From Candidatus Obscuribacterales bacterium (GTDB taxonomy: Bacteria > Cyanobacteriota > Vampirovibrionia > Obscuribacterales > Obscuribacteraceae), in contig CBDDIJ010000003.1 of NCBI GenBank assembly GCA_965228855.1, positions 1,792,001-1,856,000 on the forward strand: 64,000 nt of DNA. Reading direction: 5' to 3'. Shown one piece after another: positions 1-64,000 of the stretch. How positions within the stretch are numbered: position 1 is the first letter of the stretch; every line of letters begins with the position of its first letter. Under the pieces are notes generated by a model. The model saw only the letters and a program-made list of their open reading frames with translations. It was not told the origin of the DNA and did no database searches. The position numbers and the translations under genes are program-made.

Positions 1-753
1 TCTTTCGCTCGCAGGATTGCGCCGAGAGGCATCGTTACAATCTCGTTCGATGTTCGCGGTTTTGGAACATATCTGGCATCAAAGGGGCAAGACGATCTGC
101 AAATTGATGACTGCGTAAAAGACCTGAAAGAAATCATAAAATTGATTCGCGACGACAATCCGGACAAACCTCTGTTTTTACTTGGCGAATCTATGGGCGG
201 TGCGATCGCTCTCCACGTGGCTGCTGAGGCACCTGAGTTGTTGGATGGTGTAATCTGCTCGGTGCCATCCGGTGCGCGCCATCAAGGAGCGTCCACCGCG
301 CTCAAGGTCGGTCTCAAATACATTAAAGGCAAAAACAAGCCGATGAACATTGGAGAGCAGGTTATAAAGCAAGCGACGGAACAAGAGTCTCTGAGGAACG
401 ACTGGTCGAATGATCCCTCGGCGAGATTGAAGTTGACGCCGAAAGAACTTGTCAGCTTTCAAACTTTTATGGGTCAAAATGTTGAGGTCGCAAAAAGGAT
501 CAGAAAAACACCCGTCATTCTTTTCCAGGGAGATAATGATCGGCTAGTGAAGAAGACTGGAACCTATGATTTGTTTGAAGCAATCAGCTCCAAAAAGAAG
601 ACCCTGATTCTGCTGGGCAATACGGAGCATTTGATTTTTGAAGCGGGGCAGTTTCAAGATGATGTCACCCTCGGTGTCATAGATTGGATGATGTTCCACG
701 GACAAAGACATCATGAGGAAGTGAGTGAAACCGAGTCTGTTCGAACCGACTGA
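1..753 (+). CDS. Alpha/beta hydrolase (lysophospholipase/monoglyceride lipase-like), 5'-truncated by window edge
   Basis: Frame is open from base 1 (SFARRIAPRGIVTISFDVRGFG). Nucleophile elbow GESMGG, acid motif QGDNDRLV, C-terminal EH. Confidence 0.85.
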   Translation, partial: SFARRIAPRGIVTISFDVRGFGTYLASKGQDDLQIDDCVKDLKEIIKLIRDDNPDKPLFLLGESMGGAIALHVAAEAPELLDGVICSVPSGARHQGASTALKVGLKYIKGKNKPMNIGEQVIKQATEQESLRNDWSNDPSARLKLTPKELVSFQTFMGQNVEVAKRIRKTPVILFQGDNDRLVKKTGTYDLFEAISSKKKTLILLGNTEHLIFEAGQFQDDVTLGVIDWMMFHGQRHHEEVSETESVRTD

Positions 754-807
754 ACGGCTGCGGCGTGACTCTGCGCCTATTCGTCAAGCTGCGGACGGAA
801 AGGACCT

Positions 808-3384
808 CTAAGGATCGAGCATTTGAGAAGAGTCTTTTGCATCCCTTGGATCGATGTCGAAAAATTTCGAAAACTCCGTGTCTCCTACGAGATCGAGAAG
901 TTTTCTGGAAGTGATTTTGAACCGAGACTGCGCCTTTTTGAGACCAGCAACCGTCAAATTTGGACACTCGTTACAGGTGATCTCTTTCAAGTTGGGCATC
1001 TTCGCGAGTTTATCGAAAACACCGTCGGTAACTTGAGTATTCGTAAGGTCTAAGGACCGCAGATTTGGCAAAGTCATTATCGGAGCCAACTCAGACTCTT
1101 TGAACCGGATTCGCGACAAGCGCAAAAAGGTAAGCTTCTTCATCTCAGCAATGGTTTTGAAACTGGCAGGCGTAACCGAGGTGTCATCAATGGCCAGCAA
1201 AGTCAGATCCGGAAAAGTATTTGCCAACATTCGGATGCAGCTGTCGTCAACATTTGGACAGACACCAAGTTCCAGTCGAGTGAGCGGCATATGACTGAGC
1301 GCGCGAAGCCCCTTCTCGGAAACTTTGGTATCAATAGCGCATAGACAATTCAAACGTGCCTTTCCGGAGGCAAGGGTGCGCAAAGTCAAATCGGTCATCC
1401 TCGTATGCGCACCCCAAAGTTCCATCAGGGGCAGCTGAGTCAACTGACAAAAACCAGCATCAGAAACATTGCAGTCGCTTACGTTTAGCAACGTCAGGCT
1501 GTGCATCTTCGCGATGTGCGCCATGCACTTATCCGTTATATCGGATTCCGAAATCCCGAGGGTCTGCAGTTGTTCACTCAATGCCATCACACCCTTATCT
1601 GTTATCTTGCATTGTCCAAGACCGAGCCCTCGGAGGCTCGGTATTGAAGCAAGACTGAGAAGCCCATCATCTGTGACTCTGCGAGCCATCAACAACATGT
1701 GTTGAATCGGCAATCGTGAAATTATTTTGCATCCAGCGTCGGTAAGATCCGGTTGCTCGTTCAAAAATAATTGTTGAACCGGGCGTCCAAGCAGCATCTC
1801 CAGATCAGAATCAAGCAGATCAGTTTTGGCCGTAAACTTTGTCCCTTTGGATTCCTTATCAACTTCGAATAATTCTTCAAAAGATTTTTTCGGTGCGGCC
1901 AACCGAGTTAGTTCCGTGGCGGTCTTTGGCTTACCTTCTTTCTTTATGATGACTACTTCCTGGGGCGGCTTTGTCAAAACAGTAGCTGCCACTGCGCATA
2001 GTGCTACTATCGCTAGAGTGGCGATGATAGCAATCCAAGCGCCGCTTCCTACGCGATTGGAAACCGTATCTACATCAGAATCCATTCTGCTCGAATCAGC
2101 TTTCGGAACGTATGCACGCTCGTGCGCCCTTAACACCCGCTTCAAGGCGATCATCAGATCTGTTGCCGAGTGATATCTATTGCCGGGTCTTTTCTCGAGA
2201 CACTTGCTTACCACGTCTTGTACGTCATCAGGAATCTGGGCAGATGGATTCACATCTGCCATCGCCGGAGGCTGCATTTCGGCGTGCATCTTCAATGTTT
2301 CAAGAGATGTGTCGGAAATAAATGGTGGTCGACCAGCGATGCACTCGAACATAATGCATCCGAGCGAGTAGATATCGGAGCGCGTAGAATAGGGCAATCC
2401 AGTGGTCGCATCCGGACTCATGTAGGCCGGCGTTCCAACAATCGCTGACGTCATCCTTCTCGTAGCTTCGGCACCACCCACGGGGTTACTAGCGGTGCCG
2501 GCACCATATTTGCTACCGCCCACGCCGCTATCGGCGATATCAGGTCTGGAACCGCCTTTACCCGCGCCTATCTCAGCCACGCCAAAATCTATCAGACAGA
2601 CGTCCGGGTGTGGAGAGTCTATTTGAGACACTAGCATGTTACTCGGTTTCAGGTCTCGGTGAAGAATGCCCGACTCGTGAGCGTACCCGAGGGCGTCGCA
2701 CAGATCTACCATCATGGTAAATACGGTTTCCCATGGCAGGTAGCCTTTTTGCTGCCTGACTTCATCTAACCCACGGCCATTAACAAAATCCATGACCATA
2801 AAGGGCGAGCCCTGTGCGCTGACTCCAAAGTCCAGGATCTGAACTATTCGTGGATGGTTTAGTTTACTGTTCGCCTTGGCGGCATTCTGAAAGTTGATCA
2901 ACTCATTAGGCGAAAGCTGCCTGAGCGTTTTAACCGCGACCTTCTTGCCTAGTACACGGTCACGGCTGAGATAAACCCGCCCGGATACTCCTTCACCAAT
3001 TATCGAAAGAGGCTTGTAGCGTTCGAGCGGATACTCTCGAGCATTAACGGAGAGTTCCTCTTCGTTCTCGTCCACATATTCAACCGGCTGCTGGGCAACC
3101 AATGAGCCGGACTGCGTTTGACTGCCCTTAATAATTTTGGGTTCCGCACAGCCACACAAATCCTGCCTGAAAATCCACTGCGTGAACGAACCGGAGCGAC
3201 CTGCGTAAACTCGCTTTCCGCAAGTCGCGCACATGGTGACTTCGATGGTGCTGCCTTCGCCACTACCGGCGGTGAGGGCGCTATCGCAGGTGCAAGCAAC
3301 GATCCATTGCGTCAAACTCCCGGACGATTTGACTTCTTTTGGTCTTCCGCACTTAGAGCAATTGGTGGCCGTCACAACCATCAC
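808..3384 (-). CDS. Transmembrane Hanks-type Ser/Thr kinase with N-terminal Cys-rich repeats and C-terminal leucine-rich repeats
   Basis: GEGVSGRV, VAVK, HRDLKPSN, DFG, GTPAYMSPD, SDIYSLG; one TM helix (WIAIIATLAIVALCAVAATVL); LRRs of type LxxLxLxxTxVTDxG. Confidence 0.92.
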   Translation of the reverse strand: MMVVTATNCSKCGRPKEVKSSGSLTQWIVACTCDSALTAGSGEGSTIEVTMCATCGKRVYAGRSGSFTQWIFRQDLCGCAEPKIIKGSQTQSGSLVAQQPVEYVDENEEELSVNAREYPLERYKPLSIIGEGVSGRVYLSRDRVLGKKVAVKTLRQLSPNELINFQNAAKANSKLNHPRIVQILDFGVSAQGSPFMVMDFVNGRGLDEVRQQKGYLPWETVFTMMVDLCDALGYAHESGILHRDLKPSNMLVSQIDSPHPDVCLIDFGVAEIGAGKGGSRPDIADSGVGGSKYGAGTASNPVGGAEATRRMTSAIVGTPAYMSPDATTGLPYSTRSDIYSLGCIMFECIAGRPPFISDTSLETLKMHAEMQPPAMADVNPSAQIPDDVQDVVSKCLEKRPGNRYHSATDLMIALKRVLRAHERAYVPKADSSRMDSDVDTVSNRVGSGAWIAIIATLAIVALCAVAATVLTKPPQEVVIIKKEGKPKTATELTRLAAPKKSFEELFEVDKESKGTKFTAKTDLLDSDLEMLLGRPVQQLFLNEQPDLTDAGCKIISRLPIQHMLLMARRVTDDGLLSLASIPSLRGLGLGQCKITDKGVMALSEQLQTLGISESDITDKCMAHIAKMHSLTLLNVSDCNVSDAGFCQLTQLPLMELWGAHTRMTDLTLRTLASGKARLNCLCAIDTKVSEKGLRALSHMPLTRLELGVCPNVDDSCIRMLANTFPDLTLLAIDDTSVTPASFKTIAEMKKLTFLRLSRIRFKESELAPIMTLPNLRSLDLTNTQVTDGVFDKLAKMPNLKEITCNECPNLTVAGLKKAQSRFKITSRKLLDLVGDTEFSKFFDIDPRDAKDSSQMLDP

Positions 3385-3426
3385 ACATCATTAACACTTG
3401 ATATTTATACCAAACTTGCAGTCGCT

Positions 3427-4188
3427 TTACTCGTCCTGGACACTGTTTTCGCAATCTTCAACAGTGCAGTTGACGGTCTGGGTACTTTTAAGCTTACATC
3501 GAGTCAGACAGGAGTCGGAGAAGGCACTTCCGTCGAGACTGGAATCATGAAAAGACAAGCTTTTGCCCTTGCAATCGCAGACTTTAGACTTGCTGATCTG
3601 GCAATCTTCAAACCGACAGTCATCAAAACTGCTGTCCTCGAGCCCACAATCCTCGAACTTGCAGTCCTCGAAACGTCCATCCTGCAATTTACAGTCATTA
3701 AACTTACAATCGATAGAACGAATGTTTTTCAAACCGGCATTCTCGACACGGCAATCTTCCATGCCGCCATCTTCAATCTGACAGTCGCTGACTTTTACGT
3801 CATTCAACCGGCAATTCGTGATACCACAGTTTTCTACTTTTGAATTTTCGAGACGGCAATCGTCCAGTTTGCAATCGGTAATTTTAGAATCATCAAATCG
3901 TATATTCGTCAAACCGCAATTCTGGATTTTTACATTTTCAAATCTGCAATTATCCAGCTTGCAATCGCTGATTTTGCAACTCATAAATTTGCAATTGTTG
4001 AGGTCTCCACTGCTTATTGTGCAATCTTCAAACGCGCAGTTCTCAAATTTACAGTCTTCGATCTTACAGTCTTCAAACCGACAATCGTCAAAGTCTCCGC
4101 ACTTTATAGTGCAACCGCGGATCAACTTACCCGACATTTTGACATCCTGAATGCTCTGCTTTTCTATCATCTTGTCGTCGTTATCCAT
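3427..4188 (-). CDS. Cys-rich acidic pentapeptide-repeat protein
   Basis: Over 40 tandem [DN]-C-x-[FLIV]-[ED] pentamers. Start placed at ATG 4188 (MDNDDK) behind a GGAGGGAGGAG SD, overlapping the upstream stop. Confidence 0.85.
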   Translation of the reverse strand: MDNDDKMIEKQSIQDVKMSGKLIRGCTIKCGDFDDCRFEDCKIEDCKFENCAFEDCTISSGDLNNCKFMSCKISDCKLDNCRFENVKIQNCGLTNIRFDDSKITDCKLDDCRLENSKVENCGITNCRLNDVKVSDCQIEDGGMEDCRVENAGLKNIRSIDCKFNDCKLQDGRFEDCKFEDCGLEDSSFDDCRFEDCQISKSKVCDCKGKSLSFHDSSLDGSAFSDSCLTRCKLKSTQTVNCTVEDCENSVQDE

Positions 4189-4765
4189 GCTTCGTCTCCT
4201 CCCTCCCGCACATCTTGAGTAGTTCGTCGGTAGATAATACAGTTGCAAACTCCCCATGCAGGCTTGCTAGAGCATATTGATGTACTTCATCAGCGGTGAA
4301 CTCCCTGCCGTCATATCCGGTACGGTTGAAAGTAGCGGTGGCATCGCCAACGACGTAGGTATCGAAACCCAGGTTATCTGCCATACGGGTCGATGTTGAA
4401 ACACAGTGGTCGGTGGTTAAACCAACGAGCACAACTGTTTCAATACTGTGACCGCGCAAATATGCTTCCAGCTCTGTGCCGATGAAGGCACTATTCACAT
4501 TTTTTTCTTCAATTCTTTCTCCCGCAATCGGAGCCGTGCCTGGTTTAAACTCATTACCTGACTGATTGGGACGCAATGGGGAATCCTGTTCCACACTCAT
4601 GTGACGAACATGCACAACCGGACGCCCAGTGCGTCTCCAGGCATTGAGAATACGTCTCATATTTTCTTCAGCTTGCGGATTGTTGCGAACTCCCCAGTAG
4701 GATGAGTCGAATCCATTCTGCACGTCAATTAAGATTAAAGCCGCCGAATCCGGGAGATCTTTCAC
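4181..4765 (-). CDS. Isochorismatase-family cysteine hydrolase
   Basis: ALILIDVQNGF, K..NSAF, GLTTDHCVSTS (Asp-Lys-Cys triad). GTG start with AGGAG SD. Confidence 0.92.
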   Translation of the reverse strand: MKDLPDSAALILIDVQNGFDSSYWGVRNNPQAEENMRRILNAWRRTGRPVVHVRHMSVEQDSPLRPNQSGNEFKPGTAPIAGERIEEKNVNSAFIGTELEAYLRGHSIETVVLVGLTTDHCVSTSTRMADNLGFDTYVVGDATATFNRTGYDGREFTADEVHQYALASLHGEFATVLSTDELLKMCGREETKHG

Positions 4766-5031
4766 TGTTTATTTGCTCCTGCGGTTTTTGAAAACGCCAT
4801 TTTGAGCGTTTATATCAAGCTCTTCGAAGAAACAGCATCTAGCGACTGGCACCGAAGGCGGTGTCAACCGTTTCCTCTATGCGGCACGTCATCCCACAGC
4901 CAAGGCGTTTCCGCGCACCAATTTCCAGCGTATTTCAACTTCGATATTCTAACAGACTCAAGCTCCTGACATGATGTATAGTACTGGGGTTTAGCAAGCC
5001 AGCCTTGAAAGTACAAAGGAGCTTTTCCTAC

Positions 5032-5787
5032 ATGGGTTTCACACAGATATCAGGTCTAAAGTGCTTTTCAAGCGTAGCTATGTTCACCTTGATTGTGTTA
5101 ACTCTAAGTAGCCCTGCGACATGGGCGCAAGGAGCCGAAGGTATTGGTCTGGACCCTGAATCGCAGAGGCTTCCAAAACCAATTGAAATCGAAGGCGAAA
5201 CAGACTATGCCGACGGTTCTGACGAAAGTTCAAAATCAGCGAGAGACCGTTCAAGCACTTCTAGAGATGAATCGAAGCACGGCAAGAAGGGAAAAAAACA
5301 AATTATGAGCGAATCGGTTTACGACTTCCATGCCAAAAGTCTCGACGGTCAAGACATCGACCTGTCCACGTACAAAGGCGACGTGATACTAATCGTCAAT
5401 ACCGCGAGTGAATGCGGATTTACGAATCAATATAAGGGTCTTGAAGAACTTCACGAGAAGTACAAAGATCGCGGCTTGAAGGTTCTTGGATTCCCATGCA
5501 ATCAGTTTGGAGGACAGGAACCAGGTGATAATCATCAGATCGCAACTTTCTGCCAGAAAAACTTTGGCGTCAACTTTCAGATGTTCGAAAAAATTGATGT
5601 AAATGGCAAAGATGCACATCCTCTGTACAGATATCTTACAAGCGCTGCTCCGGGAGCGCTCGGCACGAAAGCCATCAAATGGAACTTCACAAAATTCCTG
5701 GTAGACCGTCAAGGGAAGGTGTTGAAACGCTACGCACCTACGACAAAACCAGAAGATCTGGCCGCGGACCTCGAGAAACAGCTTTAG
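5032..5787 (+). CDS. Glutathione peroxidase family (Cys-type) with N-terminal signal-like extension
   Basis: VNTASECGFT, GFPCNQFGGQEPG, KWNFTKFLV. The core domain starts at MSESVYDF (5305); the true start is uncertain. Confidence 0.9.
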   Translation: MGFTQISGLKCFSSVAMFTLIVLTLSSPATWAQGAEGIGLDPESQRLPKPIEIEGETDYADGSDESSKSARDRSSTSRDESKHGKKGKKQIMSESVYDFHAKSLDGQDIDLSTYKGDVILIVNTASECGFTNQYKGLEELHEKYKDRGLKVLGFPCNQFGGQEPGDNHQIATFCQKNFGVNFQMFEKIDVNGKDAHPLYRYLTSAAPGALGTKAIKWNFTKFLVDRQGKVLKRYAPTTKPEDLAADLEKQL

Positions 5788-5834
5788 AGCTGAGAACAGG
5801 TTTCGTCAGGCATTGAAACTGGCAAAGTCTCAAC

Positions 5835-7340
5835 TTACATTTCCAAAACGATAAAGCCCCAGGGGCTCAGATCGACAGAAAAGCCTGCTTCGCTTACGTT
5901 CGTAATTGCCAGCGGAGTACGCGACGTTTCACTCGAAATTATATGCGTCAACCTGAGGGCGTTGGAAACAGGAGCGCGCACGTAGCTTTGAGCTTGAGAA
6001 TCGGAGTAATTCACTATCGCGCAAAATTTATAGCCGCTCTCATCCGTCCAGGAGAATGCAACAAAACACTCGGCCGTCCAATTGCCCTCCCAGACAGGTG
6101 CGCACTCTAACAACTCCCACGCGCCTGCGTGCACCACCTGTAGTTTCAAACAAGAAAGCAATTCGTCATAGAACATCTCAACGTTCTTATCGACCGGCTC
6201 TGTTGGTTTACGAGATATGTGGACTGACACACGCTTGCGAAAGCCCTCGAATTGACCTTGATGAAGGAAGCGCAACCCCGGACAAAGATAGGTTAAAACA
6301 GCAGCAGCCTTATGTTGCTCGAACGGAAATATACCAGCTGCGCGAGGTTCATCATGATTCTCCAGAAAGCGCGCTGATTTTTTCTGATACTCGATATCAG
6401 CGAGCAAATGATCGCGAATCTTTCTGACATTGCCCTCTCTGAGTCTATCGTAGAGCCGTTTGTCATAAGTGAAATCGAATCCCAACTGTTGCAGATCCCA
6501 TTCTCTGTCCCAGTAGACTTCCGCCATGAACGTAAAGTCGGGATGTTCGTCTCGAATGGCATTGATCGTGTCATTCCAGAACGGATCAATGTCGATGTTC
6601 CAAGTCCGCTGAAAAACATCCGGCAAGATTAACATTGCCATATCGCAACGCAAGCCATCGCAGTTAGTGGCAATGCTCGCTATCTCCTGTCGCATAGCAG
6701 AACAAAACTCGGGACTGCCGTAGTTCAATTGAAGAGTGTCCGGCCAACCGTCAAAATACGGATCGCGACCATGGGCAAAAATCTCCTTACCCACACGAAT
6801 ATAGTTCTGAGGAGCCGCCTCGATAGCGCCTTCGTCACCTCTCACGAAATACTCCGGATGCGATTGTACCCACTCATGATCGATCGCCGTATGATTAGGC
6901 ACGAGATCAAGCATCAGTTTTAAACCAAAGTGGTTGACGCGGTTGTGCAAACGTTTTAGCGCTTCAGGTTCGCCAAAGTGTTCATGCAGCGTGTATTTCG
7001 TGATGGCGAAACCAGAACCACAAATCTCGTCGTCCTTCAAATCGGGAACGTCTTCTCGAAAAGATTCTTTCCATCCTGGATGACTTTGTGAAATTTGCTG
7101 ACCGATCTTGCCAGTTTGCCAGACGCTTAAAAAGTAGACCCACGCAAAGCCCTGTTGCGCCAGTTCTTCAAAGAACTCATCCGGAATATCGTCAAGAGTC
7201 GCTTGTCGACCGAGTTTTCGACTCAGCTCCGAAAGCCAGACCCGTGTGTTTACTTGATATAGAGTGGGATTCGTTAACAGCTTGTTAGGGAGTGTCGTCG
7301 CCGAATCTCCAGGTTTTCCTTTCGTTTTCGTCTTCGGCAT
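5835..7340 (-). CDS. GH13 alpha-amylase family protein
   Basis: LDLVPNH, DGLRCDMA, FMAEVYW, RFLENHDE (conserved regions I-IV). Confidence 0.9.
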   Translation of the reverse strand: MPKTKTKGKPGDSATTLPNKLLTNPTLYQVNTRVWLSELSRKLGRQATLDDIPDEFFEELAQQGFAWVYFLSVWQTGKIGQQISQSHPGWKESFREDVPDLKDDEICGSGFAITKYTLHEHFGEPEALKRLHNRVNHFGLKLMLDLVPNHTAIDHEWVQSHPEYFVRGDEGAIEAAPQNYIRVGKEIFAHGRDPYFDGWPDTLQLNYGSPEFCSAMRQEIASIATNCDGLRCDMAMLILPDVFQRTWNIDIDPFWNDTINAIRDEHPDFTFMAEVYWDREWDLQQLGFDFTYDKRLYDRLREGNVRKIRDHLLADIEYQKKSARFLENHDEPRAAGIFPFEQHKAAAVLTYLCPGLRFLHQGQFEGFRKRVSVHISRKPTEPVDKNVEMFYDELLSCLKLQVVHAGAWELLECAPVWEGNWTAECFVAFSWTDESGYKFCAIVNYSDSQAQSYVRAPVSNALRLTHIISSETSRTPLAITNVSEAGFSVDLSPWGFIVLEM

Positions 7341-7371
7341 AGAATGCTTCAACCCTCGTTAAGAAGACAGA

Positions 7372-10137
7372 TCAACTCAGACGTTGTGCCATATGCGCAA
7401 TTTTGCGCATTGGTGATGGCTCCAACCAGGTTTCCTCATTCATCAGTGACTGGATGTAGAGAAGCTTCGCAATGTTTCCAGTCCAACCGGTCTGGTGCGA
7501 TGCGCCAAGACCAGAGCCATCATCGCCATGGAAATATTCGTAGAACATAATGTACTCTTTGAAATTAGGATCCGTTTGAAACTTGTCGGAGTCACCATAT
7601 ACGGGGCGCCGTCCGTTTTCATCCGGCAAAAAGATGCTGGTCAAGCGAGTAATCAAATCATCAGTAATTTGATACAGATTCATCATCTGACCAGATCCCG
7701 TCGGATACTCCACCTTGAAGTCATTTCCGTAATAACAGTAGTAGCTCAGGAGGGAACGGATCAGCAGGAAGTTAACGGGGAACCAAATTGGTCCACGCCA
7801 ATTTGAGTTGCCGCCAAACATACCGGTATTCGACTCACCCGGCACATAATCGACACGAAATTCATTGCCACCAAATTCGATGACAAAAGGATTCTTTTCG
7901 TGGTACTTAGACAGACTGCGAATACCGTATGGGCTGAGAAACTCTTCTTCATCGAACATATGTTTAAATATGCGGCGAAGCTTCGTTTCATCGCAGACTG
8001 CGAGCATCCGACGACCGTTAACTCCAATAGTTTCCGGCGTATGAATGTTCTCGCAGGTCTCCTTCTGGCGCTGCATAAACTTGGCAGCTCTCTCCATGAA
8101 TTCTGGAACGTTAGTCCAGATTTCTTCTTCCATTACCACTGTTGACGCAAGTGGAAGCAAACCAACCATCGAACGAACCTTCAACCGCATCGCCTGTCCA
8201 TTCGGCAACCGCAAAACGTCATAGAAGAAACCGTCATCTTCGTCCCAGAGTTCATCTCGATGGCGACCAGGTCTGTCCATAGCGCCAGCAATCCAAACGG
8301 TGTGCTCGAAAAACTTCAAAGCAAAACGCTCGTAAAAGGGGTTGTCCTGGGCAAGTTCCAACGCGATGTTCAACATCTGTTGGCTGAAAAATGCCATCCA
8401 GGCTGTTCCATCAGCTTGCTCAAGGTGCCCGCCGGTCGGAAGCGCGTGGCTTCGATCGAATACTCCGATATTGTCTAAACCGAGGAATCCACCTTCAAAG
8501 ACGTTATGTCCCATGGGGTCCTTGCGATTAATCCACCAGGTGAAGTTGACGAGCAGTTTGGAAAACGCATACTTCAAGAAGTCCCGATCACCCACGCCAT
8601 CATGCTGCCATCGATCGTACAGATACGCCCAATACGTGGCAAAAGCGTGTACAGGAGGGTTCACATCGCTGAAGTTCCATTCATACGCAGGAATCTGTCC
8701 GTTTGGATGCAGATAGGAACTTTTCAACATCATCTCCAGTTGATGTTTGGCAAAATCAGGGTCTATCATGTTAAGAGACATAATATGGAACGCCAGGTCC
8801 CATGCCGCGTACCACGGATATTCCCACTTGTCCGGCATAGAGATAATATCTTCGTTGTACATGTGAAACCAGGCACTATTTCGCACGTTCGACTGGGTCA
8901 TCGGCTGCACGTTGTGTTCTCGCAGCCATTGGTCGACATCGTAATAGAAGAACTGTTTGCTCCACATCATGCCACCAAGGGCGGTTCTTAAGATCTTTGA
9001 TCGTTCTTTGTCTTCCAGCAATTTATCGGGTGTAAGACCTTCGTAAAAATGGTCGGCTTCCCTCGTGCGCAGTTCCATAACTTCATCGAAGTTTTTCATG
9101 GGCTCACCATATTCAGTGGCACCCATTCGAAAACGGATCGAGGCGCTCCCGCCGGCTGGAATGGTCAGTTTATACTGCGCCGACATCTTCGTGCCAACCT
9201 GCGCCGGATTAACTGCGTCCAGATTTCCATCAACAACATAATTGTTTATCCCATCTTTGACATAGGGACTCTGGTTGGGCGAGCCCCACAGTCGCTCCAG
9301 ATTCGTTTCGTTCTCAGTAAATAGAAGAGGAACTGTGCGGTCAAAGTAGATATGGTATTCGGAGAGTTTATCGGAATAGTTTTTATCAGTGTGCTGAGCA
9401 CTTGCGGCCGACAATCCATCCTTTGTCAAGCCTCGTATCATCGGCTTTGACGCATCCCCGCCCCAGGACCAGGTGTTGCGAAACCAGAATGTCGGCAATA
9501 CATCAATCTCGGCTTCCTCACCAGCTCTATTGAAGATAGAAACCTTTATCAAAAGATCTTCCGGGGTCTCCTTCGCGTATTCGATAAAGACATCGAAGTA
9601 CCGGTTATCATCGAATACTCCGGTATCAATCAGTTCGTATTCCTTTTCAAACTTGCTGCGATCGCCATTACCCATCAGAAGCTTGTCGTAAGGGAAACGG
9701 TGTTGCGTATATTTGTACAGGTATTTCATGTACGAATGCGTCGGTGTACTGTCGAGATAGTAGTAGATCTCTTTGACGTCCTCGCCATGGTTGCCTTCGC
9801 TGTTGGTCAGACCGAACAATCGCTCTTTGATAATTGGATCTCTTCCGTTCCACAGACCAAGGGCGAAACAGAGAATCTGATGCTCATCACTGATGCCGCC
9901 CAGACCATCTTCACCCCAGCGATACGCACGCGATCGAGCATGATCATGCGGAAAATAGTTCCACGCATCACCGTTTTCGCTGTAGTCCTCGCGCACAGTT
10001 CCCCACTGCCGCTCACTGAGATAGGGTCCCCATTTTTTCCACGGCGTGCCTTGCGTTCGAGCGTCGAGCAGTCGCTGTTTCTCAGGATTAATAGTATCGA
10101 GCTTAGCTGCATGTCTTTCGCGTTCGTTCTGCGCCAT
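7372..10137 (-). CDS. GH63/MGH1-like glucosidase
   Basis: WGPYLSERQWGTVREDYS, MPDKWEYPWYAAWDLAFH, GGNSNWRGPIWFPVN, FYEYFHGDDGSGLGASHQTGWT. Confidence 0.92.
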   Translation of the reverse strand: MAQNERERHAAKLDTINPEKQRLLDARTQGTPWKKWGPYLSERQWGTVREDYSENGDAWNYFPHDHARSRAYRWGEDGLGGISDEHQILCFALGLWNGRDPIIKERLFGLTNSEGNHGEDVKEIYYYLDSTPTHSYMKYLYKYTQHRFPYDKLLMGNGDRSKFEKEYELIDTGVFDDNRYFDVFIEYAKETPEDLLIKVSIFNRAGEEAEIDVLPTFWFRNTWSWGGDASKPMIRGLTKDGLSAASAQHTDKNYSDKLSEYHIYFDRTVPLLFTENETNLERLWGSPNQSPYVKDGINNYVVDGNLDAVNPAQVGTKMSAQYKLTIPAGGSASIRFRMGATEYGEPMKNFDEVMELRTREADHFYEGLTPDKLLEDKERSKILRTALGGMMWSKQFFYYDVDQWLREHNVQPMTQSNVRNSAWFHMYNEDIISMPDKWEYPWYAAWDLAFHIMSLNMIDPDFAKHQLEMMLKSSYLHPNGQIPAYEWNFSDVNPPVHAFATYWAYLYDRWQHDGVGDRDFLKYAFSKLLVNFTWWINRKDPMGHNVFEGGFLGLDNIGVFDRSHALPTGGHLEQADGTAWMAFFSQQMLNIALELAQDNPFYERFALKFFEHTVWIAGAMDRPGRHRDELWDEDDGFFYDVLRLPNGQAMRLKVRSMVGLLPLASTVVMEEEIWTNVPEFMERAAKFMQRQKETCENIHTPETIGVNGRRMLAVCDETKLRRIFKHMFDEEEFLSPYGIRSLSKYHEKNPFVIEFGGNEFRVDYVPGESNTGMFGGNSNWRGPIWFPVNFLLIRSLLSYYCYYGNDFKVEYPTGSGQMMNLYQITDDLITRLTSIFLPDENGRRPVYGDSDKFQTDPNFKEYIMFYEYFHGDDGSGLGASHQTGWTGNIAKLLYIQSLMNEETWLEPSPMRKIAHMAQRLS

Positions 10138-10334
10138 GACGACCTCGAATGTGGGGAATAGGCTTCAACGATATGCCACGCAATTCATACCTAACTTCGC
10201 CTGCAGCATTAAACCGTTCATTTATATGGAAAACCGTTAGCGCCGAACGGTTTATTAACTGAACGTCGCCCCGACAAGTGCGCTCGTTCCACTGCTCTAA
10301 TGAATGAACAACGGCACTGGAGAGGACAAATTCC

Positions 10335-10715
10335 ATGGACGAGTATACGAAAGCAGCAAACGAATTTCGCAAAGATAACGATAAAACAGCAGGCATGGCA
10401 GGAGCGGGCGCGGGCGTTCTCGCTGGTGCGCAGGTGGGAACCGTGCTTCTCCCGATTCCAGTAGTTGGAACCTTTACAGGAGCGCTGGTTGGTGGTCTCA
10501 TTGGGACGAAGATCGGGAAGAAAGTGGGCGGCGTCTTACTGGACAAGATGGCGCCGGCAGAGCAGGCATTCACAAGCGGCTCAACTGGGGGAACGCCAGG
10601 AAGCGGCAAAGTAGATGTAGCGGGTGAACTGGCTAGACTGGCTGAGTTACGTGCAGCCGGCGTACTCGATGAAGATGAATTCCGAGCAGCGAAGGCGAAA
10701 TTACTGGGACTTTAA
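10335..10715 (+). CDS. Glycine-zipper protein with C-terminal SHOCT domain
   Basis: GxxxG run AGAGAGVLAGAQVG...GALVGGLIG; C-terminal ELARLAELRAAGVLDEDEFRAAKAKLLG; SD GGAGAGG. Confidence 0.85.
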   Translation: MDEYTKAANEFRKDNDKTAGMAGAGAGVLAGAQVGTVLLPIPVVGTFTGALVGGLIGTKIGKKVGGVLLDKMAPAEQAFTSGSTGGTPGSGKVDVAGELARLAELRAAGVLDEDEFRAAKAKLLGL

Positions 10716-10792
10716 GCAAGTTCCAGCAGACTGAATCGGATCTGCAAACGATGACGAGAGGGGAACGATGACTAGTAAGACCGCCGGAGACC

Positions 10793-11461
10793 TCAAAGGG
10801 GAGTGAACGAGCTGTTTATCTCATCCACCTTACGCTGGTAGATCTCAGCCTCTTTTGGACGTTTTCGCTTCCTCATCAATTCAGCATAGCTTGCGTAAGC
10901 AGACATCAAGCCAAGTTTATCGGCCACGCCGTTCGGTCCCTTTGTCGCGATCAGACGCTTGATGTGAACCTCGGCATTAGTCAATTCATTTGCACCAAGT
11001 TCTGCCGTGATCAACTGCGGAAGCAGCTCTTGCATCATCTCTTCGTACGGGTATGGAGTGCGAACAACCTCGGCGGAAACAACGCCTCCGGGATGGTGCC
11101 TCTCTATGATCTTCTCAGGCGTCCGTTCCTTCGTCGGAGAGGGCTTCATCGCCCCGCCATCGATAATTGCCAGAGCTTGTTTTAAAGTTCTAGACGCGTC
11201 TTGAAACCGATTAGCTCGGTTGTAGTGCATACCTAAGCCGAGAAGACTGCCAATGTACTCTCTGCTGTTTCGTCCCTTGCGCAAACTCTTTTTGACGATG
11301 GCCGAATAGACCTGCTCAGTATCAGGCATCCCTTCTGAACCTGATACCGCTTCTGAGACACCGGGCACCACACCTGGTTCTTCATCTTGCGAAAAACTGG
11401 GAGCAACGCTGGCGGCAAACACTGTGGTAAGAAGAAGAGCACCTGTAAAAACCTTCCGCAT
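10793..11461 (-). CDS. Secreted TPR-like hypothetical protein
   Basis: Signal peptide MRKVFTGALLLTTVFAASVAPSFS; TPR-like LGLGMHYNRANRFQDASRTLKQALAI. Confidence 0.7.
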   Translation of the reverse strand: MRKVFTGALLLTTVFAASVAPSFSQDEEPGVVPGVSEAVSGSEGMPDTEQVYSAIVKKSLRKGRNSREYIGSLLGLGMHYNRANRFQDASRTLKQALAIIDGGAMKPSPTKERTPEKIIERHHPGGVVSAEVVRTPYPYEEMMQELLPQLITAELGANELTNAEVHIKRLIATKGPNGVADKLGLMSAYASYAELMRKRKRPKEAEIYQRKVDEINSSFTPL

Positions 11462-11534
11462 CAGGAACCTCTGGTGGTTAATGGTGGCATGACCTGTTTC
11501 AAAGCTCATTCTAGACGTTCAGCTCCAAAGAGTA

Positions 11535-11570
11535 AATGAGCACGGAGAGTCTCAAACTCCATGCTCATTG
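11535..11570 (-). terminator. Stem-loop downstream of the beta-helix gene, putative terminator
   Basis: On the minus strand AATGAGCATGGAG...CTCCGTGCTCATT, followed by TACTCTTT. Confidence 0.45.
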
Positions 11571-11613
11571 TGCTCGTTAAACTAAGAAACGGTTTCAACC
11601 GGCGGCAGTGCGT

Positions 11614-12927
11614 CTACGGACCGCCCATAGGAGGAAGACCGCTGTTGGGACCGTAGGGTGGAACAATAGCGCCTACGTTCGTAATGCTGCATCCTTTGCC
11701 TGTCGCAGGAGAACCGCTCGCGAGTTCATAGGTTTGCACGGTCCAGGCACGTGGTCGGTACGTGTCTTTGTTTACCGGCGCCCAGAGCGTACTCTCTTGA
11801 ACATACTGCGGATTGACGAGGGAAGCGGCTAACGTCGTCGTGTTGCCGGTTACGTGATATTGAACATTGCCCCCGTTATCCAAACTTTGCGTCACGGGAA
11901 CGTTGATAGCGCCACCATATATGATGCAGTCTTTGACCTTGACCGTGCCAACTCCGTTAGTGGAAAACTGCCTGTCATACATCGCGTGCTGAGAGAAATT
12001 CGAGACCAGGTTGGGTTCATAAAGAGTGCATCTGGTCAAATTGACTTTGACCTTCGAGGCGGTGTCTGTCGGCTCGACGGATACGTTCGCATGGTTTGCT
12101 CCTAAGAATAGGCAATCGACAATCGTTGCTTGACCTTGAACGATATCAATGCCCTTGTTGTATACCGGTCCAAAAACACATTTGCTGGCGCGAATTAAAG
12201 ATTGATACGCTGTTCCATTCGGTCTTGCACCGAGTATTCCAACACCCCATTCGCCCCACCAGCCATAACCGCCTTCGAAGATGCAACCTCTAAAAGTAGT
12301 AGCATTGGGCTGTCCCGCCACCGGTCGTTCAACCGCGCCAGCCTTCACGTTGGTGAAGCGACAGTTGACGAAATTATTATCATAGCCTCCGAATACAACG
12401 GCACCGACCCGTCCACCACCATAGGGAGGGAAACCATATACGGTGCCAAACTCTATATTGCGAAAGGTATTGTTGTTGGTTTGAACCTTTACGTTCTCAC
12501 CCGAGAAGTTTGTAATTTTAATTCCGGAACGCGCATTTGCGATCAGCTGAACGTTGGAGCCGGTTATGGTCACTCCAGTTTGCACGGGAGTGCCGGAGGC
12601 CGCTGCAATTGTAACCACTCCATTATGGTTCGCGGCGGGCGACTGTCTGATTGTCAGGAAGTTTGTTGGAACAGTGAACGGACCTGTATAAGTGACACCA
12701 GAAGCGCCACCATCCACTATAATCTGATCCCCTGGAACTACCGACGACCAGTTGATCGATTGGAATGATTTCCAGGCTTTCTTCCAATTGGTTCCGTCGC
12801 CATCGTTGCCGTCCGGCGATACATAAAGATTGCGCGCACTTGCGTCCGCGCCGCAGGCCAGCGTCGAAGCCAGCGCCACTATAATTCCCGCTATAAATCT
12901 GAATTTATAGTTGAGTTGAAATCTCAT
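11614..12927 (-). CDS. Secreted right-handed parallel beta-helix (pectin lyase-like) protein
   Basis: Signal peptide, then NLYVSPDGNDGDGTNWKKAWKS; repeated beta-strands (VTITGSNV, FVNCRF, FRGCIF); C-terminal YELASGSPA. Start at MRFQLN behind GGGAGAG. Confidence 0.8.
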   Translation of the reverse strand: MRFQLNYKFRFIAGIIVALASTLACGADASARNLYVSPDGNDGDGTNWKKAWKSFQSINWSSVVPGDQIIVDGGASGVTYTGPFTVPTNFLTIRQSPAANHNGVVTIAAASGTPVQTGVTITGSNVQLIANARSGIKITNFSGENVKVQTNNNTFRNIEFGTVYGFPPYGGGRVGAVVFGGYDNNFVNCRFTNVKAGAVERPVAGQPNATTFRGCIFEGGYGWWGEWGVGILGARPNGTAYQSLIRASKCVFGPVYNKGIDIVQGQATIVDCLFLGANHANVSVEPTDTASKVKVNLTRCTLYEPNLVSNFSQHAMYDRQFSTNGVGTVKVKDCIIYGGAINVPVTQSLDNGGNVQYHVTGNTTTLAASLVNPQYVQESTLWAPVNKDTYRPRAWTVQTYELASGSPATGKGCSITNVGAIVPPYGPNSGLPPMGGP

Positions 12928-13099
12928 TTGGTTTCTCTCCCAAGCTATCGAACACTTATGTAGAACAGTTTTGTAGAACACAACCACGTGAACAGTCGCA
13001 CGAAATCCGTGAGCACATCTGAGTGAGCTCGGCGGTTTTCGATAAACGCGCATCCAATTTCCACTTTGGAATGCGATTGCTCAACAATAGTCAGCGAAC

Positions 13100-13204
13100 G
13101 TGAACTCAATGTGAGTCAAATGTGAAACGAGCGTGAAGTCAACGCAAGCACCGTACAGGTGGGCAAAAACTTTCGGAATTTATTCTCTTCACGACAACTT
13201 CACG
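13100..13204. promoter_or_regulatory. 11-bp-period direct repeats (TTCAC-like), putative OmpR/PhoB-family binding sites
   Basis: GTGA at 13100, 13111, 13122 and 13133; CTTCACG at 13187 and 13198 in the opposite orientation. Confidence 0.55.
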
Positions 13205-13236
13205 CATCGTCTCTAGACTGAACTGAACGCATTTAT

Positions 13237-14838
13237 ATGGATAGATCATCAATGCAGACTCAAGGTCGACGCAAAGTCGCGCATAGAAATGAACGTGGAA
13301 ATCTCTACGTTCTCTATATCGGTTTTGCAGCGATGATTGTAGTTGTTTGGAACTTGTATGCTCAAGTCGGTTTATCCTTCATAATCAATTATCGAAGCAA
13401 GTGTGCACTGGAAGCCGCCTCCCTTGCGGCGGCCCGCGACCTCTCAAGAATCGTCATCGACGATCCTAAGTGGGGGTACGTGGCACTCACAGATCAACCT
13501 CCCGTTGGAGATGACACAAAGGCGGGAGATGGTTATCCACTTCCCGTGACCGGAATAAACACAATCATGGCGACGGTGCGACTGGAGATGCTGGTCGCGC
13601 AGTCACTTGGCACTAACGAAGCGATGGCTTGCGCGTTGGATGACCTTCGCACCGCACGCGCTGCTTCAAGACGTCTATCGAGGACCTTGCGCAATTCGCT
13701 CAAGAGAGAAAGAAGCAGCAATGAAGATGATAAGGAACTGGTAGCTCGAGATATCTTTGGAAACGTAGTTCGTCCCATGGACAGTGCCGCGACCGTGTAT
13801 CGCAAAAATGCCGATCAAATGCTTAGCGGTATGGGATGGAAACTTGAAAGTATGAACGCCGACCTTGGTTCGTTAACTCAGGAAGGCACGACAAATACAC
13901 CAAGTCCGGAGCGCGGTTTGTCCAACCGGACGGCGTCGGTATTCGAGCCGGAGTTGAAAAATTATCCAGCGTTTGAAGACGTCCCAGCGGCAGGCGAATC
14001 ATTCTACTTCGCCGGACTCGGGAAACAGACAAGTCTTGTTGAGCCTGCACTTTTCGATGCGTCACGCTCCGTTCAAAACAGCTCCGTGATACGTCTTGTC
14101 GCTCAGCTGAAACGAAACGACACTGATAACTGGATAAAATCTGTCGCGTGCGCTCAACCGGCATACATGGAGGATAAGGTACCTGCATCATATATGGTGC
14201 TTCGATTCCCAAACGGGATTCCAAATGGCACGGACTGCTTGAGGAGTTTGCTGACTTCCGACGGTCTATCGAAAAGAATTCCGTTGTACACCGCTTGTGG
14301 TGGCGACTTCCCGACCGATCGGGGCGCCCTGTTAAAAGAGAATCCGGACACGTCGTCCGCCACTGTTCGCCAGGCAGTTACCCGCGCATTTTTCGACTGG
14401 TTGAGAACCGCACATGCAAAACCGAAGCTAGATTCGATCATCAATGCGCTTGATTGTCAATTCAACAGCCAACACCCTTCAGCCACGTACTTATACACCT
14501 TCGACGACTGCGGCGAAATTGAGGTCGCGGCTTCTAAAGATTATCCGTTCCTCGCTCAAACTGCCTACGAAAGCCAGCTCTACGCAGTCGCAACCAATGT
14601 CATCAATCTGCACGGTGTTGTCTGGTCGTTGCGACTTCGCGATCAGGTCCATCGACTCGGCAAGCAGGAGGGCGGCAAACATGCCGGTCAACCGATGCCA
14701 TCCACGGTGGCGGTCAATCACAATCAAGACCAGGAGAAGCGGTTGCTTGCGACTGCCGGCAGCAGATACGACAGATCAAGGCTTGGTTTGGAACTCGAAA
14801 TTTCAACTCCGATAATGACTAACGGAGGCGATCTATGA
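13237..14838 (+). CDS. TadG-like (Flp pilus-associated) protein
   Basis: Basic leader ending ERG, then a hydrophobic helix and ALEAASLAAARDL, typical of Tad N-termini. Coupled to a TadE-like gene. Confidence 0.6.
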   Translation: MDRSSMQTQGRRKVAHRNERGNLYVLYIGFAAMIVVVWNLYAQVGLSFIINYRSKCALEAASLAAARDLSRIVIDDPKWGYVALTDQPPVGDDTKAGDGYPLPVTGINTIMATVRLEMLVAQSLGTNEAMACALDDLRTARAASRRLSRTLRNSLKRERSSNEDDKELVARDIFGNVVRPMDSAATVYRKNADQMLSGMGWKLESMNADLGSLTQEGTTNTPSPERGLSNRTASVFEPELKNYPAFEDVPAAGESFYFAGLGKQTSLVEPALFDASRSVQNSSVIRLVAQLKRNDTDNWIKSVACAQPAYMEDKVPASYMVLRFPNGIPNGTDCLRSLLTSDGLSKRIPLYTACGGDFPTDRGALLKENPDTSSATVRQAVTRAFFDWLRTAHAKPKLDSIINALDCQFNSQHPSATYLYTFDDCGEIEVAASKDYPFLAQTAYESQLYAVATNVINLHGVVWSLRLRDQVHRLGKQEGGKHAGQPMPSTVAVNHNQDQEKRLLATAGSRYDRSRLGLELEISTPIMTNGGDL

Positions 14839-15380
14839 CCATTTGCAAAAATCGAACACGGACCAGCCGCGACCGCCGACTGGGTTCATCAATCGCAGAG
14901 TTTGGTGCAGCCTTTTACGCTTTCTTCTTCGCAATCATCATTCCAACAATCAATTTGCTGAGTTTTGCAATTGCGTTTTCCTACGCACATTTTGCCGCTA
15001 ACATGACAGCGGATTCAGTGGCTCAGTCAATGACTTTAAAGCGCGCCAGACAAATCGTAGAATGCGCACCATCAGATCTAAAAGGCGATTCGCTTGCCAA
15101 TTTTCTGAAGGTCGAACCCGGTTCCGAGCGGTTCAAACTCGACCTTGTCAGAACCAATATGCAAGGCGAAAACGAGATTCTCACCGCTAAGAACTTGAAA
15201 GATAAAGATCACAGTAAAGGGCTAATTCAGTATCGAGTCCTGGCAAATTACACCCTGCGACCGCGGCTCGATCTCGGCTCGGTTCCATTCATAAACACCA
15301 TTCCAATCATCGGCAAAGAGTCCGAGCTCACGTTTAACCTGATTAGAAACATTGAGCACGCCGATGAAATAATGAATTAA
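14835..15380 (+). CDS. TadE-like pseudopilin
   Basis: RDRRLG|SSIAEFG (G-1/E+5 prepilin motif) followed by a TM helix; ATGA overlap with the upstream gene. Confidence 0.7.
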   Translation: MTICKNRTRTSRDRRLGSSIAEFGAAFYAFFFAIIIPTINLLSFAIAFSYAHFAANMTADSVAQSMTLKRARQIVECAPSDLKGDSLANFLKVEPGSERFKLDLVRTNMQGENEILTAKNLKDKDHSKGLIQYRVLANYTLRPRLDLGSVPFINTIPIIGKESELTFNLIRNIEHADEIMN

Positions 15381-15410
15381 GTTTCCTGTGTAGTACTGCT
15401 TAACGATCCG

Positions 15411-15438
15411 TTGACTATCGTCAGCCTGCACTCATAAT
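15411..15438 (+). promoter_or_regulatory. Sigma70-like promoter of the ABC operon leader
   Basis: TTGACT-N16-CATAAT. Confidence 0.6.
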
Positions 15439-15478
15439 GGAATAACTGTTCATTTATCGAGTGTACTGAGAAACGATC

Positions 15479-15574
15479 ATGTTTACGAATACGTGCCACT
15501 ATATGCCGGAAATTTCCCTACGCGCCGTACCCGCGCAGTGGGTGGAAGCCGCACGTGTTCGCAACAGGGAGTGA
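15479..15574 (+). CDS. Putative attenuator leader peptide MFTNTCHYMPEISLRAVPAQWVEAARVRNRE (31 aa)
   Basis: ATG to TGA between the promoter and terminator; contains both competing pairing segments; SD weak. Confidence 0.55.
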   Translation: MFTNTCHYMPEISLRAVPAQWVEAARVRNRE

Positions 15575-15603
15575 TAACACTCTACTGAACTTAGCGAATC
15601 GTG

Positions 15604-15633
15604 TGAGCTTCCCAAAAGGAAGCTCATTTTTTT
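15604..15633 (+). terminator. Intrinsic terminator in the 5' leader (attenuator)
   Basis: TGAGCTTCC-CAAAA-GGAAGCTCA followed by T7, upstream of the ABC ATPase. Confidence 0.85.
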
Positions 15634-15710
15634 CGCGTCCACACTTTTCAAACCGAATCAATTGGTTTGAAACAGAAACAATCTAGTTCTTATTCAAAAT
15701 GGTGATAGTT

Positions 15711-16535
15711 ATGAACCTCGCAGTTGAAGTAGATAATTTACGCAAAGTGTACGAAGTGCACAAACGGCGTGGACTTTTCGCGAGAGAAAGAACTGAAGTT
15801 GTCTCGGTAGACAACGTCAGCTTCTCGGTGCCTGAAGGACAAGCGCTGGCATTTGTCGGACCAAACGGAGCCGGAAAATCTACGACCATTCGGATGTTGA
15901 CCGGCATCTTGAGACCGACAAGCGGATCTGCGCGAGTTCTGGGATTCGACCCGTGGAAGGATAGAGCGCGTATGGCGTTTCACATCGGAGCGGTGTTTGG
16001 TCAACGGTCACAGTTGTGGTATCACTTGCCTGCAGGCGATACATTCGACCTGCTCGCAAGGATCTACAACATCGATCCGCGTGAGTATAAGAAACGCCGA
16101 GACGAGCTTGTCGAGCGCTTCGACCTCGGAGCGTTGATAGACGTTCCGGTCAGAAAGTTATCGCTCGGTCAGAGAATGAGAGCTGAGGTGGCCGCAAGTT
16201 TGCTGCATAAACCCAAATTGCTTATGCTCGACGAGCCGACAATCGGCCTCGACATCAACGCGCGCCATCAATTGCGCGAACTCATCCGGGAGTGGAATCG
16301 TCGAGATGGTCTCACCGTCTTCTTAACGAGCCACGATACCGGCGACATCGAAAGTGTCGCAGAGCGCGTGATAATCATAAATCACGGTCGCATCGTTCTC
16401 GATGATACCGTCGACGATCTCCGGAATAGAAAGGAATTCGCCGGATTGAGCCTGGAAGATGCTCTCGCTCACATTTACGGACTTGAGCATGACGCCAGTC
16501 TCGACGACGACAAAGTGGAGGCACTCATATCATGA
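15711..16535 (+). CDS. ABC-2 type exporter ATP-binding subunit
   Basis: GPNGAGKST, LSLGQRMR, LMLDEPTIGLD, LTSHD. Start could be 15699. Confidence 0.93.
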   Translation: MNLAVEVDNLRKVYEVHKRRGLFARERTEVVSVDNVSFSVPEGQALAFVGPNGAGKSTTIRMLTGILRPTSGSARVLGFDPWKDRARMAFHIGAVFGQRSQLWYHLPAGDTFDLLARIYNIDPREYKKRRDELVERFDLGALIDVPVRKLSLGQRMRAEVAASLLHKPKLLMLDEPTIGLDINARHQLRELIREWNRRDGLTVFLTSHDTGDIESVAERVIIINHGRIVLDDTVDDLRNRKEFAGLSLEDALAHIYGLEHDASLDDDKVEALIS

Positions 16536-17329
16536 GCGCTTTGAAAAAATACTGGGCCATCGCCTGGATATCCGCGAAATCGAATCTCGCTTATGTCAGT
16601 GAAGTTTGGAGCAGATTGTTCTTCCTCGCTGTCATCCTCTACGTCTTCATGTGCGTTTGGAAAGCGACATTCGCTAATAATCCGGCAGGTCGATTCGAAG
16701 GATTCACCTTGAATGAAATCGTCTGGTACCTGGCCTTCGCGGAAGCGATCATAATGTCTTCTCCGCGCGTGACTCCACTCGTTGATGAGGACGTGAGAAC
16801 CGGAGCCATTGCCGTGCAGTTGGTGCGACCTCTGTCGTACCCTCTGTACAGGCTCGCCTCCAACTTTGGAGAACAGATTGTTCGCTTTGCCACCACATTC
16901 TTTGCGGCGGCAGTGATAGCAGTTGTTCTTGGCGGAGTCCCCGACAACTTCGCGACCGGATTGCTCTTTGCCTTGATCGTGTTGCCTTTCGCATTTGTTC
17001 TCGACTTCCTTGGATATTTGCTGGTAGGGCTCAGCGCTTTCTGGTTCGAAGATACGACCGGACTCGCTCTCATCTATTCACGATTGACGATGATAGCTGG
17101 AGGCATGCTTCTCCCGCTGGAATTGTTTCCCGAGAACTTTCGGCTTATATTGAAGGGTTTGCCCTTCGCATACATCGTGAATGGACCGGCCGGTTTGTTC
17201 GTACATCCGGACTTAACGGTATTAGGAATGGTGCTGGCCAATCAGCTAGTCTGGATAGCCGTGTTCAGTTTGCTCGTCGCGGCTGTATACAGAAAAGCGC
17301 TTGGACGCATCGCCTTGAATGGAGGATAA
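16532..17329 (+). CDS. ABC-2 family permease (DUF990-like)
   Basis: About 6 TM helices; DVRTGAIAVQLVRPL, GGMLLPLELFP, C-terminal NGG; ATGA overlap. Confidence 0.88.
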   Translation: MSALKKYWAIAWISAKSNLAYVSEVWSRLFFLAVILYVFMCVWKATFANNPAGRFEGFTLNEIVWYLAFAEAIIMSSPRVTPLVDEDVRTGAIAVQLVRPLSYPLYRLASNFGEQIVRFATTFFAAAVIAVVLGGVPDNFATGLLFALIVLPFAFVLDFLGYLLVGLSAFWFEDTTGLALIYSRLTMIAGGMLLPLELFPENFRLILKGLPFAYIVNGPAGLFVHPDLTVLGMVLANQLVWIAVFSLLVAAVYRKALGRIALNGG

Positions 17330-17330
17330 A

Positions 17331-18128
17331 ATGTGGAATAGATTATTCAACTATCTCGGTCTTGCTGTTGCCTACTTTGGATTCAACTTCAAAGCGCAAC
17401 TCGAGTACCGCACTGCATTCGTCTCTCAATCGTTCGCAATGTTTTTGAACGACTGCATATGGCTTGTTTACTTCATCATGTTCTTTGATCGATTCAACGT
17501 CGTCAAAGGATGGCAAGCTGAAGACGTAGCGACACTATGGGCGGTGACTGCCGCGGGTTTCGGAATCGGGCACAGTCTGTTCGGTAACTCGCTCGGTTTA
17601 GCCCGGATCATTGCGAATGGCGACCTGGACGGATGGCTCTTGTATCCAAGGGCTCTTCTGCCGCACGTCGTCCTCGGCAAAATGAGCGCCAGTTCGTTCG
17701 GAGACGCTATATTCGGATATGTAGTGTATCTGGTCGTAGTGAGACCGGATTTGCCACACTTTCTCCTGTTCACAGCACTCACGTTCAGCGTAGCATTGCT
17801 GTTTCTAGGGTTCAGTGTTCTCACCGGCAGTTTGAGCTTTTTCATAGGCAACGGAGATAGCTTAAGCGAAGGCTGGCGCAACGCCCTGATTGCATTCAGC
17901 ACCTATCCGATGGATCTGTTTGACGGTAAAACCAAGCTGTTGTTATTGACGATAATACCTGCAGCTTACGTCAGCGGATTTCCAGTCGAGGCGCTCAGGA
18001 AGCTGTCGCTTTTGCACGCGGCATATAGCCTTCTTGGAGCACTGGCAGTAGTGGCAACAGCCGCGATCGTGTTTCATCTCGGATTGAGGCGCTACGAGTC
18101 AGGCAATATGGTGGCAATGCGCGGGTAG
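17331..18128 (+). CDS. ABC-2 family permease (DUF990-like), second subunit
   Basis: LEYR, GDLDGWLLYP, FSTYPMDLF, GLRRYESG; SD GGAGG before MWNRL. Confidence 0.88.
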   Translation: MWNRLFNYLGLAVAYFGFNFKAQLEYRTAFVSQSFAMFLNDCIWLVYFIMFFDRFNVVKGWQAEDVATLWAVTAAGFGIGHSLFGNSLGLARIIANGDLDGWLLYPRALLPHVVLGKMSASSFGDAIFGYVVYLVVVRPDLPHFLLFTALTFSVALLFLGFSVLTGSLSFFIGNGDSLSEGWRNALIAFSTYPMDLFDGKTKLLLLTIIPAAYVSGFPVEALRKLSLLHAAYSLLGALAVVATAAIVFHLGLRRYESGNMVAMRG

Positions 18129-18130
18129 AG

Positions 18131-18164
18131 AGAAACGGGAGAGCGGAAACGCTTTCCCGTTTCT
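18131..18164. terminator. Stem-loop between convergent genes, likely terminator
   Basis: AGAAACGGGAGAGCG-GAAA-CGCTTTCCCGTTTCT. Confidence 0.7.
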
Positions 18165-18217
18165 TATGCGCAAAACCTTCGAGATTACCGTATACAAACC
18201 GGGGTGAACGCGAAACA

Positions 18218-19282
18218 TCAACAGCGAGCGACAGCCGGGGTGACAGGCTCTTTTCCTATTAAACGAGAAGCGTGCGAGGTGGCAGCAAGATAGATCGGTT
18301 TAGGATTCAAACTAAACTCGCGCAGACACGCCTCGGCAAATTTCACAGCATGTTCGTCTTTTGTATTTACAGCCCTGTCAACTAGCTCCTCATGTGTTTC
18401 TTCAACATGATCGCAACCAGTGAATCTGCCATCCTGACCAGATACTGAATACAATCCCATAGCGGTCTGCCAGGCATAACTCAATACTGAATCATAATCA
18501 TTGCCATCAATGTAAGGAAGCAATATTCGCAGCATGCTCGGAGCCGTCACGGTGTGGATGAAAGTAATCGCATGTCCGATGTGACTTGCGTTGGCAAGGT
18601 AGCAACCAGCAGTCATCTCGGTAAGTTCCGATAGGAATCGATTGGCATCGCCTGTGACATCAATATCATTCACGACCGGTTTAAAATCAACGAACTCAAG
18701 AGCCTGCATCGATTCTTCGATCAATTTATACTTTCCGAGTTCTTCTCGCGGAACGATGGGAACGCTCTCAATCGCAGTTCCAGGTCGCATCTTGCCCGCA
18801 TCTCGTTGCCGTTCTCCCGGCAGGTGATGAAACGAGGAAGCCCAGTAGGCAAGCCCCTCAGCCAGTTCATTCAAACGAAGTTGGTTTTCCCCGTGAGTGA
18901 GAGTTCGAACTGCATGACCTGTTCGAATGATGCCGTGCGTTCCACCTGCCATCATTCCTGGTGCTAATGTCGGCGCCCACTTCCGAATTACGGACTGCCA
19001 TGGTCTTTCTTTCAACTGGTTCTGAAAGAAAACATCCCAATCGCCGCAGCGTTCAAACTTACCAAGCGCCTCTTGCCAGTTCTCGACGCTTATCGGGTCT
19101 CGCGGCTGGGGATGCTCGCGCAGCCGCTTCCTGTAACTCTCCGCCCAGGAGATGACACCGTCTGGTCTACCAAGAGTTATCATCGCCTCAGAGGCCATAG
19201 GACCATGATTTGAAAAGCCTACTCCGAACTCCGGTCCTGTATTCTCTAAAATCTCCAGAGCTTCATCAATTGTGGTTTCCAT
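18218..19282 (-). CDS. DUF4243/questin oxidase-like family protein
   Basis: FSNHGPM, HGIIRTGHA, ELAEGLAYWA, IHTVTA, DEHAVKFAEACLRE. Start at METTID. Confidence 0.8.
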   Translation of the reverse strand: METTIDEALEILENTGPEFGVGFSNHGPMASEAMITLGRPDGVISWAESYRKRLREHPQPRDPISVENWQEALGKFERCGDWDVFFQNQLKERPWQSVIRKWAPTLAPGMMAGGTHGIIRTGHAVRTLTHGENQLRLNELAEGLAYWASSFHHLPGERQRDAGKMRPGTAIESVPIVPREELGKYKLIEESMQALEFVDFKPVVNDIDVTGDANRFLSELTEMTAGCYLANASHIGHAITFIHTVTAPSMLRILLPYIDGNDYDSVLSYAWQTAMGLYSVSGQDGRFTGCDHVEETHEELVDRAVNTKDEHAVKFAEACLREFSLNPKPIYLAATSHASRLIGKEPVTPAVARC

Positions 19283-19383
19283 GCTGTCCTCGTTGGCAGA
19301 GACAGATACATCATAGCAGTGATGAGATATGATCATATTTGAAGTTCCTCAGCCCGTTTGAAATTGTTCGGAGTATAGAGTTG

Positions 19384-20283
19384 ATGACTAAACACAGACT
19401 GTGTTTTTCGGTCGTATCACTGGCAGTGGTATCACTTATATCCAGCTGCCTCCCTATGCAAGACCTACCCCGTCCCGGTGATGACGAGGCTGCTGATGCA
19501 GAGGGTTTCTTTACATCACACAAGTATGCAGAAGCCATCCCGCTCCTGGAAACGGCTGTGAAGAAACAGGCCATGTTCGGCTCGGCAAGCAGGGATCTGA
19601 ACTATTCAAAATTGCAGTTGGGTCAGTGTTACGCAAGAACGGGCAACTATGAGGAGGCAACAAAAAATCTCTTACAGTGTCTTCCTTATGTCACCCTCGT
19701 GCAAGGAGAATGCCTTGAAGAACTGGGCGACGTCGCAGTTAAGCAGAATCAACTTTCCTCTGCTGAAGCGTATTATTCGGATGCTATAAAATGGCACGAA
19801 AAGAATAAGGATCAATTCAACGTTGTCGTCGAGAAGCAGAAACTGGCACGTGTAGCTGAGAAGCTGAAGAAATACGAGCTTGCCGAATCACTGCTGGTGT
19901 GGCTAAACGACAACGAATGCAAAAGATACACTGGCATTGCAAAAGCTTATGGTCCCTTCGATCTGGCCGAGTACTACGATCGGATTGGCAAGAAGGACAA
20001 GGCGCAGTCCTTTTATCTGGAAACTATCAACATCATGGAGAAGGAGCATAAGGGTGGTCCTCAATACACCGGCTATTACTACATGAAACTGGGCGACTTC
20101 TATGCAAAAAACAAGGATACAACGAAGGCTAAGGCTTCATATCAAAAGGCCCTGGACCTCTATAAAGGACGAAAGCTGCTGAGTGAGCCACCGCCGGACA
20201 ATGGCATAATAGAGGAACATCCGTCGGTCGAGATTTATGAAACCGACCGCATCGAAACACAGAAGAAGCTCGACGCGATCTAA
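19384..20283 (+). CDS. TPR-repeat lipoprotein
   Basis: Lipobox-like LISSC; multiple TPRs (LGQCYARTGNYEEA, LGDFYAKNKDTTKAKASYQKAL). Confidence 0.8.
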   Translation: MTKHRLCFSVVSLAVVSLISSCLPMQDLPRPGDDEAADAEGFFTSHKYAEAIPLLETAVKKQAMFGSASRDLNYSKLQLGQCYARTGNYEEATKNLLQCLPYVTLVQGECLEELGDVAVKQNQLSSAEAYYSDAIKWHEKNKDQFNVVVEKQKLARVAEKLKKYELAESLLVWLNDNECKRYTGIAKAYGPFDLAEYYDRIGKKDKAQSFYLETINIMEKEHKGGPQYTGYYYMKLGDFYAKNKDTTKAKASYQKALDLYKGRKLLSEPPPDNGIIEEHPSVEIYETDRIETQKKLDAI

Positions 20284-20373
20284 CGCTGCTATCTTGACAT
20301 TTGACAGATCACCTCGTGGGCTGGGGATTATGCTACGATCAGGCGTTCAAGGAATTCTCGCACGGAGAGTCAT

Positions 20374-21153
20374 TTGATTCTTATGATTAAAACTGTCGCG
20401 CCTGCTCTGAAAGCATTAGTTTCGGATCTCATAGATTATGCCGGACTCTATCCGCCGGCAAAACTGCCTATCGAGGATGCAATCGCAAACTTCGTCGAAT
20501 ATGAATCCGGAAACCATTCCTGGATGCTGCGCTGGTTTGTTGTAGGCGCCGGAGAGCTCGATAAAGTTCCCGACAGTTTGAACGGCAAGTTGTCCGTTCT
20601 GACCGACAGCGAGGAGAAACGTGCCGCAAGTCTGGAAACCAGCACCATTTTTGCTGCCGCGCGACCTGTCTACTGCGAGATCCCTTTCACAGATCTACAA
20701 AAGCTCGACGAGATAAAATCGTCAGGGTGTTTTGCGAAAATGCGCACCGGTGGTATAAAGCCTGAAGCCATTCCGTCACCGTCAATGGTGTCATCTTTTA
20801 TACTGGCTTGCGCAGAGCGACGACTGCCGTTTAAAGCTACCGCAGGTCTGCACCACCCTATCCGAAAGGAATACGCCCTCACATACGACGCGGATGCTCC
20901 GAGAGGCACGATGCATGGTTTTATTAACGTGCTGATGGCATCGGCGTTTGCATGGAGCGGCGATAAAGAGATCGAGAAGATCATCGAAGAAACCGATCCA
21001 ACCGCTTTTCGTTTCGACGACAAAGCTTGCTGGCGAGACAAATCATTGAGCGCCGACCAAGTTCGTGACGCTCGACAAAACTTCATGCACGCTATCGGCT
21101 CGTGCTCCTTTGAAGAACCTGTTCAAGACCTGCAGGCACTGGGTCTCCTCTAA
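20374..21153 (+). CDS. Conserved hypothetical protein (LIDYAGLxPPA / FKATAGLHHP family)
   Basis: Conserved-looking motifs LIDYAGLYPPA, KMRTGG, FKATAGLHHP, MHGFINV, GSCSFEEP. Confidence 0.8.
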   Translation: MILMIKTVAPALKALVSDLIDYAGLYPPAKLPIEDAIANFVEYESGNHSWMLRWFVVGAGELDKVPDSLNGKLSVLTDSEEKRAASLETSTIFAAARPVYCEIPFTDLQKLDEIKSSGCFAKMRTGGIKPEAIPSPSMVSSFILACAERRLPFKATAGLHHPIRKEYALTYDADAPRGTMHGFINVLMASAFAWSGDKEIEKIIEETDPTAFRFDDKACWRDKSLSADQVRDARQNFMHAIGSCSFEEPVQDLQALGLL

Positions 21154-21154
21154 A

Positions 21155-22360
21155 ATGAGCAGTGAAAACAACATCCATCTCTCAGATCGAGTTATCGCAA
21201 TTCCGAGTTCAAACATTCGCGATTCAATGAAAAGGGTAGCTTTGGAAACGGCTCGCGGCGAAGTCGTAAATCTGGCGCAGGGACTACCAGAATTTCCAGC
21301 ACCAGATGTAGTGAAGCAAGCGGCAAAAGACGCTATCGACTCAAATCACAATCAGTATTGCGACACATGGGGTCATCCGCCTCTTCGTGAGGCGATAGCA
21401 AACAAATATTTGAACCATTACGGCTTGAAGGTCGACCCGCAGAACGAAATTACAGTAACCTGCGGTGTCAGCGAAGCTGTTAATTGCGCACTACTGACGG
21501 TGCTCAACCCGGGCGACGAGGTTATAGTTTTCGAGCCGTTCTATGAAAACTATTTTGCAAATATCATCATCGCCAACGCGACTGTGAAATACGTCAAATT
21601 GCATAAGCCCGATTACACGTTTTTCGAAGAAGAACTAGCCTCCGCATTTAATGACAAAACGCGCGCAATTATCATCAACAATCCGAACAATCCGACGACA
21701 CGGGTTTTCACGAGAGAAGAGTTAGAATCGATCGCAAAGCTTTGCCAGAAGTGGAATACAGTAGCGGTGTGCGATGAGATCTATGAACATATGGTTTACG
21801 ACGGACGTAAGCACACAGTGATGGCAACACTGCCGGGAATGGAAGATCGCACTTTCACATGTTCCGGTCTCTCAAAGTCCTACAATCTTACCGGTTGGCG
21901 TGTCGGCTGGGTAATAGCGCCGGAAGCTTACACTGCAAATCTGCGAAAAATTCACGACTATTTGACGTTGGTTGCACCGACTCCGCTGCAGTATGCAGGC
22001 ATAACAGCGTTGCAACTGCCAGCCGAGTATTACACTGACCTGACCGAGAAATACACCGTTCTTAGAGACCAACTGAGCGACTCACTTCTCGATGCTGGAT
22101 TTGAACTTTTGCGCCCGCAGGGGACTTACTTCGCGCTTGCTGATTGTTCAAAACTCGGTTTCGCCAACGATCGTGAAGCGGTTGACTTCATGGCAAGAGA
22201 ACTACGGGTAGTGGCGGTTTCCGGATTTAGTTTCTTCCGTCCCGACACCGTAAGCCAGGCAATTCGCTTCTGTTTTGCAAAGCAAATTCAGACACTCGAA
22301 CGCGCCGGTCAACAACTGCGTCCAATGAAAGAAATGCGGCAAAAAGAAAGGAGCGTTTAA
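21155..22360 (+). CDS. PLP-dependent class I/II aminotransferase (methionine/kynurenine aminotransferase-like)
   Basis: VNLAQGLPEF, NNPNNPT, DEIYEH, SGLSKSYNLTGWRVGW, IRFCFAK. Confidence 0.92.
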   Translation: MSSENNIHLSDRVIAIPSSNIRDSMKRVALETARGEVVNLAQGLPEFPAPDVVKQAAKDAIDSNHNQYCDTWGHPPLREAIANKYLNHYGLKVDPQNEITVTCGVSEAVNCALLTVLNPGDEVIVFEPFYENYFANIIIANATVKYVKLHKPDYTFFEEELASAFNDKTRAIIINNPNNPTTRVFTREELESIAKLCQKWNTVAVCDEIYEHMVYDGRKHTVMATLPGMEDRTFTCSGLSKSYNLTGWRVGWVIAPEAYTANLRKIHDYLTLVAPTPLQYAGITALQLPAEYYTDLTEKYTVLRDQLSDSLLDAGFELLRPQGTYFALADCSKLGFANDREAVDFMARELRVVAVSGFSFFRPDTVSQAIRFCFAKQIQTLERAGQQLRPMKEMRQKERSV

Positions 22361-22362
22361 AA

Positions 22363-23247
22363 GTGGAAGTTCATTTACTGGATGGCACCTACGAACTTTT
22401 TAGACACTACTTTGGTGTGCCCAAATCATTGAATGCTGACGGACAGGAAATCGGTGCCGTTCGCGGAGTGCTCGCATCGGTCGTTTCAATGTTCGCGAAG
22501 GGCGCGACACACGTAGGCGTAGCCACTGATCATGTGATCGAGTCGTTCAGGAACGAACTATTTCCTTACTACAAAACCGGCGAAGGCATCCCCGAAGACC
22601 TCTGGTCACAGTTTCCACTGCTCGAAGAAGCACTAGACTCCATGGGAGTAAAGGTCTGGGCGATGGTCGAATTCGAAGCAGATGATGCTTTAGCTGCAGC
22701 GGCACAGAAAGCCGCCCAAGATTCTAGAGTAGAGCGAGTGATAATTTGCACTCCGGACAAAGATCTCGGTCAATCTGTCGTTGGCACAAAAATCGTTCAA
22801 ATGGACAGGCGCCGTGATACTATCCGCGATGAAGCCGGAGTGATTGAAAAGTTTGGGGTTCGTCCCGAATCGATACCGGATTTTCTCGGAGTAGTTGGTG
22901 ATACCGCCGATGGTATTCCAGGTCTGCCTAGATGGGGAGCCAAGGCGGCAGCCTCGGTATTATCGGTTTATCCGCATTTAGAAGACATTCCTAAAGATCC
23001 GAAGCAGTGGCCGTCTTCTATAAGAGGCGCCGGCACCTTAGCAGCGACCTTATTCGAGAAGTGGGAAGAAGCGCTTTTATATAGGAAACTGGCAACGTTG
23101 AGAACGGATGTCGATGTTTTCTCGAACGTTGATGAGCTGGAATGGAAGGGTCCGCAACCGGCGTTTGAAGAAAACTGCAAGCGATTGAAAGCGCTAGACG
23201 TGTACAAACGTGCTCAAGCTGTAGCCGCGCCAAAGCTGAAAGCATGA
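22363..23247 (+). CDS. Stand-alone 5'-3' exonuclease/flap endonuclease
   Basis: LLDGTYELFR, FRNELFPYYK, EADD, TPDKDL, GDTADGIPGLPRWGAKAA (H3TH); no polymerase domain. Confidence 0.92.
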   Translation: MEVHLLDGTYELFRHYFGVPKSLNADGQEIGAVRGVLASVVSMFAKGATHVGVATDHVIESFRNELFPYYKTGEGIPEDLWSQFPLLEEALDSMGVKVWAMVEFEADDALAAAAQKAAQDSRVERVIICTPDKDLGQSVVGTKIVQMDRRRDTIRDEAGVIEKFGVRPESIPDFLGVVGDTADGIPGLPRWGAKAAASVLSVYPHLEDIPKDPKQWPSSIRGAGTLAATLFEKWEEALLYRKLATLRTDVDVFSNVDELEWKGPQPAFEENCKRLKALDVYKRAQAVAAPKLKA

Positions 23248-23256
23248 GGCGACAAA

Positions 23257-24096
23257 GTGTTTTACATTTTCACCAGTCTAGTTGCCGCCGGCATGATGGG
23301 AGCTGGCGATTTCTTCGGTGGACTCGCGGCTAAGCGGGCACCGGTAGCGCTGGTCGGTTTCATCGGACAAATAATCGGCTTGATTGTGGTGGCCGCGCTT
23401 CTTCTGGTTGGTTCTGAAAACTTTGCATACGCACCATTCATCATTGGCGTCAGTGCGGGTGCATGCGGAAGCGTCGCTCTTCTGTCGCTTTATCGAGGGC
23501 TTGCGATCGGACGAGTCGCAATCGTTGCACCGGTATCAGCGGTTCTCGGAGCATTATTGCCGGTCGTGGTCGCCATTTTCACCGGCCACGAATTTGGCAT
23601 ACCAAAATGGATAGGAATAATTTCCGGACTTGCAGCAGTCTACGTATTATCACTTCCAGGCACAGAGGAAGACGAGCAAAGTAAGGAAAGCGGACTGATG
23701 CTCGCCATAGTCGCTGGAGTCGCGCTAGCGTTTTTCTACATGCTATTGGGCAATGAAGAAACCCATGGCAGTATCTGGACGTTACTCGGCGAACGCTGCT
23801 CCGTCGTCCTGGTCATGCTTGCGGTTATGCTGATCCGCCGTCAGTTTTCGATCAGCAGAAAAACTCCCGCGCTTTCCTACATTATTACGGCGGGAGTCTG
23901 CGACATCATCGGCAATTTGTCATTCCTGCACAGCGCAGCTCACGGACCACTACCGATGGTGGCACTTATAAGTTCTCTTTACCCGGCAATGACAATCTTC
24001 CTGGGCTGGCTGCTGTTAAAAGAACCTCTCACCAAAAGACTCTTCCTCGGAATTTCGTTGGCTTTCATATGTATCACTCTGTTCGCGCTGCATTGA
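23257..24096 (+). CDS. EamA/DMT family transporter
   Basis: About 10 TM helices; GAGDFFGG, AIVAPVSA, SSLYPAMTIFLGWLLLKEPL. Confidence 0.88.
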   Translation: MFYIFTSLVAAGMMGAGDFFGGLAAKRAPVALVGFIGQIIGLIVVAALLLVGSENFAYAPFIIGVSAGACGSVALLSLYRGLAIGRVAIVAPVSAVLGALLPVVVAIFTGHEFGIPKWIGIISGLAAVYVLSLPGTEEDEQSKESGLMLAIVAGVALAFFYMLLGNEETHGSIWTLLGERCSVVLVMLAVMLIRRQFSISRKTPALSYIITAGVCDIIGNLSFLHSAAHGPLPMVALISSLYPAMTIFLGWLLLKEPLTKRLFLGISLAFICITLFALH

Positions 24097-24102
24097 GAGA
24101 CA

Positions 24103-24483
24103 TTATGCCTCGCGCTTTTGCGCATTAATGCGATCTCTATCTCGAGAAGGTTGCGTGATCTTGTCAATCACTAGCTGAACAACCATTGCCATGATACCCG
24201 CAACGAGAATCACAGGCATAAAGGAAATTCCGACTGCTAATTGCCCTAACTCGTCGGAGTTGTCCGCGATGCTCAGCAGCAGGTTTGACGAGTGAAGGCT
24301 ACTCGCTGCCGAATAGATATGGGGAACGACATAAATCAGCCAAGCTGCTCCCAGAATGGTACCGAACAAGCAAGCCAGAGCAGTAAATCCCTGTATCTCT
24401 CCTTTCCTAATTTTCGCCGTTGCGCGCAGGGAACGGCGCGACATTTTTTTCCACTCTTGCTCTTTGTCGTTAAAATTACTCAT
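24103..24483 (-). CDS. Two-TM hypothetical membrane protein
   Basis: Two hydrophobic segments; fills the gap convergent to the EamA gene. Confidence 0.6.
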   Translation of the reverse strand: MSNFNDKEQEWKKMSRRSLRATAKIRKGEIQGFTALACLFGTILGAAWLIYVVPHIYSAASSLHSSNLLLSIADNSDELGQLAVGISFMPVILVAGIMAMVVQLVIDKITQPSRDRDRINAQKREA

Positions 24484-24649
24484 GATGGCTCACCGAACTG
24501 ATTTTACTAGTATTACTTTTGCCCGACCGAGGACGAACTTCCTACAGGTTTTAATTAATGAATTCTGCCGAGGTGGTCACAAAAGTTGCTTTCTAACACG
24601 AAGAGCAACTTCTGTAGTTCGCAATACAGTCGAGTCGAATTAATAAAAT

Positions 24650-24847
24650 CGGAAACGCAGCGAGATCAAGGAGCAATTGCAGACAAGGCTACTGGCAGGG
24701 GCTTTCACTGGGCTAGGCAGATTTCGGATCTGCTGATAGGATAGTAACAAGAAAACAAAATAAGCTTTTGATTCGGGGTCCCAGCGTGGTCCCCGTTTCT
24801 CCTTTTTGAGCTCGCCCTGCCGGTTTCCGGCGGGGTCGTTTTCTTTT
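24650..24847 (+). ncRNA. Structured RNA candidate (6S-like rod or attenuator leader) ending in an intrinsic terminator
   Basis: Long-range pairing 24650-24673 with 24799-24829; apical GCAGAT-TTCGG-ATCTGC; hairpin CGGGGTCC..GGTCCCCG; terminator CCCTGCCGG-TTT-CCGGCGGGG plus TTTTCTTTT. Confidence 0.45.
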
Positions 24848-24875
24848 GGAGTCAAAATATCCGAGAGGGCAGCAA

Positions 24876-25166
24876 ATGTCACCTTGCAAATTCTGTCAAA
24901 AACAAATTGATGAATCGAGCCTCTGGTGCCGGTTCTGCCAGCGAGTCGTAAAGGAGGAGCTTGCCAAACTTTGCCCCAGTTGCGCTGAATCTATAATAAG
25001 GTGGAGCCGCGTATGTCGATTCTGCGATGCTGCGATTTCCTTCAGCCAGACAAAAGACGACGATAACGATGAGTTCGGGGGCATCTACGCCAAAGTTTCG
25101 CCAGACCCACCCGAGGGCCCATCTTACGCCGCGTACTTGATTCCCAGAGGCGTGGAAAACAAGTGA
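24876..25166 (+). CDS. Small double zinc-ribbon protein
   Basis: CKFC...CRFC and CPSC...CRFC; SD GAGAGG. Confidence 0.7.
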   Translation: MSPCKFCQKQIDESSLWCRFCQRVVKEELAKLCPSCAESIIRWSRVCRFCDAAISFSQTKDDDNDEFGGIYAKVSPDPPEGPSYAAYLIPRGVENK

Positions 25167-25241
25167 CCGCAACGCCGAGTTTTGTGCGACACTTTGTTCA
25201 TTAGACTAACCGGTCTATCAACTCCGGACTTCAGGTGAATC

Positions 25242-27047
25242 ATGTTCAGCGGCGCTCCTCCAGTTCATCTCATGTGGTCGAATATGTTCGACCCGAAGAA
25301 ACAGAAAATCGAAAAACCGATCAACTGGTCGCGAATCACGAATCTCTTTCGCCCATACGCTAAAGAAATTGTTTTCGTACTTATCTGTGTTCTTTTCATT
25401 TCAGTTCTCGGACTTCTGCCGCCGCTTCTATCGATGTGGCTCATTGATAAGGCCATTCCATCCGGAAATTTCACAATGGTCATGCAACTGGTCGCCGCGA
25501 TGATTGCCACTGCGCTTGTCGGAGCTTTAGTAGGCGTCGCGCAAGGATACTTCAATGCCACCATAGGCGAAGGCATCATGAGAGACTTGCGCGTCAATCT
25601 AATGGCACACATGCATCGCATGCCACTTGAATTTTTCACAAATACTAAAACCGGGGAGATCATGAATCGCGTCTCCAACGATGTTGACAGCATAGACGGA
25701 TTGGTTTCCGGAACTCTCGTCTCCATGGTCACGAACTTCATTACGATTGCCACCACGCTCGTAACTATCCTGTGGCTCGATTGGAGATTAGCGCTGGTCT
25801 CAATACTCGTGATTCCCTTCATGGTCTTTCCCATGTGGCCCGTTGGGCGAAAGATGTATGAAATAAGGCGCACGACCAGACAGAAGCGCGACGAGATCCA
25901 TGCTATCGAACAGGAAACTCTTTCGGTTTCCGGCATCATGTTGTTGAAATCATTCGTGCGTGAAACCTACGAGCGCGATCGCTTTCACAACCTGAGTACG
26001 GATTTGATGAGGACCGAGATAAGCCTGGCGATGGTGGGTCGCTGGTTTATGGCCGCAATTGCAGCGATGGTGACAATCGGACCATCGATTATCTGGCTTG
26101 CTGGAGGCTGGCTCTGCATCAAGGAAGGAATAACGGTCGGCACTGTCGTATCTTTCGTCGCGCTGCTTACGAGATTGTATACACCTGCGGCTGCTCTTGC
26201 CGGCGTTCAAACTCAGATAGTCAGCGCTCTTGCGGTTTTCGAGCGCATATTCGACTACCTGGACATGCACGAAGAGAGCACTAAAACCAGTGGGCTCGCA
26301 CTGGAGAAAGTAAACGGCGATATTAGATTCGAGAATGTCAGTTTCTCATACACCGACCGTGCCGATGCGCTTAAGAATGTGACCATTTCGATAGAAGCTG
26401 GACAGGTAGCGGCTCTCGTCGGACCATCCGGCGCAGGCAAAACGACAATGACAATGCTGGTGCCACGCTTTTACGAACCCCAGGATGGCACCATCACGCT
26501 GGATGGTCGCGACATCACATCCATCGGTTTATCAGAGCTTAGAAAGCACATCGGGATCGTCACACAGGAAACATATCTGTTTCACGACACGATTAAAAAC
26601 AACTTGCGTTATGCGAAACCAGACGCGACAGATGAGCAAATCGAGGCTGCGACCAGAGCCGCTAACATTCACGATTTTATTGCGGCATTGCCGAATGGTT
26701 ACGAAAGCATTGTTGGAGAACGCGGACATAAGCTAAGCGGTGGTGAGCGTCAACGCCTTGCGATTGCGCGCGTGCTTTTGAAAAATCCTCGCGTTTTAAT
26801 CTTCGACGAAGCCACCAGTTCTCTAGACTCAGAGAACGAGACTCTCATACAAGCCGCGCTAGTGCCGCTAATGAAAGGACGAACCAGTTTAGTGATCGCC
26901 CACAGACTGTCCACGATTCAATCAGCGGACAAAATATTCGTAGTGGAAGGCGGAGAGGTCGTAGAATCAGGAGACCACACCACGCTTCTCGCGAAGAATG
27001 GATTGTACTCGCGCCTGTATAAACAGCAGTTTCGCGAAGGTGCTTAG
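25242..27047 (+). CDS. ABC exporter, fused permease-ATPase (MsbA/multidrug type)
   Basis: 6-TM N-domain; GPSGAGKTT, LSGGERQR, LIFDEATS, IAHRLST. Confidence 0.94.
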   Translation: MFSGAPPVHLMWSNMFDPKKQKIEKPINWSRITNLFRPYAKEIVFVLICVLFISVLGLLPPLLSMWLIDKAIPSGNFTMVMQLVAAMIATALVGALVGVAQGYFNATIGEGIMRDLRVNLMAHMHRMPLEFFTNTKTGEIMNRVSNDVDSIDGLVSGTLVSMVTNFITIATTLVTILWLDWRLALVSILVIPFMVFPMWPVGRKMYEIRRTTRQKRDEIHAIEQETLSVSGIMLLKSFVRETYERDRFHNLSTDLMRTEISLAMVGRWFMAAIAAMVTIGPSIIWLAGGWLCIKEGITVGTVVSFVALLTRLYTPAAALAGVQTQIVSALAVFERIFDYLDMHEESTKTSGLALEKVNGDIRFENVSFSYTDRADALKNVTISIEAGQVAALVGPSGAGKTTMTMLVPRFYEPQDGTITLDGRDITSIGLSELRKHIGIVTQETYLFHDTIKNNLRYAKPDATDEQIEAATRAANIHDFIAALPNGYESIVGERGHKLSGGERQRLAIARVLLKNPRVLIFDEATSSLDSENETLIQAALVPLMKGRTSLVIAHRLSTIQSADKIFVVEGGEVVESGDHTTLLAKNGLYSRLYKQQFREGA

Positions 27048-27157
27048 TTTAAATCGGCAAGTGGAACGGTATCCGCTGCTTGTTTTACGGCATTTTCTTC
27101 ACCACATATACGATCGATAGCCTCGACTAGCCGCACGGGCTGCGGTAAAATCCCGAC

Positions 27158-27883
27158 ATGCATACTGACAAAATCCCACGAAAGAACTCCGACAAAGCTG
27201 AATACCAGCGTAGTGACGAGCTGCGGACGATTCCACTTCCGCCGGAGGAGCCTGCGCGAACCCAGTCGCTCGCTATCAAAGCCGCCCTGGCAGCGGACGA
27301 TAAGAAGGCCCTGCAAATCGCCTGTAAAGACTTGCTGGAAACGCTAGCCACCGCATACGGTGTCGCAGCTCCAAAGATAAAAGTTCTGGCGAGCAGACCG
27401 CAGAAGGTTACAGACAATTGGGTGTTTGAAACCTTTGGTGACTACGATCCGGAGACTACCCAAATTCGGCTCTGGATGAGGACCGCAATTCAAAAGAAGG
27501 CGACCTCATACGGCACATTTCTCTCCACTCTCTGCCACGAATTCTGCCACCACCTCGACATGGTTCAGCTCGACCTACCCGAGACGTATCATACGCGGGG
27601 CTTTTACGAACGAACTGCCGCCATCTACCACCACATCCAGAACACGCCTCACAAGCGCATAGCCTGGCGCGAACAAAAGGATGGTACTTATGCGGTAGAT
27701 TGGTCGCAAATGCGAAGAGAGGCAGCGCCGAACGGTCCGAAGTCAAATGTCGCAACATCCAACAATCCGACCGATTCGACCTCTGCTAGCTCATCATCTT
27801 CCGGTTCAAAATCCTCTTCTCAAACTCGTGTAGTGCCACCAAAAGCCTATGTGCCTGAGGTGATTCAGCAGAAGCTGTTTTAG
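27158..27883 (+). CDS. HExxH zinc metallopeptidase-like protein (SprT/WLM-like)
   Basis: TLCHEFCHHLD...YHTRGFY. Confidence 0.7.
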   Translation: MHTDKIPRKNSDKAEYQRSDELRTIPLPPEEPARTQSLAIKAALAADDKKALQIACKDLLETLATAYGVAAPKIKVLASRPQKVTDNWVFETFGDYDPETTQIRLWMRTAIQKKATSYGTFLSTLCHEFCHHLDMVQLDLPETYHTRGFYERTAAIYHHIQNTPHKRIAWREQKDGTYAVDWSQMRREAAPNGPKSNVATSNNPTDSTSASSSSSGSKSSSQTRVVPPKAYVPEVIQQKLF

Positions 27884-29241
27884 CCACGCGCCGTCGGACG
27901 GTGCTGATTTTGCGTCGTGTCGATACTAGCGACTGCAGCTCCTGACGGTTTCTCGGCCATTGCAATCAACTCAGCGGCTTCGTCCATGCTGGCATTTACT
28001 TTTCGCGCATAATCGGCCGGTTCCGCCGGTCGCTGTGATGCGGCAGCTGCCTTGCCTGGATCAGAATAGTTCTGATCGATCTTTGCTAAGTTGCCGAGCG
28101 ATACCTCCGCGTTCGTTCTTGGATCAAACGCCTGCTCCTTGGTTAGACCTGCGTCAGTAAGCATTCCACCCTTGTGCAATTGATAGAGACCAAAACTCGT
28201 GCCGTTATCACCAACAGCTCTGTTATCACCACCGCTCTCTACCAGCATCATTGCAACTGCGAGTTTAGGATCTACGCCAACTTCTTTCGCGACCTCTACA
28301 ACCGTTTTCACGTTGTTTAAAACAGTCTGCTGGTCAGCGTTCGGAGTGGAACCGCTGGACGCTCTCTCGCTGTGCTCGCCGCCGCTGCGATATCTTCCCC
28401 CTTGATCGAAGCCGGCGCCCTGTCCGTCACCGCCACCACGACCGCTACCACCAAAATTTTGCATAAACGGCATTCCGCCACCACCAGCAGTACCGCCTCC
28501 CATATTGCCACCAGGTCCCATTGGAGGAACATCAGACTTCGGCGAGGAAGGAGCCTGGCGAGAAGGCGCCGGTTGCGGCTGCCTCTCTTGAGGTTGAACC
28601 TGCGGGCGAGGATTAGCCTGGCGCATGGGAACCGGCTGCGTATCAGTGGGTACGTCCGGCTGACTGTGAAGAATGTCATTCCACCAGCCCGGATAATTGG
28701 TGCCCGGATGATTAACCTGCCATGCAGCTATCAACTCGCGATAATACTCTTTCAAACCTTTGTCGGCTTCGGCCAGCGCCTTTTGCAGGTCTTTGCCTTT
28801 CGTGTCCATCTCAATGTTCAACTCGCCGTCAGCAAGCGGGTCGCCATCGCCGACCTTCTCCAGCACGAGTTGCCCGTTATCCCCTTGGACGACTCGATAA
28901 TCGGGCTGTGTGCCACTCGCCTGATTTTCTGCGGCACTGCTCAGTTTTAATGACTGGGCGCCTTGCAATTGTTGTGATATCACCGAGTCCAACATCGGTG
29001 TCGACGTAGCCGGAGCTGAGACCTCTGCTGCCGGCGCGACCACTTCTATTCTCGGTGCAGCCTTGTATGGATTCGTCAGCGTCAGACTTTCCACGCTGGC
29101 GGGAGAAAGCTGCACGTCTGCCGAGGGACGCGGAGCTGCATAGCTCTGTGTGAGCGCCGAATCTCCAAAAAACCGGTCTGACAAATCGGGCAGCGAATCC
29201 GCTCCCCGTCCAGCTCCTAGTTCCATTCCCTTATGAGACAT
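27880..29241 (-). CDS. Protein with C-terminal lytic transglycosylase (SLT/lysozyme-like) domain
   Basis: GVDPKLAVAMMLVESGG, GDNGTSFGLYQL, AFDPRTNA, SQRPA; Pro/Gly-rich linker. Confidence 0.8.
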   Translation of the reverse strand: MSHKGMELGAGRGADSLPDLSDRFFGDSALTQSYAAPRPSADVQLSPASVESLTLTNPYKAAPRIEVVAPAAEVSAPATSTPMLDSVISQQLQGAQSLKLSSAAENQASGTQPDYRVVQGDNGQLVLEKVGDGDPLADGELNIEMDTKGKDLQKALAEADKGLKEYYRELIAAWQVNHPGTNYPGWWNDILHSQPDVPTDTQPVPMRQANPRPQVQPQERQPQPAPSRQAPSSPKSDVPPMGPGGNMGGGTAGGGGMPFMQNFGGSGRGGGDGQGAGFDQGGRYRSGGEHSERASSGSTPNADQQTVLNNVKTVVEVAKEVGVDPKLAVAMMLVESGGDNRAVGDNGTSFGLYQLHKGGMLTDAGLTKEQAFDPRTNAEVSLGNLAKIDQNYSDPGKAAAASQRPAEPADYARKVNASMDEAAELIAMAEKPSGAAVASIDTTQNQHRPTARG

Positions 29242-29605
29242 CTGCGACCTGTTGATTCCGTCAAGAAACGAGTAACCTACCTATCAGGGTCAGGCTTCTT
29301 CTCTGCAAGCAACTGCTGAATCAACAACGAGTATAGCTCTCCGAGCATTACGGAGATGTGATTATCGACTGAGTTTGACTCACCGCAATGCGGTCAATTT
29401 GATCACCGGGAGCGAGCCGATGTCGAGCAGCGTCTTGCTTTCTCACTAATTGGGAATGCGAGCGATTCCAGAACGAATAAATTGTCAATCAGTGAGCGCG
29501 AGATTTGAGTCTATTCCAAAATTTCGATTTTTGGACAATTAATTTTGATATTCCGTGGGGTAATCACGAATGGTTTATGATGTTGGCGACTTCGACAAAA
29601 CATTC

Positions 29606-31264
29606 ATGAAAGAAATTACTCGACGCCGTTTCATCAAAAGCTCCGTCATCGGAGCCACCATGTTTGCCGCTGGAAAGCTTGACCTTGCTGCGATTGCAGA
29701 CGACGCCACCGGAGAGAAAACCGTTCCTGTCGATTCGCCGCTCGCTGATTCCTTTAAGAGCCTTCTAAGTAGCTTGAAGGTCAAGGGGCGGGTTGTCACC
29801 GCGTTAGACTCGGATTACCTGAATGCCCGCGAGGACTACAACGGTAGATTCAACTCTCATCCCAGAGCAATCGTTTATTGCGAAAACGAGCTTGATGTCA
29901 GCGAAACCATAAAATGGGCTCGCCAAAACCGACTCAGAGTTTCCATCCGCAGCGGTGGCCATAGCTACGAAGGATTTTCAGTAGTAGACGACGGCATTGT
30001 CATTGACGTAAGCAAGCTCGATAAGATTGCCATAGATTCGAAGAAGAAAACAGCGACAGTCGGCTCCGGTGTAACTCTGCTTCCTTTATATCAGGCGTTA
30101 TGGGCTAAAGGAATGGTTGTGCCTGCCGGCTCCTGCTCGTCGGTTGGAATAGGCGGCTCGACTCTAGGAGGCGGTTTCGGTCTGCTGGCAAGAAATATGG
30201 GATTGACGTGCGACAACTTGATTGGTGTAAAACTGGTCGACGCAAACGGCAAGGTGCTCGAAGCCAACGACACGGAGAATAGCGATCTCCTCTGGGCATG
30301 CAAAGGCGGTGGCGGAGGAAATTTTGGGGTCGTGACGGAATTCACGTTCAAAACACATGCGATTCAGAACGTCACCATATTCAGAGTCAAATGGAAGTAT
30401 GATGACATGGCGGCTGTCATCAAGGCGTGGCAGAAATGGGCTCCCCATGCGGACGATCGAGTTACATGCGTTTTGACGATGACATCGAAGAAGTCGAACA
30501 GAGTGTCATGCGTGGGAGTCTTCCTCGGGAGTCAATCGGAAATTCGAAAGCAGATTGCGCCCCTGATTCAGGTCCCCGCGCCCATCAGTGTAACTGTTAA
30601 TACCTCAAGCTGGATGGATGCCGTCATGCGTTTTTCCGGCTTGCCCAAGTCTAAACCGACAGAGGCTTCCGCAAACCGCTCCGATACCAGAGGCGGTGCG
30701 CCAGTAACGAGTCAGAAAACAGCGCAAAAACTTGCCCTCGCTCCTGCTGCGATTTCAGCACGCAGCACTCAACCGACGGCACCACCGGATACGGTGCACA
30801 TGCACATTCATCCACGCTTTAAAAACACATCGGATTACGTAAATAAGGAACTGACTGATGAGGGAATACACACGATCGTGAGTTTTCTGGAACATCCCCC
30901 CGTCGACAGCAGCTGCCTCCAGTTCGATAGTTACGGCGGAAGAATTACTCAAATACCCGTTACTGATACCGCCTTTTGCCATCGCGCCGATACGAAATTT
31001 TGCATGCACTATCAAATAAGTTGGCGCAATCCATCACAAGACGAGCGGAACATGCAATGGGTCAATGACTTCAAGAAAGCTATGAAACCTCACGTCTCAG
31101 GCTTCACCTACGTCAACTATTGCGACCGCGAGATTGAGGACTTTTCTCGCAGTTACTACGGAAATAACTTGGAACGTTTAATCGAGATCAAAAAGAAATA
31201 CGATCCGAGTAACTTCTTCAGTTTCGCCCAAAGTATTCCGATGGAACCTAGTCCAAAACTTTAA
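29606..31264 (+). CDS. Tat-exported FAD-linked oxidase (berberine-bridge-enzyme-like)
   Basis: TRRRFIK Tat motif; RSGGHSYEG, AGSCSSVGIGG, GGGGGNFGVVT, YVNY, KKKYDPSNFF. Confidence 0.92.
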   Translation: MKEITRRRFIKSSVIGATMFAAGKLDLAAIADDATGEKTVPVDSPLADSFKSLLSSLKVKGRVVTALDSDYLNAREDYNGRFNSHPRAIVYCENELDVSETIKWARQNRLRVSIRSGGHSYEGFSVVDDGIVIDVSKLDKIAIDSKKKTATVGSGVTLLPLYQALWAKGMVVPAGSCSSVGIGGSTLGGGFGLLARNMGLTCDNLIGVKLVDANGKVLEANDTENSDLLWACKGGGGGNFGVVTEFTFKTHAIQNVTIFRVKWKYDDMAAVIKAWQKWAPHADDRVTCVLTMTSKKSNRVSCVGVFLGSQSEIRKQIAPLIQVPAPISVTVNTSSWMDAVMRFSGLPKSKPTEASANRSDTRGGAPVTSQKTAQKLALAPAAISARSTQPTAPPDTVHMHIHPRFKNTSDYVNKELTDEGIHTIVSFLEHPPVDSSCLQFDSYGGRITQIPVTDTAFCHRADTKFCMHYQISWRNPSQDERNMQWVNDFKKAMKPHVSGFTYVNYCDREIEDFSRSYYGNNLERLIEIKKKYDPSNFFSFAQSIPMEPSPKL

Positions 31265-32537
31265 CGTGTTCGAATTCGAAGGGCAGCATGGCGCTGCACT
31301 CCTCAAACTTGCTTTCCAGATGCTCGTACGAGTCGGCACCAATGTTGACCAACCCGTAGCGAAAACTTCCGGCATCCTGAATTTGGTCGGAGAGATGCTT
31401 GCCAACTTGAGCAAGTATTTCAACTTTGGCATCAGGATATGTAGCGACAAGACGTTCTAACTCCAACGCACCTGGAACACTTTTCACAAGCCGGTCTTCG
31501 AACGTTCTTAGAACACAACTTCCAGCAACGGGAAACTCGCCGAGTCCGTGCTTGAATTCCGGTCGCTCACCCAGCGCGATTTTCAAAATGGCATCATATG
31601 GGTTGCTACCGTCCACTTTTTCGAACATGTCCCAAAACTGCGATGCCAATCTTGCATTGATCTCGATTATGTGAATCCGCTCAGTGACCGGGTTATACAT
31701 CATCTCGAAGTTGAACGCCGAGTTGTCGTATTTGATACCGCGCAGGTAGCGAACCGCGATGTCACGCATCCGAGATTGAACTGCTTCGGATAAGCATGAC
31801 GGATATTGAAAACGTTTGAACGATATCGTTCCAGGAAACATAAGTGAATCAACGATTCCCATGATCGTGACTTCACCATTGAAAACGAAACCTTCAAGTG
31901 AAACCTGCCAACCTTCGAGCAGCTCCTCAACCAGGAAGTAATCGGCATTGTATTCGAAATTTGAATACTTAGAGATCAGATCATTGAACGGCTTCAGAAA
32001 GTCGACAGGCAAGCCGTCTCTGCAAATTGCTCGGCGCAGTTCCTCTTGCGAGCGAACGGCATACGCTCCTGATGAGAGAATGGACTTTACCGGTTTCACA
32101 AACCTCGGAAACTGAATTGAATCAATCGCGCCATGGTCATCCGGATGAATAAGTTGAAACGCGGCTGTCGCCTCGGGCACAAACTGTTGCTGAGCTAAAC
32201 GGCTGTAGTACTTATGCTCACACGTCAAAATCGCAAGTGGCGACGGTCCCGGCAATCCAAGCTTTTGTGCGATGCAGGCAGACGCGACATTCATTCCGGG
32301 GAAAGCAACCGCGCAAGTGACACCATCAAGTTTGACTTTTAAATTGAGTTCAGTCGTTGATTCGATCAAATCCAGGATGTCTAGCTCATGTCCGTAAGTC
32401 GGGTTTGAGAGAAAACCACCCCTCGACCTGGGTTCTTCAATGATATTGCAACCAATCTTTTCGCCAAGAGCTGCCAGAGCCTCTCCAGCTCTTCGTGTCG
32501 GACAAAGGAGAAGGACATTTCGATTGTTCTCAGTCAT
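31248..32537 (-). CDS. ATP-grasp domain protein
   Basis: CEHKYYSR, FPRFVKPVK, FLVEELLEG, FNFEM, IIEINAR. Confidence 0.85.
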   Translation of the reverse strand: MTENNRNVLLLCPTRRAGEALAALGEKIGCNIIEEPRSRGGFLSNPTYGHELDILDLIESTTELNLKVKLDGVTCAVAFPGMNVASACIAQKLGLPGPSPLAILTCEHKYYSRLAQQQFVPEATAAFQLIHPDDHGAIDSIQFPRFVKPVKSILSSGAYAVRSQEELRRAICRDGLPVDFLKPFNDLISKYSNFEYNADYFLVEELLEGWQVSLEGFVFNGEVTIMGIVDSLMFPGTISFKRFQYPSCLSEAVQSRMRDIAVRYLRGIKYDNSAFNFEMMYNPVTERIHIIEINARLASQFWDMFEKVDGSNPYDAILKIALGERPEFKHGLGEFPVAGSCVLRTFEDRLVKSVPGALELERLVATYPDAKVEILAQVGKHLSDQIQDAGSFRYGLVNIGADSYEHLESKFEECSAMLPFEFEHVKVLD

Positions 32538-32598
32538 AATGACTCCGAGCCGGACGTTAATCGATCATAGCAGCGCAATACGGATATTGGTCACTTGT

Positions 32599-33894
32599 TT
32601 ATCTGAGATTGTGCAGAGCAGTTTCCGCAATTTCGCGAATCTTCGGGTCACGCGCATTTTGCGCGACCCAGCGAAACTCACCGGCAGCCAATGTGACTTG
32701 ATCCAAACCCAGAAAGCATAGACCGGACAGATATCTGCATCTCTCATCCGCTCGGTTCTCAGAAAGTAGGTCAAGCGCCTGCTTGTATCTGTGCGCGCGA
32801 TAATGCTCCGAGGCTCGCATATAGGGACTTATCTCCTCTGACTGACTGCCGTCATCAGAATCTACGTATGGAAGTTCTGCCACCACTCCTGGTTCTACAG
32901 CATTAGCGCCACCTGTACATTGCTCGATCGTAAACCCTTCATCCATCAGAACAGAGAGAACGCCTTTCTCGCCAACCACTCTCCGCACGTCCAGGGAGAG
33001 AAAAATCGGGCTCACGTTCTTCGCGACATTCGCGAGAACGGAAACGAGCTGTTTATTCCTGTTTATATACAGCGCCTGATATGCCTCAAAAAGGTCTGGA
33101 TGAGCCTTGACCGTCATCAGGCACGCATCAGCCATCTTGGACCTATCACCAAGCCGCCAGGCCTTCTCGAGAGCAGTCTCTTGCTGCTCATAATTTAAAA
33201 GCTCCAACAGCGACAATCGCAGACACTGGTCCTGCATGTCCGGCGTCAGGGAGTCGAAGTACTCCAGGCGAGCGAGCGCCGGATCAAGCTCCATCAGAGG
33301 CTTTCGAGTCCGTTTGGATTCAGTGATCAGCTGCCGTTCAAGATCCAGGAGGTTGAAGCCGATCTGTCGGATCAAGGACTGATCGAAACTCGTGATCAGG
33401 AAAAACGGCTTCCAGACTTCGTAAATTGCTGTGGTATCGTCGGTCACCCGAGCCAATTCGTACAGGATCTTAACTGTTTTATCCTGTATGTGACTGGAAA
33501 GTTTATCACCGGACCCATAGCATCCCATACTGTATGGATCCGACGGCAATCCCGCATGAGAATCAACCGCCATAGCTTTTGACTGTTTAAACGCGCGTGC
33601 GGCTTCTCCGGTTAACGCAAAATAGCGGTCCTTTCCGTGGTTTATCGTAGCGTAGATATAAACATTTGCCTTTCCTCTGGTCGCTTTCCACAAGACGGGT
33701 CGGCGTTCTCCCTCTGAACCAGCAGCTTTGCTTTCTGCAGCCGGATTCGCATCGTTCGCCTTGCCGTCACCAGATTTAGTTCCACTAGTAGAGCAGAGCT
33801 TCTCCTCGGCAAAAACCATCTGCGGTGTCAATACCGCAGACAGTACTAGTACCAAAAGCGATGCCTGCACAGACGACTTTAAACGCGCAATCAT
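32599..33894 (-). CDS. Secreted TraB/GumN (TIKI-like) family protein with C-terminal TPR
   Basis: Signal peptide; LWKATRG..VYIYATINH, AWRLGD, NRN, GEKGVLSVLMDEGFTIEQ. Confidence 0.75.
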   Translation of the reverse strand: MIARLKSSVQASLLVLVLSAVLTPQMVFAEEKLCSTSGTKSGDGKANDANPAAESKAAGSEGERRPVLWKATRGKANVYIYATINHGKDRYFALTGEAARAFKQSKAMAVDSHAGLPSDPYSMGCYGSGDKLSSHIQDKTVKILYELARVTDDTTAIYEVWKPFFLITSFDQSLIRQIGFNLLDLERQLITESKRTRKPLMELDPALARLEYFDSLTPDMQDQCLRLSLLELLNYEQQETALEKAWRLGDRSKMADACLMTVKAHPDLFEAYQALYINRNKQLVSVLANVAKNVSPIFLSLDVRRVVGEKGVLSVLMDEGFTIEQCTGGANAVEPGVVAELPYVDSDDGSQSEEISPYMRASEHYRAHRYKQALDLLSENRADERCRYLSGLCFLGLDQVTLAAGEFRWVAQNARDPKIREIAETALHNLR

Positions 33895-34466
33895 GGCGTT
33901 ATCTCAAAAGAGTTGAAGAACCTGGACACGTCCTTGGAGTTGACCCAAACCCCCGTTCCCATCGCGGAAACGAGATATAGTTTTTTGCCTGCAACATAGC
34001 CCCGCGCGATCGCTTGCACATCAGCCTCGACCTTAACCTTGCCGCGCATCTCCAGACCATCATATTCTTTCAACTTGATCGAAGATTCGGTATCGACTTC
34101 CGCCTTCATCCCCTCTATTGCAGCACGAACAATCGGTTTGATTTTTTCCGGTGTCAGCTCTTCATCGTCAGGACCGGTCATGCTCAAAAACATATAGATG
34201 CCGTGGGGCAAATCGGCGCCCATTGCGGTCAACTGTCCGTTCAGATCTTTCTTTTGAAACTGAACCGGCATCAAAATCTTCGCCGAATAATTCGGGAAGT
34301 ATGCGGTCTTCAGTTTATCTAAAACCTTATGAGGTTTCGAAACTGAAGCTGTCTTCTCCGGCGGTGATTTTGCGACCACATCTTTCGAATCAGCTAAAGT
34401 CGCCCCCGCAAAAACAGAGGCAAGCACGATGGCGATTGAGACCAGTCCAACCGCGCGACCCAGCAT
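33891..34466 (-). CDS. Secreted hypothetical protein
   Basis: Signal peptide; overlaps both neighbours (translational coupling). Confidence 0.75.
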   Translation of the reverse strand: MLGRAVGLVSIAIVLASVFAGATLADSKDVVAKSPPEKTASVSKPHKVLDKLKTAYFPNYSAKILMPVQFQKKDLNGQLTAMGADLPHGIYMFLSMTGPDDEELTPEKIKPIVRAAIEGMKAEVDTESSIKLKEYDGLEMRGKVKVEADVQAIARGYVAGKKLYLVSAMGTGVWVNSKDVSRFFNSFEITP

Positions 34467-37057
34467 TATTGCCGAGTATCTGGCGAAGTGCCTGCCATCG
34501 TCTGTGGTTGCGCGGTCATGTTTTTAGCCTTATGCGATGCGTAAGACAGAATCGCTTCGACCTGACCTAAATAATCGACGATGTAGCGAGCACGGAAGCC
34601 TCGCTGAATGAAAGCCTCCAGGCGGAGCCATTCTTTGACGGTGCTGTGCAGACTGGATACATCTTTCAGAGCAACATCAATCTCCTTCTCAGTAGATTTT
34701 TTATCGAGCGAATGCATAGCCTTTTGAAGCGACTCGATCTGGTTCAGAACATCATTCGTACTAGCTGTATCCGACAGGATGTGCGTTTTGGGGTCCTGCA
34801 AATAGCGATTAACCATTGCCGCAAAGTCATCAACGAGGAAACGGCTTGCGCGAATCGGCTCTGATTGCGGTGTTAATAGCGGTTGCTTGCGATAGGGACC
34901 GAGTTTCAAAACATTCAGTTTCTTATCGTCAAGGTGCGCGGCGGCGAACATTGTCGTTCCTAACGTTCCAGTCGAACGTGCAGTATCGAGTTGTTCGATC
35001 AATCCGGCCATGTCAACACGCATGATCGCAAGTCCTGGATAAACGAGCGTTTTATCCTGAGTCGATTCACGACAGAACTTCGCCATGTTCGAGAGGTCTT
35101 GTGGAGTGTGAGAGTACGTCATCGGATTGAGCGTATCAATCCAACCGTTCATAACCCACGTTTCCCAATCTTGCTGAATAGCATTGATACGCATTCGGCG
35201 AGGGAAAGCGTAGACGGCAACAGAGATACGCAGCTTCGGACGCTGCGAGCGAATCATCTCGGAAACTTCTTTCACGAGTTGGTTGACCTGATGAGTTTTC
35301 CAGGCGGTAAACAGTTCGCGAGTGCTGTCGTCCAGCCGGTCTAGAGACAAACCTGTTTCCTGCTCGAATCTGGTTCGGCTCATCCAGTTTAAACCGCACT
35401 CGCTGCCTTTGTTGTTAAACGGATAGCGGATGTAATCGAGTTGAATTCCATCAACCTGATACTTGGAGATGGTTTCTGAAATCAAGTCTTTAATGTACTT
35501 GCGGCAATCAGGATTCGATGCATCAAGCCAGTATTCATGCTGCTTTGGTGGAACCAGAGTACCAGTCGCGGTAGACAACGCCCAGGTCATGTCATGCTTC
35601 GAAAGTACCGGACCCGGATAGTCGGGATCTTTTCCGATGATGGGATTGTGCCTTGTGTTTCCAACTGCAAAACTCCAGAACCAGGCATGTATTTCCATGC
35701 CGCGTTTCTTAGCCTCGATGCAGGCAACACCAAGCGGATCCCAACCCTTTGTCTCCGGGTTCTGCTCCGTCATGTTGCTTGGATACATGGTGAATCCGGC
35801 GTTATTGGTTTCAAAATAAATGACGTTGATGCCTGATGCTTTGAGCTTATCGAATAGCTCGGTCATGCCCTTCGGACCTTTGCAGGCAACGATGGTCCCG
35901 CGGTCAAGCCAGACAGAGCGGGCTTCGACCGGGCGGACGGGCATAGCCTGACCGAATGCAAGCGCAAAGTACTGTCTTGCTTTTGCCAGATCTTGATCGG
36001 CTTCGTAGAACCGGCGGTCTTTATAGGCGGTATGGAAGGCAGCAACGTGCTTGAGAGCCGTATCGTAGTCGGACTGTATCGAGCGATAGGGTACGACAAA
36101 CTCGGCTTGTTTAGCCGTCTTGATGGTCTCTAACGTTCTATTTGACAGATAATCGAGTTCTTCCTTGATTGTTTGATACTCGGCATAACTGATTTGAACA
36201 GCTGCTTTCTGAGTGATACCAGGAGACAAATCGTCGAGCACCATGGAGATGTATCGCGAGTTCATGCCGATGTCGCCCTGCAGTCCTGGCGCCCAACCTA
36301 AGAAGGCTGCGTTTCCTTTGCGGACAACAGCGCTGCCAGGAGAATTGCCACCGGCGACATCCCATTTAGCGAGCGTCTTCGCGTCGGGTGCTACCACCAC
36401 CCGCGCCACCAGAGTTCCAACGGCAATATTGTCGCTCATCGGAAGAGGTGAGTTCGTCCATGTAAGCTTCGCCGGATCTTTGAAGTTAGTCTGTGAATCT
36501 ACTTTGACGCCGGCGAGTGCGCTCAATGCTACCGCGCCACTACCGGGAGTACCGCCACCATCCATGATGATAATCTTTCCGCCGCCGCGCGCGTAGTCAC
36601 TGAGACCTGATACCACCCCTGGTAGCAAGTCGACTAGCATCGGCACAATCACCGCGTCATACTTGGAAAGTTTTTCGCGCCCCATACCTGCATCGACATC
36701 GCCGAGTTCGTCGTAGCGAACGTTTGCTCCGCCCAACGTTCGTTTAAATTCGGCGTAGTCGTCATCATACGTACCGAGGTGTTGATCCTGGTAAACGTCC
36801 CGGTTGTGTTGGCTGTTTAACAGCCCCACCGGTGATTCCGCGAGTGCCACACCAGCAAAAAACACTGACAAAAACAAACCCAGAGCGGCGGAAAGCGTCA
36901 CCCTTAGTGTCGTCCGTTTTCCGAATGCCTTGAACACTGCACTCCTCCTGACAAAATTTCTCGCCCAGCGAAAGCCGTCTCGCGTGTTTCTACAACATAA
37001 GACTTTACTGGTTTCTCTTAGACCTTGCATTATTGAACTATTCGCTTTGATTTTCAT
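34466..37057 (-). CDS. GHL10/DUF187 (YddW-like) glycoside hydrolase with N-terminal GATase-like domain
   Basis: EARSVWLDRG, WDPL, EIHAWF, WLDASNP, DGIQLDYIRYP, QQDW, PMTY. The true start is probably downstream of 37057. Confidence 0.85.
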   Translation of the reverse strand: MKIKANSSIMQGLRETSKVLCCRNTRDGFRWARNFVRRSAVFKAFGKRTTLRVTLSAALGLFLSVFFAGVALAESPVGLLNSQHNRDVYQDQHLGTYDDDYAEFKRTLGGANVRYDELGDVDAGMGREKLSKYDAVIVPMLVDLLPGVVSGLSDYARGGGKIIIMDGGGTPGSGAVALSALAGVKVDSQTNFKDPAKLTWTNSPLPMSDNIAVGTLVARVVVAPDAKTLAKWDVAGGNSPGSAVVRKGNAAFLGWAPGLQGDIGMNSRYISMVLDDLSPGITQKAAVQISYAEYQTIKEELDYLSNRTLETIKTAKQAEFVVPYRSIQSDYDTALKHVAAFHTAYKDRRFYEADQDLAKARQYFALAFGQAMPVRPVEARSVWLDRGTIVACKGPKGMTELFDKLKASGINVIYFETNNAGFTMYPSNMTEQNPETKGWDPLGVACIEAKKRGMEIHAWFWSFAVGNTRHNPIIGKDPDYPGPVLSKHDMTWALSTATGTLVPPKQHEYWLDASNPDCRKYIKDLISETISKYQVDGIQLDYIRYPFNNKGSECGLNWMSRTRFEQETGLSLDRLDDSTRELFTAWKTHQVNQLVKEVSEMIRSQRPKLRISVAVYAFPRRMRINAIQQDWETWVMNGWIDTLNPMTYSHTPQDLSNMAKFCRESTQDKTLVYPGLAIMRVDMAGLIEQLDTARSTGTLGTTMFAAAHLDDKKLNVLKLGPYRKQPLLTPQSEPIRASRFLVDDFAAMVNRYLQDPKTHILSDTASTNDVLNQIESLQKAMHSLDKKSTEKEIDVALKDVSSLHSTVKEWLRLEAFIQRGFRARYIVDYLGQVEAILSYASHKAKNMTAQPQTMAGTSPDTRQ

Positions 37058-37129
37058 TAACCTTGATCACAACTCGATCTCGAGTGATATCGAAAAGACA
37101 TACAGAACCGAAAAGAACCAGGGAAACCA

Positions 37130-37651
37130 TCAATAGCGCTGCGACTTCACGACCCGTTCCAGTTGTCGCTGAGAATCACGTTTTGAAATTGTGTCGCGCT
37201 TGTCGTGCAATTTCTTACCTCTACACAAGCCCAGAGCGATTTTTGCGCGGTTGTTTTTAAAATACAGCTTCAGAGGAATCAAGGTTAGCCCTTTCTCCTG
37301 AACTTTGGCTTTCAGCCTGCGAATCTCGTATTTGTGCAGAAGCATGCGCCGTTTGCGGTCAGGGTCGTGGTTGAAACGATTGCCATGGTCATAAGGGGAG
37401 ATATGACAGCCGTAAAGCCAGACCTCGCCTGCTTCGATACGCGCATGCGCATCCTGCAAGTTAGCGAGCCCCTGCCGCATCGACTTAACCTCGGTGCCGA
37501 CCAGTGCCAGACCGCATTCCAGCGTCTCCAGCACTTCATATTCGAAGCGCGCGCGTTTGTTATCAGTGATCACCTTTATCGTGTCAGCCTTCTCGGCCGG
37601 CGCGGACGGTTTTTGAGTCGGGGCGGTTGGGTTCGATTTTTTCTTGGACAT
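37130..37651 (-). CDS. smpB: SsrA-binding protein SmpB
   Basis: NKRARFEYEVLETLECGLALVGTEVKS, RKRRMLLHKYEI, GKKLHDKR. Confidence 0.97.
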   Translation of the reverse strand: MSKKKSNPTAPTQKPSAPAEKADTIKVITDNKRARFEYEVLETLECGLALVGTEVKSMRQGLANLQDAHARIEAGEVWLYGCHISPYDHGNRFNHDPDRKRRMLLHKYEIRRLKAKVQEKGLTLIPLKLYFKNNRAKIALGLCRGKKLHDKRDTISKRDSQRQLERVVKSQRY

Positions 37652-37894
37652 GGTGAATGGACGAGCGTGTTAAGAACCGGTGAGCACTCGGCAAAGCGCG
37701 GCAAGAGCCAAACAGCCCGCAGAGTCGCTCTTTCTGAGACCGAGTTCCGGCAGACAACTGTTATCTATGTCAGTATAAATGGTATGTAGCTGTTGTGGGG
37801 AAACGTGGCGCAAAGAGTCAGACAGTCCCACTTGGCAGCCGTGATATGATGAAGGCGAAAGCTTCGTCTCGAATACCAGGAATCGCTGACGCAG

Positions 37895-39022
37895 ATGATC
37901 AAGATTCAACCGTTCCTCCCAGTAGACTCAACGCAAGTAAAGGCGCTGCTCCGTCATCAAAACGAGCCCGTGCCGTACGAGAGCTTCTGCCAGGAAGATC
38001 GTGTTCTGAATTCCGGCATGACCTTCTGGCAGCACTGGATTCCATGCGGATTGCACGTCGGTCCGTCCGTTTACGTCGCTAAAGAAGATAACGTCGTCCT
38101 GGGTTTAATCTCAGTGGACACAAACGGCCGCAGTCACAATTGCTGGCGAGTAGATCACCTTGTGGTCCATCCTCAACATCGAGGACGCGGCATCGCACAG
38201 GAACTTTTGAGATTCGCGCTGGCCTATTTCGGCAGCCAGGGAATCGCCCATTTCGTTATGGAAGTGTCGGATCAGAATTCGGCAGGTCTTGCGCTTTTAG
38301 GCTCATGCGGCTTTCGACGCTGCACCAAAGTAACTTACTATCAGGTTCCCCTCGATCTCGAAGACAGACAGGGCAATACCACAGATGGTGACGTTTTCCG
38401 CCTGGCGGTTCCAACAGACAGAAACAAGATTTACGACCTTTCGCAAGACGTCATACCGCTGGATTTAAGACGCATCTTCGATTACGTCGCCGATGACTTT
38501 CATGTCGCAGAATTGAAACTGGAAGGTCTCGATAAGCTATCGAAGCGCCTCTTGCGTACTCGCCGATGGTACTGGGTAAAAGAGCAACCAGAGCGCGGCG
38601 TCATTCCATGCGCCATTCAAGTAACTGCGCATCGGGAAGGCGACTATCACCTCGAATTTTTCGTCCATCCGGGCTGGTCTCACATGGCTCCAGAGGTCAT
38701 CGACTTCGTGCTTACGTTCATGAAACGCGCCGGCATGAAGGGAATGGTGATGATCAAGGTGTACGATTTCCAGAAAGAGGTCATGGAAGCCGTTGAGAAC
38801 GCTGGATTAGAACGGATGGGCAGCTTCGGTCTATACGCCCGCGAACATTGGAAACGCGCAAAGAAACCGAAGACAGCAATGCTGGAGAACGTTCAACTCA
38901 ATCTCGGCAGGCCGGCAGTCAATATTCCGTTCGTCGCCGGCGCTGATGGCGCAAGCATGATCATGGATCTGGACTTCGAATATCGCCGCCTGGAAGGCTT
39001 TGACCAGACAGACGACTCCTGA
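37895..39022 (+). CDS. GNAT acetyltransferase (tandem GNAT-like)
   Basis: LVVHPQHRGRGIA acetyl-CoA motif, NSAGLALLGSCGF; second degenerate domain (FVHPGW). Confidence 0.82.
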   Translation: MIKIQPFLPVDSTQVKALLRHQNEPVPYESFCQEDRVLNSGMTFWQHWIPCGLHVGPSVYVAKEDNVVLGLISVDTNGRSHNCWRVDHLVVHPQHRGRGIAQELLRFALAYFGSQGIAHFVMEVSDQNSAGLALLGSCGFRRCTKVTYYQVPLDLEDRQGNTTDGDVFRLAVPTDRNKIYDLSQDVIPLDLRRIFDYVADDFHVAELKLEGLDKLSKRLLRTRRWYWVKEQPERGVIPCAIQVTAHREGDYHLEFFVHPGWSHMAPEVIDFVLTFMKRAGMKGMVMIKVYDFQKEVMEAVENAGLERMGSFGLYAREHWKRAKKPKTAMLENVQLNLGRPAVNIPFVAGADGASMIMDLDFEYRRLEGFDQTDDS

Positions 39023-39100
39023 GAAAGCTGGTGGAAGTTTAACCCAACTACTATATAGGGAACGTTGACTGAATCGCGTGTTCTATTCGAGGAGTTTTTC

Positions 39101-40132
39101 ATGGCAGTAAAAAAGTATGGCGTCCCAGGAATTCCCGGCTTCACACCAACGACAGCAAGGAATGCTGCGGTTTTCGCAGGCTTGACGCTCATGCTTCTCT
39201 CCAGCGTTCCAGCCTCTCAAGCCCAGGCGCCGAAGGATAAACAGAAAGAGTCCACGTCAGACAACGCCTCCAAGAGCGGAAAGCAAGCAAAATCGGCTGA
39301 CGAAGCGGCTGTGAAACAGGACGAGCATCTCACTCTCGGACCGGCTACAGTCAGGCTAGGCACTCTGCTCGCCAATCTTGAGCTTCCGGCTGGCTACATA
39401 TTCGTAGATAAAGAGGAAGCCGAAAAATTTCTGAAGGCACAAGGAAGCTCGCCTGAAGGTATTCTTGGCATCATTGCTCCGGCTGATCAAAAGAAAGATG
39501 GTTCATTCGTCGTAATCTGCCGCTTTGAAGACGTAGGCTACGTCAAGGACGACGACGCAGACAAAATCAAACCTGATGAGATTCTCAACTCATACAAGGA
39601 AGGGACGCGCGATCAAAACGAAGAACGCAAGGAATTGAACCTTCCGCCGATATTCGTGGGAGGCTGGGCTGAAAAACCGCACTATAAAAAAGACTCGCAC
39701 CAGGTGATCTGGGGAATCGAGGTTAAAGACGAAGACCGCGCCGAAGCCCCCGTTCAGGACATCAACTACAACACACGCATATTAGGAAGACGTGGCGTTC
39801 TATCTTTGAACCTCGTCACCTCACCTCAGGAACTGGAGTCGAACAAAAAGAAAGTCGCTCAATTGCTTGACGCGACAACGTTTGTGAAGTCTCAAACCTA
39901 TGCAGACTACGATCCTGCCACCGATAAGAAGGCGGAGTACGGCCTCGCCGGTTTAATTCTTGGCGGCGGCGCAATGGCAGCAGCAGCTAAGTTTGGCATC
40001 TTTGGCGCGCTTGGCAAATGGCTGATCGGCATCGTGCTTGTTTTCAAGAAATTCGCCATCGTCGCGATCGCCGGTGTTGGAGCGCTTATCGCGAAGCTGT
40101 TTGGCAAGAAAAACAAAGACGAGCAACAGTAA
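39101..40132 (+). CDS. DUF2167 family membrane-anchored protein
   Basis: GYVKDDDA, GWAEKPHY, INYNTRILGRRGVLSLNLV, DKKAEYGLAGLILGG; SD GAGGAG. Confidence 0.88.
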   Translation: MAVKKYGVPGIPGFTPTTARNAAVFAGLTLMLLSSVPASQAQAPKDKQKESTSDNASKSGKQAKSADEAAVKQDEHLTLGPATVRLGTLLANLELPAGYIFVDKEEAEKFLKAQGSSPEGILGIIAPADQKKDGSFVVICRFEDVGYVKDDDADKIKPDEILNSYKEGTRDQNEERKELNLPPIFVGGWAEKPHYKKDSHQVIWGIEVKDEDRAEAPVQDINYNTRILGRRGVLSLNLVTSPQELESNKKKVAQLLDATTFVKSQTYADYDPATDKKAEYGLAGLILGGGAMAAAAKFGIFGALGKWLIGIVLVFKKFAIVAIAGVGALIAKLFGKKNKDEQQ

Positions 40133-40405
40133 AACGATAGTTTTCTCAGAAGAAACTAATCAAAAACAGCCGGAATCATTGCAGCATTTGTAAAGGAATT
40201 GCGAAAAGGGCGGTACTGCGCCCGGCAGATCTGATAGGCTTGCAGATCGCCGAGTGAAGCCGGTCTGAATCTTCAGACAGAGCAATTCTGTTTGGAGGTG
40301 GGCGGCGGATTTGGTATCATGTCCGTTCGCTCAACCAATTTAGAGCCGTAAGATAGTTCAAAATACCGTCGGTTAGCGGTTTTTAAGATACTCAGGAGAT
40401 ATCTG

Positions 40406-40807
40406 GTGCCAACCATCAACCAACTTATTCGCCACGAGCGCAAGAAGGTCACATTCAAGACCAAGTCGCCAGCCCTCAAGTCCTGCCCTCAGCGCAGGGG
40501 TGTTTGCACGCAAGTGAAAACAACCACACCTAAGAAGCCCAACTCGGCACTCAGAAAGATTGCCCGGGTGCGCCTCACCAACGGCATTGAAATTACGGCC
40601 TACATTCCAGGCATCGGACACAACTTGCAAGAGCACAGCGTTGTTCTCGTAAGAGGCGGTCGGGTCAAGGACCTGCCGGGTGTTCGCTATCACATCGTCC
40701 GCGGTGCTCTCGACACAGCAGGTGTCAAGGATCGCAAACAAGGACGCAGCAAGTATGGTGCTAAGCGCGCTAAACCAGGCGCAGCTAAGCCGGGCGCTAA
40801 GAAGTAA
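40406..40807 (+). CDS. rpsL: 30S ribosomal protein S12
   Basis: [40 protein letters not shown]. Confidence 0.99.
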
Positions 40808-40853
40808 GCGCGAAATAGTTTTCGGTTAAGGACTTTGTTTTAGGAAACGAGTT

Positions 40854-41324
40854 ATGTCAAGAAGAAATGCGGCAACTAAGCGCCTTCCCCCTCCAGATCC
40901 GGTATACGATAGCCCGACGATTCAACGCTTCGTAAACCGCATGATGCAACGCGGAAAGAAAAGTACAGCACAAAGACTTTTCTATAACGCTCTCGAAATC
41001 ATCGCTGATAAAACCAAACAAGAAGCGCTCGACGTCTTCAACAAGGCTCTTAAGAACGTAACCCCGCTGGTCGAAGTAAAAGCTCGCCGCGTCGGTGGTT
41101 CTACATACCAGGTACCGGTCGAAGTAAAAAGTTCCCGCGGCGTCGCACTCGCAACGCAATGGATCATCACCAACAGCCGTAAGCGTGGTGGCAGATCGTT
41201 TGCAGAGCGCCTCTCGGCTGAACTTATCGATGCCTCAAACGGCGCCGGTGCTTCAGTGAAGAAGCGTGACGACACCCACAAGATGGCTGAAGCCAACAAA
41301 GCGTTCGCGCACTACCGTTATTAA
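40854..41324 (+). CDS. rpsG: 30S ribosomal protein S7
   Basis: RRVGGSTYQVPVEV, MAEANKAFAHYR. Confidence 0.99.
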   Translation: MSRRNAATKRLPPPDPVYDSPTIQRFVNRMMQRGKKSTAQRLFYNALEIIADKTKQEALDVFNKALKNVTPLVEVKARRVGGSTYQVPVEVKSSRGVALATQWIITNSRKRGGRSFAERLSAELIDASNGAGASVKKRDDTHKMAEANKAFAHYRY

Positions 41325-41357
41325 AGAATACGGGCGCCACAAGCTCCCGTAACCCGC

Positions 41358-41383
41358 AAAAGCCTGGATTTATCCAGGTTTTT
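41358..41383 (+). terminator. Putative terminator after rpsG
   Basis: AAAAGCCTGGA-TTTA-TCCAGGTTTTT. Confidence 0.55.
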
Positions 41384-41805
41384 CCGTATAAACGACCTTT
41401 TTGGTTTCAAATTCGGTATAACGATGATTGGTTTGAGTTTCTAAGAAAACACAGGCTCTTTTATCGAAGAACGGTTCGAAATCTAAAGGCGTAGCACTGG
41501 AAGGTCGCTGCGCTTTACATCAAAAGTGCAACGAGTTTCGTCCTGATGCCACCAAGCATACCGATCCTATACTGCCGGGATCGCGCATGGCAGGCTCTTC
41601 TCGAAAGGTTCTTGAAATTTGCGATTTTTCGTCCACTCACCCTGAAGGTGTTCCAGCGACGGTGAATTGTAAAGATCAGATCTGAAGGAAGTTGGTGATT
41701 CAGACGAATTATTGAAAACCCGTGTTACTTTCTCAAATGGTGATTTTCAGTACTCTTCCTGAAGATGACCTTGTGGACTCGAATCTATTACAGGGCAGCA
41801 GAAGT

Positions 41806-43938
41806 ATGGCTATGGTTATGAATGAAAAGGGCTCCGGCGTGACATCAAGATTGGACAATCTTCGCAACATGGGGATTGCCGCACACATCGACGCAGGCAA
41901 AACAACTTGCACGGAAAGAATTCTGTTCTATAGCGGTCTTATCCACCGCATGGGAGAAGTGCACGAAGGCACCTCCGTTACGGACTGGATGGAGCAAGAG
42001 CGCGAGCGTGGTATCACAATCACGGCTGCTGCCATCACTTCCGAGTGGAAAGGCCACAGAATCAACTTGATCGACACCCCTGGACACGTTGACTTCACTG
42101 TTGAAGTTGAGCGCTCCATGCGGGTTCTGGATGGCGTTGTAATCGTTCTTTGCGCAGTTGCCGGTGTGCAACCGCAAACTTTGACGGTTTGGAAACAAGC
42201 AAACCGCTACCAAGTTCCGCGTATGATTCTCGTCAACAAAATGGACCGTCAAGGTGCTGATTTCTTCCGCGTTGTGAAGCAAGTCAAAGAAAACCTTCCT
42301 GGTCTTCACTCCACCTGGGCTAATGCGCATCCACTGCAAATGCCTATCGGTGCTGAAGCCAATTTCATCGGTATCGTCGATTTGCTCGAGCGCACTTCGG
42401 TCATCTACGAAGAAAACGATCCGCTCGGCAAAAATGCTAAGTACGGCGACATCCCTGGCGACATGAAAGATGAAGCCGAAGTATGGCGTGGTCAACTCGT
42501 CGAAGCTATCGTCGAAACCGACGATGAGCTGATGGCGAAATACCTCGAAGGTGAAGAATGCTCGCCTGCTGAACTCAAAGCTGCACTTCGTCAAGCAGTC
42601 ATCAACAACCAGATCGTTCCGATGCTCTGCGGTTCCGCATTCAAAAACAAAGGCGTACAGCCGCTCCTCGACTACATCGTCGACTTGCTGCCCTCGCCGG
42701 TTGAAGCAAAAGCAATCAAAGGCATCCTGCCGAACGGCGAAGAAGCTGAAAGACCTTCAGATGAAACCGCTCCGTTCGCCGGTCTCGCTTTCAAAGTTAT
42801 GAACGACCCCTTCGTCGGTAAGCTGACCTTCGTCCGCATCTACAGCGGCAAGATTACCGCTGGCTCCTACGCTCTCAACAGCACAAAGGGCAAGCGCGAA
42901 CGTATCAGCCGTTTGATTCAGCTCCAGGCTGACCAACGTACTGATATCCAGGAAGCTTACGCAGGAGACATCGTTGCTTGCGTCGGTTTGAAAGACACCA
43001 CCACTGGTGACACTCTCTGCGACGACTCGAAGCCGATCATCCTCGAATCGATGAACTTCCCTGATCCGGTTATCTCGGTCGCTATCGAACCGAAGACCAA
43101 AGCAGACAACGATAAGCTCGGTGGCGCTCTCTCCCGTCTCGTTGAAGAAGACCCGACCTTCAAGGTCCGCGTCGATCACGAAACCGGTCAGACCATCATC
43201 GCTGGTATGGGTGAACTTCACCTTGAAATCATCGTTGACCGTCTGCTTCGCGAATTCAAAGTCGAAGCGAACGTCGGTAAGCCGCAAGTTGCGTACCGCG
43301 AAACCATTCGCAGTTCCGCAAAAGCAGAAGGCAAATTCGTCAGACAGACTGGTGGTCGTGGTCAGTTCGGACATTGCTGGCTCGAAGTCGAAGCTGGCGA
43401 ACCCGGCTCCGGCATCGTATTCGTCAACAAAATCGTTGGCGGCGCGATTCCGAAAGAATACGTACCTGCTGTTGAAAACGGCGTAAGAGAAGCTTGCGTA
43501 GGCGGTGTCTATGCCGGTTATCCGATCATCGACGTCAAAGTCACCTGCTACGACGGTTCGTTCCACCCTGTTGACTCCAACGAAATGGCGTTCAAGATCG
43601 CTGGTTCGATGGGCTTCAAGGATGGTTTCAACAAAGCGAAGCCGGTGCTCCTCGAACCTATGATGAAAGTAGAAGTCGAAGTTCCGGAAGACTACATGGG
43701 AGACGTCATCGGCGACCTCTCAGGACGTCGTGGACGCATCGACGGCATGGAAACCATCGACAAATTGTCGAAGGTCAGAAGCCATGTTCCGCTGTCTGAG
43801 ATGTTCGGCTATGCAACCGACATCCGCAACAAGACCCGCGGTCAAGGTACCTTCACAATGGAATTCGCTAACTACGAAGAAGTGCCGTCAAACCTGGCGA
43901 CTCAAATCATCTCTGCTGGCAAAGAGAAGAAAGACTAG
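41806..43938 (+). CDS. fusA: Elongation factor G
   Basis: [49 protein letters not shown]; strong codon bias. Start is one of 41806/41812/41818. Confidence 0.98.
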
Positions 43939-43966
43939 CCGCCTGAAGCGGATAAATAAACATCGG

Positions 43967-43996
43967 AGGCCGGTTGACAATCAACCGGTCTTTTTT
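43967..43996 (+). terminator. Intrinsic terminator after fusA
   Basis: GGCCGGTTGA-CAA-TCAACCGGTC followed by T6. Confidence 0.85.
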
Positions 43997-44147
43997 GTGC
44001 GACACCAAAAGCTGCGCCAGGTCTTGGTTCGATCGAAGCCTTGAAGGTTATTTCGCCTCCACTGACAATTGGGAAAGGCTTGCAAATGGGGTACCATTTC
44101 TATGGACGGAACTTCCGAGTTTCATCGATTCCCACCCAGGAGATGTC

Positions 44148-44561
44148 ATGAAGTATCTGCATAGCGGCTACATTCTATTCTGCGAAAAAGCTGAACACGA
44201 CGACTGCGGCATGTTGAATGTCTACGGTCTATTCGACGTCCTCGAGGTCGCGGAGATACCCTCGATGATGAACTGCAACTGGGTGGTTGGATTCGGCACA
44301 CCTTACGAGCGCCGCACCTACAAAGGTCAGCTCACGGTCGAGAATCCCAAAGGCGAGCAAGTTTTAGTTCAAGAATTTGCGGCGAACGACCCCAACGACA
44401 TTTATAAGGGTCACTACGTGTTCAAGCCGGAGATAAATGTCGACCAGGAAGGCGCCTGGACGGTCAAAGTAGTTCTGCGCAATTGGAAAGACGAAAATAT
44501 GTGGGACATCGAGCGCCAGTTCTGGTGCATGCTCGAGTCGGACAGCCCGCCAGATCCATAA
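44148..44561 (+). CDS. Hypothetical beta-sandwich protein (DUF6941-like)
   Basis: AGGAG SD before MKYLHSG; LFCEKA..G.LNVYGLFD, EGAWTVKV. Confidence 0.7.
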   Translation: MKYLHSGYILFCEKAEHDDCGMLNVYGLFDVLEVAEIPSMMNCNWVVGFGTPYERRTYKGQLTVENPKGEQVLVQEFAANDPNDIYKGHYVFKPEINVDQEGAWTVKVVLRNWKDENMWDIERQFWCMLESDSPPDP

Positions 44562-44567
44562 AGATCG

Positions 44568-45392
44568 CTAGCAAAAATTCAAAGTGTTAAACGAGGAGAG
44601 CGCCGGAAATAGTTCAGCACTCTTGAACTTGTGCGATGCCCGAAACTTTTGCGCTAAGGTTTTATACATTTGTCGAAAATCAATTTCGTCACTATATATG
44701 CCACCACTCACGCCACGTCCGACGGCAAACATCAGTCCGTTGCCACCGTGATCGGTACCACCCATCTCGTTCTCAAGCAGACTTCTCCCGAACTCTGAAT
44801 AGACCAGTATCAAGTCATCTGCTGTCGACTGACGCACAATTTTATCGATTAAAACTGAAAGACGACGAAGCGCCGCATGGTGCTGCGGTTTTTGCTCCGA
44901 GTGCGTGTCGAAACCATCAAGTGTGATGAGCGAAACGTGCTTACTTGCCGGCGCAAACCAGTCGTCACAATCAATTGAACCGGGCTTGCCGGTCCGCCAG
45001 ATTTCACTTGCGCGCTCATGCGACATGGTCAACCCATCACGGCAGCCGGTATTAGGAAAAGCTGCAACCATGCCGGTTCTGAACAGTTCAGCGACTTCCT
45101 TAAGCGCCGAATTAAATGCGTATTCGCCACTCACCTTAACGAGCTCGTCACCATGCAATGCGATCGTCGGTCTGCTCTTGTAGTACGCCAGTGAAGAATA
45201 TGGAACCAGGGTATTGATACCGTCATTGCCACCACTGAGGTGGATGATAGTCAGGTTTAAACACTGTCTAACTTCCGGCAATACCAGCGGTGATGCAATG
45301 GCCGATGGCGCGAAGAGCGCAGCTGCTCCTGCGACTCCTGTGATAAACTTTCGGCGTGAAATCTGTGACTTCCGATTCAAGGCGTTTTTCAA
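44568..45392 (-). CDS. Tat-exported DUF1501 family protein (short form)
   Basis: SRRKFI; LSGGNDGINTLVPY, SH, GFDTH, YSEFGR, GTDHG, DFRQMY. Confidence 0.8.
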   Translation of the reverse strand: MKNALNRKSQISRRKFITGVAGAAALFAPSAIASPLVLPEVRQCLNLTIIHLSGGNDGINTLVPYSSLAYYKSRPTIALHGDELVKVSGEYAFNSALKEVAELFRTGMVAAFPNTGCRDGLTMSHERASEIWRTGKPGSIDCDDWFAPASKHVSLITLDGFDTHSEQKPQHHAALRRLSVLIDKIVRQSTADDLILVYSEFGRSLLENEMGGTDHGGNGLMFAVGRGVSGGIYSDEIDFRQMYKTLAQKFRASHKFKSAELFPALSSFNTLNFC

Positions 45393-45980
45393 TTAGCCGC
45401 TTCCCTTGCCGTTCTTCGCTTCTTCCTCTCGCTCCTCGCCTTCCGCAATCCGTTTGACATAATTCAATCTTCTGTGGATATCCTGGTGCGTTTGCAAATG
45501 TTGTAAAAAGTCCTTACCAGGTACATTAGCTTCAGAATCAAGGAACGATGTCAATTTTACCAAAGTAGTCTTTCCGTCGCCCACCGGCGAAATCTGCCAA
45601 TTGCCCTCAAATATCTTGAGTTTGTTGGAGGAAAGCAATTGAAAGTCGATACGTGAGTAAGGCTCTTCAGTTTCTTTATACGTGCATTCGACATCACCTA
45701 ATACAGGCACCGATGGAAAGGTCTCTTTGATAGTGGTGCAGTTTTTCTGTTCTTCGAGAACTTTTCGCTTTAACGGCTCAGCTTTTCGGTAAGTGCGAAT
45801 AGCGTCGAAAACCTCTTTAGGGGTCGCTTTCACGATAACTTTACTGACGACACCGGTCATCTCTTTGTGGGACTCTGCACGCAGCATTCCGGCTGTAGAG
45901 ATTGAAACCGTAGCACTGAGTGCGGTCGCACAAATAATTCGAACAATGTTATTCGTTACCGGCATCAGAAGCATCCTCAT
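45393..45980 (-). CDS. SRPBCC/START (cyclase/dehydrase-like) protein with signal peptide
   Basis: VKATPKEVFDAI, RIDFQLLSSNKLKIFEGNWQISP. Confidence 0.75.
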   Translation of the reverse strand: MRMLLMPVTNNIVRIICATALSATVSISTAGMLRAESHKEMTGVVSKVIVKATPKEVFDAIRTYRKAEPLKRKVLEEQKNCTTIKETFPSVPVLGDVECTYKETEEPYSRIDFQLLSSNKLKIFEGNWQISPVGDGKTTLVKLTSFLDSEANVPGKDFLQHLQTHQDIHRRLNYVKRIAEGEEREEEAKNGKGSG

Positions 45981-46024
45981 ATAATTGCCGTATTAGACTC
46001 GATGTGACATCCGTTAGTTAGAAA

Positions 46025-46996
46025 TTAACCCGGTTTGTTCGTTGAGTAAACGCTCTCAATCTGTTTCCTCGCTTCGATCGCAGTCTTGCACAAAGGATCG
46101 ATTTTAAGGGCCGCATCGCAGTCTTGACGAGCAAGGTCCAGCCTTTCCAGATGCAGATACACAAGCGCTCGGGAGCCCAATTCTTTCGCGCGCCATTCGT
46201 CAGCGGTGGCAAGACTGAGCGCGAAGTTCACTGAACTCAAGGCCTCATTAAACTGCTTTAGCTTGTCCTGTGAAACAGCAAGCTGCCAATACGCGGCACC
46301 ACATGCGGCATCACGCTTTAAAGCATCACGTGCCATCGAAATCGCCTTATCGGTTTCTCCTCTGCCATTAAAAATAGCCGACATGATCACGAATGGTATT
46401 GGGCGCTCTTTGTACATTTCGATAGACTTTTGAGCATCCAGCATAGCTTTATCATACTGTCCAAGCTCATACTCAGCGAGCGCCCGCGCTTCAAATGCAG
46501 TAGACCAATATGCATGTCTCTCCAGCGCTTTGTTTGCATCAGTTATGGCTCTGTCGAAACGGTTTAGCCTGGTGTTAATCCAGGATACGATCGAAAAGTC
46601 TTCAGCCGTGGCAGAGCCGCTATCGACTATGTGCTCGAAGTCCGCCAGCGCTTTGGCGTTCTCATCGAGTTCGAACAGCGCCTTTCCTCGAAGCCGAAAC
46701 AGAGCCAAATCATCTTTGTCGAGTTCGATCGCTTGATCGCAGTTTTTCACAACCTCGGTCCATATCCCGTCAATGGCATACGCACGCGCACGCGCAGCAT
46801 AACCGGCCCCTGATTTCGGGTTACGTTTCAAGTAGATGTCGAGAAACGCAACATCGCCAATCGCCTGACTGAATTTGTCCAGGAACTTCCAATCCCATGA
46901 GTCAGGAAGCGGAGTCTGGATAATCAAACCGTTTAGAAAAACAACTGCAGCAATCAGAATGGACTCAAAGATACCAATCAACCGATTAGAACTCAT
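46025..46996 (-). CDS. Membrane-anchored TPR protein
   Basis: N-terminal TM plus about 7 TPRs; SD GGAGGT; ATGA overlap with the upstream gene. Confidence 0.85.
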   Translation of the reverse strand: MSSNRLIGIFESILIAAVVFLNGLIIQTPLPDSWDWKFLDKFSQAIGDVAFLDIYLKRNPKSGAGYAARARAYAIDGIWTEVVKNCDQAIELDKDDLALFRLRGKALFELDENAKALADFEHIVDSGSATAEDFSIVSWINTRLNRFDRAITDANKALERHAYWSTAFEARALAEYELGQYDKAMLDAQKSIEMYKERPIPFVIMSAIFNGRGETDKAISMARDALKRDAACGAAYWQLAVSQDKLKQFNEALSSVNFALSLATADEWRAKELGSRALVYLHLERLDLARQDCDAALKIDPLCKTAIEARKQIESVYSTNKPG

Positions 46997-48645
46997 TGCT
47001 GCGACCTCCGCTTCCATACCGCACAGCCATCAACCATACCCATCGGGTCGTAGCCAACGAGAGCTCGCTGGATAAACCGATGCTCTTCCAATGCGCGAGC
47101 TAGCGTCCATCCACCGGGCTGCGTCACCCATGCTTCCATGATCACGAGCCGCGGTTTTCCAGCCACCACATCTTCAACAATTTCTGTGACGACGGTTTCC
47201 TCCTGCCTTTTGACCAATTCACGATTATCGTTTGTCCTCTGCAAAAAACTGGTCATTCGCAACGGGAAACACCACACATAGCGAGTCGCAGGCGTCAGAT
47301 CTTTCTTCAATTGCAATTGATGCGCATGCGGTAGCATGGTGTGCAATATGACAATTGAGTCTCCAGACTTCGTTTCCTTGTCAACCAACGCATCCAGAGT
47401 ATCGAATGTCTTGCCCGTCACTATGCTGTTCTTCACTAAGAACGGAGTGACAGGCATTAAGATGCACGACCATAACAGAAATGAGATCACGGCGAACTGA
47501 CGCGCATTCGATGAGAGGGAACGCGCAGCGTTAATCTTTGAAGCAACAAAACTCAGGATGAACTCGACTACCGTATACATAACGACGGAGGAGACGAGGA
47601 AGAAGCCTGACACGCATGGTATCGATTGATACGACCAGCCTCGCCCCTGGATGAGGAAAATGAGCAGACCGCCAATTCCCCACGCTATCAATGGTGGAAT
47701 CAGCGATGAACGTTTCCACAAACACAGCGCGCAAGTCAAAATGACGGAAGCGATGATTGGATTGGCAAGCAAATGCCCATCGGGGCTGGTGAACGAGAGA
47801 ATATCCAGTGAAGGAGCATTGTAAGCAGCATAACCGGAGGTCAGAAACGGAATCCAACGCGTGTAGTATTCGCCAATGTTCGGAATCGCAAAAGAAGCCA
47901 GAAAGCAGACAAGCAGCGTGACTATCAAGGCGATTTGCTCCGCGGCAAGGAAGCAATTGCGCCACTGCTTCCGGTGCCGGGTAGAAACAAACAGCGTCAG
48001 TTCAATAAGGATGAGAACGAGCAGGAACTGAGGCTTAACATACGTGCTTGCACCACAGGCGACACCAAGTACTGCGGCTACTAAATTCTTCGAAGTAGGG
48101 TAACGATTGTGCCATCGGAGCCAACGCAGCAGGAACAGAGGGAAATAAGCCAGTACGAAGAAATGCTCACGCTGACCGAAGTGGAATCCGAGTGTTAGTT
48201 GAAACAGGAAAAACGCCGTGACAAGCGGACCGACAGAAATCAAATCTCGGCGAGTGAGCGAGCCCTGTTTCTCGAGACTAGCGGCAGCGGATAGACTAGC
48301 TTGTTGCAAAACTGCAACGGTCGCAAAACCTGACAGATAGACTGCACCGAGGACAATGAACTGCCAAACCACGGTAATCGGTAGCGATGTCAGCTTCGAA
48401 ATCCACCACGGCGGCACGGCAAAATAAAGGATAATTGGAGGGAGCAGATCGACAAGCTGCTGTTTCCCATTAAGCAAAAGTTTAGAACCAAGAAGGTAGA
48501 ATGCGCAGTCATAGTTTACAACCCCTGGCGCACTGAGAACCGCATAGAGCAACAACCCGAATACGGTAGCAACAGGAATTGCAACCAGCTGCACCGGATA
48601 TGGTGCTTGCGCGAACGCGTTTCTGTTAGTAGAATCCGTGCTCAT
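46993..48645 (-). CDS. Polytopic membrane protein, GT-C glycosyltransferase-like
   Basis: NYDCAF in first loop, GQREH, VKP, QGRGWSY; paralog of the next gene. Confidence 0.7.
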   Translation of the reverse strand: MSTDSTNRNAFAQAPYPVQLVAIPVATVFGLLLYAVLSAPGVVNYDCAFYLLGSKLLLNGKQQLVDLLPPIILYFAVPPWWISKLTSLPITVVWQFIVLGAVYLSGFATVAVLQQASLSAAASLEKQGSLTRRDLISVGPLVTAFFLFQLTLGFHFGQREHFFVLAYFPLFLLRWLRWHNRYPTSKNLVAAVLGVACGASTYVKPQFLLVLILIELTLFVSTRHRKQWRNCFLAAEQIALIVTLLVCFLASFAIPNIGEYYTRWIPFLTSGYAAYNAPSLDILSFTSPDGHLLANPIIASVILTCALCLWKRSSLIPPLIAWGIGGLLIFLIQGRGWSYQSIPCVSGFFLVSSVVMYTVVEFILSFVASKINAARSLSSNARQFAVISFLLWSCILMPVTPFLVKNSIVTGKTFDTLDALVDKETKSGDSIVILHTMLPHAHQLQLKKDLTPATRYVWCFPLRMTSFLQRTNDNRELVKRQEETVVTEIVEDVVAGKPRLVIMEAWVTQPGGWTLARALEEHRFIQRALVGYDPMGMVDGCAVWKRRSQQ

Positions 48646-50264
48646 TTCAACTTCCAAAGTGCAAACCCGTTTTCGCCGCGGAGCGGTTCATAACCGTTGA
48701 GAACCTCACTTACCGCTGGATCTTGAAACAAATCACGGTGCAAGGATTCGTTCCATTTGTCAAACGCTATTAGCTTCGGCTTCGCATTACGTATGTCCGT
48801 GACGACATCCTTAATGAACGAAGCATATTCCGCGTCCCATTTTTTGCCGTCCGGTCCTTTTCGCAGCATCTCGACCATTGGCACGTTAAAACACCACAGA
48901 TAGCGCGCGGCCTGCCTCCGCTCCATCTGAAGGATTACGGGAAAAGCGGCTGAAAAATTAGTTGTTAGAATCAACACGTTGTCTTTCGGTTTAGTCTCAC
49001 GAGCGATCACCGTATCCAATACCGGAAGGATTTTCGCGGAAACTGAACTGTTGTGAATCAACGACGCGGCAAATGGAATTGATAGTGCACCGTAAAAGAG
49101 AAAGGCTATGACAGCGGACTGAGACAAAACCATGTGGTTTTCATCCGTATTTATGGTCTTAGAACTCCAGTAATCCCCACTCTTATTCAACCAGCTTAAC
49201 CCACGAAGCAGGTAAATCGCACACATTCCAACCACGATGGTAGCCGTCAGATAGTAGCCTGCAACCATTGGAATAGAATGGTAAGCCCATCCCTTACCCT
49301 GCAGAGCATAGATTGCAAAACCAGAAATCGTCCACACCAGAAGTGGTGCAAGCAAACTTGTAGTTCTGATTAAAAACAAGCCTAGTAGAACAAACGCGAT
49401 AACAACAAGGCGGTTGCCGACCAGCTGCCCGTGAATGCTTTCGAAGCTGAATAGAGCGGCCTTGGAAACGTCAAACGCCTGATAGCCATTCACAACCAGT
49501 GGCATAATTCGATCGTAGTATTCGCCAATATTTGGGATAGCGAATGATACGAGTGGGCACGCTGCGCCGATGGCAACAAAAGCCAGAACCTCCTGTGCTC
49601 TTAAAAGGGCATAGTATGCTCGACGCTTCCGGAGAACGGCGTTTAAAAACCAGTACAACTCAAGAGCGAAAACAGTGACACAGAAATACGGTTTTACGAA
49701 ACAAATGAAACCGCATGCAGTACCAGTGCTTATAGCGATCCGTTTGTCAACTTCCAGTCCAAGAAGCCTTTTCCAGCGCAGGAGAAAAAACAGAAAGAAC
49801 GTGAGGACAAAAAGATGTTCTCTTTGACCGAGGTGATAGGACATCACCAGATTCCACAGCAGGAAACCACAAAAAAGAGGTCCGACCATAAGCCAGTCCC
49901 TTGCCGTATGTTTATCCGCATCCTTCTCTACAATCAAGATCGCAAGTATGTAAGTTGCGCAAATAAAGCCAAAACAGAGCAAATTCCAGGTTAGCGCCAC
50001 AGGCAGAGCAAAACTTTGACAGAGTAAACAAAACGGCACGAGAGCGTAGAAGGTGAGCGGTGGCGCCATATCGAGAAAGCCGCTCATCGGATGCCTTCCA
50101 TCGAGGATGAGCTGCGCACCGTGCAGAATAAACGCGCAATCGTGATTTATTGTATTTGGCTGAGACAGGATGGAAAATAACAACTGTGACAACAGCACCA
50201 CGCCTGGTATCACTAGAAGTTTAAGCGGGTAAAACCGGCGGTCGTTGTTTTGATTCGCCTCCAC
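48642..50264 (-). CDS. Polytopic membrane protein, GT-C glycosyltransferase-like
   Basis: NHDCAF, GQREH, VKP, QGKGWAYH; paralog of the downstream gene. Confidence 0.7.
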   Translation of the reverse strand: MEANQNNDRRFYPLKLLVIPGVVLLSQLLFSILSQPNTINHDCAFILHGAQLILDGRHPMSGFLDMAPPLTFYALVPFCLLCQSFALPVALTWNLLCFGFICATYILAILIVEKDADKHTARDWLMVGPLFCGFLLWNLVMSYHLGQREHLFVLTFFLFFLLRWKRLLGLEVDKRIAISTGTACGFICFVKPYFCVTVFALELYWFLNAVLRKRRAYYALLRAQEVLAFVAIGAACPLVSFAIPNIGEYYDRIMPLVVNGYQAFDVSKAALFSFESIHGQLVGNRLVVIAFVLLGLFLIRTTSLLAPLLVWTISGFAIYALQGKGWAYHSIPMVAGYYLTATIVVGMCAIYLLRGLSWLNKSGDYWSSKTINTDENHMVLSQSAVIAFLFYGALSIPFAASLIHNSSVSAKILPVLDTVIARETKPKDNVLILTTNFSAAFPVILQMERRQAARYLWCFNVPMVEMLRKGPDGKKWDAEYASFIKDVVTDIRNAKPKLIAFDKWNESLHRDLFQDPAVSEVLNGYEPLRGENGFALWKLK

Positions 50265-50363
50265 TGGCAGCCTCGAAAACTAGCTCCGCGTATGATAAAC
50301 CATTCGACCGCTGCTGACGCGATGAAAACGTCGCGCTGATCAGGTTTTAAATTCTCAAATTTA

Positions 50364-50436
50364 TGGACGGTACTGGACTCGAACCAGTGGCCCCCACTAT
50401 GTCAAAGTGGTGCGCTACCAACTGCGCCAACCGTCC
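50364..50436 (-). tRNA. trnV: tRNA-Val(GAC)
   Basis: GGACGGTTGGCGCAGTTGGTAGCGCACCACT-TTGACAT-AGTGGGGGCCACTGGTTCGAGTCCAGTACCGTCCA; CCA not encoded. Confidence 0.96.
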
Positions 50437-50486
50437 GTAGGTTTTAAATTGTATCCTCAAATCGGGATTCGTTCAATGAAAGGTAA

Positions 50487-50557
50487 AGGCGGCACCCAGA
50501 TTCGAACTGGGGGTAGAGGTTTTGCAGACCTCGGCCTTACCACTTGGCTATGCCGCC
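50487..50557 (-). tRNA. trnC: tRNA-Cys(GCA)
   Basis: GGCGGCATAGCCAAGTGGTAAGGCCGAGGT-CTGCAAA-ACCTCTACCCCCAGTTCGAATCTGGGTGCCGCCT; U discriminator; CCA not encoded. Confidence 0.96.
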
Positions 50558-50701
50558 AGAATTCAAAAGACAAGACCAGCAGCCGAAACAGCCGCTGGGT
50601 ATGTATCCTAAATCGTTTAAACCGCGATTGTCAACGAATGGTCACATTGCGTAACCGAATTGAGGGCACAATATTAACAACGAAAGGCAAGGAGTTTTCA
50701 T

Positions 50702-51724
50702 CTGTTTAGGTTCGTATTAAAACGGCTGCTGGCGGCTATTCCGCTGCTTTTCGTGCTCTCGATCGTTTCGTTCGGATTGATTCGCTCACTTCCGGGCGAT
50801 CCCGTTGATGCAATGATGGGCGGCAATACGCGGGATATCGACCCGCGCGAATTAGCGGCTATCAGGAGCGAATTCGGGTTGGACCAGCCAATCCCGAAGC
50901 AGTACGCATCCTGGCTAAAAGGTTTTATCGGACAGGGCGAACTGGGTCGTTCATATCAAGACAATCGGAAGGTGATGGTTGTCATTGGCGAACGCATTCC
51001 AGCGACAATGACTCTGGTCGGCATCGCGCTGATTTTGAGCTTTGCAAATGGCATTTTCTGGGGGCTCGTGATGATCACGGTCCGTTTTAAGTTTCGCAGC
51101 CGCTTGCTTGAAGCGCCTTTTGTCGGCACCGCCCTCCTGCTTCATTCCGTACCGGCCTTTTTTCTCGGGCTTCTTGTAATCTACGGCGTGACAATAATAC
51201 CGGCGTTCCACTCCATTCCGTTGTTCGGTGCGTTGAGAGCGGACGAAGCGGCGACGCCGGCGAATCTCTTAAAATTTGCAATCTTGCCCGCCCTGACGCT
51301 AGCTCTCAGCAGGAGCGCCAAAGTTGCTCTTTTTGTTCGCTCGCTCGCACTTGATGAAATTACTCGCGGTTACGTAACAACCGCGTTAGCTAAAGGATTG
51401 TCGTATTCGCAGGTTGTCGTACGTCACGTTGCTCGAAACTGTTTGGTTCCAATCGTCAACCTTCTCGCTTTATCTCTGCCGTCTTTAATCGGAGGCTCTG
51501 TCCTGATCGAAACGATTTTTGCCTGGCCGGGTACCGGGAGGCTGGCAGTAGAAGCCACTTTCGGCAGAAATTTTCCAGTCATGACGACGCTTGTGATGAT
51601 TTATGGAACTATGGTCGTTCTTTCAAATCTCGTTGCCGACCTTCTTCAGGGACTTGCCGATCCGAGAATTGCCGAGTCGATTGCCAACAACCAGACCACA
51701 GTGACGCGAGCGAGAAGCATCTAA
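50702..51724 (+). CDS. Peptide/nickel ABC transporter permease (DppB/OppB-like)
   Basis: LPGDPV, GLDQP, GELGRS, YVTTALAKGL, IETIFAWPG, ADPRI. N-terminus FRFVLKRLL implies a CTG start at 50702. Confidence 0.92.
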   Translation: MFRFVLKRLLAAIPLLFVLSIVSFGLIRSLPGDPVDAMMGGNTRDIDPRELAAIRSEFGLDQPIPKQYASWLKGFIGQGELGRSYQDNRKVMVVIGERIPATMTLVGIALILSFANGIFWGLVMITVRFKFRSRLLEAPFVGTALLLHSVPAFFLGLLVIYGVTIIPAFHSIPLFGALRADEAATPANLLKFAILPALTLALSRSAKVALFVRSLALDEITRGYVTTALAKGLSYSQVVVRHVARNCLVPIVNLLALSLPSLIGGSVLIETIFAWPGTGRLAVEATFGRNFPVMTTLVMIYGTMVVLSNLVADLLQGLADPRIAESIANNQTTVTRARSI

Positions 51725-52674
51725 TGGGCACGAAGATCGAGACGCTGAGAACCTCAAGTGCCGCCGATGCAGGCGCAAAGATTCGTATGACGCTCTCGAT
51801 TGGCTTAGTCGTGTTTCTAGCGATTCTTCCAATTCTCGCACCGATACTGCATCCGGTGACGCCGCCGCTGACTCCATCACACGTGGACCTTACAGTGGCA
51901 AACGTGCCACCATTCACGGGCGATCACTTTCTCGGTACCGATAGTCTTGGCAGAGATGTGCTATCGATGGCGTTGTGGGGGGCGAGAACCTCACTTGCAC
52001 TCGGCTTGGTCGCAGCTTTGTTGGCGGTTTCATTTGGAACGTTATGGGGTGCTGTAAGTTCGCTAATCGGTGGATTCGTCGACACGGTGATGATGCGAAT
52101 CGTCGACGGTCTGCTCGCGATTCCCCCCCTCATTCTTCTTCTAGCCCTCTCTGCACTTGTAAATGGACCGGCGTTCGCCGATACGCTGCCAAAAACCGTT
52201 TTATCGCTGCTCAATGTGACTTCTTACAGCTTGGGCTTCTTGCCGTTCGTCACCGTAATTTCGGTTATCGCGGCGACATCGTGGCTGGAAGCGGCACGGA
52301 TTGCCCACAGCAAGATATCCGCAATACAACTCGAAGAATATATCGAAGCGGCGCGCGCGCTCGGAGCAGGCACAGCGCACACCCTTTTCAAACACCTGGT
52401 ACCCAACGCCTCGCGAATAATCATGATTCAGGCGACACTGCTGATCTCCGACGCGATTGTCATGGAGGCCGGTCTGAGTTTCCTCGGACTCGGGCTCAGT
52501 CCTGACACTCCGAGCTGGGGAACGATGTTGCGCCAGGCTTCCAGCGACTTGTTCCTGGGAAACTGGTGGGCGCCTCTCGTGCCTGCGGCCTTGATATCCC
52601 TGACTGTTCTTGCCGTAGAACTGCTTGGGGAGAGCCTCCTGCGTGTAATCGGGCACGATGACAAGCTACGCTGA
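51724..52674 (+). CDS. Peptide/nickel ABC transporter permease (DppC/OppC-like)
   Basis: HFLGTDSLGRD, EYIEAARALGA, EAGLSFLGLG, PSWGTML. Confidence 0.93.
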   Translation: MGTKIETLRTSSAADAGAKIRMTLSIGLVVFLAILPILAPILHPVTPPLTPSHVDLTVANVPPFTGDHFLGTDSLGRDVLSMALWGARTSLALGLVAALLAVSFGTLWGAVSSLIGGFVDTVMMRIVDGLLAIPPLILLLALSALVNGPAFADTLPKTVLSLLNVTSYSLGFLPFVTVISVIAATSWLEAARIAHSKISAIQLEEYIEAARALGAGTAHTLFKHLVPNASRIIMIQATLLISDAIVMEAGLSFLGLGLSPDTPSWGTMLRQASSDLFLGNWWAPLVPAALISLTVLAVELLGESLLRVIGHDDKLR

Positions 52675-52800
52675 AGCCCAGTTTATAAGCCGGTAGCGTT
52701 ATTCCGGATTGTTCAACCCAATTCATACCTACCGGGCGCAAGTGTTTTATACTTTGGGTTAGAAGTGTGAGCGAAAGTTCACTCGTCAACCGGGGAGATT

Positions 52801-53340
52801 TTGATTTTGAAAAACAGCAATAGCAATTTTAAATCGGTGCAACGCATGGCACTACCTGCGGTGCTTACCTTTGCTGTGCTCGCTTTGACAGCATGCGGAA
52901 ACGAAAAATCCGTCACATACAGCTCCGGCGGCATGACGAACACTTTCAACGAAGGTGAAAAAGGCGTTCCCAAAGATCTACAGCTGCTCGTCTACCCCGG
53001 TGCCGAAATCGCAGGCTCCACCTCGGCACAAGATAAAGATGGTGAACATTCGGCTTTCGTTTCGCTCTCCACACCTGATAGCCTTGAGCGAGTTTCCGAC
53101 TGGTATCAAGATTCGCTCAAAAAAAATGGCTGGACAATCGACAACCACGATGCGACGCAGCCGTCATTCGTGAGTATCAGCGGACATCAAAAAGATGTTG
53201 AAATCAATGTGATCGTTGCTCAGGATGCTAACAAAACGACCATCAGCGTTTCAGAAGGAAAATCCGGAGAAGGTGATCCTGTAGACGAAGAAGAGATTGA
53301 GAAATTCACGCCGAACTCAATCGTGCCACCGACGGAATAG
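52801..53340 (+). CDS. Hypothetical lipoprotein
   Basis: Lipobox LTAC; VYPGA, WYQDSLKKNGW. Confidence 0.78.
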   Translation: MILKNSNSNFKSVQRMALPAVLTFAVLALTACGNEKSVTYSSGGMTNTFNEGEKGVPKDLQLLVYPGAEIAGSTSAQDKDGEHSAFVSLSTPDSLERVSDWYQDSLKKNGWTIDNHDATQPSFVSISGHQKDVEINVIVAQDANKTTISVSEGKSGEGDPVDEEEIEKFTPNSIVPPTE

Positions 53341-53379
53341 CAGTTCTGAGGACAGATTTATTATGCGAGGGTCTGAGTC

Positions 53380-53994
53380 ATGTCTCGGAAAACTATCGTA
53401 TCGCTGCCTGTAGCAGAAATTACTGCGTCATCGATCACTGGCTTTCAAGCGGAGTGCTTGCCGGGCGAGGGAACCCAGTCAGACCTGCCGCCCAAGCCAC
53501 GCTTCGGCAGTTTTTTGCGCGTCGAGTCATCAGATACTTCGATTTTTGCAGTCGCGTATAACGTAATAACCGGACCACAGGACTCGGTTCACAAACCGTC
53601 GGCACTCGGCATGACTCGCGAAGAATTGCGGTTAGAACAGCCGCATATCTTTTCTCTTTTGAAAACGGAAGTGCATGCACTCCTGGTCGGACACGGCTCC
53701 GAGGCTCGGATTTATCAGCATCTGCCGCCTCACCCTCCCGACGTACATGACTTTGTATACCAGGCTACGCAAGAAGAAATTCGAGAGCTAACCAGCAACT
53801 TCGAATTTCTGCGTTTACTGTTAAACGTCAGCGAAATTCCCAGTGACGAGCTTATAGCTGCCACTATCCGCGAGGCTCACCTGGCTCTCGGCAAAGACCC
53901 TGATTTCCTTGTTGAAGCAGGTCGCGCGCTTTCAAATATAATGCGTTCCGATTACGATCGCCTCCTCACAATTTTGAAAAAGATACGTCCCTGA
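53380..53994 (+). CDS. HAS-barrel domain protein
   Basis: AEI...FQAEC, PRFGSF, ALGMTREELRLEQPHIF, QHLPPHPP.VH, DYDRL. Confidence 0.75.
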   Translation: MSRKTIVSLPVAEITASSITGFQAECLPGEGTQSDLPPKPRFGSFLRVESSDTSIFAVAYNVITGPQDSVHKPSALGMTREELRLEQPHIFSLLKTEVHALLVGHGSEARIYQHLPPHPPDVHDFVYQATQEEIRELTSNFEFLRLLLNVSEIPSDELIAATIREAHLALGKDPDFLVEAGRALSNIMRSDYDRLLTILKKIRP

Positions 53995-53995
53995 A

Positions 53996-54835
53996 TTGAA
54001 TAAACGCAATTTTCAAGAAGTAAACTCAAACAAGTGGTCTGCGACAATAGACTGGAGAAGCGCTCTGGCTGTCATTTCTTCGACCATCTTGCTAGGCTCC
54101 CTGCCCCAGAGTCCGCCGATCTCGAAAGAAATTGCGAATTCGATTCTAACGTTTACTGAACACTTTCAATTGGATTTGACGGTGGCGGAAACCGTCAAAT
54201 TGTATGGGAAGGACGCAAGAACTCGCATTGCGCCATTTTTCAAAAAAGCGCGGATCCCCTATCCGCCCTCAAAACTCACGTTTCTCTCACTAAAACAGGA
54301 GCGTGTGCTCATTGTCTTTGCTCCGGACGGCAACGGAGGATGGAAACAAATCAACGGCTACTATGTTGTGGGCACGAGTGGAAAGGCCGGTCCCAAGCTT
54401 AGAGAAGGCGACCTGCAAATTCCCGAGGGATTTTACAAAATAACCGGTCTCTATCCGAACTCGATTGCACATCTAGGATTACGAATAAACTATCCGAATG
54501 CTCAAGACAAACTCAGAGCGAGAAAAGATAACCGCACCAAACTCGGTGGCGACATTTTAATACATGGCAGCTACTGGTCGACTGGTTGTCTGGCTATGGG
54601 CAACGCAGCAATCGAAGAGATTTACATAATGGCGAATGACGTCGGTTGCAACAACATACGAATGATTTTTGCTCCCTGTAATTTGAAAACCACGAAACCT
54701 GACATCGACTTCAAAAAGCAGCCGGACTGGGTCCCGATTCTATATAGGGATTTGATGACAGAGTTAAAACTCTATCCAATTGAAATCGATCCGCAATGGC
54801 AGTCCAAAGCGCCTGCCAAGCCAACCGACGACTAG
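53996..54835 (+). CDS. L,D-transpeptidase (YkuD/YafK-like)
   Basis: GPKLREGDLQIPEGFY, INYPNAQD, GGDILIHGSYWSTGCLAM. Confidence 0.88.
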   Translation: MNKRNFQEVNSNKWSATIDWRSALAVISSTILLGSLPQSPPISKEIANSILTFTEHFQLDLTVAETVKLYGKDARTRIAPFFKKARIPYPPSKLTFLSLKQERVLIVFAPDGNGGWKQINGYYVVGTSGKAGPKLREGDLQIPEGFYKITGLYPNSIAHLGLRINYPNAQDKLRARKDNRTKLGGDILIHGSYWSTGCLAMGNAAIEEIYIMANDVGCNNIRMIFAPCNLKTTKPDIDFKKQPDWVPILYRDLMTELKLYPIEIDPQWQSKAPAKPTDD

Positions 54836-55656
54836 TCTCTTTGGCGAGACAATTCGTGATTGCCTGAAGCTCCTGCGTCAGAAGCCCCAGACGCGGAATC
54901 TCTGTTTATCGCGCTGCGCGTCGCCGTGACTTGCGTACGCTCACCTGAATCGGCGCCGACTGCTTTGATGTTAGCGCAAGGGCATGAACGCGAGCTGATG
55001 GCCTGCGTTTTGATAGTTTTAAGATGATGGTGAGCTACGTAATCTTTAATCCATTCTCTATTGTTCTCAAGCACATCGTCGTAGAACCAGAAGGTCGGCC
55101 ACTTTCTGCGAAGCTCGTGGCATTTAAGCTCATCTCGAACTTGATCGATATTCCACCCTTCAAAAGCCATACGATAGAGTTCCAGATAAAAAGATGTGCG
55201 ATCTCTACCGCCAACGCAGAATATATAAACAGGCTGATTCTCAGGATTACCAACGATCGACAGAAATTTTTCCATCTCAACACGAGTAGGTTTTTTGATG
55301 ACACCAGTCTTCACGTGAAACCACTTCATACCTATACTCTCGGCGAATTTCTCGTCCTTGTGCCGTGGGTTGGTGCGCAAACAAACTAGAGACTTAACGC
55401 CGACGGCTTTCAGTTGACTCATCTTGTCACGATCGGGCTGATGCCCCCAGAAAAGAATCCGTGAGGCTTGTCCTTCGCGCGATAACGATGGCAGCACTGT
55501 CAGTGGTATCACTAGAATCAAACTAAGCAGCGCAACAACGGATCGATCGAGGACACGCCTGTTCCGAGCGTCCTCACGAATATATCCAAGAGAGTCATTG
55601 AAGAGTAAAGTCAAAACGGGCTCCCTGAGGCGGTTTCTATGCCGTCGAGCGCTCAC
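54832..55656 (-). CDS. CX5R tyrosine/dual-specificity phosphatase family protein
   Basis: GHQP, GVKSLVCLR, PVYIFCVGGRDRT, GWNIDQ. Start uncertain. Confidence 0.8.
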   Translation of the reverse strand: MSARRHRNRLREPVLTLLFNDSLGYIREDARNRRVLDRSVVALLSLILVIPLTVLPSLSREGQASRILFWGHQPDRDKMSQLKAVGVKSLVCLRTNPRHKDEKFAESIGMKWFHVKTGVIKKPTRVEMEKFLSIVGNPENQPVYIFCVGGRDRTSFYLELYRMAFEGWNIDQVRDELKCHELRRKWPTFWFYDDVLENNREWIKDYVAHHHLKTIKTQAISSRSCPCANIKAVGADSGERTQVTATRSAINRDSASGASDAGASGNHELSRQRD

Positions 55657-56075
55657 AACGACCTGCAGAATTCGCTTACAGGCTCTATTTAGCGCTCTCC
55701 TCGATCATTGTTGCCCGTCAAGTCTGAGAAAGCTGGGATTTCTTGAAAGCTAGTTTGAGCCGGATGCGCTCAATTTTTTTTTCAGAAGAGCGCTGTTCAT
55801 GGACCTTTCAACGTAGAAGGCTCGCCCGCACCGGCGGAAGTAAATGGCCCCCTGGAGAATCAGGCAAACAGCAACCGAAAGAAGAGTGACAGAATCGCGC
55901 ATCAGGCTGACTACGAATTTCGACATCCCGGTAAAGCAGGCAAACTGGCGGTTTTGAGATGCAGGAGTCATGAATACCGGTCTGCTGCTGAAACGCCGAC
56001 CTTCGTTACATTTAGTGCGGAAACGGAAACAGGCGCTACATTGAGGCTAATATTGTCTGGCCGGCTCAATGCGGC

Positions 56076-57071
56076 TTGCCAGGAGAGAAAGTTCGCGTGC
56101 GCATAATTTACTTAGGTACCCCAGAATTTGCCGTCCCAACTTTGAAGCGGTTGATTGAAGAAAAAGACTTTGAGGTTGTTGCGGCCGTTTGTCAGCCGGA
56201 CAGACCCAAAGGTAGAGGCAACAAACTTGCAGCGCCACCAGTTAAGGTCACTGCGCAAGAGCATGGCATCCCGGTTCTTCAGCCGGAGAAATTAGCAAAG
56301 GCGCCGGAAATCGTCCAAGCCATGAGGGACCTCAATCCTGACGTCATCGTGATGGTGGCATTTGGACAAATTTTGAAGGAGGCGGTTCTAAAAATGCCTC
56401 CATACGGTGTCATAAACCTGCATGGTTCTTTGCTTCCACATTACCGGGGCGCAGCACCTATTAATTGGTCGATCCTTAATGGCGATACCAAAACCGGTAT
56501 CACGACGATGCAAACAGAAGCAGGCGTCGATACCGGACCGATGCTTCTCAAAGCGGAAGTTGAGATAACGGAGAACATGACAGCGCCCGAGTTGGCAGAG
56601 AAACTGTCAACAGTCGGAGCTGAGCTTATAGTAAAAACATTACGCGGGCTCAAAGATGGCTCGGTGACGCCGGAAAAACAGGACGATTCGCTGGCTACTT
56701 TTGCGCCGATCATGACTAAAGAAATGGCTGACATCGACTGGTCGAAATCCGCACGACACATCCATAATCAGGTTCGAGGTCTCGTGCCATGGCCGGGAAC
56801 TTCGACCGTATTTCGGGGTACACAATTAAAGATCGTGAAAACTGAACTGGTGAAGGATGGTGGCACGAACCAGAAAGAGTTGCCACCAGGGACGATACTG
56901 ACGACGAGCAAGGAAGTACTGGTATCCTGTGGCGCGACTGGCAGCGAACGTCTGCGGTTAGTTCTCGTAAAGCCACAAGGTAAAGGAGATGTAGAAGCTA
57001 GAAGCTGGGCTAATGGCGCTCGACTAACCGATTCAGACAGATTTGAAAACAGTAAGCAACTGGCAACATAA
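56076..57071 (+). CDS. fmt: Methionyl-tRNA formyltransferase
   Basis: YLGTPEFA, QPDRPKGRG, VAFGQIL, INLHGSLLPHYRGAAPINW, GVDTGP. Confidence 0.97.
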   Translation: MPGEKVRVRIIYLGTPEFAVPTLKRLIEEKDFEVVAAVCQPDRPKGRGNKLAAPPVKVTAQEHGIPVLQPEKLAKAPEIVQAMRDLNPDVIVMVAFGQILKEAVLKMPPYGVINLHGSLLPHYRGAAPINWSILNGDTKTGITTMQTEAGVDTGPMLLKAEVEITENMTAPELAEKLSTVGAELIVKTLRGLKDGSVTPEKQDDSLATFAPIMTKEMADIDWSKSARHIHNQVRGLVPWPGTSTVFRGTQLKIVKTELVKDGGTNQKELPPGTILTTSKEVLVSCGATGSERLRLVLVKPQGKGDVEARSWANGARLTDSDRFENSKQLAT

Positions 57072-58528
57072 TGGACAAGGAATCCTCAAAGAATAAAACA
57101 GCTCCACGTGGGTTTCAATCCAGAAAAATCGCCGTGGAAGTTCTCGTTCGAGTCAACGAGTCCGGCGCGTATTCCAATCTCGCCCTGTCGCAGGCACTCA
57201 AAAATAGCCAACTATCGGCCCGCGATAAAGCATTCGTAACTCTGCTCGTTCAGGGAGTAACAAGGAACCTGAGTGAAGTGGATGGCGTGATCGCCAGGTT
57301 TTCAAAAAATCCTTTAGATACACTTCCAGGCGTGCTTCTCAATACTCTGCGACTGGGAATCTTTCAGCTGGAATTCCTGGAAGATACGCCACCACCGGCA
57401 GTGTTAAACACTTCCACTGCAGTAGCTAAGGCATGCGGGCACAAAGGCATGGCGTCATACACTACAGCAGTGCTGCGCAATTATCTGCGAGCCCGCGAGG
57501 CTGACGGAGGAGCCGCACTGATTCGGAAAGACACTGCCGAGGATGCATCCGCCGAACTAGCCGCAGAGAATAGAATCGAATCACTGGCAAAGAAATTCTC
57601 AGTTCCTGAATGGCTCGTAAAACGATGGTTCGAGAACTTTTCTGAGAAAGAAGCTCTGTGTCTATTACAGTATTCCAGGTCCGAACCTCGCATTGTACTT
57701 AGAACAAATGATCTAAAAACGACGACGGAAGAGTTCATGCAGACATTGAAAAATGCCGGCGTGGAGTTCGATGTTTCGCCACTCGTGCCATCATGCCTGG
57801 TGCTGAAATCTAAGGGGAGAGGGCGAGGAAACCCATCTGAATTACCGGGATACAGCGAAGGGCTATTCAGTATTCAAGACGACACCGCTGCCTTTGTCTC
57901 AAAAGTACTTTCTCCGGAACCCGGCAACCTGGTCATAGATCTTTGTGCCGCGCCTGGCGGAAAAGCGCTCTACATAGGCGAATTGATGGGAAACAAAGGT
58001 CGCATCATCGCGGTGGACACGCGAGCGAAACGATTGGAGCTTTTGAAAACAAACCGCCGCCGCCTTGGCGTTATGAATATCGAAATCGTAGAGGCGGATG
58101 GCACAAACTTCGATTTCCAGCCTCAAGCAGATCGCATCTTGGTTGATGCGCCATGCTCTGGAACAGGCGTTTTAAATCGGCGCGCCGATCTTCGCCATCG
58201 CCGAGTAGAACATGACATCGAGAGCCTGGCAAAACTTCAGTACGACCTGCTTGCCAATGCGCAGAGACTGCTAAAGCCGGGCGGAGTCATGGTGTACGCA
58301 ACCTGTACGGTGGAACCGGAAGAGAATGAGCAGGTGGTCCGAAAATTTCTCGAAAACCATTCGGACTTTTACCTCGACGACCTCACACCGTTTTTCCCTG
58401 CAGAATTAGTTGAGCAGCACCAACTTCAGGATGTTTTGAAGACCGGCATGATCCAGATTCTGCCGACGATCAGCGACTTATCCGGATTCTACATCGCTCG
58501 CCTGGTAAAAGCCGAGCAACAACCTTAG
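57071..58528 (+). CDS. rsmB: 16S rRNA m5C967 methyltransferase
   Basis: NusB-like N-domain, IQD, DLCAAPGGK, VDAPCSGTG, YATCT; follows fmt. Confidence 0.95.
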   Translation: MDKESSKNKTAPRGFQSRKIAVEVLVRVNESGAYSNLALSQALKNSQLSARDKAFVTLLVQGVTRNLSEVDGVIARFSKNPLDTLPGVLLNTLRLGIFQLEFLEDTPPPAVLNTSTAVAKACGHKGMASYTTAVLRNYLRAREADGGAALIRKDTAEDASAELAAENRIESLAKKFSVPEWLVKRWFENFSEKEALCLLQYSRSEPRIVLRTNDLKTTTEEFMQTLKNAGVEFDVSPLVPSCLVLKSKGRGRGNPSELPGYSEGLFSIQDDTAAFVSKVLSPEPGNLVIDLCAAPGGKALYIGELMGNKGRIIAVDTRAKRLELLKTNRRRLGVMNIEIVEADGTNFDFQPQADRILVDAPCSGTGVLNRRADLRHRRVEHDIESLAKLQYDLLANAQRLLKPGGVMVYATCTVEPEENEQVVRKFLENHSDFYLDDLTPFFPAELVEQHQLQDVLKTGMIQILPTISDLSGFYIARLVKAEQQP

Positions 58529-58677
58529 CGTTCTTCTTCGGTTTCCTGATTGAAAAGCGAATAGAGCAGTAGATTGTCCGCATCTTCAACCCACATTTTA
58601 CGCGGCAACAGTTCCAGCAGGTTTAGAAAATCTAGTCGTTTCGACGTGGAATTGACCGGTTTCTTGTCGTCTTTCAT
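58525..58677 (-). CDS. Small hypothetical protein (50 aa) absent from the ORF track
   Basis: MKDDKKPVNSTSKRLDFLNLLELLPRKMWVEDADNLLLYSLFNQETEEER; GGAG SD; stop overlaps the rsmB stop. Confidence 0.5.
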   Translation of the reverse strand: MKDDKKPVNSTSKRLDFLNLLELLPRKMWVEDADNLLLYSLFNQETEEER

Positions 58678-58869
58678 ACCATTCTCTCCGTGAACAAGAT
58701 GAAGGGTAACGGACCATCGTTTAAGACAGAGTTAAAACTGCAATGTTTTGTTCCAGTCGGCCAACTCAGGTCTGGGCAAGGTATTCAGGGTAAATCCCGG
58801 TTTGAACGGAAGGTCAAACTGGGTACGTCTCAAACGGAGACCCTCGACGCACGGTTCCGAGGTTATGAG

Positions 58870-59721
58870 ATGGAGATTTTCCAATTACTGTTCAGCACGC
58901 CGATGATGTTCTTCTACGCCTTTGTGGTGATAGCGTATTTGCTTTCCGCTGTTCGCTTCGTGAAAGAATACGACCGTCTTGTAATTTTTACGCTCGGGCA
59001 AGTTAAGGGGGTCGGCGGACCAGGATTCACGATGGTCTATCCGATCATTCAGTCGGAGAAAAAAGTCGACCTGCGCATGATTACCATGTCAATTCCGATG
59101 CAAGAAATTATCACCAAGGATAACGTGTCAGCCAGGACGGCCGCGGTGTGTTTCTTCCAGGTTGTCGATCCTTATAAAGCGGTCACTAAAGTCGAAGACC
59201 CGGTTAATGCAACCAGCCAGATCGCGCAGACCACGCTGCGAAGCGTACTCGGTCAACATGAACTCGATGACCTTCTGACAGAACGCGATCAGATCAATCA
59301 GAAACTGTCGGCAATCATCGACAGACAAACTGAACCCTGGGGCATCAAAGTAATATCGGTCGAAGTCAAAGATGTAGAAATTCCTGAGACAATGCAACGA
59401 GCAATGGCTCGCCAGGCAGAGGCTGAGCGGGAGCGTCGCGCAAAAATCGTTGCCGCCGAGGGTGAACTGCAGGCTGCAGAGAAACTTGCTGAAGCGGCGA
59501 GAACAATCGGGGCTTCGCCGGGAGCGATGCAACTGCGTCAACTGCAAACAATGGTGGAAGTTTCAGCGGAAAATAATTCAACCATTATCTTCCCAGTGCC
59601 CATCGAGCTTTTCGAGAAATCTCATAAGCTGCAATTGCCTGTCGAGAAGATGGCGGAATCTATTAATAACCTTCAAAATCAAAACAAGCTGAAAGTCAAC
59701 GAGCAAGAAAAGCAGCAGTAA
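58870..59721 (+). CDS. SPFH/band-7 stomatin-like (slipin) protein
   Basis: VDLR, QEIITKDNV, AQTTLRSVLG, AMARQAEAERERRAK, LRQLQT. Confidence 0.93.
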   Translation: MEIFQLLFSTPMMFFYAFVVIAYLLSAVRFVKEYDRLVIFTLGQVKGVGGPGFTMVYPIIQSEKKVDLRMITMSIPMQEIITKDNVSARTAAVCFFQVVDPYKAVTKVEDPVNATSQIAQTTLRSVLGQHELDDLLTERDQINQKLSAIIDRQTEPWGIKVISVEVKDVEIPETMQRAMARQAEAERERRAKIVAAEGELQAAEKLAEAARTIGASPGAMQLRQLQTMVEVSAENNSTIIFPVPIELFEKSHKLQLPVEKMAESINNLQNQNKLKVNEQEKQQ

Positions 59722-59741
59722 ACGTTAAGAAGCAGCACCAC

Positions 59742-60296
59742 CTACGGTGCCGGTTTCGAGAGAAACTCCGGAAGCGTCAAATCTTTCGGTTTCTTCACTA
59801 TCCACACACATGCCTCAGCCACAGCGTCTTTTAGCGCCTCATCAGGGTCTTCAGCCATCTCGTGCTCGAAGATTAATCGATACGCGGCGACGTTTTCGCC
59901 ATACCAGAGAAAGACGCGAATGGAATCTCCACGACCGAAGTTAACCAGCAAGTGATCGAGATCTTGCGGCGGAGAAACATCGAAGCCTCGCTTATATTCA
60001 GTGATTGTGTCGAGCCCATAGGCCACATCGAGTCCGGCTCTGTGCTTCCCGAACATGCCGGACTCTTTGAAGGCTCGACCGCGGCAAATCACAACTTTGT
60101 CCTTGCCTCGCCGATAGGTCAGCCAGCCCTTCCAATCAGCGGGAGCCGCATCAGCGAGTTTCAAACCGATTTCCTTTTCAACGATGGACAAAAGAATTTC
60201 GCACTCGGGAGTGAGCTCTTCCAGCCCCCTGCGAGCCTCTTCTTTGGCGATTATCTCCGACTCCAGTTCCAAAAGCCGGGCGTGAAATTTTGACAC
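59742..60296 (-). CDS. Hypothetical protein
   Basis: 184-aa ORF with AGGT SD, co-oriented with the upstream genes. Confidence 0.7.
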   Translation of the reverse strand: MSKFHARLLELESEIIAKEEARRGLEELTPECEILLSIVEKEIGLKLADAAPADWKGWLTYRRGKDKVVICRGRAFKESGMFGKHRAGLDVAYGLDTITEYKRGFDVSPPQDLDHLLVNFGRGDSIRVFLWYGENVAAYRLIFEHEMAEDPDEALKDAVAEACVWIVKKPKDLTLPEFLSKPAP

Positions 60297-60331
60297 TCTA
60301 CCTATCCACCTTTCCGTGATTTAATTATGCC

Positions 60332-61177
60332 CTAAAGCAGCAATTCGTTGTATGCAAGACTGGCGGCGACGATAAGCATAACTATTCCAAACCCGCGTCG
60401 CAGCCAAGAATCTTTGAGCCTCAACGCCAGAGTGCTTCCGAGAAATGAGCCGGGAATCGAACCGAACATCATCGCAAACATCAACGGAAAATCGACGTGA
60501 CCGGCAATGGCATGCGTAATAGTTCCCGGAATTGAAATTGCAGCGACCACGAGAAGCGACGTTCCAAACGCGGTTTTAATAGGCGTTTTAAACAGATACA
60601 TCAAGCAAGGTACAAATATAAAGCCACCACCGACGCCGAAGAAACCAGCCATGAATCCGGCGAAAAGTCCGATGAGGAGCAATTTAATCGTTCGCTTTGA
60701 TAGATTGCCGAGGATCCGGCGATTATCTTCCTCCTGCTCGAGTTCGTCGATTTCAACTGCGGTTTTATCTCCCTGTTTCTCCGCCGAACGCGCAAAGAGT
60801 TTCAACACCACACCAAAAGTCAGGTCCAGACCTGCAACACAGACGAATGCGGCAAACGATAGCATGAGCGCCGTGCCGTGTACGAAAGTCGTAGCAATCG
60901 CACCAAGGATTACGCCTAGCACCGCAGGCGATACCATTGTGAAACCCATCTTGAGATCTATCTCTTGCTTGCGAATGTAATTGAACGTCCCGCTTATCGA
61001 GGTCGGGATGATAAGAGCCATCGTCGTTCCCACAGCGACGTGCGGCGAAATATTCAACGTCAAACGCAAAAGCGGGGTCGAAACAGTGCCGCCCCCAATT
61101 CCAAAAGCTCCGGAGAACAAACCGGTAACTAAACCGATCGCCAGAGCAAGTAAAATGTGTCCAGTTACAAAACTCAC
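60332..61177 (-). CDS. TauE/SafE family (sulfite exporter-like) permease
   Basis: Duplicated GxxSGxFGIGGG motifs, AVGT/AFGTS. Confidence 0.9.
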   Translation of the reverse strand: MSFVTGHILLALAIGLVTGLFSGAFGIGGGTVSTPLLRLTLNISPHVAVGTTMALIIPTSISGTFNYIRKQEIDLKMGFTMVSPAVLGVILGAIATTFVHGTALMLSFAAFVCVAGLDLTFGVVLKLFARSAEKQGDKTAVEIDELEQEEDNRRILGNLSKRTIKLLLIGLFAGFMAGFFGVGGGFIFVPCLMYLFKTPIKTAFGTSLLVVAAISIPGTITHAIAGHVDFPLMFAMMFGSIPGSFLGSTLALRLKDSWLRRGFGIVMLIVAASLAYNELLL

Positions 61178-61923
61178 ATGTACTTCGAGATTATTCTGCC
61201 AAGATCAGGATTGTCCACGATCATTTGGTCAAATATAGGATTTCTTGAGAGTATCCTTATGATCTTCTTGTCTCTTTGAATTGCCGAGTAGATTCCTTCG
61301 GGGTCCAACATGGCTACTTCTTTGACCTCGCCGTTGGCGGCAAGCACGCGGGCCGCCGACTTCCACTTCGTTATTCGCCGACAGACGTAATGGTCTGCGT
61401 CCGCAATCTCCGAGAGCCTCGGGTGCTTGGCAAGCAGCTTGGCAGCGCTTTTGTGATCGGTAATCGCCTCGATTACTCGCGGATTTGCGTCCGCAACCTT
61501 ATCGAGCCAGTGGTATTTCGCTAACCGCTTAGCCGCCTTCCCGTCGAAGCGCAGGCGCAAGGTATCAGGTCCGGCATCCTTCAAAATCGATTGCACGGCG
61601 CTGTCAATTTCCTTTTGCTCAGCCGCCGTTGATGTTTTCGCCGGGACAACAGGACTGGCGGGAACGGAGGAGCCGACAGGCACAACCGGCAGTTTCACGA
61701 ACGGTTTCAATTTCGCCGGAGACTCCCAGCCTTCTGCTGAATTGGTCTTCCCTTCATCACCGAAAGCCGGGGCGATCAAACTTGAAGCACACAAGATGCT
61801 CACTGAAACTGCCGCGGCACCGAAGAAACGCTTGAGCCGCTTCCCGGATTGCAAACGGCTGTGCGACTCTTCGCATTCGAAACTGAATAATGCCACCACG
61901 TTTAATTCACCCGGGAAGTTCAT
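61174..61923 (-). CDS. Secreted hypothetical protein with four ~30-aa helical repeats
   Basis: Signal-like FFGAAAVSVSILCASSLIAPAFG; repeats xAAKxLAKxxxLxxxAxxDP. Confidence 0.7.
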   Translation of the reverse strand: MNFPGELNVVALFSFECEESHSRLQSGKRLKRFFGAAAVSVSILCASSLIAPAFGDEGKTNSAEGWESPAKLKPFVKLPVVPVGSSVPASPVVPAKTSTAAEQKEIDSAVQSILKDAGPDTLRLRFDGKAAKRLAKYHWLDKVADANPRVIEAITDHKSAAKLLAKHPRLSEIADADHYVCRRITKWKSAARVLAANGEVKEVAMLDPEGIYSAIQRDKKIIRILSRNPIFDQMIVDNPDLGRIISKYM

Positions 61924-62105
61924 TTATTGATCGAATTCTATCACGCGCCAATCTGAGCAGGATTCGCGAATCACATGACACCGATGGCGATACTATATAT
62001 CTAGAACTAACGCGTCCGATATTCAACGCAAATTACAAGACTGCCAAATAGATTTTTCCGCCGCGTCTGCGGTCAATAGTAGAATGGAGAAGTGTCTCCG
62101 AGGTC

Positions 62106-63890
62106 ATGTTTATGTCCAACCCTTTGGGCTCAAACAAACCATCATCATCTGACCAGCCGGAAGAGAAACCGGTTAAGCCGGCTGATGCGGCGGAAAAGCC
62201 GGCGACATCGTTGTCCATTTCGGACTTGATGTCTATGAAATCTCAGTTGGGTCAGGGTTCCTCCCTCTCGACTTCAGACACCGGTGCATTCCACGCACCG
62301 GACCTCACGCTTGAATCACCCGCTGAACCTCGCTTCGACGGCTTACGCACCATCGATCTCAGCAGATTCCTCTCCGACAAGAATATCGCCAGAGATCTGT
62401 CGAAAACGCCTTCCATACAGAACGACGGTAAAGACTTTACCTGGCAAACCACTCATATGCTGGACGCCAACGCCAATATGGGGCTGACTATCCCGCTCGG
62501 ATTGCGCCAACACTTCCTACTACGAGGAGTGGACGCAAAAGCGATAGAAGAACAAAAGCTGCTTGAAGAGCTCAAGCTGAGACTGGCCGAGCTAAAAGGA
62601 AATTCGGTTAATGATGAATTGATAATAACCGAGGAAACCCGCCGCAGCATGGAAGAGGCGACCCAGGCGGCAAAGCGGTCCATGACCATTCCGGAGCTTG
62701 TTTCAAATAGTCTAAATTTAGCCCGAATCCTTGAGTGCATAGGCTATATTGAGGATGCCAGGAAGGCAGTAGCAATTGCGTGCTCAGCCGATCCCAAAAA
62801 CCACCTGGCACACCAAATGCTTCAGGAGCTTGAAAGAGTGCATCCCCAGGACATAGCGTTCGCCCCGATCACCGCGCCAACACCGGAACTTACAAAATCA
62901 AATCTAGCAAAACGAATAATCGATCTGTCTAGAGGCAGTATCGCCGTCGTCGGAGACCTGCTAATCGACGAGCTTCTGGAAGCCAATCCCACCAGAATCT
63001 CAAGAGAAGCTCCTGTTTTGATCCTCGAGCACGCTGACACAGAACACATTCCTGGTGGCGCCGCTAATACCGCTCACAATATTACCGCGTTCGGCGCAAA
63101 ATGCCATGCGATCGGCGTTTGCGGAGACGATGACTATTCAGACAAGCTAGCGAAGATGCTAGAGAAACATGGAATTACTCACGATCTGGTCAAAGATCCT
63201 TCCAGACCAACGACCGTGAAGACCCGCATTCTGAGTAAGTCTCACTCATTGATGCAACAGCTGCTTCGTCTGGACAGAATTTCTCACGAAAAAATCAGCG
63301 AAGAGATCGCCCAGAAGCTTGCTCAGAAAGTCCTTGATTCCACCGGCTCATACAGCGCGATCATCCTCTCCGATTACAAAGCAGGCGTGATTGTAGATAG
63401 CGTCGTCGAGGCTTGCCGCAAGGTGTCGGCCGACCGAAAAATTCTTTTGATCGTCGATGCCCAGAATGATTTCAAACGCTTTAACGGCTGCACACTCATC
63501 ACGCCGAACCAGCCAGACTCCGAAGAAGCAGTCGGATATAAAATCGACTCACCTCAAGCACTTGAACGAGCGGGCGCTGATTTGCTTGCACAAAGCAAAG
63601 CAGAAGCCGTTCTTCTCACTCGCGGCAGTCATGGCATGGCGCTGTTCCGCCGCCATGAAGGTTTAGTGGAGTTACCACCATTCAACAAATCCGAAGTATT
63701 CGATGTCACCGGAGCTGGTGACACTGTCGTAGCGACAATGGCTCTGGCACTGGTTACCGGGGCATCTTTCGTCGAAGCAATGGCGCTGGGTAATCTTGCC
63801 GCCGGCATCGTGGTGAAGAAAGTTGGCACTGCGGTGACAAGCCAAAAAGAAATGCTCGACACGCTGGAAACCATCTCTTTGTTCAAGTAG
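62106..63890 (+). CDS. hldA: HldA/RfaE-like heptose-7-phosphate kinase (PfkB family) with ~260-aa N-terminal extension
   Basis: VVGDLLIDE, RISREAPV, PGGAANTAHN, TTVKTRI, QQLLRLD, SDYKAG, ITPN, DVTGAGDTV. Confidence 0.82.
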   Translation: MFMSNPLGSNKPSSSDQPEEKPVKPADAAEKPATSLSISDLMSMKSQLGQGSSLSTSDTGAFHAPDLTLESPAEPRFDGLRTIDLSRFLSDKNIARDLSKTPSIQNDGKDFTWQTTHMLDANANMGLTIPLGLRQHFLLRGVDAKAIEEQKLLEELKLRLAELKGNSVNDELIITEETRRSMEEATQAAKRSMTIPELVSNSLNLARILECIGYIEDARKAVAIACSADPKNHLAHQMLQELERVHPQDIAFAPITAPTPELTKSNLAKRIIDLSRGSIAVVGDLLIDELLEANPTRISREAPVLILEHADTEHIPGGAANTAHNITAFGAKCHAIGVCGDDDYSDKLAKMLEKHGITHDLVKDPSRPTTVKTRILSKSHSLMQQLLRLDRISHEKISEEIAQKLAQKVLDSTGSYSAIILSDYKAGVIVDSVVEACRKVSADRKILLIVDAQNDFKRFNGCTLITPNQPDSEEAVGYKIDSPQALERAGADLLAQSKAEAVLLTRGSHGMALFRRHEGLVELPPFNKSEVFDVTGAGDTVVATMALALVTGASFVEAMALGNLAAGIVVKKVGTAVTSQKEMLDTLETISLFK

Positions 63891-64000
63891 AGCGGCTAAC
63901 GGAGCCACTACACGTCACTTGAAATTGAAACGGTTTCAACCTACGGAATTTGAGAAATAGCACAAAAAAAGCGAAAGAGCACGTACCCGACGCGCTCTCT

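Follow-up and report, generated by a model that had tools for sequence, protein, structure and literature searches.

The exporter operon that probably starts at position 15711 of the window (here, the whole analysed stretch of 64,000 nucleotides from a Candidatus Obscuribacterales bacterium) is preceded by a leader that we interpret as a stall-controlled transcription attenuator, with a probability of roughly 0.87. Conservation, covariation, insertions and deletions that keep the reading frame and stepwise folding make the ribosome-coupled attenuator well supported, on comparative and modelling grounds. Concerning the signal, the chances are about even that the leader turns the exporter on when a translation inhibitor arrests the ribosome near conserved Tyr/His-Met codons. 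The overall probability is in fact divided among three signals, drug arrest holding the largest share, starvation a distinctly smaller one and a specific arrest peptide the smallest, and the first two of these are not mutually exclusive.

Parts of the leader and of the operon

An earlier note on this DNA had described a promoter, a uORF (upstream open reading frame), two alternative helices (1:2 and 2:3) and a terminator, and each of these parts was found where it had been placed. Two hairpins, a palindrome, the weak ribosome-binding site of the uORF and the likely ATPase start at 15711 have been added to them in the following list.

15411..15438, + strand, sigma-70-type promoter (-35 box 15411-15416, 16-nt spacer, -10 box 15433-15438; 10 of 12 consensus matches); transcription start predicted near 15445
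15479..15574, + strand, uORF of 31 codons with a weak ribosome-binding site (-3.9 kcal/mol)
15486..15496, + strand, segment 1, the 5' arm of the anti-antiterminator 1:2, from pairing and folding
15500..15505, + strand, Tyr-Met codons, candidate stall site (codons 8-9 in this leader, mostly codons 6-7 among relatives), unpaired in the window leader
15513..15547, + strand, inner hairpin within the uORF; by folding prediction, the beginning of segment 2 is bound in it when the switch is off
15544..15562, + strand, segment 2 (uORF codons 22-28), which pairs with segment 1 (via 15551-15561) or with segment 3
15565..15587, + strand, small predicted hairpin across the uORF stop codon, within the antiterminator loop
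15594..15612, + strand, segment 3, the antiterminator 3' arm, whose part 15603-15612 is the terminator 5' arm
15603..15633, + strand, intrinsic terminator (10-bp stem 15603-15627, -14.9 kcal/mol, and U tract)
15644..15675, + strand, AT-rich palindrome 3' of the terminator and before the ATPase start, present only in the window genome (G000) and its nearest relative (G007)
15711..16535, + strand, ABC ATPase (PF00005); the frame is open from 15699, and the better ribosome-binding site indicates a start at 15711
16532..17329, + strand, permease 1 (PF06182, DUF990), with a predicted ABC-2 exporter membrane fold
17319..18128, + strand, permease 2 (PF06182, DUF990)

Four promoter-like sites were observed in 1.6 kb against 1.7 expected, so that the promoter by itself is not above chance; its weight comes from the conservation of the promoter before orthologous operons. 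The palindrome is a single copy in the window genome.

As for the surroundings, a questin oxidase-like gene (18218-19336, - strand) converges on the operon, and two genes without Pfam match lie upstream of it (13237-15380), encoding proteins of 533 and 181 aa whose N-termini, judged by eye, we presume to be Tad/pilin-like. Two tRNA genes are located farther away (50364-50557, - strand).

The exporter and its family

Judging from sequence, the build of the operon is that of an EVE/DUF990 ABC exporter (TCDB 3.A.1.141). This TCDB entry is tabulated as the EVE/DUF990 family, together with EvrABC of Synechocystis, in an excerpt of PMC5417439, where a named member is described as exporting a toxic compound. 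The activity associated with the family is the export of viologens. Export of a ribosome drug by any member of this pump family was not found in the literature searched. The structural model of permease 1 (pLDDT 86.9) shares 8-17% identity with the Wzm, TarG, KpsM, PmtC/D and ABCG membrane domains that it resembles, with one structure match at E <= 0.001, and is consistent with a fold of the exporter type. Sequence search gave no solved relative for permease 2, and no NCBIfam model exceeded its cut-off for the operon proteins among the matches listed.

The permease occurs in 76 of the 104 genomes of the host family, once in the window genome, in 5/300 other Cyanobacteriota and in 0/200 further Deinococcota. 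Of 73 neighbour genes, 33 were scanned; they gave no hint of the substrate, and apart from ahcY in two genera none is conserved next to operons that carry the leader. Three leader-less operons (L194, L196 and L207) are followed by genes of about 530-550 aa, in two of them also by one of about 275 aa, without Pfam match. A Streptomyces plasmid cluster (L182:1-6801) contains a distant relative within the pump family together with genes for a sedoheptulose 7-phosphate cyclase, an aminotransferase, a phosphotransferase and a glycosyltransferase.

Folding of the leader

The fold computed for the leader (15445-15634) has an energy of -61.7 kcal/mol (z = -3.39), a stability reached by none of 200 shuffled sequences, and its free state consists of helix 1:2 plus the terminator. 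Both helices have the size announced for them, 11 pairs in 1:2 and 18 pairs in 2:3, and the 2:3 duplex is better than 300 of 300 shuffles (z = -5.1). Helix 2:3 indeed removes the terminator 5' arm, taking nine of its ten bases; it is mutually exclusive with the terminator and overlaps the uORF. For the 1:2 duplex, a shuffle test in a fixed window that omitted part of segment 1 gave p = 0.28.

Folding was then modelled on growing transcripts, at equilibrium and with an assumed ribosome footprint of 13 nt. Without a ribosome, helix 1:2 has a probability of 0.85-1.0 up to position 15608. Placing a ribosome at codon 1, 8 or 14 brings the lower antiterminator to 0.99-1.0 from 15600, and the antiterminator is complete at 15612; with the ribosome at codon 20 only its lower half forms, and at the stop codon none of it. 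At 15612-15617 the equilibrium turns to 2:3 even without a ribosome (0.99 at 15612). Once the whole terminator is present, a stall at the start codon still leaves it at 0.99, and competition comes only from ribosomes stalled at codons 7-16 (antiterminator 0.02-0.88). Stepwise folding with and without a ribosome, a comparison akin to that proposed in the earlier note, yields a switch with three states.

These states suggest the following mechanism. Without a ribosome, helix 1:2 would form first and the terminator next, leaving the operon off. A ribosome reaching the end of the uORF would cover segment 2, so that the terminator would form and the operon would again be off. A ribosome held at codons 1-16 would instead free segment 2, which could capture segment 3 before the 3' arm of the terminator is made, turning the operon on. 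We infer that the uORF is translated and that transcription is coupled with translation; the trigger would be a drug, and the pump would export that same drug. The weak ribosome-binding site of the uORF in this leader speaks against such a mechanism.

Conservation and distribution of the leader

The first set comprised 30 operon loci, two of which were cut off, leaving 28 readable. A promoter with equal spacing, a uORF and a terminator precede 24 of these 28 orthologous operons; the uORF has 26-38 codons, except for one of 69, and in 23/24 leaders the terminator follows 21-37 nt behind its stop codon. For the held-out set, another 39 genomes were picked on the basis of the permease only; eight that the motif pattern described below had already hit were set aside. 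All three parts were present in 19 of these 39 and not all of them in a further 19, and the remaining stretch lacked the ATPase. Conservation of the leader and of the uORF in orthologous operons, a check suggested for the proposed switch, is therefore found in 24/28 readable and 19/39 held-out cases, and 51 family operons carry the leader when the eight pattern hits are included. The held-out operons without leader fall almost entirely (17/19) in three genera, where the ATPase is mostly close behind the upstream gene; first-set members of two of these genera cluster, in a quick tree, with the second copy of one genome (G012).

In a single genus (L024, L261, L262) the uORF is expanded to 63-91 codons with repeated Val/Ala/Gln stretches and the terminator is retained. 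Two genomes (L233, L234) lack a leader of the terminator type and have a repeat-rich stretch before the ATPase.

Within nine aligned close leaders, insertions and deletions in the aligned part of the uORF are of 3, 6 or 9 nt only, so the frame is kept. These observations bear on an alternative in which the helices respond to an RNA-binding protein or, as an undescribed riboswitch, to a metabolite, with the uORF being incidental. The window's clade, which gained a leader of 21-35 nt with a weak ribosome-binding site, would suit such a switch, and similar operons elsewhere do use a true riboswitch. The uORF, however, retains its start codon, its frame and the place of its stop, and a distance of only 0-3 nt separates its ATG from the predicted 5' end in 21 of 30 related leaders, making these transcripts leaderless or nearly so. 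The kept frame and the leaderless ATG are indirect signs that the uORF is translated. The sequence is also too variable for an aptamer (mean column identity of the leaders 42%), and Rfam, including its ykkC/ppGpp and T-box families, gave no match in the leader itself, none among 20 low-GC loci and, at E <= 1, none among 20 loci that carry the leader. We regard this alternative as quite improbable.

Of 120 listed metagenome loci, 80 were taken with their flanks, 70 of them with enough upstream DNA. This type of leader precedes six of the 70. By inspection, nine high-GC loci of the 70 have, besides a promoter-like site, a uORF and a terminator; the end of the uORF contains a complementary stretch. 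These ATPase relatives (L075, L084, L094, L098, L099, L108, L122, L129, L130) bear a different uORF-terminator leader, without Tyr/His-Met. Two copies in Deinococcales have a version with a 17-codon uORF, His-Tyr-Met and a rebuilt RNA. Their ATPases nest inside the Obscuribacterales clade in a quick tree, which points to acquisition by transfer and therefore to no independent origin.

The leader seems to be dedicated to this operon. Genome-wide scans of the window genome gave one copy and no other target, and 15 of 16 hits of a leader model lie at these operons, the remaining one being inside a long ORF. With both pattern and model scans, no resistance gene or other gene sharing this leader was found, which, like the lack of conserved neighbours, weighs against the preferred explanation.

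Pairing and ribosome position across relatives

In 23 leaders (the one with 69 codons being excluded), the antiterminator duplex beats shuffled sequences in 16 and helix 1:2 in six. We also crossed the arms of 26 leaders, after dropping four near-duplicates. Segment 2 pairs with its own segment 3 at -22.8 kcal/mol versus -17.0 with foreign ones (p < 1e-4), and the arms of 1:2 at -14.4 versus -12.9 kcal/mol (p = 0.002), the own partner being the best in 3/26; since related leaders are not independent, these p values overstate the effect. When the structures of the window's leader were imposed on the nine close leaders, paired cells amounted to 89.5% for 2:3, 82.8% for 1:2 and 90.0% for the terminator, far above slid controls, and both-side pair changes numbered three, three and two, respectively. 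The arms of the antiterminator therefore co-vary, as the crossed arms and the both-side changes indicate, and helix 1:2 is the weaker part of the switch across the family.

This result weighs on another explanation, namely a plain terminator damping expression behind a small protein gene, with complementarities due to chance. Promoter-like and terminator-like sites are common by chance and 1:2 is weak in several leaders, as this explanation would have it, but the antiterminator arms co-vary with their own terminator, and the encoded peptides diverge widely past codon 8 and have no Pfam match. We therefore consider it very unlikely.

Stepwise folding was extended to 30 leaders. Early pairing of segments 2 and 3 (probability of at least 0.3) was obtained in seven of them when free, in 19 with a ribosome at codon 1, in 27 with a ribosome at the Tyr/His codon, in 27 again with the ribosome six codons further on, and in none with the ribosome at the stop codon. 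The terminator arm was held in 25/30 leaders and in 19/19 held-out ones with the ribosome at codon 6, against 1/30 and 4/19 with the ribosome at the stop. The stall had been proposed to occur on the first codons of the uORF; in the window's own leader such a stall does free segment 2, but the family fits an elongation stall near codons 6-12 better. Once the whole 5' arm is out, 2:3 displaces 1:2 at equilibrium without any ribosome in 16/30 and 18/19 leaders, and for this reason the off state without translation would depend on kinetics. With the full terminator present, many relatives fold the terminator at every ribosome position and show no switch. According to these models, the most robust feature is trp-like: completion of the uORF frees the terminator, and an early stall does not.

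The uORF peptide and the conserved Tyr/His-Met codons

Codon 6 encodes Tyr or His in 20/24 leaders of the first set and in 24/27 of a wider set, from which three near-duplicates and two leaders without comparable start had been dropped and for which eight of the 30 leaders had been chosen partly by the motif. The same holds for 13 of the 19 held-out leaders, nine of these 13 belonging to one genus. Codon 7 is Met in 18/27 and 11/19 and is something else in 9/27 and 8/19. Tyr/His-Met occurs in the same window of random small ORFs in 0.2% of 7149 cases. A search with a promoter-plus-motif pattern, blind to the downstream gene, gave 16 hits in 104 genomes, all 16 before this ATPase, while the control gave 0. 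In the window's clade the motif codons are unpaired (pairing probability 0.05-0.32) and yet kept, and their change between the two closest genomes is synonymous, which together argues for selection acting on these codons in that clade.

These patterns might be attributed to a ligand-specific arrest motif in the ribosome tunnel, comparable to ErmCL or TnaC: the peptide would begin with Tyr/His-Met in order to sense a single small molecule, which is probably the pump substrate. The frequency of Tyr/His at codon 6, its maintenance where it is unpaired and in the two Deinococcales copies, and the exclusive association of the pattern with this ATPase go in this direction. However, of four held-out genera two no longer have the motif, and its held-out occurrences are concentrated in one genus; in most other leaders its codons sit inside helix 1:2, so RNA pairing may explain them; and the Deinococcales copies, being due to transfer, do not represent an independent origin. 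A specific arrest peptide appears improbable on balance.

Two further ideas on these codons were dropped. Sensing of queuosine through Tyr/His codons was abandoned since 23/27 motif codons end in C, and C-ending Tyr/His codons are the form read well without queuosine modification. A second start at Met7 was discarded because Met7 is absent in several leaders and no ribosome-binding site accompanies it.

Amino-acid attenuators of the same genome and the nature of the signal

Classical amino-acid leaders are present in the window genome, making ribosome-coupled attenuation plausible in this organism. Near-leaderless uORFs of 27 codons, rich in Met, and of 28 codons, rich in Thr, precede cystathionine gamma-synthase (L183, G000:C2, - strand, near 1924139; antiterminator and terminator) and thrS (L186, G000:C3, + strand, near 2639738; terminator), respectively. 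The exporter leader shares the near-leaderless uORF with these local Met and Thr leaders. A uORF with a run of five Asn, Asp nearby and a terminator lies before an aspartate-tRNA(Asn) ligase (L185, G000:C2, - strand, near 1628428) and is a candidate Asn/Asp attenuator. Two tandem Phe/Trp-rich leader-terminator units precede DAHP synthase (L184, G000:C5, - strand, near 327821), and a frame with six consecutive His codons, whose start codon is not fixed, stands with a terminator before hisG (L187, G000:C3, + strand, near 1552621). Seen against these leaders, that of the exporter lacks their signature: neither the first-set nor the held-out uORFs contain a run of any single amino acid. In contrast to the genome's Met, Thr, Asn, Phe/Trp and His leaders, this absence fits a general stall sensor.

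The same switch could also respond to uncharged tRNA, sensed at positions 4-8 with their Cys, Tyr/His, Met and Gln codons and arising from starvation, from inhibitors of tRNA synthetases or from mimics of amino acids; we hold this for possible, at well below the weight given to drug arrest. Relative to the proteome, codons 2-10 of 27 leaders are enriched in Cys (6.2x), Met (4.2x), Tyr (4.1x) and His (3.8x), and the five classical leaders of the genome have their sensing codons in the same window, from about codon 7. The Cys and Met enrichment may partly reflect base pairing, however, and the lack of a single-amino-acid run and the frequent loss of Met7 speak against this signal. COG3694 and COG4587, which we take to be PF06182, provide a link to starvation. 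A ppGpp riboswitch (ykkC subtype 2a) was found before natA-COG3694-COG4587 operons in 12/105 cases (PMC6003355, in part), and natA is also listed as a match of the Bacillus cereus EVE ATPase (PMC5417439). Moreover, a single Trp codon suffices for the response of the whiB7 uORF to Trp starvation (10.1101/2023.06.02.543512).

By analogy, the ppGpp control of similar operons points to starvation and thus goes against the drug reading. Ribosome drugs generally lower ppGpp whereas uncharged tRNA raises it, so uncharged tRNA is a signal that both sensors could share. The kinship of the ppGpp-controlled operons would be at the family level only, though, the Bacillus and Clostridium members compared being only about 24% identical, and no ppGpp riboswitch was found in the 20 low-GC metagenome loci. 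It is conceivable, if speculative, that EVE/DUF990 exporters are a translation-stress defence wired across phyla to unrelated sensors of uncharged tRNA, either ppGpp riboswitches or, in Obscuribacterales, leaderless Tyr/His-Met uORF attenuators. In that case the pump substrates would be inhibitors of synthetases or mimics of amino acids, and Tyr/His6-Met7 would be a hitherto undescribed stall motif that identifies the inducer and, with it, what these orphan transporters carry. The switch gives this orphan transporter family a direct assay: the signal that opens the leader is the best lead to the substrate of the pump.

Comparison with known systems

The leader is a new family of a known kind, similar to bmrB-bmrCD. 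The classical attenuators trpL, hisL, thrL and pheL have the same 1:2, 2:3 and 3:4 logic and a similar length; differently from them, the leader described here has no run of control codons and governs an ABC-2-type exporter instead of a synthetase or a gene of biosynthesis. In Listeria, lmo0919/rli53 also has a uORF inside an anti-antiterminator and works by transcription attenuation. As to the pumps, BmrCD is of a different ABC type from the EVE/DUF990 exporter.

The likeness to antibiotic-responsive attenuators proposed in the earlier note holds as far as the parts go: bmrB-bmrCD of Bacillus subtilis is the closest worked-out system, with uORF, anti-antiterminator, antiterminator and terminator before an ABC exporter (PMC4191407), and an anti-antiterminator of 11 bp in the early uORF is present here too. 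bmrB-bmrCD is induced by ribosome drugs (PMC4191407, PMC9226507, PMC13689557, all in excerpt), and its read-through needs a slowed ribosome (PMC4191407). The two systems show no sequence kinship; bmrB, as described in the excerpt of PMC4191407, has 53 codons with the terminator inside it, whereas here the terminator follows the stop codon; the uORF here is mostly leaderless and keeps Tyr/His-Met. The vmlR leader of Bacillus subtilis likewise places a uORF inside an anti-antiterminator and attenuates transcription (PMC9226507). It differs in having a uORF of three codons that senses arrest at the start codon, an ABC-F target and an extra hairpin sequestering the SD sequence (PMC9226507); here the uORF has 26-38 codons, segment 2 lies inside it and an elongation stall opens the switch best.

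Sensors of wide range are also known. toiL senses five drug classes (PMC12121999, in part), and the whiB7 uORF of mycobacteria, a uORF-antiterminator switch as well, answers ribosome drugs and amino-acid starvation, even through one codon (10.1101/2023.06.02.543512). whiB7 differs in its target, a transcription factor, and in its Ala-enriched uORF, and the excerpt of the same source describes no 1:2 helix. Attenuators with leaderless uORFs are known in mycobacteria (10.1101/834739, in part). The operons under the ppGpp riboswitch resemble ours in being three-gene ABC operons with conditional control by a 5' leader tied to translation stress, and differ in that a ligand-binding aptamer, without uORF, is the sensor in the excerpt of PMC6003355. 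The EVE/DUF990 family shares the set of one ATPase and two PF06182 permeases (PMC5417439), but the leader was not found at the two cyanobacterial orthologues inspected.

A description of this leader was not found in the literature searched, outside of which stand the supplementary lists of candidate leaders of PMC11109978 and PMC2965389; DUF990 is unnamed in the excerpted main text of both. As far as searched, novelty lies in the family and its lineage, in the leaderless uORF and in the Tyr/His-Met that is kept; the mechanism itself is of a known kind. What the comparison suggests is leader-peptide attenuation acting on mostly leaderless mRNAs and controlling a gene of the defence type in non-photosynthetic relatives of cyanobacteria, and possibly one gene family, with pump kinship at the family level only, that has swapped a riboswitch for a uORF sensor.
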